The notes under the pieces are model-generated. The model did no database searches. It was given only the letters and a program-made list of their open reading frames with translations, and was not told where the DNA came from. 64,000 bases of DNA from Elsinoe ampelina (Eukaryota), in assembly GCA_010093995.1 (NCBI GenBank), contig ML992509.1, forward strand, positions 1,015,850-1,079,849, written 5' to 3'. Below are positions 1 to 64,000 of this stretch, in pieces (position 1 is the first letter of the stretch; every line of letters starts with the position of its first letter). The position numbers and the translations under genes were made by a program.

Positions 1-348
1 AGCTTTTCGAGCTGAATTTTGTGTTCATCGTGCTCTCTTGCACTGGCACTGCAATCGATCAGCGTAGTCCGTGATTTATTGTGAGATGAAATACGATTTC
101 CTATCGCCCAGCTGGACGACCTCCTGTCTCATCTGTATAGCCTGCTCCTCATATCTCTCCTCAACTTGCTCTCGCTTCTTGACCTTTTTGTCTTTCATCT
201 TCATGCCACGTTAATATGTAAAATACTCACTCTGATTTATACAAACCTGTTGTTGTAGCTTCTGTAGTTGTTTGGTATGTGTGAATTCATCTTGAGAGGC
301 TTCGGGTGACTGTTCAATAGTCGCAGGCTGGCTTTCTGCTCGTGCCAT
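1..348 (-). CDS. Hypothetical coiled-coil protein, 5' part (runs off the left edge)
   Basis: ATG at 348. Exons 348-247, 198-95 and 48-<1, joined by GT-AG introns 246-199 and 94-49 (CTGAT branch), splice in frame: MARAESQ...KLQQQ|MKDKKVKKREQVEERYEEQ...DRKS|ASAREHDEHKIQLEK. Confidence 0.6.
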
Positions 349-690
349 TATGTGATGACGATAGACGCAAGTGAACAGATTCGCAGAGATACGATCACTG
401 CTTCGATGGATGTCTTGATACGTGGCGAGATCGGTGTCGACGTCGATGGGTGTTCGGTCGTGCAGTAGCAGCTTGAGCTGTGCAAGTGGACGAAATTGCC
501 CCGCCGGAATCCCACCCAAGTGCGAGTCATGGACATGGATGAAATTGCCAAGACTTTGCGGCGCGCTCGTCAAATTTTTGTGAAGTCGCGGGATCGATGC
601 CACCATTCTCAGTGCCGAGTAAGGAGGTGATTAGTCTCGGGACAGATACAACATTCGTTTAGCAGGCTCGTCGCATATCAGGAATCAGTC

Positions 691-1723
691 ATGGGTCTAG
701 CTGGCCCAAAGCGCCGCACGAAGATATCCTCTGATCCCAACAACACCTCCTGGTCATCCCGCACCGACCGATTTGGACACAAGATCCTCACGTCACAAGG
801 ATGGACGCCAGGCTCGTATCTCGGAGCAAGTAACGCAAATCATCAGGAACACTACACCGCTGCCAACGCCTCTCACATACGTGTTCTCTTAAAGGACGAT
901 AACTTGGGACTTGGAGCGAGCAGGAAACGAGAAGGAGCAGAAACATTTGGGCTTGACCAATTCTCCGGCCTGCTGGGAAGACTCAATGGCAAGACTGAGG
1001 AGACTTTGGGTAAAGAGGAGGGGGCGAGACGGGATGTGAGGCTTAGGCTATGGGCGGATCAGAGAGGAGGTGTGCGATTCGTCTCCGCTGGGTTCCTGGT
1101 TGGGGACAAGGTAGAGCAGCTTAAGAGGGAAGAGGTAGAGAGGAAAGATGCTGAAGAGAAGAAGAGGGGCAAGAAGCGGAGGGCTGATGGTAAAGTGAAA
1201 GATGCTGCGGAAACGTCTAACAATACAAGCGTTAGTGTTGGGCACGCCTGCTCAGAAGAGGAGGTTTTGGAGGAGGCTGTGGAGGCTGTGGCTTCAGACA
1301 ACGGCGACATAGGCGAGCAAGCGTCTAAGCGACGGCGGAAAGAGGAGAAGCGAAAACGCAAGGCAGAGAGAGCGCTGCGCAAGGAAGAGAAGCGATTACG
1401 GCGGGCTGCAAAGGAAGCCAAAAGGCGGGAGCGAGAAGGGGCGATATCTGTCACTTCTGCGTCCCCGTCTGTGCAAGGGACAAGTGGGACTTCGACGCCA
1501 GATACAGCGGAGGGGAATGTGAGAGTGAAATCTTCCGAGTCTGATGGTCCGAAACAGACACAAACGATACCCAGGAGGATGATCAGATCACGGTACATTC
1601 AGCAGAAAAGGATGGCCGGGCTGGACCCGCAAGCACTCAAAGAGGTAAGCCGCTGGATTCATATGCCCAAGGATTGCATCTCTGACTTGACTATAGATAT
1701 TTATGATCAAGACTCCTTCATGA
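691..1723 (+). CDS. PXR1: G-patch ribosome biogenesis protein Pxr1/Gno1 (PinX1)
   Basis: MGLAGPKRRTKIS.DPNNT.W N-terminus, G-patch (FGHKILTSQGW...KDDNLGLGA) and KKE-rich region. Intron 1645-1696 (GTAAGC..CTGAC..TAG) gives the conserved end LKE|IFMIKTPS*. Confidence 0.92.
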
Positions 1724-2102
1724 TTGACTCGCGTATGCTATGGGAGGGCATTGTGCGCAGCCTAGACAAATATAGACGAATGCATAATGACAACAGCCCG
1801 CTAGACGCTAGAGCTCACCCTTCAATTTACGCATTGAGGCTGAAGATGTCCTCAAGTCTCAGAACCAAGCAAAGTGCTCCGTCTCATTGGCAGATGATCA
1901 TTGTGCTAGGAACCTTCCACCTTCACCTTCACGTCTATTGCATCACTTCGCGCTAAGTCCAGTAAATCCGACGCCACCAGGCGGCGATCGCTCGCCGCCC
2001 GGCAGAAAGCTATCATGCTTGACATGCATTTCATTTTCACGTTCTTTTCTCCATCGCATACCGATTCACGTGCGGTCACGTACACCTGCATGAGCCTGAA
2101 CG

Positions 2103-5100
2103 ATGGCGTCAACGGTCCTTGCAGGCCGGGTAATTCGTTCGGAGGACGTCCGATCCAAAAGCGTTCGCGTCAGCCCAGACGATGAACAACTCCGTGTATT
2201 CCACTCGTCAATTCTAAATCCACAAGCTGAGGAGCCGCCTCGAAAACGGCTCAAGATTGAACATCAGTCCGAAGACGAAGGTATAACGCCAAAACATCAA
2301 GAGCAGCCCTCCATCCCGATAGCTCAAATTACTCTTCATCTCCTTGATGCTCCCGAAACTCCAAGCATCTCGCCACTATCACAAGGTACTGATGGAGTAG
2401 AAATCACCTTCGTCCAATTCGAATCCCGGGGTCAAGGACAAGCGACCTTGAAGCTCTCGAGAGCCGATGTGAAAACCGCGAAGGCTGAAGTCGAGGTCAC
2501 CCTAGATCATGCTATCGACACGAGGACTCTTGATGACCTAGGTCGTGTTGCGCAACTCCAGCGTCGTGCGAAATCTTCAAACTCATCTGCAGTCGCTTAC
2601 TCTCGAGTGGAGCTCATGAGATGCCCGGCAAAGAAGAGCGGACAACCCGGAAAAATGCATTTCGCGCTCAACTGCACAATATACTGGCCGGATGGTGCCG
2701 CTGGGCCGCCGGAAACGTCGCAGAATGTGCTTGACCGGGAGATTCTTGTGCGCTACTTCGCGATTCCGGTCTTTCTGAAGCAATTGGAACGCGGAGGTCG
2801 CAAGAAAATCGTCCATGAGAAGACAGTGACGCCGCAAGAGTTCTACGATGCTGTCTACGTTCCCGACAAGTCACTCCCGGTTCCTCATTCGATCGATCAA
2901 AGTGGTATACATGCAGATCTGTACCCGTTTCAAAAGAGAGCCGTCACCTGGATGTTGCAACGAGAACAAGCTGACGTAGTCGCCTCGGCGACCACCGGGC
3001 CACAAGTCACCCCAAATGGTTCGTGGCGTCAGGTCCATGATGCCACCGGTGCCACTTGCTACATCAGCGATCTCGAGTGTGTTCTGATCTCTCCGGAGGC
3101 CTTGCAACGCCGATCTGATATCACAGGCGGCATTCTATCCGAAGAGATGGGGTTGGGCAAGACCTGCGAATTGCTTGCATTGATTTGCACCCATAAGAGA
3201 TCACCGAGCTCAGCTCTTCAGGCAGGTCTCACTGCTAGTAAGGCTACCTTGGTCGTGACGCCCACCACCATTCTCCAGCAGTGGAAGGATGAGATTACAA
3301 GACACGCTCCACACTTGCGATGGGCACATTACGAAGGCATGTCATCACTTACAAAGACCATCAAGAAAAACAGGCAGACAGAACAGGATGTGGTGAACTC
3401 TTTCAGCGACATTGACATTGTCCTAGTAACCTACAACGTTCTCGCGAGTGAGATTCACTTCGCTGTAGATCCACCCGAACGTGGACTTCGGCGCAAGAAC
3501 TATGAACAGCAACGTCCGAAAAGTCCATTAGTGCAGCTCGAATGGTGGAGAGTGTGTCTGGACGAAGCACAAATGGTCGAGTCAGGAGTAAGCAAAGCAG
3601 CACAGACCGCCTCACTCATTCCCAGACAAAACGCATGGGCCGTGTCCGGAACGCCAGTCAAGAAAGATGTCCAGGATCTGCGTGGATTGCTGATATTCCT
3701 TGGGTACGAGCCATTCGCTAGCTCTTCGGAAGCCTGGAAGCGACTAGTCACTTACCATGAGACGTTTGACGCAGAGTTCAAGGATATTTTCGGCAGCATC
3801 GCCTTACGCCACACAAAAGATCGCATCCGAAGTGAACTCCGCCTACCCCCGCAGCGACGAGTGGTTGTTACAATGCCCTTCACTACTATCGAAGAGCAGA
3901 ATTACACGAACCTCTTCGAGCAGATGGCTGAGGAATGTGGTCTTCTTACCGATGGCTCTCCTGCATCGGGTCTTTGGGATCCAGAAGATGCCCGAACGGT
4001 CGAGAAGATGAGGGAATGGCTTGTCCGACTGCGACAAACCTGCCTCCATCCGCAAGTCGGCTCACGCAATAAGCGTGCGCTAGGAAGATCTGGTGGCGGA
4101 CCACTGCGGACTGTGGAAGAGGTGCTTGGAGTCATGATCGAACAGAATGAGACTGCCATCAATACTGAGGCTCGCATGTCGGTCACCACACTGTGCCTCA
4201 AAGGTCACATCATCGCCAACGCCAAGAACATCGGCAATCGAGCAGAGCAGGCTCTCAAGTACTATCGGCAAGCGCTCCAGCAAGCTGAAGCTTTAGTCAT
4301 AGACGCTCGCGACGAACTAGCTAAGCTGCCAGCCCAGAACCCAAAGGAGGTAGCTATCGAGGATGACAACGATGAAGATTCTCCGGAACGCAAGAAGCGA
4401 GGACAGCTTCGCAACCATCTCCGTAATGTCCTCGAGCTGGAACATATGTGCCAATTCTTCATCGGTACGGCTTACTTCCAGATGAAGTCGGCTGACGGCA
4501 TCGAGGAGAATGGGGATCGATGGAATGAACTCGAAGTCGACGAAGTCAAACATTACGATCTTGCAAAAGTCATTCGTCGTGAGATACTGCTCGAGACTTC
4601 ACAACGAGCTGAGGCCATCATGACCAAAGTTCGCAATGCTAATGCAGAGCATATCGGAGATGGTCTTCCGTCTACCCTGGACTTCGCATCTTATGGTGGC
4701 ATTGAAAGTCAGAGACTTGTGGAGAAGGCAGACCGATTGTCAAGCATTCTCGAGCGTCAGACAGAGCTCTTAAAGGATTGGCGGACGAAGATCGTGGATC
4801 TTCTTGCGAAACAACTGGTCGATGTCGAGGACAATGAGATTACTGGAGATGAATACGAAGACAGTACCAAGCAGCAAGAGGATCTCTATGCATATTTTGA
4901 TGCATACAGAGCCGTGGTTGCAGACCGTGAAACTTGCATCACCGGTCAAACAAACACGCTTGTGAACCACGAAATGACGCAGCTTCGCAAAGACTTGCGC
5001 CTACGGGATCTCGATGATGAGAGAGAAGGAAGAGAACCGCCGCCATCTCGCGAATTCACGCGCGGCTTACTCAGTCAAAGGGATAGCGTCAAGCAAGAAG

Positions 5101-6635
5101 GTGATGCAATCCTCTCGCTTCGAGGTCTCATCGGTGAGGCAAGGACCACCGAGGGCAACCTACAATGGGCCGGCAACGAGAGCGCCCGCAGTCGAGGCGA
5201 AGTTGCGCTTGTCAAGAAGTTGATGAATCAGCTGCAGGCGATGAGCGAGGCTTACTCCAAGCTGCAGCTTCGATTCGAAAAGGATCAAGAACTCTTCAAG
5301 AATTCCATGAATCAGAGGCTGGAGTTCTACCGTCAGCTGCAGCAGCTGTCTGATACTGTGGCTCCATGGAGGGAAGAGCAAGATGAAACACTGGATCTGC
5401 GAGAATTCGATGCCGCCTCCATTCGTTTGAACAAGACAGAGACATCATTGTCGACTTTGCGTTCGAAGCGTCGCTTCCTACTTCATCTTCGAGAGCAGTC
5501 AAACGACGAGGCCGAACGCATCTGTGTCATCTGCCAGCAGAATTTCGAGCAGGGCGTCTTGACAATATGTGGACACCAGTTCTGTAAGGACTGTATCAAC
5601 CTTTGGTATCGAGAGCACCGTACCTGCCCGGTTTGCAAGAGGGGCCTTAAATCTGTCGATTTCCACAACATCACTTACAAACCCCGCGAGCTCAGAGCGC
5701 ACGAAGAGATCCATCCGACTGCAGATTCTGCGGACGAAGGCTCGAGCTCGTCGACTAGCACACCTGATCCAGTTGGTAACACAAAAATTTACGACAGCAT
5801 GGCGGCATCGGATCTCACAGCCATCAAGGCCATCGATCTACCGTCGAACAGATCATTTGGTACCAAAATTGACACCATCTCTCGTCACCTTTTGCACATT
5901 CGTCGCGCAGAGCCTGGAAGCAAAACACTGATCTTCTCCCAGTACCGCGACTTTCTATCTGTCTTGTCTTCTGCTCTGTCGACCTTTGGCATCACCTATG
6001 TCTCTATCTCGGCAAAAGACAGTATCACAAAGTTTCGTGAGGACCCCAGCATCGAAGTGTTTCTGCTGGACGCAAAGACCGATTCGTCCGGTCTCAATCT
6101 GGTCAATGCGACCAATGTCATGCTGTGCGAGCCGTTAGTCAACCCTAGCATTGAATTGCAAGCCATCGCGCGTGTGCATCGAATTGGTCAAACCAGAGCG
6201 ACCAGTGTATTCATGTACCTTGTTAACGGCACGGTGGAAGAGAGCGTGTACGAGGTTAGCGTTAAGCGAAGGCTGGAGATCATGCATCGTTCGAGAGAGG
6301 ATAAGTCAGGAAGCCGGAGTGCAAGCCGCGGCACCACACCTGCGCTCGGAGGAGAAGTGGACAAGGCCGAGCGATTGGAGATGCAGTCTGAGGGAATGGA
6401 AAAGCTGCTCGGCAAAGGCAAGAGTGGCGGCGAGAATGTTAAGGCGGAGGACCTATGGAAGTGTCTCTTCGGCGTGGCAAGCAGGCAGGTGACTGTGAGG
6501 GAGAACAACCTTGTGGTGGACGGAGAAGATGTGAATAGCTTCGTCACTGCTGCTGAAGGTGGCGCTGCGAGAGACGAGGTGGCTAGGTTCGTGAGAGCCG
6601 GTGCAGCTGACCAGAGACGTGAGGGAGGGTCGTAG
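2103..6635 (+). CDS. IRC20: SNF2-family helicase / RING E3 ubiquitin ligase (Irc20/SHPRH-like)
   Basis: LYPFQKRAVTWM, GGILSEEMGLGKT, WWRVCLDEAQMVE, AVSGTP, RING (CVICQ...CGHQFCKDC...CPVCK), and helicase C-terminus SGLNLVNA...QAIARVHRIGQ. Confidence 0.9.
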   Translation: MASTVLAGRVIRSEDVRSKSVRVSPDDEQLRVFHSSILNPQAEEPPRKRLKIEHQSEDEGITPKHQEQPSIPIAQITLHLLDAPETPSISPLSQGTDGVEITFVQFESRGQGQATLKLSRADVKTAKAEVEVTLDHAIDTRTLDDLGRVAQLQRRAKSSNSSAVAYSRVELMRCPAKKSGQPGKMHFALNCTIYWPDGAAGPPETSQNVLDREILVRYFAIPVFLKQLERGGRKKIVHEKTVTPQEFYDAVYVPDKSLPVPHSIDQSGIHADLYPFQKRAVTWMLQREQADVVASATTGPQVTPNGSWRQVHDATGATCYISDLECVLISPEALQRRSDITGGILSEEMGLGKTCELLALICTHKRSPSSALQAGLTASKATLVVTPTTILQQWKDEITRHAPHLRWAHYEGMSSLTKTIKKNRQTEQDVVNSFSDIDIVLVTYNVLASEIHFAVDPPERGLRRKNYEQQRPKSPLVQLEWWRVCLDEAQMVESGVSKAAQTASLIPRQNAWAVSGTPVKKDVQDLRGLLIFLGYEPFASSSEAWKRLVTYHETFDAEFKDIFGSIALRHTKDRIRSELRLPPQRRVVVTMPFTTIEEQNYTNLFEQMAEECGLLTDGSPASGLWDPEDARTVEKMREWLVRLRQTCLHPQVGSRNKRALGRSGGGPLRTVEEVLGVMIEQNETAINTEARMSVTTLCLKGHIIANAKNIGNRAEQALKYYRQALQQAEALVIDARDELAKLPAQNPKEVAIEDDNDEDSPERKKRGQLRNHLRNVLELEHMCQFFIGTAYFQMKSADGIEENGDRWNELEVDEVKHYDLAKVIRREILLETSQRAEAIMTKVRNANAEHIGDGLPSTLDFASYGGIESQRLVEKADRLSSILERQTELLKDWRTKIVDLLAKQLVDVEDNEITGDEYEDSTKQQEDLYAYFDAYRAVVADRETCITGQTNTLVNHEMTQLRKDLRLRDLDDEREGREPPPSREFTRGLLSQRDSVKQEGDAILSLRGLIGEARTTEGNLQWAGNESARSRGEVALVKKLMNQLQAMSEAYSKLQLRFEKDQELFKNSMNQRLEFYRQLQQLSDTVAPWREEQDETLDLREFDAASIRLNKTETSLSTLRSKRRFLLHLREQSNDEAERICVICQQNFEQGVLTICGHQFCKDCINLWYREHRTCPVCKRGLKSVDFHNITYKPRELRAHEEIHPTADSADEGSSSSTSTPDPVGNTKIYDSMAASDLTAIKAIDLPSNRSFGTKIDTISRHLLHIRRAEPGSKTLIFSQYRDFLSVLSSALSTFGITYVSISAKDSITKFREDPSIEVFLLDAKTDSSGLNLVNATNVMLCEPLVNPSIELQAIARVHRIGQTRATSVFMYLVNGTVEESVYEVSVKRRLEIMHRSREDKSGSRSASRGTTPALGGEVDKAERLEMQSEGMEKLLGKGKSGGENVKAEDLWKCLFGVASRQVTVRENNLVVDGEDVNSFVTAAEGGAARDEVARFVRAGAADQRREGGS

Positions 6636-7302
6636 ACCACTTCATGGTCATGCTTCACATGGCTGAGGGGGTTACTCGAGCGCCAGTCTCAGCCAGACAA
6701 GGGCTTTGTTGGGTTTCAAAAGGCGTTTCGCAGGACTAGATACCCATGCTTTACCAACAGTACTATAGAGCTCGTATGATACCTGATAGCATACTCCAGT
6801 CAACAACCACTTCCCCCTGCCCGCAACATCACTTCCCACAGCCCTAGACGCGCACGACGGACTTCACCACAGACCTCCCAATTTCGCAAGCAAACCAACC
6901 CATCGTGAAGTCAGAAATCCCCCCTCTTTTTCAGCCAATTCACCTCAATTCCCCGTACGTCCACTCCGTCCCGCCTCCGCCCTCAAAATAAAGTGCCTCA
7001 CGGTCCGCACTCCGCCCTGCCGTCCCTGTCCCCGCTAACGACTAGTAGCTCCATGACACATCCCTCGCACACCCACATGCCCGACCAACGCTAGCTCCAT
7101 CGAACAATCCCGTCCCCATCGACACATCGGATGCTTTTCGACGATGTCGACGCGTGATGATCCCGGGCTAGCGGCAGGGGCGCGAGGGAATACGATTGCG
7201 CTGCTCACCGCCTGCGCGACTGGGGAGGAGTCTTCGTCGATCAGCGATGCGCGTCGGGGCATGGGGCATGGGTGGGTTTAGTTTACGTTTTGACTGGGTC
7301 TG

Positions 7303-7337
7303 TATGGTAGTATATTTTTACACTTGTCGCAAAACTC
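7303..7337 (+). repeat. Left terminal inverted repeat
   Basis: TATGGTAGTATATTTTTACACTTGTCGCAAAACTC. Confidence 0.92.
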
Positions 7338-7534
7338 CTCGCGGCCGCACTCCGCATTAGGATAATCTCTTTTACTAAAAGGGTCAACTGCACCAATATT
7401 AATTATTATTGTATCGCATTAGATGTAAGTTAGTCAGCATTAAATTCTCTATCGTTTAATGTACATTTCATTATAAATCTCACATTAGTCGTTGCGTAAT
7501 TGTGCTCTATAATTTTTCTTAGCCTACATAAATA

Positions 7535-9200
7535 ATGCCTCGACTAGCGATTAATCTTAACAACTAGCAGCCGACAATTATAGAGTGGATATCTTTAGAG
7601 CGCTTTATAAGGGACGAAGTAGTTAAGAGGCTTTAAGAAGAGTATAGTATTACTATTAGTAGAGGTACTCTTATGTAATAATTAAAGAATTAGAGAGTAT
7701 TAGCCTATCTAAAGGTAAAGGACACCTTAGCGCTCCGCGACGATATATAGAGATACTTCTCCGATTACTATATCGACGACCCTTATATACTTAGTTATCT
7801 TTAAGACAATAGCTATAAACTTAGCCTAAGAGCTCTCTACTACATCTAGTAGGAGATAGGTCTATATAAGTAGGTAGGCTACAGCAACGACGACAAAGAG
7901 CATAGGGACGCTACACTACTAGAGGTACTATAGTATAAGTATAAGTAAGGTAGTATTAAGGCTTATAGTCGAGGGATAATATATATATATATATAAGTAA
8001 GGTATAATATTATTAGAATATATATACGATTCTAGGGGTCCGAATCGCTATACGAATCGCTAAATTATCTCGTAGTTACTATATAGCTAAAATCGCTAGG
8101 TTCCTCTATCTAGAGGATTTTAAGTACTACTGCTACTACGTACGAGTTAATTAGCCTATCTAGTATTCTCTAGGGCTAGATTTTATATAGTATCTAGATA
8201 CTCACTATAAGTTTAAGCATTAGGGGATCTAGATATATAGTGTAATTGACGCTTAGTTACAATAGCTTATCTAGATCTATTATAGTATATCTAGACGAAC
8301 TTAGCGCTTAGTTACTACTTAATATCTCGCTACTATTACTACTTAAGGCGTAATACTATTAAGGCTTATTATAGACTATAGTACTAAGACTATCTAAGTC
8401 GCTAATCTTTATTACGACCTCCGCCGAGAGATTAAGCCTATTATAGACGAGTCTAGAGGACCCTTAAGCTTTAAAGACTACTTTAGGTATAGTACCTTAC
8501 GCTCGAACTAGTAGATTAAGGTATACTAGAGCTAGTAGGCACGATAGCTAGACCCCTAGAGGGCTTATTTTATCGATCTAGTAGCTAATTAAGGATTTAA
8601 TGCCTCTTCTAAGGTAGATAGAATTACCTTCCTTATAGTCTATATACTAATTATATAGTAAGAGGTAGTAACCTTTACCTAGACCTATAACTACTAGAGT
8701 ATCTATAATTAGTTAAGGAGGAGGCTATAGACTATACTAGGGATACTAGAGCTTAATTATAACTACCTAGAGCGTTAAGGAGAGATATATAGTAGTATTC
8801 TACTACCGATTAAATTAGTTAAGGGATACTAGGAAGTAGTAGAAAATTTTAGTAAGCGACTTATAGATAGAATCGCCGACGAATCGCAAACTTATAGATT
8901 AATAGATATTAATAAATACCTACCTTATACTACTCTTTAGTAGTGTTTAAGGGCCCTTAAGATTAGTAGGTTTACCGATTTTAACGGTGTAACTATTTAT
9001 AATAATAGTAATAAAGTATATATTACTACTTACTAGTATCTCTATAATAAAGTCTAATTCTACTTCGTAATAGGTGTTAAGCCTATCCTATATAAATTAG
9101 ACCGTCTATATATACTAGATCGTAGTCGGTAGAGGTCGTTTACGCTATTAGAGTAATTTTTAAGGGTTTAGGAGAGGGAGGCTACTAGAATTACTAAGTG
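7535..9200 (+). pseudogene. RIP-mutated transposase: Clr5-like N-terminus + integrase-core (DDE) domain
   Basis: ATG at 7535 (MPR.AI.L..W). De-RIPed motifs LD(A)H(C)KF.HWGIQIY..IDAWSR at ~8194-8262, D(R)GTET at ~8373 and GTSRSNQ.IE.YW at ~8491-8530. Many TAG/TAA codons derive from TGG/CAG/CAA. 3' end approximate. Confidence 0.75.
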
Positions 9201-10276
9201 AATCGCACTAATAACTCGGCGTATCTACACTAGTAATTACTAATATAAAGAGGCGTTCCCTCGTTTATTTCGCATCCCTCTTCTACCTTATTTCTTTTCT
9301 ATTTATTATAGCTTTAATTACTAATATTTAGGTAGCTCTCTACCTAGTTACTCTAATAGCCTTCTCCTATAATAATATAATTAAGAATTATGTAAAGTGT
9401 AGATTCTACGACGTAATTAATCCTTTCTATCGTAGTAGTAAATAGCCTTTCTAGCGAGAATCGATAGCTACGCTAATCTCGTTATTATATAAAGTATTAG
9501 TCGTATATTAGTAAGTCGGTACTACGAGTTACAGCGATTCGACTCGCCTCCCCCTAGTCGTACTCCTCTCTATAATCCCCTTATTGTCGGCCTTATAAGC
9601 CTCGTCGTCGTCTTAGGGCTTAAGTAAGCCTATCGGCTATATTATTACTACCGCTAACCTTTACTATAATAGAGTAATAAAGCTACTAGCTACTACCTAT
9701 ATAGTAGCCTCGAAGTCTAAGGCTACTAGGCCTATAGCTCCTCTAGCTAAGAAGCTAAAGTAGTCGACGCGTATAGCTATCGAGATATAGAAGGTAACGC
9801 GTAGATTAATATTAGGTAGCGATCTAGTCTATAAGAAGGCTCTTCTTAATACCTATAATAATACGCTCTAGTTAGATACTATCCTCTCTACGATTTTAGT
9901 TAGCGATTTAAACTATCGCTACTAGCTACGTAACTTATTAGCCTATTACTCTAAGAAGGAAGCCTATTTCGATCCTTAGTAGTATAGTAAAGACATATTT
10001 AAGAGCTACGTAGACTACTACCTTATCGATAAGTTTAACTACTCTAATAAGCCTATCTAATTAGTACGAAATACTCTAGAAAGGGAGTACCTCAAGGATC
10101 TACTTAAGGCCTTTAGTACTACTAGTAGTAGTAGTAATAGGAGGTGTAACATTAAGCTTATATACGAGTGTTAGAGTAGTAAGGTTATAGACTAGCTAGC
10201 GGAGGAGGTGCCTATCTTCCTTAGGGCCCCTTTATCGAATTGTAGCTTAATCGCCTCTAAATTATATACTAGGGGC

Positions 10277-10372
10277 CTATCTCGTACTCTATCTCGCGCT
10301 CTATCTTACGTACTATCTTACGCCCTATCTCGCGCTCTATCTTGTATACTATCTTATAATCTATCTCGGTAC
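10277..10372 (+). repeat. 12-bp tandem repeat x8 (ctatctcgcgct-like)
   Basis: ctatctcgtact ctatctcgcgct ctatcttacgta ctatcttacgcc ctatctcgcgct ... Confidence 0.8.
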
Positions 10373-10423
10373 GCAAACTAGATATTATCTCGTCTATCTA
10401 GGAGATCTTATTATCTAGCTTAT

Positions 10424-10515
10424 AAACTAGATCGTAAACTAGATCGCGAACTAGATAATAAACTAGATAATTAACTAGATAACGAACTAGATTTCGACCT
10501 AGATCTTAACCTAGC
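10424..10515 (+). repeat. 12-bp tandem repeat x7-8 (raactagatnnn)
   Basis: aaactagatcgt aaactagatcgc gaactagataat aaactagataat taactagataac gaactagatttc gacctagatctt. Confidence 0.8.
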
Positions 10516-11329
10516 GCCCTCTTTAGCTTAAGAACGATCTAGTTAATTATCTCGCTACGTATCTAAGCGTCCTATTATTCGCTCTAATAAAGAGATTATA
10601 GCGTTAATTCGCGCTTACTCGCGGTCTATAATTAATATAAGGCTAAAGAAAATTGCTAAGCGATTCGGCCCTAATAAATTGCTATATAAATCGTTAATTA
10701 GTAGAATCTCTTAGTTCGAGAGGGAGTTTATTAACTATAACGCTAATACCTCTCTAGGCTTTACGCTAGCGCCGCTAGCTAAGATAACTAAGCTAAGTTA
10801 AGGGAGGATTAATATTAAGGACAAGCGGAGTTAGCTATTATAGATAGTAGATCTAAACTAACTACTAACCTCTTTTACTATTATAGATTTAAGCACTAGT
10901 AACTTTTAATAGATAGAACTAACTATAGTAACTAAATCTAGGAGTTAGAGCGCGTTTCCGACTCTAATACTATCTAACTACTTCTACGTCTTTAACTCTA
11001 TAGAGACTAACCTACTCTTAGAGAACTCCCTAAGCGCTATATCCGCCTCTACTACTACTACTACGTAACTAGAGTAGGTAAAAAATAGCTAGATTAATTG
11101 CTCTTATCGAGAATAATTACTAGATATAAATATTATATAGCTAGGAGATTTCTAGAGTAGCGCGCTAAGTAATACGTAAGTAGTAAGTATTAGGAGAAGT
11201 AGGTAGAGGACTAAGCTAATAGAGAAGATAAGATAAAAGGTAGATAGATAGTAAGAAAGGCCTAGATTTGCTCCTTAGGTATTATAATACAACTAAACGC
11301 TACGCTAATTATTATAGTTTATAATTATA

Positions 11330-12100
11330 AGTTCTTAGCTTTATTCTCTAATAGTACTAGTAACTCTCTTACCTCCTCTACTCCCTCTATCCTATCCCTC
11401 CTCTCCCCCTTATTCTCCTCTAGCTCTATAAGGGCTTTAAGCCTAGTAATCCTTACCCTCTAATTCTCTAGCTTACTTAGAGCCTTTACTAAAGCTATCT
11501 CTAAGTCTATAATACGTTTCTTTAGATCTATAGTCTCTTACGATTTAGCTTATAATTCCCTAGACGATTCGCTAGCTAGCGCCGAGTAATAATTCTTACT
11601 CTCCTTTACGTAGTACCTATATAACTTCCCCTTACTCTTATCCTTCTAGACTCGATATACTACTATATCTTAATTATCCTTAGCCTTACGACTATACTAT
11701 CGGCACAGATTTAGAGCCGGCTCCCTCTTCTCTATCTCTATAATCTTGCTAGCGTATACTATATAGTAGATACTAGTTAAGGTAATCTTCTTTACTTTAG
11801 TATTACTACTAGTAGTATCTAGCGTAAGGCGAAGAGTACGCTACTTATTATCTAAGACGTACTAGAAGTCTTACTCGTTAGTAGTCTTAGGGCAGCGCTA
11901 TTAGTTATTAAAACTACAAAAATCGTAAGTCTCTAAATTATAGATAGAATTATAGACGAATTATAACCCTAGGGATAATTAGATACTACTTATATAAGTT
12001 AGTTCTAGAGCTCTTCTCTAGCTAAAGCGGCAGTTCTTGCTATAGTATTAGCAGCTTACTGTTACTCGGCGGTTTAATAAGTCTGTCTTATAGGGGTAGT
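11330..12100 (-). pseudogene. RIP-mutated accessory ORF3: Cys6 zinc-cluster-like motif + coiled coil
   Basis: The minus frame de-RIPs to CR(Q)(C)SRKA...(C)RV(W)KDKSKGK(S)(C)(G)Y(C)VKESKN(C) at ~11705-11587, then the heptad segment IDLKKRIIDLEIAL.KALSKLEN. Boundaries approximate. Confidence 0.5.
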
Positions 12101-12454
12101 ATAAAGATTCTTCCCTAATATCTTAATATTAATTATATAATTACTTAGTAAGCTAGAGGTAAGCTTATCGTTGTAATTAAACGCTAGTTAGTGGTATCTA
12201 AGGCTGCTACTAGTAGTGGAGCTTAGACTCGATAGTTTAGTATATCCCTTATGTCTACCTAGTTACCTCTCTAGAGTAGTTAGTATAATAATAATATTAC
12301 TACTACTACCTTATACAATTGCACTAAAATTTATATCATTGTAATCAGCGTGATAAGAGAAGGCGATTGATATTAATTTCAATGCTATATAATGAATATT
12401 CGTGGAGTTATCCGAATGCGGTGATGTGACGCCAAAAAGGGGTTGGGCAGCCGA

Positions 12455-12489
12455 GAGTTTTGCGACAAGTGTAAAAATATACCACCGTC
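12455..12489 (-). repeat. Right terminal inverted repeat
   Basis: Reverse complement reads GACGGTGGTATATTTTTACACTTGTCGCAAAACTC. Confidence 0.92.
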
Positions 12490-14858
12490 GTCTGCTCCGC
12501 CGGGTGCGGACTCGGTTCCGCACGAGAAAGGGATAGTGTGCCGCTGGACGTTCACCTTAGACCTCAAGCTTTTTGGTCGGCGGGCGTGACGTGACGAAAG
12601 GTATTTGGGAGGCCAAGTCCATCGGGCAGGCTTCGGGGTCTAGTCTGTCACTGGACGCTGCTCTTCCGCGCATCTGGGCGACTGGTCGACATCGCGCAAG
12701 GCACGGGATGCTGTATCTCGATGCTCCATTTCGCGGGAATAGTACATTGAGCCAGCGTGTGTCGGAGCTGCATGCGGACAGGCTTGGAGACCGGCTTTTG
12801 CGTCGTATGGCGCTCGATGGCGAAGTGGCGCCATCGAGCGATGCACTTCAGGGATACTGGACTTGGTGTCGATCTATAGGCGCAGGATGTGAACATGGAG
12901 ATTACAGGATTGTGATCATTGGAAATGATCGTTTGACTGGAAGCGGTGGTTGCAGGGGATCAGAGTCATGCGCTTCTTGTCATGAGGTGAGATTCTATCA
13001 TGCCGTTCCTGTTTGCCACGATGGGTTAAGGGGTCTTACGATAGAGCGTGCAAGGATGCTGACGGTATTCGTGCTTGGTCATGCCGGGCTACTCCTCGGC
13101 GTCCTCGCGGTGCGCCAGGACGCTTGCAAGGGTGTTGGAAGACTCACACGCGTCATGCGAAAGTGCCTTGCGGGTGATTTTGGTCGCTATCATACCGGTG
13201 ACAAGTCCTGCAAGAAACAGCTTCCAGCCGATCGTCATGTTGGTGCCATGCCGGTACAGGATCGTGGCACCGTCTTGTCGATGTCAAGTATGGCCGAAAT
13301 CTCGTGCGAGCGTGTGAGTCTTGGATTACCACCAAAGTAAAGTGCAGACGTCATGGAGGCGCAGAGAAGCTACTTGTATGCAGATCGGAGACAAGAACGT
13401 TGGCGAATCATCACGTTGTGAGATGGAGCAATCGGTGTGAACCGCGTCCTCGTTGCTCGCGAGAAGAATCTCGTATAACAAACACACTGACCAAGGGCCT
13501 ACTCCCACCATAAAGCGCAAACGAAGCCTGGATAAACCAACTGAGAAGACGCGAAGCACATAGCTGCGAACGCGCTACACCGCTCCATCCCTGGAAGCTT
13601 GACGCTACCACGCTCGCTGCCGCTATGGGTCTTGCGCAGCAATCCAGTCCTTCGGCAAAGATTGCACTAGCATCCGGTAGGGGACTGCCAGGGCATTGCC
13701 GTCATATGAGCAAAGATCCTCTGGCATTAATTGCGTCGCCCGAAACGTCACACGGGTAGCAGATGGTGTTTCGTTGACAGCGCATTAATAACAGCGCATT
13801 CATGACAGCGTATCCGTGACCATGTAACATGGCGAAATAGCACTATTCCTGAGCGATTTGCAGGGGATTGTTTGTCGCTCTCGATACGATTGGAAAGGGA
13901 CTGACAGTATCTCGCAGCGACCTTGTTCCTTATCCACGACTTGAGACAGTGGGACGCGTCTTAGCATAAGATAGCTACAGTGGCTACAACGGATGTCACC
14001 TCAAAGCCTCGACCACAACTAGCAAGCGATAGAGCCGCGACCGTACCGTGACTGGAGTGCGATTTCACACACCCAGATCGCGATCCTTGTGACATCTACC
14101 ACTTTTCGCCCTCCCTTTTTCGCTCTCCCCTCAATAGTGTATACAAGAAATGCTCGTGACACAATCGCAATAGTGCTCGGAAAATGAGTGTCATGTATCG
14201 GGCAAGCAATGATTGGGCAGCGAAACGAGGTCCGTCATGTTGCAAAGACGGGAAATGGGAAACACAAGACGATTACATCCCTGATTGGTACAACGATTGG
14301 CTGTGGAGATGCAGCGAGAGGCGACTGATAGCTTAGCATGGATCTCTGTTCGATCGACGGGTCATTCCGAGTATATTTGTTCTGGAAAAGATCGTTTTGG
14401 TGGCGCTCTGGGAGCGTCAGTGTAGATTGGTCATTGCGGTCTGTCTTGTTCGGCGTCATAGGAAATATCCGATATGGATCATGGTCTTGAGGGGGGGGGG
14501 TGCGGGGTGCATTATTGTCATAGATGAGTTGGCCATGGAATTCTTGCAACGATGAACCCATGTAATTCAATGCTTTGGGTATCTGAGAATATACTACTGC
14601 ATGTGGTGAACCTTACTCCTGTGCGCCTTCAATGCTCCTTACTTGTTGTGGCCGGCCGTAAACCATTTGTCAATCGTTCAATCGCTTAGTCGTTTCGGCC
14701 TCCCATGATGGGCATGACAACAGTGGCGAACTGCGCCACGCCTGCCACACCTTTGGACGGTAGAGCCATAAGTTCTTCCGGTCTAGATTGACCTCGATCC
14801 TGACTGTGGTCCTCTGCGATCCTTCGCAGGAATATTCCCACGCCATGAGAGTGTTACC

Positions 14859-16488
14859 TCATCGTGGCTGGCGACGCTCGTCGGAATATCCATCTTTTTG
14901 AATGCGTATAGGTGGGAGGGAAAGGCTTGATCGCCGTTGGGCCAAATGGGGCCGCGCGCTAGGGATATTTGGCGGTTGCTGAGGAGGTCGTGATGACTGC
15001 AGGGAATCGGGGTGAGCATGCTTGCTTCCAAGACCAGGAGGAGGTGGAAGGATGCGGCTTCGAGGATCAACAGGAGAGGTAGGTGACGGTAAAAGAGATC
15101 TGCGGCGAATGTATGTGTCTTCCACTGGAATGATCCTGCTTGCCGCAGAGGCTGAAGTGGCATGGTCTGCTGCATATGGTGATGGTCCATTCAAATGACG
15201 GAAGCCTCTCTCTCCTGTGTTTCCATCCTGTATCAGAGACCAAGCCGTGCTTTGCTCCCGACAAGGAACGGTCTGGGAGTCCCAAGGTCTGTCGTCGATA
15301 GTGTGATCATGCTGTGGTCGATGGGAGGCGTGCATGAAGGAAGGTCGTGCGAATAGGGGTGACTGGGATTGGTTGGAGTCTGTTGAGATGCTCATTGTGG
15401 CAATGGTACTGTCATTATATGTGAATGCGTCCGTGAAGCTGGAGCGACTTGAAGGCGTGTGGCCTGTGACAGGAATGATATCGGTCCTCGGTGAAGTGCT
15501 GTCCAACATGACCTCATCACTATTACTGCGCGTCATGGACATCTCTGGATCACAGTCTGCCTTTGCTCGCTTCGATTCTGCCGAACCTCGTCAATTCTGG
15601 ACTGATCTCCGGAGCGGACGCGTTTCAATGCGCACCTTTCGTGTATTTCTCTCCATGTTTAGCCTTGAACTCGACAAGGTAGGTTTGGTAGATGTGGTAA
15701 TCCGGAGTCTTTTTGTATTCGGTGAGTTGAGCATAATAGGTCTCTTTCATCGCTTGTGCTTGTCGTTCGCAAGCTGCTCTCTCTTCTGGGTCTGGATCTT
15801 GCCATTGCTCGCCAACAATCTTTGCGATTTCAGTGAAGCTGAGATCCTGATCCTTGAGTCGCTCGCGTACCCCTGGGTTGACGAGTTAGTACTGTGGTGG
15901 TGCATGGAAGGTAGTTTGCGCACGGTTCGAGAAAATGACATAGGCTGATGGTGGTCTTTCAGGCGCATTCTCATCTGGCTTCTCAATGTCAGCGGCGTCC
16001 AGAAAGTGGGCATGTTGACTGACTTTTGGGTGCCGACGATACTTGCGCTTCTGAGGAGGTGCTTGATGAAAGGTAGGAGTTGTACCTTCCTGTGTCGTAG
16101 ATTCGGACCTGCATAATCTCGAAGGACCGTCATGTCGGAAGCTCCCTGGTGAGTGATTCAGCGTGTTCGTTGCCACGCCATCTGGGGCCTGCTGCTTCAC
16201 GTCCTGGATTGCCCTCTGTAATCGCTGAGAAGATCAGCATCCCTTGAATCTATCTCACTGCAGGATAAGCATGCGTACTCTTCGGTGTCCCAATTTGATG
16301 TCCAATGCAATCCTTCAGCATGTCAGTAGAGAAGTCAATTGAATAGTCGTAGTGTCAACGCACATGTCATCCTCGGTGATGTCGAGTAACTGGCACCACG
16401 TCTCAAATCCCTCGTTCCGCAGAATCTGGCAATATTGCTGCAGTCCTATGGACTGGAGGGACTGATCCAGATCTGTTGAGAAGACCAT
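14859..16488 (-). CDS. SAM-domain + HMG-box transcription factor
   Basis: Six exons splice in frame: SAM (LQSIGLQQY..IL..EGFETW..LLDITEDDM|IALDIKLGHRR|RLQRAI), KRKYRRHPK|PDENAPERPPSAYVIFSN|RVRERLKDQDLSFTEIAKIVGEQW (HMG box), then an S/P-rich tail. Confidence 0.88.
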
Positions 16489-19218
16489 TCCACAATGCGA
16501 GTTCGATCCCAAGCATAAAGTTGAACGACTCGCCCGTGTGGATGCTTGGAGGCGCCAAGTCGAGGGCGCAAGGCAGCAGTAAGGAATCTGAAAACCAAGT
16601 CCTCAACTTTGGGGTGAGGATATTGCCGAAATGTAAAGATGCTGCGAATGTCGCCAGCATCAGCTGATACAAGTAAGAGCTAGAGAGGCGAGATGACGTG
16701 GTAGCGGTAGCTTTGTGGTAGCCGTGGGTGTCAAGGACGGCAGCTCGTTTGTGCAAGTAGCGACGGGATCAGCTCCGCCAGAGACGCACGATAGGCTCTC
16801 CAGAGACTGAAGGCCTGGGTCTTGCAGAGAATTTCTGTGGGTCGACGTGCATTCAAAGGCGGTCACGACGTGGTATCGAAGATGGTCAAACTTGTCTATA
16901 CGTACAAGAGGATCATCTGAAGTGTGCGAGATTGGGCCGGAGAGAGCCAAGGACCTCCAATGTTTGGAGCGCAGGACGAGATTGCAACAACAAGATGTCC
17001 GGGAAATGGATTTGCAGATGGTGCACAGTTCGGCACGTCGGCGAGAACAGCGCCCAAAGGTTCTTTGGCAACAGCAGTGCCTGATTTCTGCCGCCGTTGC
17101 CGTGTTTTGGGACGTCACTAGCTCTCAACGAGCATGCCAGGAGGATGGTGTGCCTCGCGGGTAGCCGATCGGGCGTTCGTGCAGGGATATTTGGAGGCCA
17201 GACGACGGGTCGTGGGCAGAATTTGAAAGCTTTGGCGGCACAGCTGTCGATCCTTGTGGCCATGGGTAATAATGTACTTTGGGATATCTCGAGTCGGACA
17301 GGGTTCTGTGGTACGGTATGTAGGGACCGGCAAGAACCAGTAGACCTTGCATATCCGGACTCAAAATGTGGCGCCACGGATGAGATAGCGTATGGTAGTT
17401 CCATCACGATTGCATGACTGCATTATATCGAGGAATGATCAAGGCGTGAAGTGTGAGACGGCCGGGCAAGCAAGATCGAGGGCATCGACAGTTTGAAGGT
17501 GGTCGCTCGATGTGGCACAAGACTGTTCCCTTTTTGGATGCGGAATTTGTTGCGTTCCCTGTGTGGACAAGCTTCCTGTCTGTGGATGGACAATTTCATT
17601 GCCCTGGACATGCGTGCTCAGCCGTGACCAGATCTGTATTTGCATACTATCTGATGGCACTCGCAGCAATTGCGCTTCGAATGAGTGGCTGTTAGGGTAC
17701 GGTTGTTCAGACTCCAGGTCCTGTTCATTGCGGTAGTCGACCTGCTTGTCGTTTCGTGATGCCCTCCAGCAGATTCCCATCATCGATGTTAGGCAAAGCA
17801 GTCCTGCAGCGCCAACAGCGGCGACATGTCCGCAACTGCACGCTGCCATACCGCGTCACCGGTACAAAGGCTATTGATCCCACTGTGGATGATCCTGAGG
17901 GATTGACGGGCAGCAAACTGGCAAGTGACACATTTGCTGCAGGGACCGAGTTCGTCGGTCGATGCGCGCCTGCGGATTGATGCCAAGAATATCATCGCCT
18001 CGATTGTTGTAACTAGCAAATCGGATCGAGAGACGTGTGTTTCATTCAGAGAGTTACAATAACCGATTTATCTACTGTGCGTGCGCTGACTCATCAGTAC
18101 CAGTTCTTCAGTACCAGAGAAGCTGTACCAGCCTTCCATTACAACATCGATCACCCGCATGCAAATCCGCTTTTTCCAGAATTGTCGTCCTGTGCAGGCC
18201 CGTGAGTTGACGGATGCTGCTTCCGCGCTTGCCACGAGGCCAGGAGACTGGCAAATTACAGGTCATTACAGTGAGGGCATCGCTGTCAGCTCTCACCATG
18301 ATGGACTGTTGACGGATCTCTGCAGGACGGCCCACATGCAGATAACGACATTCGGCCGGAGAGCCGACCTATCTGTGGCCCCGCCTACATCGACTCGATT
18401 GTACTGCAATCGCGGGTCGGTCTCTGCGCCGACCTATGTACAGATCCTGGACGCCCAATTCCATGCAACACAGGTCTCGCTCCAACAGCTCTGAGCAAGC
18501 TCTCAGCAAGCTCTCCGCAAGCCACACAGGACTTCTGTGCTCTTTGTATATACATGGCGCTTGCATCCCATCTCTCACTAACTCGGAGCAGACGCCACTC
18601 AATCAGCCTCAGTAGGGACCCGTCGTCCTAAATTACTTCAAACATCATCCTGCACGCTGAAAAGCCATCAGCGAAGACCTGCGGGTACGTCACAGTCACT
18701 AGAGCTTCTCAGAGACGCCACCCAAGCATCCCCCCGTACCGCCCTCACATATCCCAGCGCATCGCCAAGTGCCCCTTGCAATTCCAACGGAGTCCTCATC
18801 CGCCATGCACTACTCACAACCCCCTCTCCAGCTCGCTACATGATCCCCATCTCACCATCCCCTGTCAACGCGCGCTTCACACATCACAAAACCGTAGATG
18901 TCGCCCCACAACCACAAGACGTACATCTACGATAACGGGACATCCCAAGCCGTCACCCAACCAAACATAGCACACGGCAAGAGGTACAGCACCAGCGGCA
19001 AGTACCGCTCGCAAGACACCACCCCTTGGCCCCGCCCTCTACCGAAGCGAGTCATGCCCATCATCCACCTACACGTACCCAGCTCCTCCCGCAGCCACAC
19101 AGCACCCGCCCGGACTGTGCTCCCGCATTCTACAGCCCTGCAGGCTGCACTGCACTGTACCACCCATCCCTACAATAATACTCCCATGTACACCCCCCCG
19201 TACCTCTCAGTGGCGCAC

Positions 19219-19766
19219 NNNNNNNNNNNNNNNNNNNNNNNNNNNNNNNNNNNNNNNNNNNNNNNNNNNNNNNNNNNNNNNNNNNNNNNNNNNNNNNNNN
19301 NNNNNNNNNNNNNNNNNNNNNNNNNNNNNNNNNNNNNNNNNNNNNNNNNNNNNNNNNNNNNNNNNNNNNNNNNNNNNNNNNNNNNNNNNNNNNNNNNNNN
19401 NNNNNNNNNNNNNNNNNNNNNNNNNNNNNNNNNNNNNNNNNNNNNNNNNNNNNNNNNNNNNNNNNNNNNNNNNNNNNNNNNNNNNNNNNNNNNNNNNNNN
19501 NNNNNNNNNNNNNNNNNNNNNNNNNNNNNNNNNNNNNNNNNNNNNNNNNNNNNNNNNNNNNNNNNNNNNNNNNNNNNNNNNNNNNNNNNNNNNNNNNNNN
19601 NNNNNNNNNNNNNNNNNNNNNNNNNNNNNNNNNNNNNNNNNNNNNNNNNNNNNNNNNNNNNNNNNNNNNNNNNNNNNNNNNNNNNNNNNNNNNNNNNNNN
19701 NNNNNNNNNNNNNNNNNNNNNNNNNNNNNNNNNNNNNNNNNNNNNNNNNNNNNNNNNNNNNNNNNN
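19219..19766. other. Assembly gap (548 N)
   Basis: Run of N. Confidence 1.
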
Positions 19767-19903
19767 CATGGCTTGGTCATATGAGGAAAGAGGTAGATGT
19801 TTGGTCGGGATGGATGCATTCCCATCTCTGCTTGCGCTTGCGAGTATCCTTCTCGATTTCTCTTCATTAGAGCTCGCTATATTACTCCTGCATGTCGAGC
19901 ATC

Positions 19904-22457
19904 TCATCTCTCGTACCGAGGGAGCTGACCATTTCCCCCGCCTGCATTGCTGGATTGCCCTTCTTGACCCTCGGCCCCGGCCTCGCGCAGCTCCATCTCC
20001 TCTAGCTCGCTGCTGCTGGGGACTAAAGGAGCAAAGTCCCGCTGCGGAGGTGGTTGCGGTGGTCTGTGCCCGTTTGTCCGTGGCGCATTGGGCGACGTGG
20101 GCGGTGTGTCCTTTGCTGGGACCGGAGGTGGACGACTGGCTTGGCTGGCGAATTCACGTCTCTGCAATTCAGCTTTGTCATCTGTTGGTGGTGCAGATGT
20201 AGGTGGTTGGTTTGGACTACGTTGTCTGCTCGTGCTGCTTGAGATCGGAGTCGTGTTGATTGTGAGGCCTATCTGGCTGTATCGTGGGGCCGAAGGACCG
20301 GCTTGTGGCTGCGCTGGCGAAGAAGAATGTGGTTGAGATGGAGCGGGTGACTCGGCCATGAATGACCCCAAGCCAAAATCGAAATCGAGCATCGGGGCGC
20401 TAGGCAAGGCGCTGCTGTATGCATCGTCCGATGAGGACGTTGCAGGAGGCTGGCTAGGGAGGAGCCTTGCTTCAGCGCGTCTCGCTCGTTCTTTGTCGGT
20501 CAAATTCTCGTCACCCGGAAGGACAGGAGGCTCGAATTCGGGGGGTGCAAAATCAGGTGGGGCATCATAGCCATACCATTGATGTGAGGAGTAGTCATAG
20601 TTAGGGTCGTAGCCTTCGTTGTAGTAATCGTAATCGTAATCGTAATCGTAGTGCCCATTCGCGGCCGAGTCGTAATGTGGAACGTGATTGTTAGGCCAGG
20701 GCTGTGGTGGAGCCAACTGGGACGGCCCATTTCCATATGGTACCGGCTGATCTGCATGATAGGGCGTTGAAGGGGCCTGGTCGGCGATCCGCTCGCGGAG
20801 ATCAACTTCTGCCGTCACGCGTTCCTTGCCCTTCTTCCGTTCGCTGTCATGAGTTCCGACTACAATCTCAAGTATACATGTGACGACACTTTTGTCCCTT
20901 CGAACCGCGGTCGTGTCAACGTAAGGATGAGGTCCATATCTGTCCGATCCAGAGGTGTCCACATCGGGCGTTGAAATAGCAGGTTCCGAACTTGTGGGGG
21001 CAAAGTACTTTTCAGACCCTGCGAGCTTTCCCTGGATGTCCAAAATGACCTCCAAGTAATATTTGAAGCTTATCATGGCGCCTGGCACACAAGCGATGGT
21101 CGGGAAACAGTCCTCAGGCACACGAAGCTTTGGTGTGAGCTCGGTCGTTAGACTCTGCGGGTCGACCAGGAGCGGCATCACTATCTGTGATAAATCCTTA
21201 CGAAAGATATGGCTGGATCCTGCTGCTGAAAGGGATAGTCCGCCCAAACCAGTCAATGACCTTGGATAATAGTCTTCGAACTTTCGCTTCTCTCCATCCG
21301 TGGTCGGGCCGAGTGGTAACGAAGGATGCGTGTCGACTCTTGCTTGTCTATACAATGTCACGATTACACCTTGCATACTCTTGACATATTTGGTGTGATT
21401 GACAACGATTCGGAGGGGGATTGTGTCGCCACGAAGAGTGCCGCCTTTCAATGATTCGACATGGACTGTTATGGTCTGATTGCGTTTTGAACCGGAGCCA
21501 TAATCGTGAACTGCACTTCCACAGTCGCTTGCTCGACTTGAGCGTACAGAGTCGGACGTATGGCGATTGCTGCTGCTCTGTCTCGAGCCTGAGCTTCTGA
21601 TGCTCGGCGCGGGCGAATTGGAGGTGACGATGAAATCACCGGTAGTACTGGCTTGTGACCGCGCGACACTCTGACCATCGGCAAACTGTGAGCCACTGCC
21701 ATCGTCCTGTCGCATGCTGTCGCTTTGACCGGCTCGTCGTTTGGACGTGCTTGACTTTCCTGGGGCTCTCTTTAGGAGCGGTTCGAGGGTAATCGTGCGC
21801 GGCTTTGGCGGTAACAGCTTTGATACATCTATTCGTTCTGCGAACTGTATCTTCTGATCGTGATAAACCATGGGAGCCATAGAATTGGGTCGTGTCATGG
21901 TGGCCGTAACCATGTATGTGACCGTTCCTCTCTCGAACTGCGCAAATGTTAGGCCGACCAAATTGCCATCATGGGAGTGCACTTACATCAATGCTACTGG
22001 GCATCGTCTCGTCCGGGAACCGCATCTTAAACTCGAATTTGTAATTACCCTCCTCCAATCTACCATCTCCGCAGACGACTCTCTCGTCCTCGAACAAGGT
22101 TGCGAACCCATTGCCAAAATATTCTCCCCTTCTCTTCCCTCTTCCCTTTCCGATGAGGTTGTTGTGTGCTCGGAAGCCCTCCGGCGGCGGCGCACCGGCC
22201 GTTTTGTACACCTGCGCGAATCCATGCAGACAGACGACGATATGCGTGACTCGTACGGCCTTGATAAGCTTGACGATGACATTCCCCTTGATAATGTCGC
22301 CTGGCGCATACCGGCGGTGCGGATCGTCGGCTTGAACGGTAAACTCGGCAACTGTCCTGGATTTTGCACCAAAGGGAGAAGATATGCGCGTGAACAAGCT
22401 CTTTCTGACCGTGGGAGACTGCAATGTCGCTGTAGTAGGGCTGGAGGCTTGTTGCAT
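19904..22457 (-). CDS. palF: pH-response arrestin PalF/Rim8
   Basis: Arrestin-N (DDPHRRYAPGDIIKG...VRVTHIVVCLHG, GEYFGNGFATLFEDE). Intron 21986-21938 gives PSSID|FERGTVTY. Also EDYYPRSLTGLGGLSLS and terminal DDKAEL...LPRYER. Confidence 0.92.
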
Positions 22458-23245
22458 AGTTGATAGGTTTCGGCGTTCGACATGCGGGATGAGATTGTTG
22501 GGCACCGTCTCTCAACTGTGCATGCCTCACTGCTGTCCCGCCGGATGATCCGAACTTTGCCCCCCGCCGTCTCCTCTCGTCGGTGAGGACCGGGACACGC
22601 AATGGCGGGGTGGCAGTGTTGTCGAGCGAGCCGACACTGTGGAAGGAGACCCCTGATCAGCAATGGTCGACGTGGGCGCAATCAGAACGCGAGAGAGCAT
22701 CTTGACAGCGGAAGAGACAACCGTGGGACTGTCGGCGGGCGACAGAAGGTTTGCGAACGAGAGTCCAGACTCGATATGGATGACATACCTTTTGATTAGC
22801 GGATCGTCACCGCGCGGTGGACCGGAGATGCAGCACTGCCCACGAGGATGAGCTTGACAGTCTTGGCTGGGGAAGCCAAGGGACGGAAAAGGGTTGAGAG
22901 TCGGCAGTCGTGGGCCAAAAATGCGATGGAAGGTTTGCGGTGCGACTCTGGCTTCTCGTGGCTGCTCCTCGGAGCCCTGTACGCTCGGATCAGCGCTAAA
23001 GAGGCAGCTGGACCGTTTGGGGACCTTTGGGCGACGCTGATTTGAGACCTCCACGAGACCTAACAAGGGCACTCTGAAGCCAAGGGGTCTTTTTTTTGGT
23101 CGTGGTTGCGCTTCCCGTGAGGAGCCTCCCTCAAAACCAACGCCTCTGCGCCCTCTTCGACCTCAAGTCAACAGCTTTCGCATCTCCAGCGTTCTTATCT
23201 GTACATTTCCATCAACATCGTTTACACGCCATCATCACAAGCACC

Positions 23246-23926
23246 ATGCGTTCCTTCATCGTCGTCCTCGCGGCCTTTGCCACTGCCGTAGCGGCTCAAG
23301 GGTACGTTCGCCCCGCCTTCCGGGCTCCACTCCGTCTGGATGCGATCACGACTGACTCCAGATCTACAGACAAGGCCTACCTTCCTGCGCCGGTTCCTGC
23401 GTGACCAGCGATTTCGGAGGATGCGGAGGCTTGAATGTTACTTGCATCTGTTCCAACAAGCCTCTTATCGACGGCCTGGCGTGCTGTGTTTCCACGGCTT
23501 GTGACGCCCAGCAGCAACAGGGTAAGTGAACGTCACGCCTGACCGGCATAAGGCGGCACCACTGACTCCACTTCTCCAGATGTTATCAACTTCGCCAACG
23601 CTCTCTGTGGCAGCAGCGGTGTGACCGACCTGCCTCAGTCTGCTACCTGCGCGTCTGGCACCACCCCTACTGGCTCTGTCGTCCCCGGATCGAGCTCAGC
23701 TTCCGCCTCTGACGCTACCACCACTGGCTCTTCCGCCTCCTCCACCGGTACTGGCAGTGTTAGCCCAAGCAGCACTGGCTCTGCTGCCTCCTCTGCTGCC
23801 TCCTCTGCTGCAAGTGCTGCTACTTCTGCTGCGCCCTCCGCCAGCGCCACTGGCGCTGCAAGCAGGATTGAGGCCGCTGTCTTCGGTGTCGGCGCTTTGG
23901 TCTTTGGTGCTCTCGCTGCTCTTTAA
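23246..23926 (+). CDS. GPI-anchored CFEM-domain cell-surface protein
   Basis: Signal peptide MRSFIVVLAAFATAVAAQ and two introns. CFEM cysteines (LPSCAGSCV...GCGGLNVTCICSN...ACCVSTAC...ALC), S/T/A stalk, hydrophobic GPI tail. Confidence 0.88.
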
Positions 23927-24305
23927 GCAGCGACGGCCTTGTAGATAGGAGGAGAGATGCATTCGATCTGTACTTTAGTTGGTTTCATGGCCTTTCTAGT
24001 TCGAGCACCATAACAAGATTCGACCTTCACTGTCAATTAAACGGAATCAATTGGACATAATACCATATTTGTTCAGCATGCATGCTTGTCATAACCCTCG
24101 CTATCGCTAACGCTTTCAGAACAGAGTAGTCTGTCGTGCTTCTTCTTCTCCCTCTTCCCCGATTGCATAGCAGTTCTGCAAAGCGACTCCATCAGCCACA
24201 TGTTGCGCTACCTGCTTTTGTCCTTGTCATTCCATGCCTCCATGAGTTTGTCTTCATAGAGCCCACGTGATCGTTGTTTTCATGATCCCCATTCCCGCTT
24301 TTCTC

Positions 24306-25292
24306 TCACTCGTCCACTGCGTACAGGTTTTGTGCCAGGATCTTGTTCATCGTAAACATGTGCACCCGGTCCGACTTGAAGACTGCGCGAAGCGGTTCGT
24401 CGCAACGTATTTGACGCTTGTCTGCAGGGTCTTGGAGATCGTGTGCCCTCACGTACTCCCATATCTTCTTGACCGTCTGTGGACGCGACAGCTGGGCTTC
24501 ACCGAGGAGCTCCGCCAGGGGTTGGGAGAGATTCATGAGTTTCTGGTCGTAATGTTAGCAGTGGATAGCGGTCATACGGGAAGAACAGTGACATACATGG
24601 AAGCCACCCTTGCGCTCCTTTGGCTCTTCATCCGCTGATTCCTTGGACGAATCGTCATCGTCTTTGACTTTGGCGGCTGATTTCTTCTTCTTCTTCCCAG
24701 AATTCTTGACTGGGGCACGCTTGCGAGTCGCTCCACCCCTAGTCGGTCTTGCCATCCTGTTCTCCTCCTCCTGTAGGCGCATGGCGAAAGCGGCATCGTC
24801 GTCTTCCACCGTTGTGGCCTTCCTCTTCTTTTTCGGTTTTGGTGAGTCTACCAGGTCGGACAGCTCTGATTCTTCAGAGGGGGCGCTTCGCTTCGGAGGT
24901 GACTTGCGTGGTGGAGAGACTGGGGTCGCGACCTGCTCGATCGACTTGACCACTCCGTTTGTGTGGTGATCCTCTTCAGCGGCAGGCTCGATCGCTGCGG
25001 CGCTTACTGCGTCGAAGCGACGTCCGATGAGTGCATTGATGGCATCCTAGATGGTATCAGCAGTGAATTGCGACAGCAGAAAGAGAGTTTGACTTTGTAT
25101 TCTGTGAGATCTTTTCCGACGTCAACTGCCAACTGCTTTCGAACCTGTTTCGCGGACACGCTGGTCAGGTCACTTTTCTTGAGGATGGCGTCGATGATGG
25201 CGCTGTAAGAGGCATCCTGCTCCGAAGACAGAGCTGCAGGTCTGTCAATCATGGTGAATTACTCGCATTACATTCGACTACTCACAAGCCAT
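24306..25292 (-). CDS. DEK-C + SWIB/MDM2 domain protein (Uaf30/Tri1-like)
   Basis: YSAIIDAILKKSDLTSVSAKQVRK (DEK-C) and RKGGFH|..NLSQPLAELLGE.QLSRPQTVKKIWEYV...LQDPADKRQIRCD...VHMFTMNK (SWIB); three introns. Confidence 0.88.
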
Positions 25293-25745
25293 CTCGCACC
25301 ACCCTCTCGTGTATCCGATTTCGCTCCAAGATCTACCACTAGATCTACCGAATCTATGCGCGCGTAGTAATTGCGGGGAGCAGCGGCCGCGGGAGAAGTG
25401 TTCGGAAAGGAGGTAAGGTAGTTGCAAAAGAAATCTCGTTCAATCAATTGAGAAGAAATTTGAGCACGGAGCAGATATGGTGAGTGAAGTGTAAAGTGCA
25501 TGAGACTGATAGACACCGCCATGTGATCGCCGTGCTCTTGTCGTCAGTCAGGAACCGACCACAGAAGCAACTGACCAGCGATCGTCCACAGGCTTGTTAG
25601 TCTTTCGGACTGCACGGTCCGTGCCGATGTGTGGGTCGGAAATTCTCACACACCTCTGTGCCAAGACTGATATTTGGCGACGCCTTCGTCAACGCGCAGA
25701 ACATCCGTAAGTCGCATCGCTACACACACACACACATCGCCCACC

Positions 25746-28077
25746 ATGGCTCCAAGTTTCGATAATCTACCTGACGATGACAACTTCGACGATGAGGAGA
25801 TTGACTTCTCCGGTGAGCATGGCGAGCAGCGGGGTAAGAACAGGCATAGCTAACACAGTCAGATCTCCATGAACAATACCAGGTACGCATGGAGGAAGGT
25901 CTGGACGCCTTTGTCGTTTGCGATGGACTCCCAGTTGTTCCTGCCGACAGCCGTCCGAAACTCACAAAGTTCATCCTGAAGAGGCTCACATCCGTGGGCT
26001 CCACAGACGAAGAGAGGGTCTTTATGCCAATCGATGAGGATACCAAAATGACTCTGGGATACGCTTTCGTCGAGTATGGATCTTCCGAGGAAGCCGCAGC
26101 TGCAATCAAAGCTCTCAACCTGACTGCCTTGGACAAGAAGCACACCATGAAGGTCAACAGGCTCACTGATATCGAGAGATACGGGCGTGAGGGAAGGATT
26201 GATGAGGAATACCATGAGCCACATATTGAGCCTTTTGCCGAAAAGGAGCATCTGCGTTGGTGGTTGTCCGACACAGACGGAAGAGACCAGTTCGTGGTTT
26301 ACAGAGGAGACAATGTTGGTGTCTACTGGAACGAGCGAGACGAAACCCCGGATCCGATTGTCGATCGACAACACTGGACTGAGTCATTTGTTCAGTGGTC
26401 ACCTCTAGGAACTTATCTCACGTCCATGCACGCTCAGGGTGTGCAATTATGGGGTGGACCATCCTGGACCAGGCAGAAGCGATTCGCCCACCCTGGTGTC
26501 AATCTTGTCGACTATTCCCCCAACGAAGCATACCTCGTCACCTGGTCGCACAAGCCACTTCAAGTTGAGGAGGGCAACCCGTTCCTATCTCTTGAAGAGG
26601 ATGGGAAGAACTACATCATCTGGGATGTCGCGACTGGCAAGCCTCTACGTTCTTTCGCCACACTAGACCAGCCAGGGGGAGGAGTCGACGAGATGGGACA
26701 GCCGATTAAGAAGAAGCTCCAGTGGCCTGCTTTCAAGTGGTCTTGCGACGCCAAATACGTTGCACGTATGAACCCTGGCCAATCCATTTCCATTTACGAA
26801 CTTCCCCGCATGAACCTTCTGGACAAGACATCGGTCAAGATCGAAGGCGTGGTAGACTTTGAGTGGGCACCAGCCAATCCCCAGCGGTACGACAATAAGA
26901 AGTATGAGCAGCTGTTGTGCTTCTGGACGCCCGAATTGGGGTCCAACCCAGCCAAGGTCGCGCTCATGTCAATTCCAACAAAGGAGATTGTCCGTACTCG
27001 GAATCTGTTCAATGTCACAGACGCGAAGCTCCACTGGCAATCAGAGTCTGCATATGTCTGCGTCAAGGTCGATCGTCATAGCAAGTCGAAGAAATCCCTC
27101 GCCACAAACCTCGAAATCTTCCGCGTCAAGGAGAAGGGTGTCCCTGTTGAAGTTATCGACACCATCAAAGACACCGTCATCAACTTTGCCTGGGAACCAA
27201 AGGGTGACCGCTTCGTCCTCATCACAGCCGGCGAAGTCGTCCAAGGCGCCGCCGTCCAGCAACCCAAGACAGCCGTCTCCTTCTTCTGCCCCGAAAAGAG
27301 CAAGACCAACGTGGTCGGCAACTTTCGCCACATTCGCACCATTGACAAAAAGAACAACAACGCCATCCACTGGTCGCCCGCCGGACGATTCGTCCTCGTC
27401 GCCACCGTCCTCAACCAACAATCCTTCGACCTCGACTTCTACGACTTTGACTACGAAGGCGAGCGCGAGGAGAAAGACAAAGACCTCACCGCCAACCTCC
27501 AACATCTCGCCTCCGTAGACCACTACGGCGTGACCGACATTGAATGGGACCCCAGCGGACGCTTCGTCGCCACCAGCGCCTCGGTCTGGAAACACCGCGT
27601 AAGCCTCTCTCCCCCTTCCCCTCCCCTTCCCCTTCCCTCCACCCTACTAACCCCCTCTCCCAGATGGAAAACGGCTACCACCTCTACGACTTCCGCGGCC
27701 TCGTCCTCCGCGAAGAACCCCTCGACGGCTTCAAACAATTCGCCTGGCGCCCGCGGCCCGGCCGCCTCCTCTCCAAAGAAGAACAAAAAACCGTCCGCAA
27801 AAACCTCCGCGAATACAGCAAGCAATTCGACGAACAAGACCTCGCGAGGAAGAACACGGCCAACCGCGCGGTCGTGGAGGAGCGCAGGAGGAAGCTGGAC
27901 GAGTGGAGGGCGTGGAGGGAGAAGACGGAGAGGTTGTTGAGGGAGGACAGGGCGGATTTGGGGCTGCCGGAGAAGAGCGAGGAGGAGGAGGCGGCGGGGC
28001 AGGAGGGCGAGGGGACGAAGGTTGTCGAGGAGATTGTCGAGGAGATTTTGGATGAGACGGAGGAGGTGGTTGCGTGA
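25746..28077 (+). CDS. PRT1: Translation initiation factor 3 subunit B
   Basis: RRM (GYAFVEY), eIF2A-type beta-propeller ([15 protein letters not shown]), [10 protein letters not shown]; introns 25813-25862 and 27599-27663. Confidence 0.96.
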
Positions 28078-28967
28078 GGGAGTGTGATGAAAGGGTTGAG
28101 GTCGTGGGGAGGAGGGGGAGGAGGGGATGGGATGGGGAGGAATCGGGCATGGCATGATACAAATTCGTGAGGAATGAACTCCATCGTTTGTGTCCGGTGT
28201 GTCTGCCTCTGCATCTCAACAGTGTGGCGTTGCCGTGGCGTCTTGGTCGGTCATGTATTACCCAGGTCTCGACACAGGCATCACGGCTCATGTTTGTGTA
28301 CCTCACCTCCTCACACCTACACATATCACAGCATCACTTCCGAAGGTAAACCCAAGATAAGCCTCGTATGTAGATTACCATTATCTAAATGTACAGGCTC
28401 ACCACCCACCTCACCCCCTCACGTTTGCTCTGTCCCGGTTGCCTCCACCCCTTCCATCCACTCCTCTCACCCTCCTCACACTCCGTCCCCACAACTCTCA
28501 CCATTACCACTCCTCCGACCCTTCACCGTCTTCTCAACAAAAGCAACTCGCTCAGCAAGAAAACCCTAATGTTACATGAAAACGTCGGAAACAAGACAGC
28601 AAAATTTTGGTTTTTCCCCCCCTTTCCCATTGTTTTGAATCCAGCCGCCGTGGTGATGCAAGACGTATTGTCTCCCTCTCGAAGAAGCAAAGAGAGTGGA
28701 AAAAGGACTGGTGCTTGAAAAATTCAATCTTGGATAGCAAGTCGTGTAGTGGTATCGTTGGCTCTTTCTGGCAATGCAAAGCAAGTTGAGGGGCGCAAAG
28801 ATGTGCAGTGAAATTGTGTCGATGAAAAAGCAGGATCATGTCGACCCACGCTGTGCGAAGCGCGGACGGTATGTGGTTGTTGGTAGCAAAAAAGCAGTCG
28901 GCGGCGTGATGGTCACTCGTGGCGGTATCGTCTTCGGCATGGTCGCTTTCCGGTCTCGTTCAGACGC

Positions 28968-31900
28968 CTAGTCGTCGAGGCCTTGGTAGAGCTCTGCTAG
29001 CTGAGCGTCCTCCTTCTTGTTGGCGCGTTTGGCACGCATGGCTTCACGCTTCTTGGCAAGTTGAGCCCAGCCAGCGTCGTCGTCCTCATCATCCTGCTTC
29101 TGCGGGCGATTCTGGGTAGTCTTGGTGCCCTTGAGCTTGTCGATGATGCGAATCGTCGACTTCTGCTTGTGCTGCGCTGGAATGGAGGGTGGAGCGTTGC
29201 TGTTGGTTTGAGCATAGGGAGATGGCGAGCGAGGGATCGGAGGAAGATTGTGAGGGTTGAAAGATGTCGAGGTCATGGTCTTGGATCGGCGCTCGTTCGG
29301 ATTGGGATTTCCACCATCGATGATAGACACTGGACGGTAGCGACTTGGCATGCCGATGTTGCTGCGCTCACTTGGGGCGATAGATGGCTGATAGCCTGCA
29401 CCAGGACCATTGGGCTGAAGGTTGAGGCCATAGACGGATCCAGCATATCCTCCTTGAGGTCGTCCGGTCATTGTGTTGGAACGACCACCGTTGTCTGCAC
29501 CCCAATTGCTAGGTGGATGCATCATGGTCATCGATCGACCCTGTCCGGCGAGCGATCCTGGACGAGCATTCGATATTGTCGACACGGGTCGTGATCCACC
29601 AACCATACCGGGCATCCCGTTCATCCCGTTCATTCCGTTCATCCCGTTCATCCCATTCATCCCATTCATCCCGTTCATCCCATTCATTCCGTTCATTCCG
29701 TTCATGGCACCCATGCCGTTCATTCCCATCTGTGGCGTCTGCAAGAATCCGTTGTGGCTTTGCAGTGACTGCATGCTGGGGCTGGGCATAGCCTGGAACG
29801 GAAAGTTCATGGGTGGGGGCATCTGTCCGGTCATTTGACCAGCTTGCATGGCCATCATTTGCTGCATCATTTGCGTCTGCATCTGCATGAGCTGCGCCAT
29901 CTGCTGCTGTGCGCTCGCGTTGGCTTGATCCATAGGTGACATCGGCGAGAAGGGTGGAGTGACAGTGTTCTGAGGATGAAATCCGCCCATGCCCATCTGC
30001 GGATTGCCCAAGCTAGCCATGGAGCTCGTCCGAGCAAAGCCAGGCATGGGCGGGTTGCCTTGGAGGTTGCCGGGAAGAGGAATTGGCCCATAGCCTCCAG
30101 TCACTGGGTTCGGGCTGCCACGACGACCTGCCTTTGCCCTCTCTTCACTGGCAATGACACCTACTAAGCCACCTGGAGGGCCTGCAGACGCATGGGGAGT
30201 TGCCGGTCCACTGTACACCGAACCAGCAGAGTTGAATGCGAGCGCTTCTCTCTGGGCAGGATTTACCAGTGAAGCGCCAAAGTAAGGATCCTGGGGAAGC
30301 TTGCGCGCAAAAGCAGGAAGACCACCGGCACCGGGCATGGAGAAGTTTGGCGTCTGACCTTGTGTGGGTGGTCGATTCTTGTTGGGAAAGCCATGAGCCG
30401 CAAGAATGGCCAGTGGTGTATCCTCATCCTCCTCAGAGCCCGCCGGCTCGGCCGGTGAGACGCTACCACTGCTGGTCGCGACGCCAGGCGCCAGAGTCGA
30501 CATGCTTGATCGCTCAAGAGGAGGGCGACCAGCTTGCGACGGCAGATCAGAAATGTTGCTACCACCCGCAGTCACCTTCTTCATCTGCTGACGGTAGACG
30601 GACATGCTTGCTTCCTGGCGGCGGCGTTGTGCCTTTATCTTCTCCGCTTGCTCTTGATCAGACTCATCGTCAAACTCGTCGACGTCCGATTCATCGCTCT
30701 TCGACGCCGCGTCGTTGACGGGAGCACGGTTCTGTGCCTTCTTCATCTTGTTATACTCTGCTGCCGAGAGCTTCTTCGGGGTGGTAGAAGGGAGAACTCG
30801 TTGTTTGGTGGGGCTGATAATGCTGCTCTCGGGTCCTGCAGGTGAACTGCCATACAAATATCCTACGTCAGACTCGATGATTGACTTCCTTGCTCTTGGT
30901 GTCCTGTCCGCGGCGTCATCATCATAGGACGGTGTATCCCGCGACGCTACGACAGTGTCCGTGTCCTTGCTGCTCAAACGATCCTGGCTGTGATTCTCCG
31001 CGATGACCTTTCGCAGACCGAGACGCGATGGTGTGCGAGCCTCACCATCTGCTGCGGGGCTGGGACGGCGTTCAGAGGCCCAAGCAAGGCGTTCGCGCGA
31101 ACCGCTCTTGTGAACACCAACATCTTCTCCGCCGGGACTGACATCGCGCTGCGACTGTGCGCTGAGGAAGCCAGAATTGCTGGTTGGTGAATCTCTTGGG
31201 TCCCGAAGGTCAGGGGAAGCATAGCGATTGGGGACTGCCTCGTATCCGCGAATGGCGGCCATGCTAGTGAGGGCAGCTGCGCCGGTGGGTTTCGCACCAG
31301 TTGGGAAGAGCTCCGAGTTTGGAGAATTGACTTCTGATGAATCGGAGATGAGATGATCGTTGGAAACATGGCTGCTTCGGTCCCATGAGAAGCGGCGTTC
31401 GTCGTGCTGCGGTCTGCCGAGATGTGTCGGAGACGGAGAACCACCTATACGTGAGGATGTACGAGGCGGGAACAGGGGCTCATCATCGTCCTTCTCCTGC
31501 ACGGTATCCACTGGACTTGCAGGGAAATTTTTCTCTCCGGACTTGACCTTCTTGACGGTTTGCGGGAGTGGTGGTAGGGGCGGCACATCGTTCCTTCTGC
31601 TCATACCGTCAAACATATTACCAAAATCACCACCGAAATCGGTCTGTCCGATTGAAGAGTCGAGTTGTGGTGGCCTGGCAGTGCTGGCATAACTGCTGGT
31701 GGTCATGGCTCTTTCTCTCTGCGATTCGTCGCTGTGTGGGCGGGTCAAGGTTGGCACTGGGCCTGCGCTATGCTCGTTATAGGGCACTGCGAGTTGTGGT
31801 GAGCTTAACGAATTTCTTGATTTGCTCAAGCCGAAAGAGAGCGCTCGCCCGGCTCTGGCTGTGAATGAATGTTGGGGTGGTTCTGGTGTACCTGTGATGG

Positions 31901-32354
31901 GTGCTGTCCTGTTCTTCTTGATTGGGAAGAGTTCTCCCTCTGGGTCGTCGAGAGATGAGGGCAGGGTAGAGGATGATGAGTGCCTGGCAGACGAGCCGGA
32001 TGTGTCGTAGTAGTTACTCCCAGCAGAGTTTGTGGTGGCACCACTGCCCCTGCCAGGTATCAGAATAGGTGTGTGACGAATATACTGTTTCCCTCCATAC
32101 CTGTTGAGGTTGTATCCCAAATTATCGGCCGACTTTACAGCGGGATGTTGCAGGGGGTATGCCCCTGGTCTGCCTGGGATGAAGGTAGAGGCTCTGTGAC
32201 GAGGATCTGGCCTTTCCGCCTTTTCCGGTCGCTGGAAGACCTTGAATGTCGAACCGCCTTCCGAGACGACGACTGGTTGTGGTTCCGACTGCTGGAGGTC
32301 GAGTGCGTTCCCTGAAGACTTGCGGCGGAAATTCTTGAGGAGATTACGAGACAT
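28968..32354 (-). CDS. Large low-complexity conserved fungal protein, function unknown
   Basis: Long ORF starting MSRNLLKNFRRKSSGNAL. Conserved-looking blocks QEASMSVYRQQMKKV, EDEDTPLAILAAHGFP and PSIAPSERSNIGMPSRYRPVS. Probable in-frame intron 32100-32050. Confidence 0.8.
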   Translation of the reverse strand: MSRNLLKNFRRKSSGNALDLQQSEPQPVVVSEGGSTFKVFQRPEKAERPDPRHRASTFIPGRPGAYPLQHPAVKSADNLGYNLNRYGGKQYIRHTPILIPGRGSGATTNSAGSNYYDTSGSSARHSSSSTLPSSLDDPEGELFPIKKNRTAPITGTPEPPQHSFTARAGRALSFGLSKSRNSLSSPQLAVPYNEHSAGPVPTLTRPHSDESQRERAMTTSSYASTARPPQLDSSIGQTDFGGDFGNMFDGMSRRNDVPPLPPLPQTVKKVKSGEKNFPASPVDTVQEKDDDEPLFPPRTSSRIGGSPSPTHLGRPQHDERRFSWDRSSHVSNDHLISDSSEVNSPNSELFPTGAKPTGAAALTSMAAIRGYEAVPNRYASPDLRDPRDSPTSNSGFLSAQSQRDVSPGGEDVGVHKSGSRERLAWASERRPSPAADGEARTPSRLGLRKVIAENHSQDRLSSKDTDTVVASRDTPSYDDDAADRTPRARKSIIESDVGYLYGSSPAGPESSIISPTKQRVLPSTTPKKLSAAEYNKMKKAQNRAPVNDAASKSDESDVDEFDDESDQEQAEKIKAQRRRQEASMSVYRQQMKKVTAGGSNISDLPSQAGRPPLERSSMSTLAPGVATSSGSVSPAEPAGSEEDEDTPLAILAAHGFPNKNRPPTQGQTPNFSMPGAGGLPAFARKLPQDPYFGASLVNPAQREALAFNSAGSVYSGPATPHASAGPPGGLVGVIASEERAKAGRRGSPNPVTGGYGPIPLPGNLQGNPPMPGFARTSSMASLGNPQMGMGGFHPQNTVTPPFSPMSPMDQANASAQQQMAQLMQMQTQMMQQMMAMQAGQMTGQMPPPMNFPFQAMPSPSMQSLQSHNGFLQTPQMGMNGMGAMNGMNGMNGMNGMNGMNGMNGMNGMNGMNGMPGMVGGSRPVSTISNARPGSLAGQGRSMTMMHPPSNWGADNGGRSNTMTGRPQGGYAGSVYGLNLQPNGPGAGYQPSIAPSERSNIGMPSRYRPVSIIDGGNPNPNERRSKTMTSTSFNPHNLPPIPRSPSPYAQTNSNAPPSIPAQHKQKSTIRIIDKLKGTKTTQNRPQKQDDEDDDAGWAQLAKKREAMRAKRANKKEDAQLAELYQGLDD
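29613..29705 (-). repeat. Coding 9-bp tandem repeat x10 (MNG)n
   Basis: catcccgtt/cattccgtt/catcccatt units encoding MNGMNG... Confidence 0.9.
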
Positions 32355-34670
32355 TATTGTGAAGTCGGGCAGCGAGCCCCGGTGAGAGGAGCGCACGACA
32401 GGAGTGGTAGAATCCTAGCAAGGCGTGTTTTGCGAAGCCAGCAACGAGTGCCTAGCAAAGGGAGGACGTTGAGGACTTCTGCGGTTGAATCGAAACGGAC
32501 GGACGAGTGATTGTGAACGAGCGTACGAAGAGGACAAACAGCCGGTGAATTCTGTGATTACAGCCGTCAGTAACGATTTTGCGACTCGAAATCAATCGTG
32601 ACGGCAATAGAGCATTGCAGTCAGCAGCCAGCAAGCAGCGAACAAGCAACAGAACGAGCGGGTGAGCGAAGGTGAGGATGTTGAAAATGATCAATCTGCG
32701 ACAGATGAGGCTGGTGTCGGCGCTGGGGTTTGGCCCTTTGGATTTCCGCCCCAAGTTAAGTTATTAACACTCGACGGCCAGAAATGCCTGCCAAGCCCGG
32801 CACGAGGAAGGAGCGCTACCTTCTTCCGGGGACGAACGAGGGAATGGGGAGAAGACTCACAATGACCACAATGCTGCTTCTGAAGATAGTAAAAACCGGT
32901 AATTCCTGTATAACGAAACTTTTGAGAGAGTCTACAAGACACAGCTCTCCACGATTTTACGTCGAAGAAGCTGGTGGGAGGGACAGAAGACGAGCAGTCT
33001 GCAGCATCTCGATATGGACTAGTGTCTCTGAACTAACAGAGGGCCACCGCGGGACCTGAGAAAAGAAGAAGCTCGAGCGCCGCGGGTTTGGCTCGAGATT
33101 TTTTTAAATAATGCCCTCCCCTGCCGTCATCTCCGACCAGAGAAAATGGTATGAAGGACTGCGAGTGTGACTATCACAGGACTTGTCGGATGAATATACG
33201 AGTCTTGCAATGCACCTCAATCATCAAACCGCGTAGCTAACAAAAGTATTACTTCGAATACAGCACGACTTCAAAATGAGAGCTGTTTGTGGTGAGACCT
33301 GTGAAGGAACAGGCGCTGTCGAATCGCGATCCAGCAACCGTCACTTCCGACAACACTCCCATGGCACGGCCTCCCCATTGGTCCAAGAATATCTCAATAG
33401 ATTCGCCAGGCACAAGATGAAGGACCAGGAAGGACCAGCACGCCAGAGCGTCGCCGGTCAGCAAGCACTGTCCAGGTCGCTTGGGGGCTTACACCCCTCT
33501 GATATTGTTCTCCGCTCCAATAGTTCAAACACGGTGCAAATCCATCTCGAGTCTCTGTGCTTGTCTGTAAATTCTCTGTCTCTGACTCTGTCTTCGCATG
33601 AGACCATACTTCCGGCACCGTTCACCCTCCCGAGCCTGACGGACGACTAAATACTGTCGATCTTCCCGTGGTCCACCACGCGACTATCATCGCATCAGCA
33701 TGAGACACAGTCGACGATATTTTCTTCAGAAGCGGCACGGAATCCAACAGGAATGACGAGAGAAGGCTGAGTCGCCGCAGTCTGGTCCACGATGCATGGC
33801 TGGTGCCACTCTATCCGCATACGGAGGCGCCCTGCCCACTTCGTGAACTGTCGATCAATGCTAAGCTTTTGCGCTGGGGAATTTACGAGCATTTCCAAGC
33901 CATAATGCGCATTGCATCCAAAAGTCTGTCTGCTTCTCACATTTGCAATCTCCAGATGCGGATACAGCGTCCCTATTTCGTGGTATGGGTCCGAGCACGC
34001 CGCGGTGCGTGGCGGCGAACTACTGTCAAACCCGTGCTGTCAACTACCACTGTCTTCCGTACCAGAGAAAAACCTGCAACGAGGAAGAGTCCTGGTTCTC
34101 AGGCCTTGGAAAGAAGGTGGTACCTGATCGACCGGCAACGACCCCTCTTTTGTGCTCCCAACCTCTTCGCGACACGAGATCCTTCGTACTTCTGACTGGT
34201 GCGCCGCCGACGCCGCAGTTGCTGCCTACCGGGTCATGCAGTTGAGATGCATGCCGAGCTGGCGATTCAGCTGAAAATCCATCTTCGGAATGAAGCTGTA
34301 GCAAAAGACTATCAAGCATGTGAAGGAAGACTGCAGACCCACCGATCACGGCAGGATCGCCGCACACTCGTCCAACCCGAAGATGCTTTTTGGCCAATCC
34401 CAGCGCTTGCTTGTCCCCGCTGTCGCTGCGAGCGGGGTGCGCCATCTGATGCCATTTCGTCGGCTCACCATCTGCTGCAGCATTCATCTACAGCGTCAAC
34501 CGTTGCAACAAAGAAACATCCCTCATCATTCATACTGGAAACTGCTGACAGCCTTACAAGCTCTCATGTGTCTTTGAGCTGCCTCTTATCCTTGCCAGCT
34601 CCCCTCTGTCCCGAGCTGCGTAACGAGACGATCCTGACCCCACCGCGCCCAACAGGGTAATTCGTCAACC

Positions 34671-35626
34671 ATGAGCATCAAATCTCAAGCCCAGACAGGT
34701 TTTGCCAAAGCCGCCGACTACGATGCCCATCGACCATCCTTCCCTGCCGAAAGTGTCGACATTCTGCTCGAGAATGTGCGACTGCTCGGTAACAAGGGTG
34801 CAACAGTAATTGACCTCGCAGCCGGCACGGGCAAGTTTACCGAGATCCTGGCGAAGCGTGAAGAAGGGTTCAAGATCATCGCCATTGAGCCGCACGATGA
34901 CATGCGTGCTGTTCTGGAGAAGAAGAACCTTCCCGGGGTGCAGGTCCTCAAGGGTCTGTCCACTGGAATGCCAGTCCCGGACGAATCTGTCGATGCTGTG
35001 ATAGCCGCTCAGGTATGCCACACAGCTGAGCCTATCGTAGGTACCTAGGCTAAGTATCCTCCCATAGGCATGGCATTGGTTTGCAAACCACGAGTCATTG
35101 AAGGAAATCCACCGCGTGCTTCAGATGCATGGAGCATACGGCATGATTTGGAATATTGAAGATTGTACAGTCATCACTTGTACCAGCACGGAGATCAATG
35201 CTGACACCCCAAGACAATGCTCCCAAGGATCACAAAGCCGCGACCCAATGGGAACAAGTCATGCAAGACTTCATCTGGACACTGGACGACAACTCGCCAC
35301 GCTACCGACACATGCAGTGGCGCAGCATCTTCGACGAGCAGCTCAAGTCCAATCCACTGTCCATCACCACCTCAGCCCAACCACTCTTCTCTTTGCCCAT
35401 TGGCGGTCACGAAGAACGATGGGAAGTCTGGCTCAACAAAGACAGGGTATGGGATCGACTCAACACGCTTAGTCAGGTTTCAGTGCTGGAGGGCAAGGAG
35501 AGGGAGGATGCCGTCAAACTCTTCAGGGATGCCATTGACAAGCCCGAGACCGAGGTGAATGAGAAAGGGGAGGTGGCCGTTCATGGTGGGACGTACGCGC
35601 ATTGGACGACGAAGATACCTGCATAG
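34671..35626 (+). CDS. Class I SAM-dependent methyltransferase
   Basis: YDAHRPSFP, VIDLAAGTGKFT, AIEPHDDM, SVDAVIAAQ|AWHWF, EIHRVL...GMIWN; two introns. Confidence 0.9.
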
Positions 35627-36002
35627 AACTGTGAGAGTTCCGACTATGATGGGTTCGATAAGACTTGATAGCGATCCATAGTTCGCAGTCGATATATGAC
35701 AATTGATCCACGTGTGATCCCTAGCATCGTCGACCTACTCGCCGAACGCTTCACCCACATCCATGGCTTTGACGGCTGATCTGCGGTGCCCTTGGTAAAT
35801 GGCCCATGACCGTGAATCAATCTGCTTCGTGATACGGCATTTGAAACCGTATATCTGAAGCATGTAGCAGGTCGCTCGTCCGGGCGATGACTTTAGCGTA
35901 AACCCAAGTCTTGTGGCGACTACTGCTCCGATTTGAAGCCGGAACTGTATGCCTCTCATCTCATATCAGGACAGCCATGGCGATTGTGTCCACTCCCGCT
36001 GC

Positions 36003-36355
36003 CTATGAGTCCGCAGCGATATACATGACTACGGCCATCAGCTCGAGACTTCTACAACTGCAATGCATTCATTTACCGTTGTTGCCCCTCACGAAGGCGT
36101 CGCCGTAATTTCTTCTCAGCTTTCCATCCACGATTTCCTTGGTCTGCTCCAGCGCGATGTTCATGTAGCCATCCACAGATTGCAGTTCTCCTGCGATATG
36201 CTCAGTTTATCGCCCGCATAATGCGACACCCTCTCCTCACCTTTGTACACGACACCGCTGTTCAGCTTGACCGTGACCGGCGCACCAATAATCTCGCTCA
36301 AGAAACCGGAGGGATCGCGTGCATCTCCAGCGCCGTTTGATTGTGCCTCAGCCAT
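36003..36355 (-). CDS. LSM6: Sm-like protein LSm6
   Basis: DPSGFLSEIIGAPVTVKLNSGVVYKG|ELQSVDGYMNIALEQT...YGDAFVRGNN|VMYIAADS*. Confidence 0.93.
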
Positions 36356-36553
36356 CTCGAAAGGTATATTGCTCTTGGTATCGAAGACTCGATATCGGGC
36401 GAAGTCGAAAGCCTCACTTCACTCGCCCCCGCACGGACCATCTGTTCATCCTCCGCGCCGCAACCTCAGATACAACTTTCACAATCACTTCTTCTCATCA
36501 CTGCAACTTTCAGTCCCGACGCTCGCCGCGCCACCCGGCGCTGAAATCGCATC

Positions 36554-37986
36554 ATGGCGACAGAGCCCGCGCCAGCCCCAGCCCCTAAGCGATCTCTCTT
36601 CAACAAGCCCAAATGGGCCACGCCTAGCAGCACAACCTCCGCAGCGACAACAACGATCTCACCGGACGATTTGTTTTCCCGCAAATCCGCTCTCCCATCG
36701 CTGCTCAAAGAGAACGAAGAGCGTAGGCGGCGCAAAGTCGAGAAGCAGCGCAAGGAGAAGGAACGGGAGAGGCGCAAGTCCCACCGAGAAGAGGAGGAGC
36801 GAGCAAGCGGAGCAGAGGCGAGTGAGAAGAGGCGCAGGATCAGCGAAGAGGACTACAAGCGGTACGGACTCGTGAGCCCCGCCAAAAGGACACAGCAAGA
36901 GGCAGAGGAGGCCGCGAAGGGGGGCGACGATGAAGATGCCGTGGTGAAAGGGAAACACAAGGCCAAGGACAGGAAGAAGCAGCCCGTGACGCTGGACGAG
37001 GATGAAGAACAAGATCTTCCGTCGACCGTGGACATGAAGCCCACCCGAATCTCACCCCGAGGCAAGAAGCAAGAAACCATCACCCTCTCCGACAACGACT
37101 CCCCCAACGACGACGCAGAGCTATACACCCGCAGCCCCAAACTTGTCCCCGACCCCGTCCCCGCCTCCCCTTCCCCCGACTCAGACGACGAGTTCACCGA
37201 ACTCGCCGCCCTAGCCCGCGAACGGCGCCGCAAGCGCGAACAAGAAGCCAGCCACACCCCGGGCGGCGGAGGCGCATCTACGCCCGCCCCCACCGTCTTC
37301 GACCCCGTCATCAAAGTCCTCGTGACGTCGCCGATCAAAGACACCAAGCCGCTCCTCGTGCACCGCAAGTTAAGCCAGCGCTTCCAGGAGATCCGGACCG
37401 TGTGGTGCCAGAAGCAAGGGTTCGACGAGGAGACATCGAGCAAGATATTCCTGATCTTCAAGATGCGGAAGTTGTACGACGTGACTACGTGCAAGAGTTT
37501 GGGGATCAAGGTTGATGCCGAGGGTACGGTCTTGGGGAGTGCTGGGTTGGGTGACGATGATGAGGAGGGGAGGGTGCATGTCGTTGCTGTCACGGAGGAG
37601 GCGTTTGTGGAGATGAAGAGGAAGAGGGATGAGGCGAGGAATGTGCATTTGAATGTTGAGGAGGAGGGGGCGGTCGAGGAAGAGAAGACGGAGACGGTGG
37701 AGGAGGTCAAGAAGATTAAGCTGTTGTTGAAGGCGAAGGGGTACCCGGATTACAAGCTTATTGTTCGGCCGGTAAGCTTGAAATACGATGGACGATGGGG
37801 GGCGATGGCTGACGTTGATAGACGACGACTTTCGACAGGATCGCGTCGGCGTTTAAACGCGAGTATAAGATCGCCGAGGACACTGAGGTGGCGTTGGTGC
37901 AGGACGGAGATGCGCTGCCTATGGATGACAAAGTCCAGGACACCGACATCGAGGACATGGACTGTCTTGAGGTACACATCAAGTGA
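36554..37986 (+). CDS. Rad60/Esc2-type tandem SUMO-like domain protein
   Basis: KRSLFNKPKWA N-terminus and SLD1 (VIKVLVTSPI..TKPL..HRKLSQRF...KLYDVTTCKSLGI). Intron 37772-37821 leads into SLD2, ending DTDIEDMDCLEVHIK*. Confidence 0.82.
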
Positions 37987-38178
37987 TGTCCAACGGGAGT
38001 GAACCCACGAAGGTCCGATGCACGAGTTCGCCGACTTCCATGACTATTTGAGATATCCCCACGCGCATACGCAATTGTACATTCTGACCAAAACGTTCAC
38101 ATCCATGCTCCACCTCTCAAAGACGCCAAACGCCACGCTAACCCACACATTCCCCACAGTGCCAGTCATATATAAATC

Positions 38179-38787
38179 CTACTTCTTCCTCCTCTCATTC
38201 GCCCTCTCCCTCCTCTGCTGCCTCCTAATCTTCTCCTTCCTCTCCTCCCGCCTCTCCTTCCTCACATCCCCCGCCTCCCCCGTCCTCGCCTCCTTCTCAT
38301 CATCAACCTCCACCAACCAATCCCCCTCCCCATCCTTGTTCTTCCCCTTGTACCCCCACTTGGGCACCCACTCCTTCTTCTCCTCGTCGTAGACCAGCTT
38401 ACCCTCTTTGGCTTTCGACTGGATGCCCTTCTTCTTCGCAAACTCCTCCCACCGCGTGAGAGGCTTGGGTTGCGGGATGTGTTTCTCCCGTGGGAGAGGG
38501 GTGGTGGGGGGCGGGAGGGTGAGGATTACAGAGGTGAGGTCGCTGGATTTGGTAATGGGGCAGGTGGAGAGGAGTTGGTTGATGAGGCCTTGGGCGCAGT
38601 CTCGCGCCGTGGAGGAGAGGATGGTCTCGTCGATTTTGGAGTCGGGGGGGAGAGGGTTGGCGTCGGTGCAGAGGAGGTTGCCCAGGTCGAAGGTGTAGGG
38701 GATGGGTTTGGTGACTGTGACTGGGAGCCGCTTGGGCTGGGGGGTGCCGTTCGTTTGAGGGCTGTCGGCCATCTCTGTGTCGGCCAT
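38179..38787 (-). CDS. RRS1: Ribosome biogenesis regulatory protein Rrs1
   Basis: PYTFDLGNLL, ARDCAQGLINQL, LPREKHIP..KPLTRWEEFAKKKGI, YDEEKKEWVPKWGYKG. Confidence 0.95.
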   Translation of the reverse strand: MADTEMADSPQTNGTPQPKRLPVTVTKPIPYTFDLGNLLCTDANPLPPDSKIDETILSSTARDCAQGLINQLLSTCPITKSSDLTSVILTLPPPTTPLPREKHIPQPKPLTRWEEFAKKKGIQSKAKEGKLVYDEEKKEWVPKWGYKGKNKDGEGDWLVEVDDEKEARTGEAGDVRKERREERKEKIRRQQRRERANERRKK

Positions 38788-39451
38788 GGCGAGTCCGGGG
38801 AGAATGTCTGGTATTGGTGAGATGCTGGAGTTGGAGAGGAACTTTTTTTGCGTGGAGGTGAAATCTTGGCGGATTTCAGCGGGCGCTGCCGCTAGCGCCA
38901 AAGTCTGTTGCGGAGATTTATCGGGGATGGAAGAAATCACTCCATCATAACCTTGACATGGACATGCCTGAAGCTAGAGGATCGTCTTTGACGGGTGCCA
39001 CAAGATGCATATCTATCTTGCTGCAGTGCCTCGATGCCGCATGAGGATGGCATTGGCGCAGATGTCTCACACCACCGATCTGAAAAGTCCGGCGGGGATC
39101 CGAGATTCAATCTATCACACGTCTTGGTGTAGACATGGTGTGCTGGATGTCCGAAGGACTAACTCGGCTGCAGATGGGGGGGAGGATGTTAGGTAAGTTG
39201 CTTTTCTGATGAGCTGGTCTTGCAGACTTGCATATGATTTCGCTTTCCTTCATCAACTTCTCGGCTGCTATCGTGTCTCCCTATAAGCTCTAGTGTGGCG
39301 AGCATGTCCGCTTGAGCGCTTCTAACAGGGAGCTCTGTATATATCGACAAGCACGGTCTGTTCACTGTCTCGCTAGCTTGTCACCGTTGCTGCGACCGTC
39401 AATTTATACAAAGAGATTTGAATTTCTACGATCAAAGATACCAGCGGCGCC

Positions 39452-42041
39452 ATGACTGAACGACCACGCTCATACTCATTGTCTCGAGACGGATCATGGC
39501 AAGAGGTCAATATCGATCAGGAGAGCCCGGGACCGTCCTCACAGCCAAGCCCTCACGCTGTCCACAGCAACTATCCACCCTACCAATTTCCCCGTCCGTC
39601 CTGTGATACAGCGCGCTCTTTCGATATGAGAGGGGAAAGAGCTGGCATACCAACAGCTGCCAGGAATGCAGTGGAAGCCAACTTCTACCGAGGTGGATCC
39701 CCACCTACACTCGACATACAGCCACAAGCGCGACCAGCCATGCGTACGGCGGGCAACTCAAGCACGAGCAACTTCGTCCCGTCAATCCATACGCAGCCAT
39801 CTCTAGATTCATTCCACAGTCAGCGGGCCGTCGGCGTACCTGTCTCGGAACGGCGAGCACCAAGTGCATCTCGAGGATTGTCACATTACTCACGGCCGAG
39901 CATGCGCGCACATAGGTCGAATCCTGCGCGGCCTTCCACAAGCAGGTCATCTTCCAGATCCGGCAGCCGCACTCATGCTGTGGAGTCTGAGGTGATCACT
40001 CAGCCACAGGTTTCGACTCCAAGCTTGAGACCACCAAAGCCTGTTGTGATACCTGAACATCAAGCCGTGCATCATACCTACTACGCGTCCGTACCTGGAA
40101 GCACTACATATACGGCCAATACTACACCCGACATGTCTGATATCTCATACAACGTACCACCAGCACATGCTGCAGCACCGATAGAAGACATTAGCGGTGG
40201 TGGTGCTCGTCCTGAGCTCTACCGTCGCAGCAGCTCGCGCACATCATGGCGCCAATCTCTCCGACATTCGTGGACCCTAGGGTCTTTCGATTGGGAGAAG
40301 AGCTCGATCACTACGAACGGCACGTTCCCCCGCTTCTCTGAGTTCCGACTATCGGGCGTGGACTGGGAACATGACAACTACGACCAACAACGAGGGGTGT
40401 CCACCTTGTCCTGGATCAACTCCGAGCATTCTGGAGATCAGGACATCGAAAAGCTACCATGGGGTCAGCCATCTACACATGGTAACGAACATTTCTCATC
40501 TGCCAGCAGTGGTCAGGATTCAGCGTTTGACAAGGAGAAAGGTCCCCGTACCGATGAGGACCAAACTGTCCGCATCTCCGCCATACTACCAGACCCCACG
40601 ATCATCTTCTGGGATGGGGAGAGCGACGAGGAGAACCCAATGAACTGGACCATGCGCAAGAAGAGAGTGGCAATCCTGTCTCTCGCTTTGTTCACATTCA
40701 TCACACCCTTGGCCAGCAGCATGTTTGCTCCATCTGTACCTCAACTCCTGTCCGAATTCGGCATCAGCTCTCGCCTTTTGTCACAATTCGTGGTATCGGT
40801 ATATGTCTTTGGCTTCGCCATCGGCCCACTCATCGTGAGCCCTATGAGTGAGGTCTACGGCCGGTACCCAGTCTACATCGTTGGTTATATCGGCTTCATT
40901 GGCTTCACAGTCGGCTGTGGGCTGGCTACGAGTATGCCCATGCTAATCGTATTCCGCTTCTTCGCTGGCTGTTTTGGCGTTACGCCAGTTGCGATCGGTG
41001 GAGGAACGATCGCCGACTTGTTCCCGAAGGAGGAGCGAGGCAGGTTCATGGGTCTATGGGCGTTGGGACCTATGCTGGGACCAATGGTGGGGCCTGTCGG
41101 TGGTGGCTATCTGGCCGCAGCGCTTGGCTGGCGCTGGGTCTTCTGGGTTATCACCATGGCGGCAAGCACTCATTCCCAACTTCCTTGCTAGTGCTGACAA
41201 ACGACAGTCCGGTTTTCTGTTCCTCGTCACAGCAGCATTCACACGCGAGACCTTCGCCCCCGTCCTGCTCGCTCGCAAGACCGCGCGTCTCCGCCGCAAG
41301 ACAGGCAACACGAACCTGCGATCAAAAATGGACAACGGCCTGACCTTCTCCACAGTCTTCTGGCGTGCAGTGCAACGACCAACGCACATGTTCCTCCGCT
41401 CACCCATCGTCACAGCCATGTCCATCTACGTCTCCTTCGTGTACGGCATCCTTTACGTCCTCTTCACGACCTTTACCTTTGTCTTTGTCGAGAACTATGA
41501 CTGGACCCCGCAGAAATCAGGACTGGTCTACATCGGGTTGGGCATCGGTACCATCATGGGGCTTTTCATCCTGGGCTCGACTAGCGACAAGCTGTGCCAG
41601 CATCTTGCGGAGAAGCACAACAACGGTGTCCTGAAGCCGGAGTACCGCTTGCCTCCGCTCATGTACGGCGGGGTGACGGTGCCTCTTGGACTGTTTCTGT
41701 ATGGCTGGGCAACGCAATACACTCTCTACTGGCCTATTCCGCTTACTGGCACGGTGCTTGTTGGGCTCGGCATCATCCAAACGTTCATGTGCATCCAGAC
41801 GTACCTGGTCGATACTTTTGGCATGCACGCCGCGAGTGCTATGGCCGTCAATACAGTGTTGCGGTCCATCACGGCTGCTTTCTTACCGATGGCCGGTCTC
41901 GACATGTATGATGCACTAGGACTGGGTTGGGGCAACAGCGTGCTGGGCTTTGCGGCTTGTTTGCTTGTTCCTCTTCCTGGTATCTTCTACCTCTATGGCG
42001 AGAGGGTGAGGACGAATCCAAAGTACAAAATCAACCTTTGA
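39452..42041 (+). CDS. MFS drug:H+ antiporter (DHA1) with long disordered N-terminus
   Basis: WDGESDEENPMNW, SSMFAP, PMSEVYGRYP, GGGTIADLF, RETFAPVLL, PEYRLPP, YLVDTF; GC-AG intron 41162-41207. Confidence 0.9.
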
Positions 42042-42325
42042 GGCGTCCACAACTCCTCAATAGAGGCCCTTTCGCTCGGCTTCTGACCTGTGTATCGACG
42101 AGGAAACTGATAAGAGCACAGGGACAATAGCGATGATAATAATGCATAAGAATGCTGAGGAAGGGGAACCGTAGCTTGAGGAGGCAAGAAAGTGAAGCCG
42201 TAGGTATTCAAATGTGCAAGGGAAGGAGCAGTCAGTAATTTGCTATTCGATGGGTAATCACGGTGCTCGTCAGACATGGCAGGTGCTCTAGACTTTGAAG
42301 ATCGTATCGTCCACGTCATTTCCTT

Positions 42326-43585
42326 TCATTCTGAGCCATCTCTTCTCTTCAAACGCTGCCTCTCGACTGGACCATCATCCGTCGTGTGCCCTCTCTTTCG
42401 AGTACTTGTCTGCGCCAGGAGTGAAGATGAATTTTGTGGTAGGATTGGACCGGTCTGAAGCGTATCGGGGTCCTTTCGTGATGGTACATGGCCAGCCTCT
42501 GATGGTGGAAGAGCATCGTCTGGTACGTCAGGCTGTGCTTCTGGTAGTACTGAGACGGCTTCTGGCAGTTCAGGCGCGGCTTCTGACAGCATTCGTGCGG
42601 CTTCTGGTAGTTCAAGCCCAGCTCCTGGAAGTTCGATATCCACAATCCATGGCAGCTGCCATGGGCGCTCGAGGGTGCCTTGCATCGCAGCATTGACGAA
42701 CAGGGTGTCTCTACCATGCCTCAAACTACGGGGATCTGAAGAGCAGTGGCTGGTGGTGCAGCAACCATTCTGCTCGAGAGCCTGGTACGTCGCTAACTTC
42801 CTCTCTTTGAGCTCCGCAGTGTCGTACTTCCCTGGACTCAGAGTAGCCAGCGTCTGTATGGTCGATGATCCATCGTTGTCGAAAGCAGTGAAGTGTGTGG
42901 GATCCACGATATCGTCTTTCCATGCCATGAGTTTGGCTCCCCAATTCGAGTGTATATGACCGAAGCAGTGTAGAAGTGGTCTAGACTTCTCGATGGCGTG
43001 GAACAGAGATGCACTTCCGACTCGCTTGTCTACTCTGTCCAAAATGCCGAGAGGAGGCCCATGGGTGACGACTACCTCTGCATTTCCAATATTCCACTCG
43101 TGATCGTCATCAGGGTGGTACTGGAAACCCCAGTCGTTCGTGGATGGTGTGTAAGGGCTGGCGTAAACCGTGAGCTGGGCGCCGTTTGCAAGGGTGAAGG
43201 AGTGAATACCTTCGTTGAGGAAAAGAATACCTTCTTGCTTAGCCGCGGTGAAGAGATCTTGAACTTGGCCGTAGTACCCGTATTCCTTCTCCACCAGATC
43301 CTGAGAGAGAGGCGGCTGGGCTTCGGCGATCTTCTTCTTGAACATGGGAATATCAAGAGTGAAGTCGTGATTGCCGGCGATGACGAGCTTCAGGGGCGCA
43401 CTGATAGTTTTGAGCATTTCGAGGGAAGTGCGGAATTCGGACAGCTTACTCTCATCGGTGAGATCGCCGCAGTGGATAGCGACGTCGACCTTAGTGGAGG
43501 CTTTCGGAAGGTAGGAGGAAGGGAGAGTCTCGCCGTGGGTGTCGGAGATGATATAGAAGCGGGTTGGTACTTTTGATGGAGACAT
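42326..43585 (-). CDS. Calcineurin-like metallophosphoesterase (MPPED-like)
   Basis: ISDTH, HCGDL, IAGNHD, THGPP, CFGHIH, FVNAA motifs. Confidence 0.9.
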   Translation of the reverse strand: MSPSKVPTRFYIISDTHGETLPSSYLPKASTKVDVAIHCGDLTDESKLSEFRTSLEMLKTISAPLKLVIAGNHDFTLDIPMFKKKIAEAQPPLSQDLVEKEYGYYGQVQDLFTAAKQEGILFLNEGIHSFTLANGAQLTVYASPYTPSTNDWGFQYHPDDDHEWNIGNAEVVVTHGPPLGILDRVDKRVGSASLFHAIEKSRPLLHCFGHIHSNWGAKLMAWKDDIVDPTHFTAFDNDGSSTIQTLATLSPGKYDTAELKERKLATYQALEQNGCCTTSHCSSDPRSLRHGRDTLFVNAAMQGTLERPWQLPWIVDIELPGAGLELPEAARMLSEAAPELPEAVSVLPEAQPDVPDDALPPSEAGHVPSRKDPDTLQTGPILPQNSSSLLAQTSTRKRGHTTDDGPVERQRLKRRDGSE

Positions 43586-43902
43586 ATTTATGCTTGGTGT
43601 ACGTAGGGTTGGCTTTGGGCAGTTGGGTAATCTTGTATTAGCGAGTGAAAGGGTATGAGAGTTGAAAGAAAAGAAGACCAACCACTGCGTATAAGTATCG
43701 GGAGTCGTATGACTCAATTCGAAAGGTTCATGCAAAAGTAAAGTACGATGTTGAATTTTTGGCGCAAAAGCAAAACATGAGCGACTGCCAGTCGCAGCGA
43801 GGGACGACGGGTAACATGGCGACTATGGGTTTACGATGCCTCATACAGTAGGGAGTGATGCTGCTGGGTAAGATAGGGGCAGCATGCTTGATCGCAGACC
43901 GC

Positions 43903-46016
43903 TCAAAACCCCCCCGCCCCCCTCACCCTCTGCACCGCCCCCCACATCCCCTTGGCCCACGAAAAATGCCCGGGATTAATCCCCATGGCCCCTTCAGCCT
44001 CCTTCCCATTCTCGTCTCTCCATACACCGTCCTCCTGGCTCACTGCGCCGTAGAGATGGGTATTCTGATTTCTCTTGAGTGCAGCCAACCAGTCTCTGCA
44101 GACGAGCTCCGAGTCGATCAAGACGTTGACTTCTTGGCTGTGGTACCAGCTTTGCGTGTCTTGGTTGCCGGAGCCTTGGATGGCGATGCGGGAGTCGACG
44201 ATCATTAATTTGACTGTGGGTATTAGTGTACTGGTACTGGAGGGAGGAGGAAGGGAGGGGACGAGAGGGACGTACTGTGGCAGCTTCTTTGCTTGAATTT
44301 GTTGTGGAGTGGCTTCGTCTGGTCTTTGGCTACGTACCAGTGCCATCTCAGGTGCTTGCGGTGTTCTGGCTCCAGCTCCATGTACATTTTGTGGGCTATC
44401 ATTTCGTTGGTGCCGCCTTGGTAGGGGAGGAGTTCACCGAGGTCGTTGTAGCCTAGACAGGCGTAGACGATAACTTCGACGCCTCGGCGAACAGCTTTTT
44501 GGAGGGCGGGGATAAGAGGGGCGGCGTTGACGTCCGGCGATTGAATGAAAATGGATGATTGGGCGTGGCGAATGGCGGAGAGCCAGGCCTCGTTTTGAGG
44601 AGTGTGGACACTAGCGTGGTTCAAGGCTCCGTGTGGTTTGCGGTTGACGAGGGCGATCGGGAAAGGGTCGTGGACTGCGTGGATGATGAAGGGAGTCATG
44701 TTCTCATCAATCGGGCATGGTGGTGCGGTCGCTTTCAACGTTTGCTTCGTTGACGCGTCTGTGTGTATCAGCAAGCATCTAGACCTGTAAAGCTATGAAA
44801 CATACTCAGGTGGCCCGCGACTAGATCTACTACAGCTTCTCCCGGCAGAGGCGTCAGCTGGGATTGCATGCGAGTCATCTCACCGGCCAGATCAGGATCA
44901 TACTGAGGATTCCCTGCATCATGACGGGGCAATCTTCCAGACTTCTCGTTGAGCTCCTTCGCCTTGTGACAGATGGAGTGCGGAAAGTCTTCAGCAAGGT
45001 CAATGAAAGTCTGCGTCTCGTAGCTTGCAGTGTTGGTTGCAACAGGTTTCTTCTCCCGTAACAGTGGGAGGGGAGGCTTGAGTTCTGACGACCATGTTAG
45101 AAGCGCCATGTCGTAGAGAGAATCTACAATGGGGCCTTCGAGATGGCTCATCATCTCAAGATTGTCATTGTCCTGGACTTGGTCAGCGACTGTATAGTTG
45201 ATGACTACCGCGACACCTACCTGGACGTTGTTGCTCTGTACAATAGCAACCTGTCGGTCAACAATCATGAACTTTGCATGAAACGTGCCAAGCGCCGGTC
45301 TGTGGTAGTTCACAACCTCGAGATCAAGGTGAGGCAGATCGGCTTTTGACGGCAACGCAACTCCTGAAGCGGTCCATTCTGCTTCGCCAACTTCGAGGTG
45401 GTTGTTCAAGACCTGCTTGATGCTGCCTCTGTCGTAAATGATTTTGACGACTGCCCTCGAGCCTCTCGCACCGGCTCTTCGGGAGAGTTCCTTTAACGAG
45501 TCGGTGATCAAGGTGCTTGCCTGTGACTCTTTCCAATAGTTGGTTGCTAGTATTACTTCATGTTGTGCACGAGCGATTAGGTTGGACTTGAAGCCGGTCA
45601 GTATCTGTCGGTGCGCGAAAGTCATGACCTACCATGTGGCGACAAATGTCTGGTAGTGGCGCAATGATGGTAAAGGGGACGGTGCCGGAGCTACCCATCA
45701 ACGATGGACTGACGACTCCCGCCAGCGGATCGTGTTCCAGACACTTGAGCGCATCATGCCAGATGTTCAGGAACAGGTCAGTCGGCTGCGTTTGACCCCA
45801 TTTGCCGCAATTTCTTGCCTTCTCGAGATCTTCACTGGCTGCGGGTTGGTGCTGAGCAGGTGGCGAAGTCGGCGGTGACTCAATCACGTGACTCGACAAT
45901 AGTTGCTCGGATGCCTCGTGCGGATGCTGGGATCCTGTATTGCCTGCCAGGATAGAGATGACGGATCTTTGGTCGTTACACAGCTTCTGCACCTTGTCTG
46001 ATAATGTAGGGGTCAT
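43903..46016 (-). CDS. Phospholipase D / cardiolipin-synthase-like protein (two HKD motifs)
   Basis: TFHAKFMIVDRQ...SNN and SCH|IKLMIVD...GSGNQDTQSWYHSQE; four introns. Confidence 0.87.
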
Positions 46017-46738
46017 ATTGTAGGGCGAAGCAAGTGACGGATCGGACGATGGACCTGAGTAAGAATAGGGAGACAACTGCGTGTCGAGGCCCACCTGTCT
46101 CGAAATACAATACCTGCGTTGTCTTCGTGCTTGGATGAGGTATACCAAGCTTACGCGGCTGTCGTCATTCCTGGAAGCTACAAGCGTCGGGTGAAAAGCT
46201 CAGAAACCGGGAAGCTAGAACTAGGCAATTGCTGTTCCTGTCCCTTATTCCCTTCCGTTCATGCCGGGAGCCTCAATTGTGGCGAAAAAGTCAATGGCAC
46301 AGTCATCCGTGGGATTGAACCGTCTGCGATTAGTCTGATGTTGAGACTGTTGACCTCTTGGATCCGCCCAGAGTCGACGTGGGCCATGATCTTGGACGCA
46401 ACGGGTCGCGATCTGGTATTGATGCTCTGAAAATGTTGTCGAACCATCTAATGGACAATTGTGAGTGCAGATGCGAGAAGGATAAGTAGGACATTGAATT
46501 CTGGTGCCTTTAGCGTCATCTGACCAGACGACTTGGACTTGGACTTGGTCTGACCGTTCAGCTTCAGCCATGGATCCGTGCAATTCCGGTAACTTACAGT
46601 AGTTTTCTCCTTTCATCGTAGCATCATTTTCGTCCAAGAAGCTGCACCCAGTACCAAAGTCAGAGTGTGTCAGCAGTACCCTCAAAAGAGTCGATTTCTG
46701 CACAGCCGTGATCTGACAGCCAGAGAAAAAAAGTCGCC

Positions 46739-47568
46739 ATGTCCACAACGAATCGACTGATGCAAAGGCATCCTCTCCAGAGGCTTGTTTCACCATCACG
46801 AGGCATATCGGCATTGCTTCATGTATGTCCGATGCTCGAGGATGAATGTCAACCCCTAACCTCAAACAGACCATCGGACTAGCGAGCAATGCATTTTCAT
46901 TCCACTGGCTGGTCACTCATCCCAATAAGATGTGAGATACACTATCGATGACCTAAATATAGTCACTAACAGTACTTGACAGAAATGACAGCTATGGATG
47001 GCACTTTCAGTATTTGACCATAGTCGGTCTCACCTTGACCACGATCACGTTTACTACGGGCCTATTGGCGGATTTGTCGTTATCGAGACACCTTTTTACC
47101 ATCAAGAACACTCTCTCGATAGCCAGCGCCCCTATGGAAGTTCTCATCAGCCTGCTGTACTGGGGGCTACGAGCCATCGACCCTCGTCTGGTTATCCCGC
47201 CAGATCTTCCACAACTACCACTTCTGGCAGACATGTCATTCCACCTCGCCCCTGCAGCACTACTAGTCCTAGACCTGCTCTTCTTCTCCCCACCGTACAG
47301 CATATCCGCGCTCCCATCATTCGGTCTGTCAGGAATCATCGCCATATCGTACTACCTCTGGGTGGAGCACTGCTACTCCAAGAACGGCTTCTACCCCTAC
47401 CCCATCTTCGACGAAGCCGGCTTCACAGGCCGCATCATCCTCTTCACAGGCAGCGCACTAGTCATGGGAATCGCTACCGGAGTGCTGAAAGGAATGTATG
47501 CCGCAGTCAATGGTCGAGAGATGGACCTGCGATACAAGCCATCGATCTCAAGTAAGAAGCAAAGATAG
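46739..47568 (+). CDS. FAR-17a/AIG1-like membrane protein
   Basis: RHPLQRL.SPSRG, YGWHFQYLTIVGL, MEVLISLLYW, DMSFHLAP, WVEHCYSKNGFYPYP; two introns near 46824-46983. Confidence 0.85.
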
Positions 47569-49157
47569 ACTACTCGAGTGAGAAGCAAGAATATACTACT
47601 CGACTATCCTGCTACCACTTGGTACAAATCTATCTATGAACCACAGCCGTCTCTCTCATGTTCCCTCTACCAAATCCTATCCAGTGTCTCGCACATGCTC
47701 GAGGAAGGAGCAGGCAACCTGATCAGCTCCTGCATACCGTTTCCTTCATGCTCCATCACACCTTTAGGTAGTCACGACGGGCATGGTCTGATGGAGGAAG
47801 TGCCCAATGGTCGTGACTGCATTTATTGGCATTGCCTTCTATATAATCGCATGAATCTTCTAGACAGTCCATCCATCATTCCCATCACTCTTCTCATCAA
47901 GCCAACCTCTTCTCCACGCAAATACCGCCGTCTTGTGGCATCCACTTCTCGATCCCTCCGCTGCCCTCATGCAGCGTCAATCCGCACCAGTCCAACCTCG
48001 CCGGGTAAGACCTCTGCTGCAATCGATCAGCACTGGGCGCTGACATGATCTCAGTTCACACTGCATGCTATCGGCCCCTGCGAGCCGATGCCTGACAGTC
48101 AATGTCATCACCGATCATGTCATCGAAGGTGGATGTCGATGAGGACATTTTCGACGTCTGATCCGCTTGTATCGGATATGATGATCTAGAAAACGACTTT
48201 TATCCGAAGACCCCACTCAGCCTCCGGGCTGACCCCATACGGGCTTTTATAGGTCCTTCCTCCACGATGACATCTGTCCTTCTTGCGCCTCGAACGACTC
48301 ATCAGTTTGCATTCGGAGCATCTGCTATGGTTTGCGAGGTTGGCCATTTGGATTGGCGTGCGGTTGGTTTCGGTGGGTACCCATGGTTTTAGGTTCGAGA
48401 CAGGCGCATTGCATGGTTTGATGGTCGGATCTGGATGTGTAGAGGAATGCAATTTTCTTCTTGAACTCACACGTCTTCGATGCAGGTGCCTTGTTCGCTG
48501 GTCTGACGGTTGCTTGCTGTGTCTTGTCCGTTGTGCTTCGTGTATGCTGTCCCCAAGGTCTATCATAGCACTCTCGAAACAAGCTGCTCTTCGGATACCA
48601 ACGCACATCAAACATGCGTTCGGACCTTGCTTGTGCATCCTCACCGCTCCATGCCATGAGTCACCCGCGAGGAGAATGCTTGCTGCCTAAAGTCAAGAGT
48701 CTAGGTTTGGAGAAAAGAGAATACACGGAATGCAGAGCGTTAATAAAAATTCACGCGCGCTGCAAGCGCTTCCCGAATGGTAGGTTGATATCCGCAATCA
48801 CCATCATCCACGTTCGCTGCACCTTGTATCAAAGTCTCTGGCCGCTTGCAGACTTACTGTTCGCGTCATTCTTGAAGTTGACTATTTGAGGAAAGCTACT
48901 GTAACACAAGGTAGAAGAGTAGACGTTTAGCTAGACAGCTGCTTTTTGTGGACTGGGGAGTTTGTGAGGAGACTCTCGGCGAAAGCCGGCTTGGCTATTT
49001 TGGGGCCACATCATGTAAAGTTTCTCTCTATAAAATCTCCGAGCTCTTGCTTAGCCGATTGGACAATTGAAAGCATAAAACGTTTTTCCTCTGCCCATAC
49101 CTCTAACCAGCAGCATACCAAGTGATAATCTACCCTCACAAGTGTTCCCCCCATGAC

Positions 49158-50096
49158 TCAAGCATAAAGCGTAGTAACCTTCACCTGCGTCTCCGTCTGC
49201 GTCACCACCCTCCCAGACCTCGAACTCGTCGCCGCCTCAGTGACCGTGTACGTCTCGACAAACACCACCGACGTCCTCACCGCCACCTCATCCGTCGCCG
49301 TCACCGTCACCGTCCCATCCCACGAACTACTCTTCGGCGTGGCCGTCACCGTGACCGTCTTCCTCGGCGACCCTTTGTTCGTGACCGTCACCGTCTTCGG
49401 CACGGCGGCACTGCTCGCCGATGCACTCCCGGTGACAGTAACAGTCTTACCCTTAGCCGAGCTCGTCGTAGTCGCACTCGCACTCGCACTCGCACTCGGC
49501 GTCCCAGTCACCGTCATCGTCACCGTCACCACCCCTTCACCACCATCATCATCACAAGCCCTCGTCTTCGTCTTCGTCTTCGTCCTAAACCCACTGCTAC
49601 TAGTCGTCACACCAGGCAACACCACCACCGTCGCCGTCCTGGTGATCCTCGCGCTCGAAGCCGTCACCCACGGCACCGTCGTGGACTTTTTAGTGCAAGG
49701 CTTCCACACCCCCGGCGTCTGCTGCCCTGGCGTTTTCTCCTCGGGGTTGCTGGCGATGGCGCAGTCGGCCAGACGGCGGTGGTGTGATTTGTGGTCCATG
49801 AGCGCGCAGGGCCCGCCTTCTTTGGGGCAGGCGCCGGTGCGGGCGCAGGGGTAGGGGTGTGGGTGCCCTGGGATGGTGCAGGATTGGGTGATGAGGGTGC
49901 AAGTGCCTTGGGAGCCGGGTGGGGGCCGGATGGGGGAGAGGGGGGCCAGTTCTTGGGGTCCAGGGGAGAGGTCGCGGGGGAGGGGGAGGTGCCACTGGAT
50001 TTGGTCAGAGGGACAGGGGAAAGATGGGGGGAGGGGGCTTACGAAGGCTTGGGTTAGGCTGCCGCCGACGGCTAGAATGAGAAGGGAGGATTTCAT
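49158..50096 (-). CDS. Secreted protein with Cys-rich domain and Thr/Val-rich tail
   Basis: Signal peptide MKSSLLILAVGGSLTQA, probable intron 50042-49995, six clustered Cys (CTLITQSC...YPCARTGACPKEGGPC...C), repeated TVTVT. Confidence 0.7.
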   Translation of the reverse strand: MKSSLLILAVGGSLTQAFVSPLPPSFPCPSDQIQWHLPLPRDLSPGPQELAPLSPIRPPPGSQGTCTLITQSCTIPGHPHPYPCARTGACPKEGGPCALMDHKSHHRRLADCAIASNPEEKTPGQQTPGVWKPCTKKSTTVPWVTASSARITRTATVVVLPGVTTSSSGFRTKTKTKTRACDDDGGEGVVTVTMTVTGTPSASASASATTTSSAKGKTVTVTGSASASSAAVPKTVTVTNKGSPRKTVTVTATPKSSSWDGTVTVTATDEVAVRTSVVFVETYTVTEAATSSRSGRVVTQTETQVKVTTLYA

Positions 50097-50684
50097 GGTT
50101 CGAGTGTGGGACTTGGGTTGGATGCGATGGAAGGAGGAAAGGTAGAGGGCAGGTCTGGATGGGTTGATATATGGCAGGGTATGGCTGGAGTGAGCAATAT
50201 AGTCTGCTATTTGTCATGATGGCTCCGCTCGAGGAGGGTTGATGCTGTTTGACTTGTTGCTACACGACGTAGAGATGCAGGAAATACCGCCGATCAGAGC
50301 TTCGTTGACTGGTGAGAGCTTTTTGCGGCACTACTTCTGGTAAAGCTGAACAAGGTTGTGCAGAGCCGTTTGTATACTGAATACACTGGGTATAGCTGGA
50401 GGCTCATAAGAGCTCGAAATTTTGCTTTATTGGTCCGTCGATATGCAGGGCGTGCAGTGTTGAACGTTGAGTCGGAGCTCAAGGTTATGGAGACAAGATC
50501 CGATTCCGGTTGAACTGCTGCATGTGATGCTGTATGTATAAGAACCCGCCCAGAAATGCCAGAAATGCCAGAAATGCTAGATTGCGGCTCGCTATGCCAC
50601 TCGCTGTCGTCGATGCCCAAAACTCCTTTGCTATGCAGCCGGCCGTGATAACGTCAAACATCGGTAATCGTGATCCACACCAAA

Positions 50685-51338
50685 CTACCTATAACCCCTC
50701 CTCTCCTCTTCAACGACCCTCTCACGTCGGTGGTAGCTGTCCCTGCTTGCCCTAGGGTCGTAGTCGTAACCACCGCGGTGTGGCTCCACTCGTCTGTATG
50801 TCTCCCAACGATCCATGCTTTGACGGGGAGCACTCCTATCCCTAATCCATTCCCGCTCTTTGATGTCGTACTCGCTTCTTGGGCGGGCGGTTGTCCCACT
50901 CGTTACACTTGTCCCAGTCACAGATGTTGCTCGTGATGTGCGGGAATGGTGTGAGGTTGCCCTGGACGCCCTCGACTTGCCCGACTTGTGTGTTTTGGCT
51001 TTGGTTGTGCTGCTATCGGACGAGCTTGAGCTAATGACAGAAGCGCTCTCAAAGACTTCAACCATCTCGGGAGGAGGTGGGGGTGGAGCTTCTTTTGTCT
51101 TTGTGGTTGTCTCGGTGATCTTAATCTCCTCACGAATAGCTTCTGGAGCTGGAGCAGGCTGGATAGTTATTGGCTGGGGAGGAGGTGCCTGGACGACGTA
51201 TGTAGTGGACTGGCGGGGAGCTCGTTCGTAGGTGATGACTCGTCTGGTTGGAGAACGGGAGTAGTAACGTTTACTCGAGACGACTCGCTTGCGAGAAGGG
51301 CGGTATTCGCCCTCTTCTTCGACCGAGACGAAGCACAT
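50685..51338 (-). CDS. Hypothetical R/S/P/T-rich protein
   Basis: 217-codon ORF from MCFVSVEEEGEY with biased, protein-like composition; no domain recognised. Confidence 0.6.
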   Translation of the reverse strand: MCFVSVEEEGEYRPSRKRVVSSKRYYSRSPTRRVITYERAPRQSTTYVVQAPPPQPITIQPAPAPEAIREEIKITETTTKTKEAPPPPPPEMVEVFESASVISSSSSDSSTTKAKTHKSGKSRASRATSHHSRTSRATSVTGTSVTSGTTARPRSEYDIKEREWIRDRSAPRQSMDRWETYRRVEPHRGGYDYDPRASRDSYHRRERVVEEERRGYR

Positions 51339-52096
51339 TCTTGTTGACACCACTAGGGGAACAGTATGGTACAACAAGATGAGTATACAATGTGGTTTGA
51401 CAAATGTTGTGGTGACGGACTGCTCAACAGTGAGGAATAGAGGTAACTGGGAAAGATGCTTGAGATGTCGACAGTAAATACCAACCAAAAGTTACAGCCC
51501 TAAAGCATCATTCGATTCAGCGACAAACCTGATTGCGAGCAAATCTGGTTGCGTCGGCGTGCAGCGAGTGGGCGACGAAGCGACGAGTGGGGGTGTGCGT
51601 CCCATGGTCGTTGTTCCAAGGTCGGGGAGGTTGGGCAGCAAGAACAGGAACGTGCCATGTGCTGAACGAATCAAAGAATCATCATGTGCCTCTCCGCGGA
51701 AACGGCAGTGATCCTTGCAGATGACCGCTTCTCCAGTGAAAGGAATTGAAGCAGAGGAATTGACAGCACGATATACATGAATGAAGCCGAAGAATTGACC
51801 TGTCAGCCCGTTTGTTTTGATGCTCGCTGCTCCTCTGGCCTGAATTTCAACCCATTTACGTCATGGTTTCCACTCTGCCACTCTCCCGAAAAACACCCAA
51901 AAGGGAAGCAGCCTGCGTAAATCTGGAGATCCACATGCTTCCGCGCTTCTTCGACAGACCAGGGATCTCGTGGGCGAACAGATTCACGCGACCAGAAATT
52001 ATTGTGCTCGAGACAATCACTATCGCAACATGATCTGTCTGTCTTTGCGGTGACCAGAAGTCGACCCTGACGACTCCCGTCAGAGGTCTCACAGCC

Positions 52097-55018
52097 ATGC
52101 AAAGAAACCCAAAGAGTCGCCTGCCCAACCAGCGCGCCAGCATCTTCGATGATGAAGTTAAGAAACAAAATGTGAAGAGAAAGAGTGTCTTTTCCAGCCT
52201 AAAGGTCACTCAGATTGTGACTGACAAGCTCGCCCTACCTGCTGGTGCGATGTTCCACTTATGTCAAAAGAGCTGCCCTCTGACCTGACCAGAAATCATC
52301 TCGGTCATAATCGATTACCTACCGCCTGCCGACCAGATACGATGTGCCCAAGCCTCGCGAAAGCTGAAGGAGATGGTGTACGATGACTCAAGGTGGATTC
52401 AGAAGTTACAAACGCTCGGGGTGTGGAACGAGGATGAGGCCAGACAACAATACGAAGAGAATATGCGGAGGAAGATGGAAGCGCAAAGGGCCCAAGGACA
52501 ATCGCATCGACTCGGGCAGAACGGTACATCAGGCAAAGATCCCGATCGAGCACCTAGCATCACCTTGTTCGACGTCGATATGGAGCAACAAGCTAATAGA
52601 GCGCGAGCGAATTCCCACAGACAACGACCGAGCCTGGTGGATGGATTCGATGATCTTACCTTGACGGCCAATTCTGCGACTGGACACTTGCAAGGACCTA
52701 CAGCACGAGCAGCGACCGCTTTACAGACAGCCAAATCGATCAGAGGACAAGCTAGGAAAGAATATGGTTACATACATGGCGCATTGAATCCTTTCTACGT
52801 CGACATAACGAAACCTAATGACTCGATTGATCCGATCGTGTTTCGCGTCTTCACGGCACCACAGCAGCAAGCTCAGGTTCTGGCAAATCTTCAAAGATTC
52901 AGCAGATTAGACACGGCTTACAAACAGCAAGACCGTGTGAATAAGCTGGAATATATGATTGAGCTTTTTCAGAATCGCATAACAAACACATTCCGGCAGG
53001 CTTATGAGAACCAGAGTACTGAGGAGATGAAGAGTTGTGTAGCTGTGCTGGCTATTCTGGATGGGGGACGATCTGCGGTCGATGCTTTCATCGACAATCA
53101 TCCACTCGTAGTAGGCTCAATGCGCTTAGCGAATGCTCAAGACTGTATCGAGGGAGTCGCGTTTGGTCATGTCGACTTGAGCCCGTCTCAAAGATTCTTC
53201 CAGCGTCTGGCTGTGGTCTTCTCGGAGCAATCTGCACTAATAGATCAGATCTTCCCGCCAGACCTGGACGTCCTTACACCTTTCCTCGGACGAGTAAATG
53301 CCAAAGTCATCCAGGGCTTTCTAGACTCGGTATTTCAGCTCACACGGGACCGTGGATCGGAAACGTACCTAAAGTCGATACCTGGTGTATTTGAGCAGTG
53401 CATGCGATTCTGCATCTCGTTACAGCCTACCAAAGCATCGCCAAAGACGTTCTCCGAAACAGCACAGTCAATACTGCTCCGGACCTTTGAGTCTCACGTC
53501 CAAGTCTACCTGGCGGAGGAATTAGAAACCTTTAATCGTAAAGCTTCTGAAGAGGTCTCCAATTGGGAACGGGACCTTTCAGAGCAGGATTCTCGCGCAG
53601 AGACCTTTTTCATGTCAGGCATCAATCGACAAGCTGCGAAACGAGACTTCTTGTCATCTTTCAAGAAGGTCGTAATGATGCCAGTCAATGCTGTAGCAGC
53701 TTTCCCGCTGCCCGGTGCTTCACGACAGAATGCACAACTTGCTCCAGCGGACGCAGAAAAGACGTCACGTCCTTCGACTCCAGCGCTTGCGAGCTCTCCT
53801 TTCTCACCACACGCTGGGAGCACTACGCCGATCACCGAACCACCACAGACAGAACTGGCCGCCAAAGCTGCTCTCATGACGTCTCGACTGGAGAACATCA
53901 AAAGTCTCTTCAGCATTGAAGTTGCTTTGAACATAGTACACCACGCCAAAGGCTCTATTGAGCGGATTGCTATACTTGCGCGTCATGGCGATCGATTTAG
54001 GAAAGATGCCATCTCGCAATGTGAGAGCATCTTCATTTCGTTGCTAGATATCCTGGGTGACAGGCATATCAAAACTGGCTTCGACAAAGCTGTTGGTCAT
54101 CTCGGCTCCTACAACCCTCGTGAACTCCGCCAGACCGAGGATACCTCCATCGAGCAGTCCGGTGGTGTCGAGCCTCTCGTCACCTTCCTAGAGCTGGTCA
54201 ATGTCGGTGATCTGATCCAACAGATGGTCGACGTCTTTTATGCTCAGGAGCTGGTTGGCCCAGGGCTCACGGACCGAGATGACTTTCTCAATCCAGCAGG
54301 AAAAGAGAAGAAACGTTTCGAGCAGATGTTGGATGAGCGTGTCGCAGCTGGTATGAGCAAAGGTATCGATGTACTCATGGACGAAGTCGAATACCTATGC
54401 GCCACAACACAAGCAGCCACAGACTTCAACCCCGGCGTCGACGGAAGCACAGGAGGCATAGTCGACATTGGTCCCACCAAGACAGCCAAGGATGTAGTCC
54501 AGCTCGTCGAAAGCCACACAGCCATGCTCACGGGCAGCACCGAAAAGACCATGCTCGACGTCTTCTACCAAGAAGTTGGCCTCCGCCTCTTCGGCGCCAT
54601 CTGCAAACACGTCAAGCGCCAACGCATTAGCGTCGACGGCGCCATCCTGCTCATCAGGTGAGTGTCCCCTCGTCCCCCCGCCCCCCACCTCCCCTGCTGA
54701 CTCTTGCCCAGCGACATCAACCTCTACGCCACCTTCATTTCCTCCCTCAAGCAAAAGCCACTGGTACCCTACTTCACCGCCCTCCGCGAACTCAGCCAGA
54801 TCTACCTCGTCGACTGCACCCCTTCCCCACGGGACAGTAAGAAGCAGCGCAATGCCAGATCGAAGGAGCTGGCGACCATCATTGCGGACAATGATCGGTA
54901 CAAAGGAATATTTGGAGCGGAGGAGGTGTTGGAATTTGCAGAGCGGAGGGCGGATTGGTATGCTGTCCGGGCGGACGTGGAGAAGGGGTTGTATGGGATG
55001 GGATGTGTGGTTATGTGA
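52097..55018 (+). CDS. RCY1: F-box protein Recyclin-1 (Sec10-like domain, CaaX)
   Basis: F-box LPA|EIISVIIDYLP, MVYDDSRW, KRDFLSSFKKV, FSIEVALN, FLELVNVGDLIQQM; intron 54658-54711; C-terminal CVVM. Confidence 0.92.
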
Positions 55019-55151
55019 TGTGATGACTTTGTACGAAGTGATGATGACCAAGACAAACAAAGACCAAAAATGGAACCGAGGACGCAGATACGTCAAGCTC
55101 TGTGAGGTCTGGTGTACATGGCGTTTTGCATGATCCGCGTCTCTATGACAT

Positions 55152-57728
55152 TTATTGTCCAAAGGACCTTCTAGCCTTCCATCTTTTGTCCACGCTCCCA
55201 ACTCTACTCCCCTTCCCGCTCCCCCCTACCACACTCTGCCCCATTTCACTCGTCTCCAGCTTCACCTCCCTCGTCACTACAATCGAATTGGCTCTATTCC
55301 TCTTCCTCCTACCACCCGTGACACTGCCACCACTCAGCTGCCTGCCTCTGACTCTGCCATCAGAACCAGCAAGGGGCGCGAGCGCGTCGGGTTCTTCCCC
55401 TCCCCCCACCCCCCCTTCCACTCGTGCATCCAAGACCGCAGAGGGGGCAGGGAGCAAAGCGGAGACGATCGGGTAGCAGCTCCCCCTCCTCGAGGAGGAA
55501 GAGCCAGCATTACCCTCCGAACTCGCATCTCGAGGCACTCCATCCTTGAGCCAATCCTGCGAGCGACGGACCAAAGCCAACGGCCGCAACGGGACACCCG
55601 CACGCGTTGCTCCATCCACGAGCGCCGCGGTCGAAGCACAAAGCGAGGAGGAGTCACCACGGCTGTCCTTCCGCCAAGGCCCCCTCTCCTTCTCCTCCTC
55701 CCCTACATCCCTCTCCCTCCCATCCCTCTCCCGCACCGTGATCGGGTCGAGGCTACTCCCCGCCGTCAGCCCCGCCGCCTTGTCCTGCGACTGGGCCCCC
55801 TCTCCCTCTCCCTCCCCCTCCCCCTCCCCGAAAGCCCAAGGCCAACTCTCCTTCCGCGCCTCCACAGGCGTCGCTTCCGCCGTGGCCGTGCTCCCCAGCC
55901 CGAACACGGGATCGACGTCGGGCCGGAGACTGAGCTTGTGTTGGGCCTCGAGGAGTTCGTGGTGTTTGCCGCTCGGGCGGCGGGAGGAGGAGGAGGAGGG
56001 GCGGGAGAGGCTGAGGGAGGAGAAGGGAGGGGGGTTGTTGCTGGGGGCAATGCGGTCGAGAGGCGGGGTGGTGTTGACGCTGAAGGGTGTGGAGGAGGGT
56101 TTGCGGTCTGTGGGGCCGATTTGGGGGCTTTCGTGGGGTGGGGCGGTGCTGGATTGGTGCTGGTTGGAGTAGTCGTTGAGTTTGGTCCAGTCTGGTGGAC
56201 CGGGTGCTTTGCCTTTGGATTGCTTTGAAGAGGACGCAATGGGTAGGTTGTCGAGTGCGCTCGTTGAGCGCTGGGATTCGGACAAGGGCGAGACGATCGT
56301 CAGGGCGATCGCTGTGCAGGAAGAAATGCTCGAGGAAGGGGATGGGTGGTGGATGTTGTCGGCCCGGGGTGGCAGGAGGTATGCAGAGTCGGGAATTTCG
56401 GTAAAGTCTCGAATTTTGCTGTGGGAGATCTTGTGGCCAAGATCATGAGCTTCGAATGAGGTGTCGCGCTGAAATTGAGATGCTGTGGTCGCTGAGCCCG
56501 GATCTGACCGATCGCGGACTACTAGTTGTCGCGGCCTGTAATTGCTTGAGTACGACATGACACCTCCTGTGGATGGAAATGTCGTTGATGGTGTATGATC
56601 ATGTCTGATGGTATCCCGAATGCCTCCTGTGCCGAAACGGGAGGCGAAGCCTTTGAGACACGGTATCGTGGCTGACACAAGAGCGTAGCAGACCAGGACC
56701 TGTTGGATGACGAGAGGATCTACGAGACCGATGTTTGAATGCTCTAGGCCTGAGTTGATCCACCGAGAGTAGGAGTAGACATGCCAGATGAAGAGAACGC
56801 CATTACTGTACAGCCGTTAGTCATGCATGAACGGTGATTCAAGGGGTCTCGTGGTGCTGATATCCGAGCAGTGAGAGTGCGGATTCAATGCTTCTGAATT
56901 TCCAGCACAGCTTAGACGAAATCGTCTTGTCGCAGCAAGAGGGGGACTTTGGGATGGTCCAACTTACAAGATCGGGAAGATGAAAGCGCTGCTGACCACA
57001 AACCGTCTCTGCCTTGTCATTTGAATATCGAGGAACAGGTAAGCCGGGATGACGCCGCAGAACAGCTGGGTAGCGGCCTCCATTACGCAAAGAGCAAGAG
57101 CTCTAGACCGCATACCCTTGCAAGTGACTCCATGTGCAGCAATCAGGGTGGTTGAGGGATGACATCCAACAGTGGCGACTAGGCTGGCGGCGACGGCACA
57201 TACGGCGCAGATTCCAATCAAGAGGTTGCAGACACTCCAAGCCTTGTGATGCTCCGTCGTGAAAATGTTTCGGAGGAGGCAAAGGCACGATATCTTGACC
57301 ATGCCAAGGAGGAGATGGAGCGTTACTCGACCGGAAAATATCAGCTGTAGCGATCGTCAGATCATGTTGGGTCTGTTATGTGTGACGAGAGCTTACTTCT
57401 CCAGCCGAGGCTTCGTCGGCGCTCGATATCAAGCCTGGTGCCATACCGAGTCCTCGTTGCAGGGCGGACAGTGTAAGAGTCCATTGTACTATGCCGAATG
57501 CCTGGCCAAGAGGTTAGTCCGTATGCAGTTGATATGGCAGATGTACCCCACGTAGCCACCTAGCACTACAGCATCATCCAAAGCGTAGGCACCGTACTTG
57601 ACGAAGAGCCGAATTCCAAGAACCGATATTGCGTAGAGCATGGACAGCAGAGTTGCAACGTAGAGCCATGGTTTGTGATTTGTCGAAGTCACTTCCATCC
57701 ACCGATGGACTTCAGGCGACTGTGTCAT
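55152..57728 (-). CDS. PTH11-like integral membrane receptor (rhodopsin-like domain) with long cytoplasmic tail
   Basis: TM1 LGIRLFVK...ALDD, KISCLCLLRNIF, LDIQMTRQRRFVVSSAF, YALVSATIPCLKGF; three GT-AG introns. Confidence 0.8.
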
Positions 57729-59274
57729 GGTGGACGTCTGGTCGCCATCAAGTCCTCCTCATGTTGACGAGAAGCGTCTGGGGAGCAGAGGTCATGATTG
57801 AAATGACCCACGTCGACAAGCGTGCTGATCAAAGGGTCTTCCCTGGCTCAAAAACACGTTGCAGGGAAAAGTGATGGAAGCCAACGTCGATACTGGCATC
57901 ATGACCTGGAGGTCAGGCAAAGCGACCCGCAGAGACAATGATTGGCATGGACGAGTCAGGACGATCCCCGAGTCACAGGCGATTCGTAGAACAAGTAGAG
58001 AACCGACCTGCTTATTTGCTCAGGACGCCATGCCTTTGGTGGTGAACATGGTCAAAGCGAAGCGTTAACCGCCACCCAACGGTCGAATAGAGTGCAGACG
58101 ATGCACAAACGGCCACCAACAACAATGAAATCAGACTCGGAATGCCGACGGAGCCGTCACAGCTTCAAGAAGCAAGAGCGAAGAGTGGGAGTGAGTCTCA
58201 ATCATCATTTCGTATATAGTAATTGATCAATGTGAAGATGAGTCGTCGGTGTCCCGGCATGGCGGGCCGACAAGTGGGATCCGCGAGTCATTCCGCGAGT
58301 CATTCCGCTATTCGACGCCTTTTCCTTTTCCTTTTTCCATCCCTGCATCTTTCCTCCATCGTGCACACATTGCCGTCCTTGACTTGTGGTCTGCGATATC
58401 CATCTCAATCTCATTACGGCATCAATCCCTCTGCCTACTTTTATTCAACTATAGCAGACCCACTTGGCGAATGACCTCGAACATTATTCCAGCCGTGTCC
58501 ACTGTCCAGTGAGTGACGAGTGGCTTTAGCTCGTTCGAGTAAGAAAGCCGTTGTCGAGCCGAGCCATGGCCGTGGAGTCTGCACTAGCGTCCATAGTCAA
58601 AGGGGCCAGCGAGGTAGCGAGACAGGTGATCAAAGGATGGGACTTCGGCAACCCGTCAAAGCATCCATATTGCATCAAACTGTCCCGCACGACTGCGGTG
58701 AAGGAGGTCTACTGTAGATTGACTTTGATTGACCCGCGAAGCTTGGTGGCGCCCCCTTGCACTACTTGGCCGAAATATAGTAAGTCTGATTCATTCACCT
58801 CACGAACAAGTCCAGCTACATGATCGGCAACGCGCCATGGCAACAAGCAGGCTACAAACGCTCCGACAAGGTGAGGAGAATTTCCTAGTCGCTCAACAAC
58901 CGTGTACGGACTCGGGTAAGCAATTTCCCTGCAGGGGAACATAACATGTGCATCATGCAGCCACACGCATGTACCAGAACGCGCTAGACGATCCAGTCCA
59001 ACGGTCTGCCACTCCGACTGGCGATCCCCACTTCCTACTACTGTCATGTACCCACGACATGAGCAGGATATACATTGACGTACCTTTTACCTCTTGGTCC
59101 TGCGGAAACCTTGACTTCTCCATCGAGGAATCGTTCACCGGGCTAGAGGAGACGAACACAGCACTCTGACCTCGGTCTCTCTGGATATCTGGGCCGACTG
59201 CAGGACATCTACTCTCCTTCCAGTTGTCACATCCTCTAAAATAATCCTAGAGAATCAGGATTGTCTCGTTCATC

Positions 59275-60909
59275 ATGCCACAGTCAGAGAAGGCCGTGGC
59301 CGTGACAGCCACCGAGATGCCGCCTACTTTCCACAAGGGCAGCGTGGACACCATCGCAGCCGAGAAAATGGGCGTCGAGCATGACAGACAGGATATGCTT
59401 CGAATGGGCAAGAAGCAAGAAATGAGGGCAAGTGGACCAAGTTCATACCTCCAGTCCCCGGCTAACACCATCCAGCGAAGTTTCCAATTCTTCTCGATAT
59501 GGGGCTACGCTGTCATCCTTGGAAACACGTGGGAGTTTGCCCTTGTGACGGGAGTCCTCTCGCTCACTCAAGGTGGCCCAGCTGGCGCCATCTGGATGTT
59601 TCTCGCCACCTGCTTCGGCATGTTCTTCGTCATGCTGTCCATGGCCGAGATGGCATCCATCGCTCCGACTGCTGGCGGTCAATACCACTGGGTATCCGAA
59701 TTCGCTCCCCGACAATACCAAAAGCTCTTGTCCTACGTCGTCGGCTGGCTCTGCGTCTTGGGCTGGCAAACCTGCATGGTCACCGTCGGACTCGTCGCCG
59801 CATCCCAATTCACCGCCCTCATCTCCCTCTCCGACCCCAACTACACCATCCAAGGCTGGCACACGGCCCTCCTCATCATCGCCGTCACCTGCTTCGCCAT
59901 CCTCTTCAACACCTTCCTCGTCCGCAAACTCCCCCTCCTCGAAGGCATCGTCATCATCCTACACATCTTCGGCTTCTTCGCCGTCTTCGTCGTCCTCTGG
60001 ATCATGGGCCCTCGCGCCCCGCCCTCCCAAGTCTTCACCCAATTCGAAGACAACGCAGGCTGGGGCTCCATCGGCCTCGCCTGCCTCGTCGGCATCTCCT
60101 CCCCCGTCATCACCCTCGTCGGCGCCGACTCCTCCTGCCACCTCAGCGAAGAACTCACAAACGCCTCCTGGGTGCTCCCCCGCGCCATGATCGCCACGGC
60201 CATGACCAACTACGCCCTCGGCTTCCTCATGACCATCACCCTCATGCTCAACCTCGGCGACGTCGCCTCGGCCCTCGCCTCCCCGACGGGCCAACCCTAC
60301 ATCCACGTCCTCCAACAAGCCACCCGCTCCCACGCCGCGACATGCGTCCTCACCTCGACCGTCGCCCTCCTCCTCCTCTCCTGCGCCATCAACCAAGTCA
60401 CGACCTCCTCGCGCCAACTCTTCGCCTTCGCCCGCGACAACGGCCTCCCCTTCAGCCCCTTCCTCGCCACCATCCACCCCGGCCTCGACATCCCCCTGAA
60501 CGCCATCCTCGCCACCCTGGCCTTCACCGCCCTCCTCTCCGTCCTCGTCGTCGCCTCCTCCGCCGCCCTCGCCAACATCACGACCCTCTCCCTCACAGGC
60601 CTCGTCTCCTCCTACGCCATCGCGATAGCCTGTTTCTTCCTCAAGCGCCTGCGCCGGGAACCCTTGCCCGCCAGCCGCTTCCGCTTGCCGGGACCGCTCG
60701 GCTTCGCGGCGAACGTCATCGCCCTGGCCTGGTTGGGTCTGACGTTTGTCATGATGTTTTTCCCCGCCGTGCCGGCGCCCGACGCGAGGGGGATGAATTG
60801 GAGTGTTCTCATCTTTGGGGCCGTGGTGGGGTTTAGTTTGGTGTATTATAGGGTGGCGGCGAGGGGGAGGTATGTGGGGCCGGTGGAGTATGTGAGGAGG
60901 GATCTCTGA
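59275..60909 (+). CDS. APC-family amino acid/GABA/choline permease
   Basis: DMLRMGKKQEMR, SMAEMASIAPTAGGQYHWVSEFAP, HLSEE, SRQLFAFARDNGLPFS, YVGPV; probable GC-AG intron 59428-59475. Confidence 0.93.
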   Translation: MPQSEKAVAVTATEMPPTFHKGSVDTIAAEKMGVEHDRQDMLRMGKKQEMRASGPSSYLQSPANTIQRSFQFFSIWGYAVILGNTWEFALVTGVLSLTQGGPAGAIWMFLATCFGMFFVMLSMAEMASIAPTAGGQYHWVSEFAPRQYQKLLSYVVGWLCVLGWQTCMVTVGLVAASQFTALISLSDPNYTIQGWHTALLIIAVTCFAILFNTFLVRKLPLLEGIVIILHIFGFFAVFVVLWIMGPRAPPSQVFTQFEDNAGWGSIGLACLVGISSPVITLVGADSSCHLSEELTNASWVLPRAMIATAMTNYALGFLMTITLMLNLGDVASALASPTGQPYIHVLQQATRSHAATCVLTSTVALLLLSCAINQVTTSSRQLFAFARDNGLPFSPFLATIHPGLDIPLNAILATLAFTALLSVLVVASSAALANITTLSLTGLVSSYAIAIACFFLKRLRREPLPASRFRLPGPLGFAANVIALAWLGLTFVMMFFPAVPAPDARGMNWSVLIFGAVVGFSLVYYRVAARGRYVGPVEYVRRDL

Positions 60910-61425
60910 TGGCATTCGGAATGAGGATTAGGACTTGTAGGGGACGATCCAAAATGTCATGGCATGTACTAGACCGAGTGTTTTGTCCCGGTAACGTGAT
61001 CCACGAGCTCCTTGAACATGGGGAGTACTGCGGTGAGTTCTCCAAAGTACCCATGCTGCCATGAATGAGAGAATTATTTCGATCTTTCATTCCGCCATCG
61101 ATGACTGCATGACAGCTATGCTCGCCTGAAGCTTATGCTAAGATACTATCTTTCTGTCTTTCTGTATTCTCGCAGCTGTTACTCCGGTGGGCACTTATGC
61201 CTTCTTGCCTGCTTGATTCTTCTCATGTCCCGTGAGAGACGTCTATTGTACACCTTTGCCCTTGAGTTGTCTTCCGAAAGCGCCTCGCTTGGTACTCAGC
61301 AAATCCGATTCCATGCACCAGTGCCCATGCTGTATGTCCGAACGCCTCGCTGAAACCACCCATGCACCGCCCGTGACCCATTAAACCACCTGCCCAATCC
61401 CTCGTCTCTCTTCTCCAAGGTCCCA

Positions 61426-64000
61426 CTAGAACCACAACCCATCCTCTCCATCGCTCTCCTCGTCACTCTTCAAGATCTCCTCCCTCGTCAACCTCTTCTT
61501 CTCCTTTCCCTTTCCCTTACCAGCACTCTGCCCGTGCAGACCCATATTCCCCTTCAGCATGGCGTACTGACGCTCACGACGCTCCTTCTCGAACCTCTCT
61601 CTCTTCTCCTCGCGTTCCCTGACGTGCTCCGCCCACAGCCGCTCCGCTTCATTTGCCCGGAACCTGTTGTAGAGGTCTTCCGTACCGTGATACTCATCGG
61701 CCGAATCGTCAATGACTTTGCCGAGAAGCTTGCGGTAGTGGTGCTCGTCCTCGTTGATGAGATCAAACTCCGAGTCAATGATTGGAGGGGCTTGTGCTAG
61801 AGCGATGCTAAGAGACTTCTCGGTAACCAGACCGGAGTGAGGCGAAGGAATGGCACCCTTGGTGGCGCCTGCATGGTGGACAGACTTGAGAGTGCTCGGC
61901 AGGTATGGAGTCGACTGCGAGCGTGGGAGAGAGTTCTTAAGCTTCTCCTTTGACTCGTAGGAAGAGATGATGGAGAGCTTGGCCCCGGTACTAACGCGAG
62001 CCTTCAAGGGGACCAGACTGGAGATGCGGTAGTGGTCCGAATCGCGTCCCGAGTAGAGGAGCGAGGCCATGTCCTGGACGGTGCCGATGCGCCTGAGCGA
62101 GGACACAGCGTCAACGGTGTACTCAGGCTTGGAGCTGAGCGCGGCGTCAATGGTAGGCTCCTCCTCGATGCTAGACAGGTTGTGGAAGCCATCCTTTGTG
62201 TGGTCCACGACCTTCTTGCCCTTGTTCAAACGGGCAAGAATGGTCTCGATGGAGACACCATGCTTCTCAGCCTTCCTGGCAACCTTTGCGTCCTTCTCAC
62301 GCTTCTTCTCAGCGGCCTGCTCGAGCTCCTTCTTGCGGTTACGACGATAAGTCCCTTCGCTCTCATTGTCGCTGTCGAGGCAAGGGAAGTCGTCACCATA
62401 CATGCGATCGCCCTCGTGAAGTGCATAGGAGTTCTTATGGACTTTCTCCAGTGCGTTCACGATGTCGCCAAAGTCCCTGCCATCACGAACATTCGGATTC
62501 TCAGCGACCTCGCTCTCTGGAGGTGAGAGCACGGAAGAGGCGATGCTGATGTCAGATCTTGCGGAGCGGCCACTGACTGAACGAGCAGGACTCGATACGT
62601 CGCGACGTGAGGATGAAGGCACAATGTTGGGGTCATTCTCGAAGATCCTATCCAAAGCCTCGCCGGAGATTGGGACCGGAAGTGCAGGAGCACGATTGGA
62701 CCAATGGATGTGGGTGTGACGGTGAGGGTCGATAATGGTCGCGACTGGAGGGACACCAAAAGGAAAGTTGGAGTCGGCGGCGGGAGCAGGCGCAGGACCA
62801 GGGGGAGGGGGAGGCCCCATTGGAATGTCGGGGATGCTCGGAGGTGCTGGACTCGGTGCGCGAGAAGAAAATCCTGCATCAACAGAGTTGGCTGCTGTGC
62901 TACCACTGTAGTCACTTGGACTTCTCGTCGATGGGCGAAGAGTGTCTGTGGAAACTGAAGCGTGGGAGCGAGGACTGATGATCATGGATTCAGGCGGACT
63001 GTCGTTGGCGCGATCATCATGCTCGATGTTGTCTGTAGACTGTTCTCCAGTGTTTGTAGCTCGCTCTGCTGTGGTTTCTGTAGCTTCATCTTCAGTGATG
63101 CTTGTGGTCGGCCCCTCGGGAGTATCTGCTGGCTGCTCGACAGGTGTCGAGATACCACCACGCTCAAAGTAAGCGTTAGCCAGTGCAGCACCAGCAGCAG
63201 GCTCATACTCGACAGGCGCTTTCTGGACTTCTTCTGGCTGGGGAGTCACATCTTGTCCATCATGATCTCCTTTGTTGGCTTGCTTCTGCTGACTGCTGCC
63301 CGGGTGGGCCTGCTTTCCCTTGAGCTCATAGCCAAGATCTCCCAGACCATAATCATAGGCAAAGGCGAAAGGACGTTTACTAAGGTCCGTCTCACCAGAG
63401 TCGTCGGAGTCGTCATCTTTCTTGCCAGGGGGCTTGCGATGACCACCACCTGGGCCGCGACGGTCGACACTACCGGCCGTCTCACTGACTCCATGAGCAG
63501 TCGCCGCCTGCTCGGCAGCGGCCAACTTCTTCAACATTGACTGAGTGGCCATTGGACCGCCGGCGAGTGTGTGGCGAGCATGTGTCTCTGTGTTGGTCGG
63601 TCCGAGACTGATAGTCCAGACCTTCAGAGCAGGCTGGGAGATGCGGGACTTTGCCTGGTATGACTTGACGAAATCGTCGGTGCTCTTGGTCCTGTCTCCA
63701 AGGGGACGCATTTTACCGAATTGATGTGGACTACCATCGTCGTCTTCATCATCGTCACCCAAAGTGAAGCTTGCGCCGGGACCCGCTGCAGGCATCTTCT
63801 CGCGACGCTTGCTGGACAACTCTGATGCTTCGCGAGCAGCACGTCGACTGGCCAGATCGGCTTCGGCGGCCTTACTAGCCTTGTACCTGCGCTCAGCGAG
63901 ATCGCGCTCGTCCTCTTCCAGCTGGTTGGCCCATTGCATGACAGGCTCATCTTCTCGTCCATCGCCAGCGACGAGGATCCAATCGTACGGACACTTCTCC
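61426..64000 (-). CDS. 3' part of a trehalose-6-phosphate synthase/phosphatase-family protein (Tps3/Tsl1-like) with long C-terminal extension; 5' end outside the window
   Basis: The frame is open from the window edge: CPYDWILVAGDGREDEPVMQWANQL (HAD motif IV-like), later VWTISLG...THARHTL...MLKKLA, the typical end of the fungal TPP domain. Confidence 0.7.
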   Translation of the reverse strand, partial: EKCPYDWILVAGDGREDEPVMQWANQLEEDERDLAERRYKASKAAEADLASRRAAREASELSSKRREKMPAAGPGASFTLGDDDEDDDGSPHQFGKMRPLGDRTKSTDDFVKSYQAKSRISQPALKVWTISLGPTNTETHARHTLAGGPMATQSMLKKLAAAEQAATAHGVSETAGSVDRRGPGGGHRKPPGKKDDDSDDSGETDLSKRPFAFAYDYGLGDLGYELKGKQAHPGSSQQKQANKGDHDGQDVTPQPEEVQKAPVEYEPAAGAALANAYFERGGISTPVEQPADTPEGPTTSITEDEATETTAERATNTGEQSTDNIEHDDRANDSPPESMIISPRSHASVSTDTLRPSTRSPSDYSGSTAANSVDAGFSSRAPSPAPPSIPDIPMGPPPPPGPAPAPAADSNFPFGVPPVATIIDPHRHTHIHWSNRAPALPVPISGEALDRIFENDPNIVPSSSRRDVSSPARSVSGRSARSDISIASSVLSPPESEVAENPNVRDGRDFGDIVNALEKVHKNSYALHEGDRMYGDDFPCLDSDNESEGTYRRNRKKELEQAAEKKREKDAKVARKAEKHGVSIETILARLNKGKKVVDHTKDGFHNLSSIEEEPTIDAALSSKPEYTVDAVSSLRRIGTVQDMASLLYSGRDSDHYRISSLVPLKARVSTGAKLSIISSYESKEKLKNSLPRSQSTPYLPSTLKSVHHAGATKGAIPSPHSGLVTEKSLSIALAQAPPIIDSEFDLINEDEHHYRKLLGKVIDDSADEYHGTEDLYNRFRANEAERLWAEHVREREEKRERFEKERRERQYAMLKGNMGLHGQSAGKGKGKEKKRLTREEILKSDEESDGEDGLWF

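Follow-up and report, generated by a model that had tools for sequence, protein, structure and literature searches.

The window, by which we mean the whole 64-kb stretch of DNA analysed here, contains one conspicuously AT-rich block, and the questions that it raises are what kind of element the block represents, how many genes it carried and whether it is new. The element spans 7303-12489 (5,187 bp) and has a GC content of 0.35, against 0.53 in its flanks. Established criteria for RIP are a TpA/ApT ratio above 0.89 and a (CpA+TpG)/(ApC+GpT) ratio below 1.03; the element gives 1.87 and 0.21 (flanks, 0.51 and 1.30), and transitions dominate the differences between its copies. CpA and TpG are depleted 11-fold and TpA is enriched 6.5-fold, placing RIP near saturation. 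No other AT-rich block in the 64 kb has a strong RIP signature, and six GC-rich 500-nt windows elsewhere clear both thresholds just marginally. Eight ORFs of at least 50 aa overlap 7000-12800; of these, the 57-aa ORF at 10208-10381 is entirely contained in the element, and two others run across its right edge. The GC and dinucleotide indices thus confirm the RIP-mutated, AT-rich state that the first-pass annotation had ascribed to the block.

The boundaries of the element consist of the following features:

7298..7302, no strand: direct repeat GTCTG, left copy, a putative target-site duplication (TSD); read directly, identical to 12490-12494
7303..7337, + strand: left TIR, starting TATGG, with weaker similarity to about 7353; 32/35 identical to the reverse complement of 12455-12489, with a 28-nt core at 7310-7337
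12455..12489, - strand: right TIR, ending ...CCACCGTC; read directly, two contigs from other copies diverging right after 12489
12490..12494, no strand: direct repeat GTCTG, right copy; read directly

The left flank reads ...GACTGG GTCTG, followed at 7303 by the element start TATGGTAGTATATTTTTACAC..., and the 3' end, ...GTGTAAAAATATACCACCGTC at 12489, directly precedes GTCTG (12490-12494). Over their outermost 35 nt, the two ends are identical at 32 of 35 positions, the three mismatches comprising two C/T or G/A transitions and one transversion at the very first base, and in a repeat search the arms reach 48 nt, with 83% identity (7306-7353 / 12439-12486). The perfect 28-nt core occurs exactly twice in the window, inverted, at the two ends, and such an inverted core was seen in none of 100 dinucleotide shuffles. 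A 5-bp flank match at fixed terminal positions has a chance of about 1 in 1,000, by simple arithmetic rather than by a program; a 6-bp TSD fails (GGTCTG vs GTCTGC), the perfect direct repeat GTCTG being 5 bp long, as read from one copy. The 35-bp inverted repeats and the GTCTG direct repeat that had been described as bounding a 5,187-bp AT-rich block are therefore present in the letters as claimed, and 7303-12489 is a TIR transposon destroyed by RIP.

Other copies are present in the same sample, two runs of which contain the locus. In run X1, 72 contig pieces were aligned to the element, and 48 of them are less than 95% alike to it. The listed differences between copies comprise 126 C>T, 124 G>A, 98 T>C and 85 A>G transitions, with 8-29 of each transversion type. 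Pieces at 87-89% identity span 7497-8008 and 11234-11745, and one piece at about 85% spans 9611-10282; the cargo is therefore common to copies, since 9611-10282 and 11234-11745 are matched as well as 7497-8008. Other copies whose ends do not coincide with these TIRs had been named as grounds for refutation; at the right end, two other-copy contigs in run X1 align through 12489 and continue at once into unlike sequence. The summed contig depth, 2-4x that of the flank, is not taken as a copy number.

The 5' part of the element encodes a transposase, split over two frames:

7535..8011, + strand: N-terminal part; ATG at 7535, frame 7304+3k; a Clr5-like HTH module followed by a second HTH module; 159 codons, 13 of them stops (phmmer, tblastn)
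8012..8106, + strand: frame-shifting gap between the transposase parts, a short intron or indel; homology to the proteins P0001 and P0012 moves from frame 7304+3k to 7303+3k
8107..~9147, + strand: rve/rva_4-type DDE core plus conserved C-terminal part, in frame 7303+3k; 347 codons, 33 of them stops (tblastn, RIP-aware alignment)

A phmmer search with the + strand frame 7304+3k up to 11134, stops read as X, against 1.84 billion representative proteins returned 44 matches (representative clusters), all on query residues 1-160, the best of which (E 2.2e-17) is P0001, a hypothetical protein of Elsinoe fawcettii. Clr5 (PF14420) is present in 14 of the 16 matches scanned and rva_4/rve in 4 of the 16. 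In tblastn, residues 1-158 of P0001 align to the N-terminal part at 33% identity and residues 169-331 to 8107-8595 at 39%, with a joint E of 2e-39 across the two frames. RIP-aware alignment of the DDE region scores 440, whereas shuffles give 46 +/- 4, and matches to the relatives' later exons extend as far as 9108-9147. Among 33 stops aligned to P0001, one lies opposite a gap and 20 lie opposite Q, W or R, in agreement with the RIP prediction. The catalytic D, D and E columns align with those of the relatives and read D (GAT, 8197-8199), D (GAC, 8374-8376) and, at the E position, K (AAG, 8518-8520).

The model of P0001 contains two three-helix bundles (pLDDT about 90), and the fold of the closest relative resembles TnsB, IstA, MuA and retroviral integrases (22 matches at E <= 1e-3). 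When the NCBIfam pair NF033577 and NF033516 was tested, the IS481 model was matched by five of five relatives and the IS3 model by four of five (E 4e-6 to 2e-12), at scores of 25-47 bits that lie far under the curated cut-offs of 160-224 bits. The relatives have no zinc-finger pattern, two HTH bundles being modelled instead. Pfam returned no family for six X-masked frames of the window copy, missing the rve core too, so that Clr5 and rve are assigned here through homologues. By these homologues (phmmer, tblastn), the first + strand gene is identified, as had been proposed, as a transposase whose head is Clr5-like and whose DDE core is of the rve type. The transposase is thus recoverable from near-saturated RIP by reading through stops and by RIP-tolerant scoring.

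With ends, RIP, other copies, transposase homology and domain make-up in hand, we consider it probable (about 0.8) that the locus belongs to a 5.2-kb cut-and-paste transposon family of IS3EU/GingerRoot type, present in several copies in the genome of a RIP-competent ascomycete. The active element would have encoded a transposase of about 500-550 aa, in which a Clr5-like and a second HTH module at the N-terminus preceded a DDE core with an integrase-type RNase H fold. As in other DDE transposases, the HTH head would have bound the TIRs of about 35 bp, and the DDE core would have excised the element and joined it into a staggered target cut, the repair of which would have produced the GTCTG duplication. 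After the family had grown beyond a single copy, RIP turned nearly every CpA/TpG into TpA, introducing the 46 stop codons in the recognisable transposase frames and converting the catalytic glutamate codon to a lysine codon; given these stops and the lost glutamate, the copy is therefore an inert, intergenic fossil. A second + strand ORF, of about 600 codons, most likely occupied part of the 3' 3.3 kb, and a third, convergent ORF may have done so too.

The candidate features of this 3' part are as follows:

~9215..11014, + strand: candidate ORF2, frame 7304+3k, alternatively a C-terminal extension of the transposase (stop depletion, periodicity)
10277..10504, + strand: two 12-nt tandem repeat arrays, units CTATCTCGTACT and ATAAACTAGATA, in frame in candidate ORF2, with short hairpins (repeat search)
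11250..12440, - strand: candidate convergent ORF3; minus frames 12487-3k (12440-11850) and 12488-3k (11850-11250) (stop density, phase)
11340..11790, no strand: low-complexity tract, pyrimidine-rich on the + strand (purine fraction 0.33-0.38), which draws spurious alignments

It is possible, though we would not favour it, that the same transposon effectively had one gene, with 9215-11014 being a transposase extension or a captured fragment, ORF3 not existing and the remaining 3' half being non-coding and repeat-rich. The ORF2 frame has 28 stops in 600 codons (4.7%), whereas 200 dinucleotide-preserving shuffles average 46.5 and never fall below 36; this depletion argues against a single gene, as does the lack of depletion in the codon-aligned antisense frame. 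CA+TG+TA counts by phase over 9150-11250 are 170/91/143 (chi-square p 6e-6). The periodicity method could not call the strand reliably, even on the verified transposase, which leaves room for the one-gene alternative, and so do the 12-nt tandem arrays within the cargo, at which other copies align discontinuously (joints 10282>10439 and 10468>10698). None of the cargo frames yielded a homologue (phmmer, PDB, Pfam, word-based search), which likewise suits a single gene; for ORF2, this holds for the 1.84 billion representatives (phmmer), PDB and Pfam. Of the proposed + strand ORF2, the lack of stops and the 3-nt periodicity over about 1.8 kb stand, but no homologue was found; on these statistics, its existence is most likely.

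For ORF3, stop density is 6.1% and 5.0% in the two frames, against 9-16% in most other frames, and phase is non-uniform (p 9e-4 and 8e-3). In a 200-codon window, however, the stop density is not significant against shuffles, and the region is partly low-complexity, both of which suit the one-gene alternative. A word-based protein search, confined to residues 1-230 of minus frame 12487-3k, found no homologue. RIP-aware scores of 80-94 at 11340-11790 were rejected as cargo homology and are low-complexity artefacts, unrelated host ORFs reaching the same values there. The earlier proposal of a - strand ORF3 thus retains a faint periodicity and stop-density signal but finds no backing in the shuffle test or the homologue searches, and this weakly supported convergent gene may have existed. 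More than one gene is also suggested by loci L001, L004 and L007, which have further ORFs after the transposase, including a convergent one, and by the second gene of published IS3EU elements (PMC12730594).

Searches for the identity of the cargo were negative within their scope. In PDB, the three minus frames and ORF2 gave just coiled-coil noise (E 0.2-1.2). RIP-aware alignment against 643 ORFs of loci L001-L036 left the cargo unmatched, the sole score above the null maximum lying in the low-complexity tract, and alignment against 129 host ORFs and 62 ORFs of loci L037-L062 gave no genuine cargo match. Alpha-kinase and TET/JBP genes were not detected in the element by Pfam and PDB searches, which are weak and missed the verified rve core; for this reason, the Pfam blank says little about the cargo. 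A DUF3716 cargo gene, tested pairwise and by profile, received no support (RIP-aware score 45.3 against a null of 44.0 +/- 4.8, six frames; a score at least this high was reached by 31% of permuted profiles). Scans for Rfam families and tRNAs were negative. Among the related loci, neither a complete relative with both ends nor a pair of TAYGG TIRs was found. The TATCCGT... repeats of L013-L015 lack matching flanks. Downstream of the transposase, L004 carries a + strand ORF that starts with an ATG of its own, and in L001 and L007 a DUF3716 ORF lies in convergent orientation. The tblastx comparison with the 62 loci yielded only five matches because alignments break at stops. Three procedures were discarded: a coding model based on RY hexamers, with 13 host ORFs as its training set, which placed the antisense frame of the verified transposase ahead of the true one; a purine-skew test, which did not separate the strands of host genes; and RIP-aware scoring by 'best ancestral codon', the expected score of which was positive.

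By transposase type, TIR length and the TATGG left terminus, the sequence of the element fits an IS3EU-like assignment. According to PMC12730594 and PMC10045372, fungal IS3EU elements have TIRs above 30 bp, ends TAYGG..CCRTA, a 6-bp TSD ('usually' 6 bp in PMC10045372) and a transposase plus a second gene on the opposite strand, which in the fungal families described there is an alpha-kinase. Like IS3EU/GingerRoot, the element has an IS3/IS481-related DDD/E transposase with no HHCC zinc finger, a first catalytic D within 100-300 residues of the N-terminus (here about 190-200), TIRs above 30 bp with TATGG fitting TAYGG, and probable coding capacity beyond the transposase, possibly with a convergent gene. 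It differs in its right terminus (CCGTC vs CCRTA), in its duplication (5 bp vs the usual 6 bp) and, from the fungal families, in having no detectable alpha-kinase or TET/JBP gene. The TA..TA terminus rule holds at one end only because the right end is CCGTC, its last base being C and not A. IS3EU membership is accordingly favoured by transposase type, TIRs and left end, but not by right end and duplication length. Bacterial IS481/IS3 elements (NF033577, NF033516) are similar in that the relatives match their models over the DDE core, and differ in that the host here is eukaryotic, the relatives have introns and TA.. termini take the place of TG..CA.

Multi-gene elements of this type are already in print. 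As described in PMC8232023 and PMC10853768, REP9/Styx of Zymoseptoria is an ascomycete, IS3EU-like, TIR-bounded element with four genes, the rve-type integrase of which groups with IS3EU and which is RIP-affected in some species. By that description it is set apart from the present element, being active and 7.9 kb long with 36-43-bp TIRs and a 6-bp TSD, compared with 5.2 kb and a dead copy here. A DUF3716 gene is common to REP9-1, REP9-2 and the transposase relatives L001 and L007; unlike REP9-1 and REP9-2 as described there, the element has no detectable DUF3716. Three-gene IS3EU families are known from rusts and truffles, and PMC12730594 describes TET+ IS3EU of rust fungi and Tuber indicum as having, like the proposed layout here, a transposase, a middle gene (co-oriented with it in three families) and a far-end gene in opposite orientation. 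[quoted passage not shown] A Clr5-type head was not found described for IS3EU in the literature searched, nor was 'Clr5 domain' together with 'integrase'.

An assignment to Ginger2/TDD-type integrase-like DDE transposons, whose founders TDD-4 and TDD-5 make 5-bp duplications, would suit the 5-bp direct repeat and the rve-type core, yet it is very improbable, given that Ginger termini are TGTNR and their transposases carry an H2C2 zinc finger (PMC2836005), in contrast to TATGG, two HTH bundles and no zinc-finger pattern here, and that among curated models IS481 and IS3 come closest. That the block was never mobile, being an AT-rich island with a chance inverted repeat, would agree with its single copy in the window and is refuted, with practically no probability left, by the TIR core lying exactly at the composition boundaries (0/100 shuffles), the transposase encoded in the block and the diverged copies elsewhere in the sample that end at the same base.

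Returning to the IS3EU-like transposon, we read the element as a new, inactivated representative of an already known element type. Neither the suggestion of a possibly undescribed family nor its ranking as the best candidate for a novel system is supported: multi-gene IS3EU-like elements of ascomycetes and three-gene families of rusts and truffles have been published (PMC8232023, PMC10853768 and PMC12730594), and Clr5 + rva_4 transposases are common in public data (44 representative clusters and 62 metagenome loci encoding related transposases). Only tentatively might it be the fossil of an undescribed Pezizomycotina IS3EU-like lineage with a double-HTH (Clr5-type) head, a duplication of 5 bp instead of 6 bp, asymmetric TA...TC termini and two lineage-specific accessory genes without detectable relatives among the 1.84 billion representative proteins, one on the + strand with about 600 codons and internal 12-nt repeats and the other convergent, in place of alpha-kinase, TET/JBP or DUF3716 cargo.

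For the host, the element is inert, a single AT-rich island amid a gene-dense stretch. IS3EU is among the least documented DNA transposon superfamilies, with few ascomycete members in print, and this copy ties together a Clr5-type DNA-binding head, an IS3/IS481-like DDE core and a multi-gene layout, which recurs in soil-metagenome contigs and an Elsinoe protein and resembles the pathogenicity-associated Styx. Linking these three traits makes the copy useful for TE annotation libraries and for questions of cargo acquisition.

The AT-rich block delimited by the first-pass annotation proved real and its coordinates exact when its ends, the flanking GTCTG repeats and its composition were re-read, as follows:

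7303-12489: the element, from TATGGTAGTATATTTTTACAC... to ...GTGTAAAAATATACCACCGTC, 5,187 bp, read directly from the sequence
7298-7302 and 12490-12494: direct repeat GTCTG, immediately flanking both ends of the element

Inverted, the two ends are identical at 32 of their 35 outermost bases, and two of the three mismatches are transitions; the outermost base accounts for the third, a transversion (left end T, right end G once reverse-complemented). The 28-nt perfect core of the terminal inverted repeat (TIR) occurs at just two sites in the 64-kb window, which are the element ends, and 100 dinucleotide-preserving shuffles never produced it; with weaker complementarity included, the arms reach 48 nt at 83%. 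The element has a GC content of 0.35 (0.53 in the flanks), a TpA/ApT ratio of 1.87 (0.51 outside) and a (CpA+TpG)/(ApC+GpT) ratio of 0.21 (1.30 outside). The 6.5-fold enrichment of TpA and 11-fold depletion of CpA+TpG indicate that its interior is near RIP saturation, and RIP weakens across the outermost 200-300 bp at either end. Only one ORF of at least 50 aa lies entirely within the element. No other AT-rich block in the window bears a strong RIP signature, and outside the element six 500-nt windows, all GC-rich, pass both RIP index thresholds by a narrow margin. The apparent GC dip at 19-20 kb reflects an assembly gap of 548 N (19219-19766) rather than another AT-rich block. About 670 bp to the left of the insertion ends a 1,511-codon open frame (2100-6632, + strand) with SNF2-related, RING-finger and Helicase_C domains in a Rad5/Rad16-like layout.

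Pfam gave no match in the six frames of the element with stops read as X. A phmmer search of 1.84 billion representative proteins (E <= 1e-3), with the + frame from the ATG at 7535 as query, returned 44 matches, all confined to query residues 1-160 (best E 2.2e-17). Among the 16 matches scanned, 14 contain Clr5 (PF14420), and the four longer ones contain the integrase core rva_4 (PF24764) together with rve. The top match, a hypothetical protein of Elsinoe fawcettii (P0001), aligns to the element by tblastn (joint E 2e-39) in the following two frames:

7535-8011, + strand: P0001 residues 1-158, 33% identity
8107-8595, + strand: P0001 residues 169-331, 39% identity

Using a RIP-aware aligner, which sums scores over possible pre-RIP codons, the P0001 score rises from 243 to 440 (shuffle null 46 +/- 4), and the later exons of relatives match the same frame as far as 9108-9147. 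Together, these matches place the transposase gene at about 7535-9150, with a frame change between 8012 and 8106 that probably represents a short intron or an indel. In the alignment to P0001, both catalytic aspartates are kept (GAT 8197-8199 and GAC 8374-8376), and the column of the catalytic glutamate holds lysine (AAG 8518-8520), a G-to-A change. The two recognisable parts of the transposase are interrupted by 13 stops (159 codons) and 33 stops (347 codons), respectively. Codons for Q, W and R become stops through C>T or G>A changes, and 20 of the 33 stops in the local P0001 alignments face one of these residues (one stop lies opposite a gap). The + strand transposase that had been reconstructed by reversing RIP is thus borne out by phmmer, tblastn and RIP-aware alignment to relatives.

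For the class of the transposase, the NCBIfam IS481 transposase model matches five of five relatives and the IS3 model four of five, with E values of 4e-6 to 2e-12; all of these scores fall well short of the curated cut-offs. An AlphaFold model of P0001 (22-sequence alignment, mean pLDDT 73.8) contains two three-helix bundles (pLDDT ~90) and, C-terminal to them, an RNase H-like core of beta-beta-beta-alpha-beta-alpha topology. A PDB search by sequence profile alone gave no match; Foldseek of the model against PDB gave 22 matches at E <= 1e-3, to TnsB, IstA, MuA and retroviral integrases, with low TM-scores that are expected because the model is multi-domain. According to the literature, IS3EU lacks the HHCC finger, as do IS3 and IS481 (PMC10045372), and fungal IS3EU families carry TIRs of more than 30 bp with TAYGG..CCRTA ends and 6-bp duplications (PMC12730594). 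Against these descriptions, the element agrees in its TATGG left end, 35-bp TIR and transposase type, but differs in its CCGTC right end and 5-bp duplication. Duplications of 5 bp are made by some Ginger elements, the other integrase-like DNA transposons; however, a Ginger-type assignment fails, since Ginger elements have TGTNR ends and an H2C2 finger (PMC2836005), whereas this element starts with TATGG and no zinc-finger pattern was found upstream of the core in its relatives. The element is a RIP-inactivated copy from an IS3EU-like transposon family, whose transposase carries a Clr5-type double-HTH head, and the superfamily proposed by the first-pass annotation was correct in transposase type, left end and TIR.

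Beyond the transposase, coding capacity was traced from codon phase: in all of 13 host ORFs, it is the step from one codon to the next that most often holds a CA, TG or TA dinucleotide (CA+TG+TA). Applied to both verified transposase parts, this method recovered the codon register but not the strand. Phase counts across 9150-11250 are 170/91/143 (p 6e-6), with a constant register that persists without the 12-nt repeats (p 1e-3 and 2e-3). In + frame 7304+3k, 9215-11014 contains 28 stops in 600 codons, a number reached by none of 200 dinucleotide shuffles (mean 46.5, minimum 36), and stops are not depleted in the codon-aligned antisense frame. Together, periodicity and stop depletion make a good case for an ancestral ORF of ~600 codons on the + strand (candidate ORF2), either a gene in its own right or an extension of the transposase gene. 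It contains the following repeats in frame, across which other copies align discontinuously, suggesting that repeat number may vary:

10277-10504: two adjacent 12-nt tandem arrays of ~7.7 and 6 copies, with short hairpins

On the minus strand, stop density is lowest or near-lowest in frames 12487-3k (6.1%, 12440-11850) and 12488-3k (5.0%, 11850-11250), and the phase counts depart from uniformity (p 9e-4 and 8e-3, respectively). However, the stop counts are not unusual relative to shuffles and part of the region is of low complexity, leaving the convergent ORF3 a weak candidate.

Homology searches of the cargo, the part of the element 3' of the transposase, gave no real match with phmmer (+ frame as far as 11134), a word-based search (one minus frame) or PDB searches (four cargo frames). 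A RIP-aware DUF3716 profile scored 45.3 in the element (null 44.0 +/- 4.8). In RIP-aware alignments to 9150-12489, all but one of 643 ORFs from 36 metagenome loci (L001-L036) remained at null level; the exception (85, null maximum 70.8) was rejected, as it falls within a low-complexity, pyrimidine-rich tract (11340-11790) where unrelated host ORFs score 80-94 as well. The three-gene layout originally claimed is thus half supported: the transposase stands and the second + strand ORF is backed by phase and stop statistics, with ORF3 weak and cargo homologues not found in these searches.

Evidence of other copies came from contigs of the only two sequencing runs found to contain the locus, both from one sample, aligned to 6300-13500 at 80% likeness; their summed depth does not measure copy number. 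The flanks are covered by a single long contig, and the element in one run (X1) by 72 contig pieces, with likeness of at least 99% (23), 95-99% (1), 90-95% (11) or below 90% (37). Listed differences include 126 C>T, 124 G>A, 98 T>C and 85 A>G, with 8-29 of each transversion type; such a dominance of transitions would be expected of copies mutated independently by RIP. Diverged pieces cover the left, middle and right parts:

7497-8008: left part, 68 differences
9611-10282: middle, 104 differences
11234-11745: right part, 55 differences

The 3' half is accordingly part of the family rather than a nested insertion private to this copy. In addition, two X1 contigs switch to unlike sequence directly after 12489, indicating that other copies end at the identical base, at least on the right.

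The proposal of an undescribed family was overstated, because multi-gene fungal IS3EU-like elements are published and public data contain many related transposases. Published fungal IS3EU elements carry oppositely oriented transposase and alpha-kinase genes, in some with a TET/JBP gene between them (PMC12730594), and REP9/Styx of Zymoseptoria is a RIP-affected, IS3EU-like element of 7.9 kb with four genes, two of them with DUF3716 (PMC8232023, PMC10853768). Among the matches listed in a literature search for Clr5 with integrase or transposon, no published link between the Clr5 domain and integrase was found. What stays unusual is the pairing of a 5-bp duplication with TA...TC ends, along with 3.3 kb of cargo without detectable relatives.

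Scanning metagenome contigs with four aligned natural relatives as the query yielded 62 loci, in which an intron lies after position ~113-121 of the rva_4 profile. This intron, absent from the window copy at that position, explains why many public models of the family are truncated: as noted from four protein relatives (P0001, P0007, P0011 and P0012) and three loci (L004, L007 and L011), database gene models end shortly past the third catalytic residue. Side by side with related transposases lie an NDC10_II domain ORF (L002 3159-4247, +) and a MULE transposase fragment (L034 633-1337, -), which points to transposon-rich neighbourhoods. In L013 (1834-15184), L014 and L015, a Clr5-rve transposase has two neighbours, a PD-(D/E)XK nuclease gene and a DUF3638/DUF3645 gene that is convergent and encodes 1,514 aa; TATCCGTRCCCC termini (TATCCGT...) are repeated in nested pairs whose flank repeats do not match, and these loci may represent a much larger cargo-carrying relative. 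Downstream of the transposase, + strand ORFs occur in L001, L003, L004 (one of them with its own ATG at 2830) and L018, and convergent ORFs in two loci:

L001 4565-5116, - strand: convergent DUF3716 ORF
L007 3585-4106, - strand: convergent DUF3716 ORF

These two share the DUF3716 domain with REP9-1 and REP9-2 of Styx; in Aspergillus species, homologues of this domain bear the annotation "hypothetical protein". Collectively, the ORF layouts of the relatives indicate that the order of transposase, second + strand gene and convergent gene exists among them, with cargo varying by subfamily.
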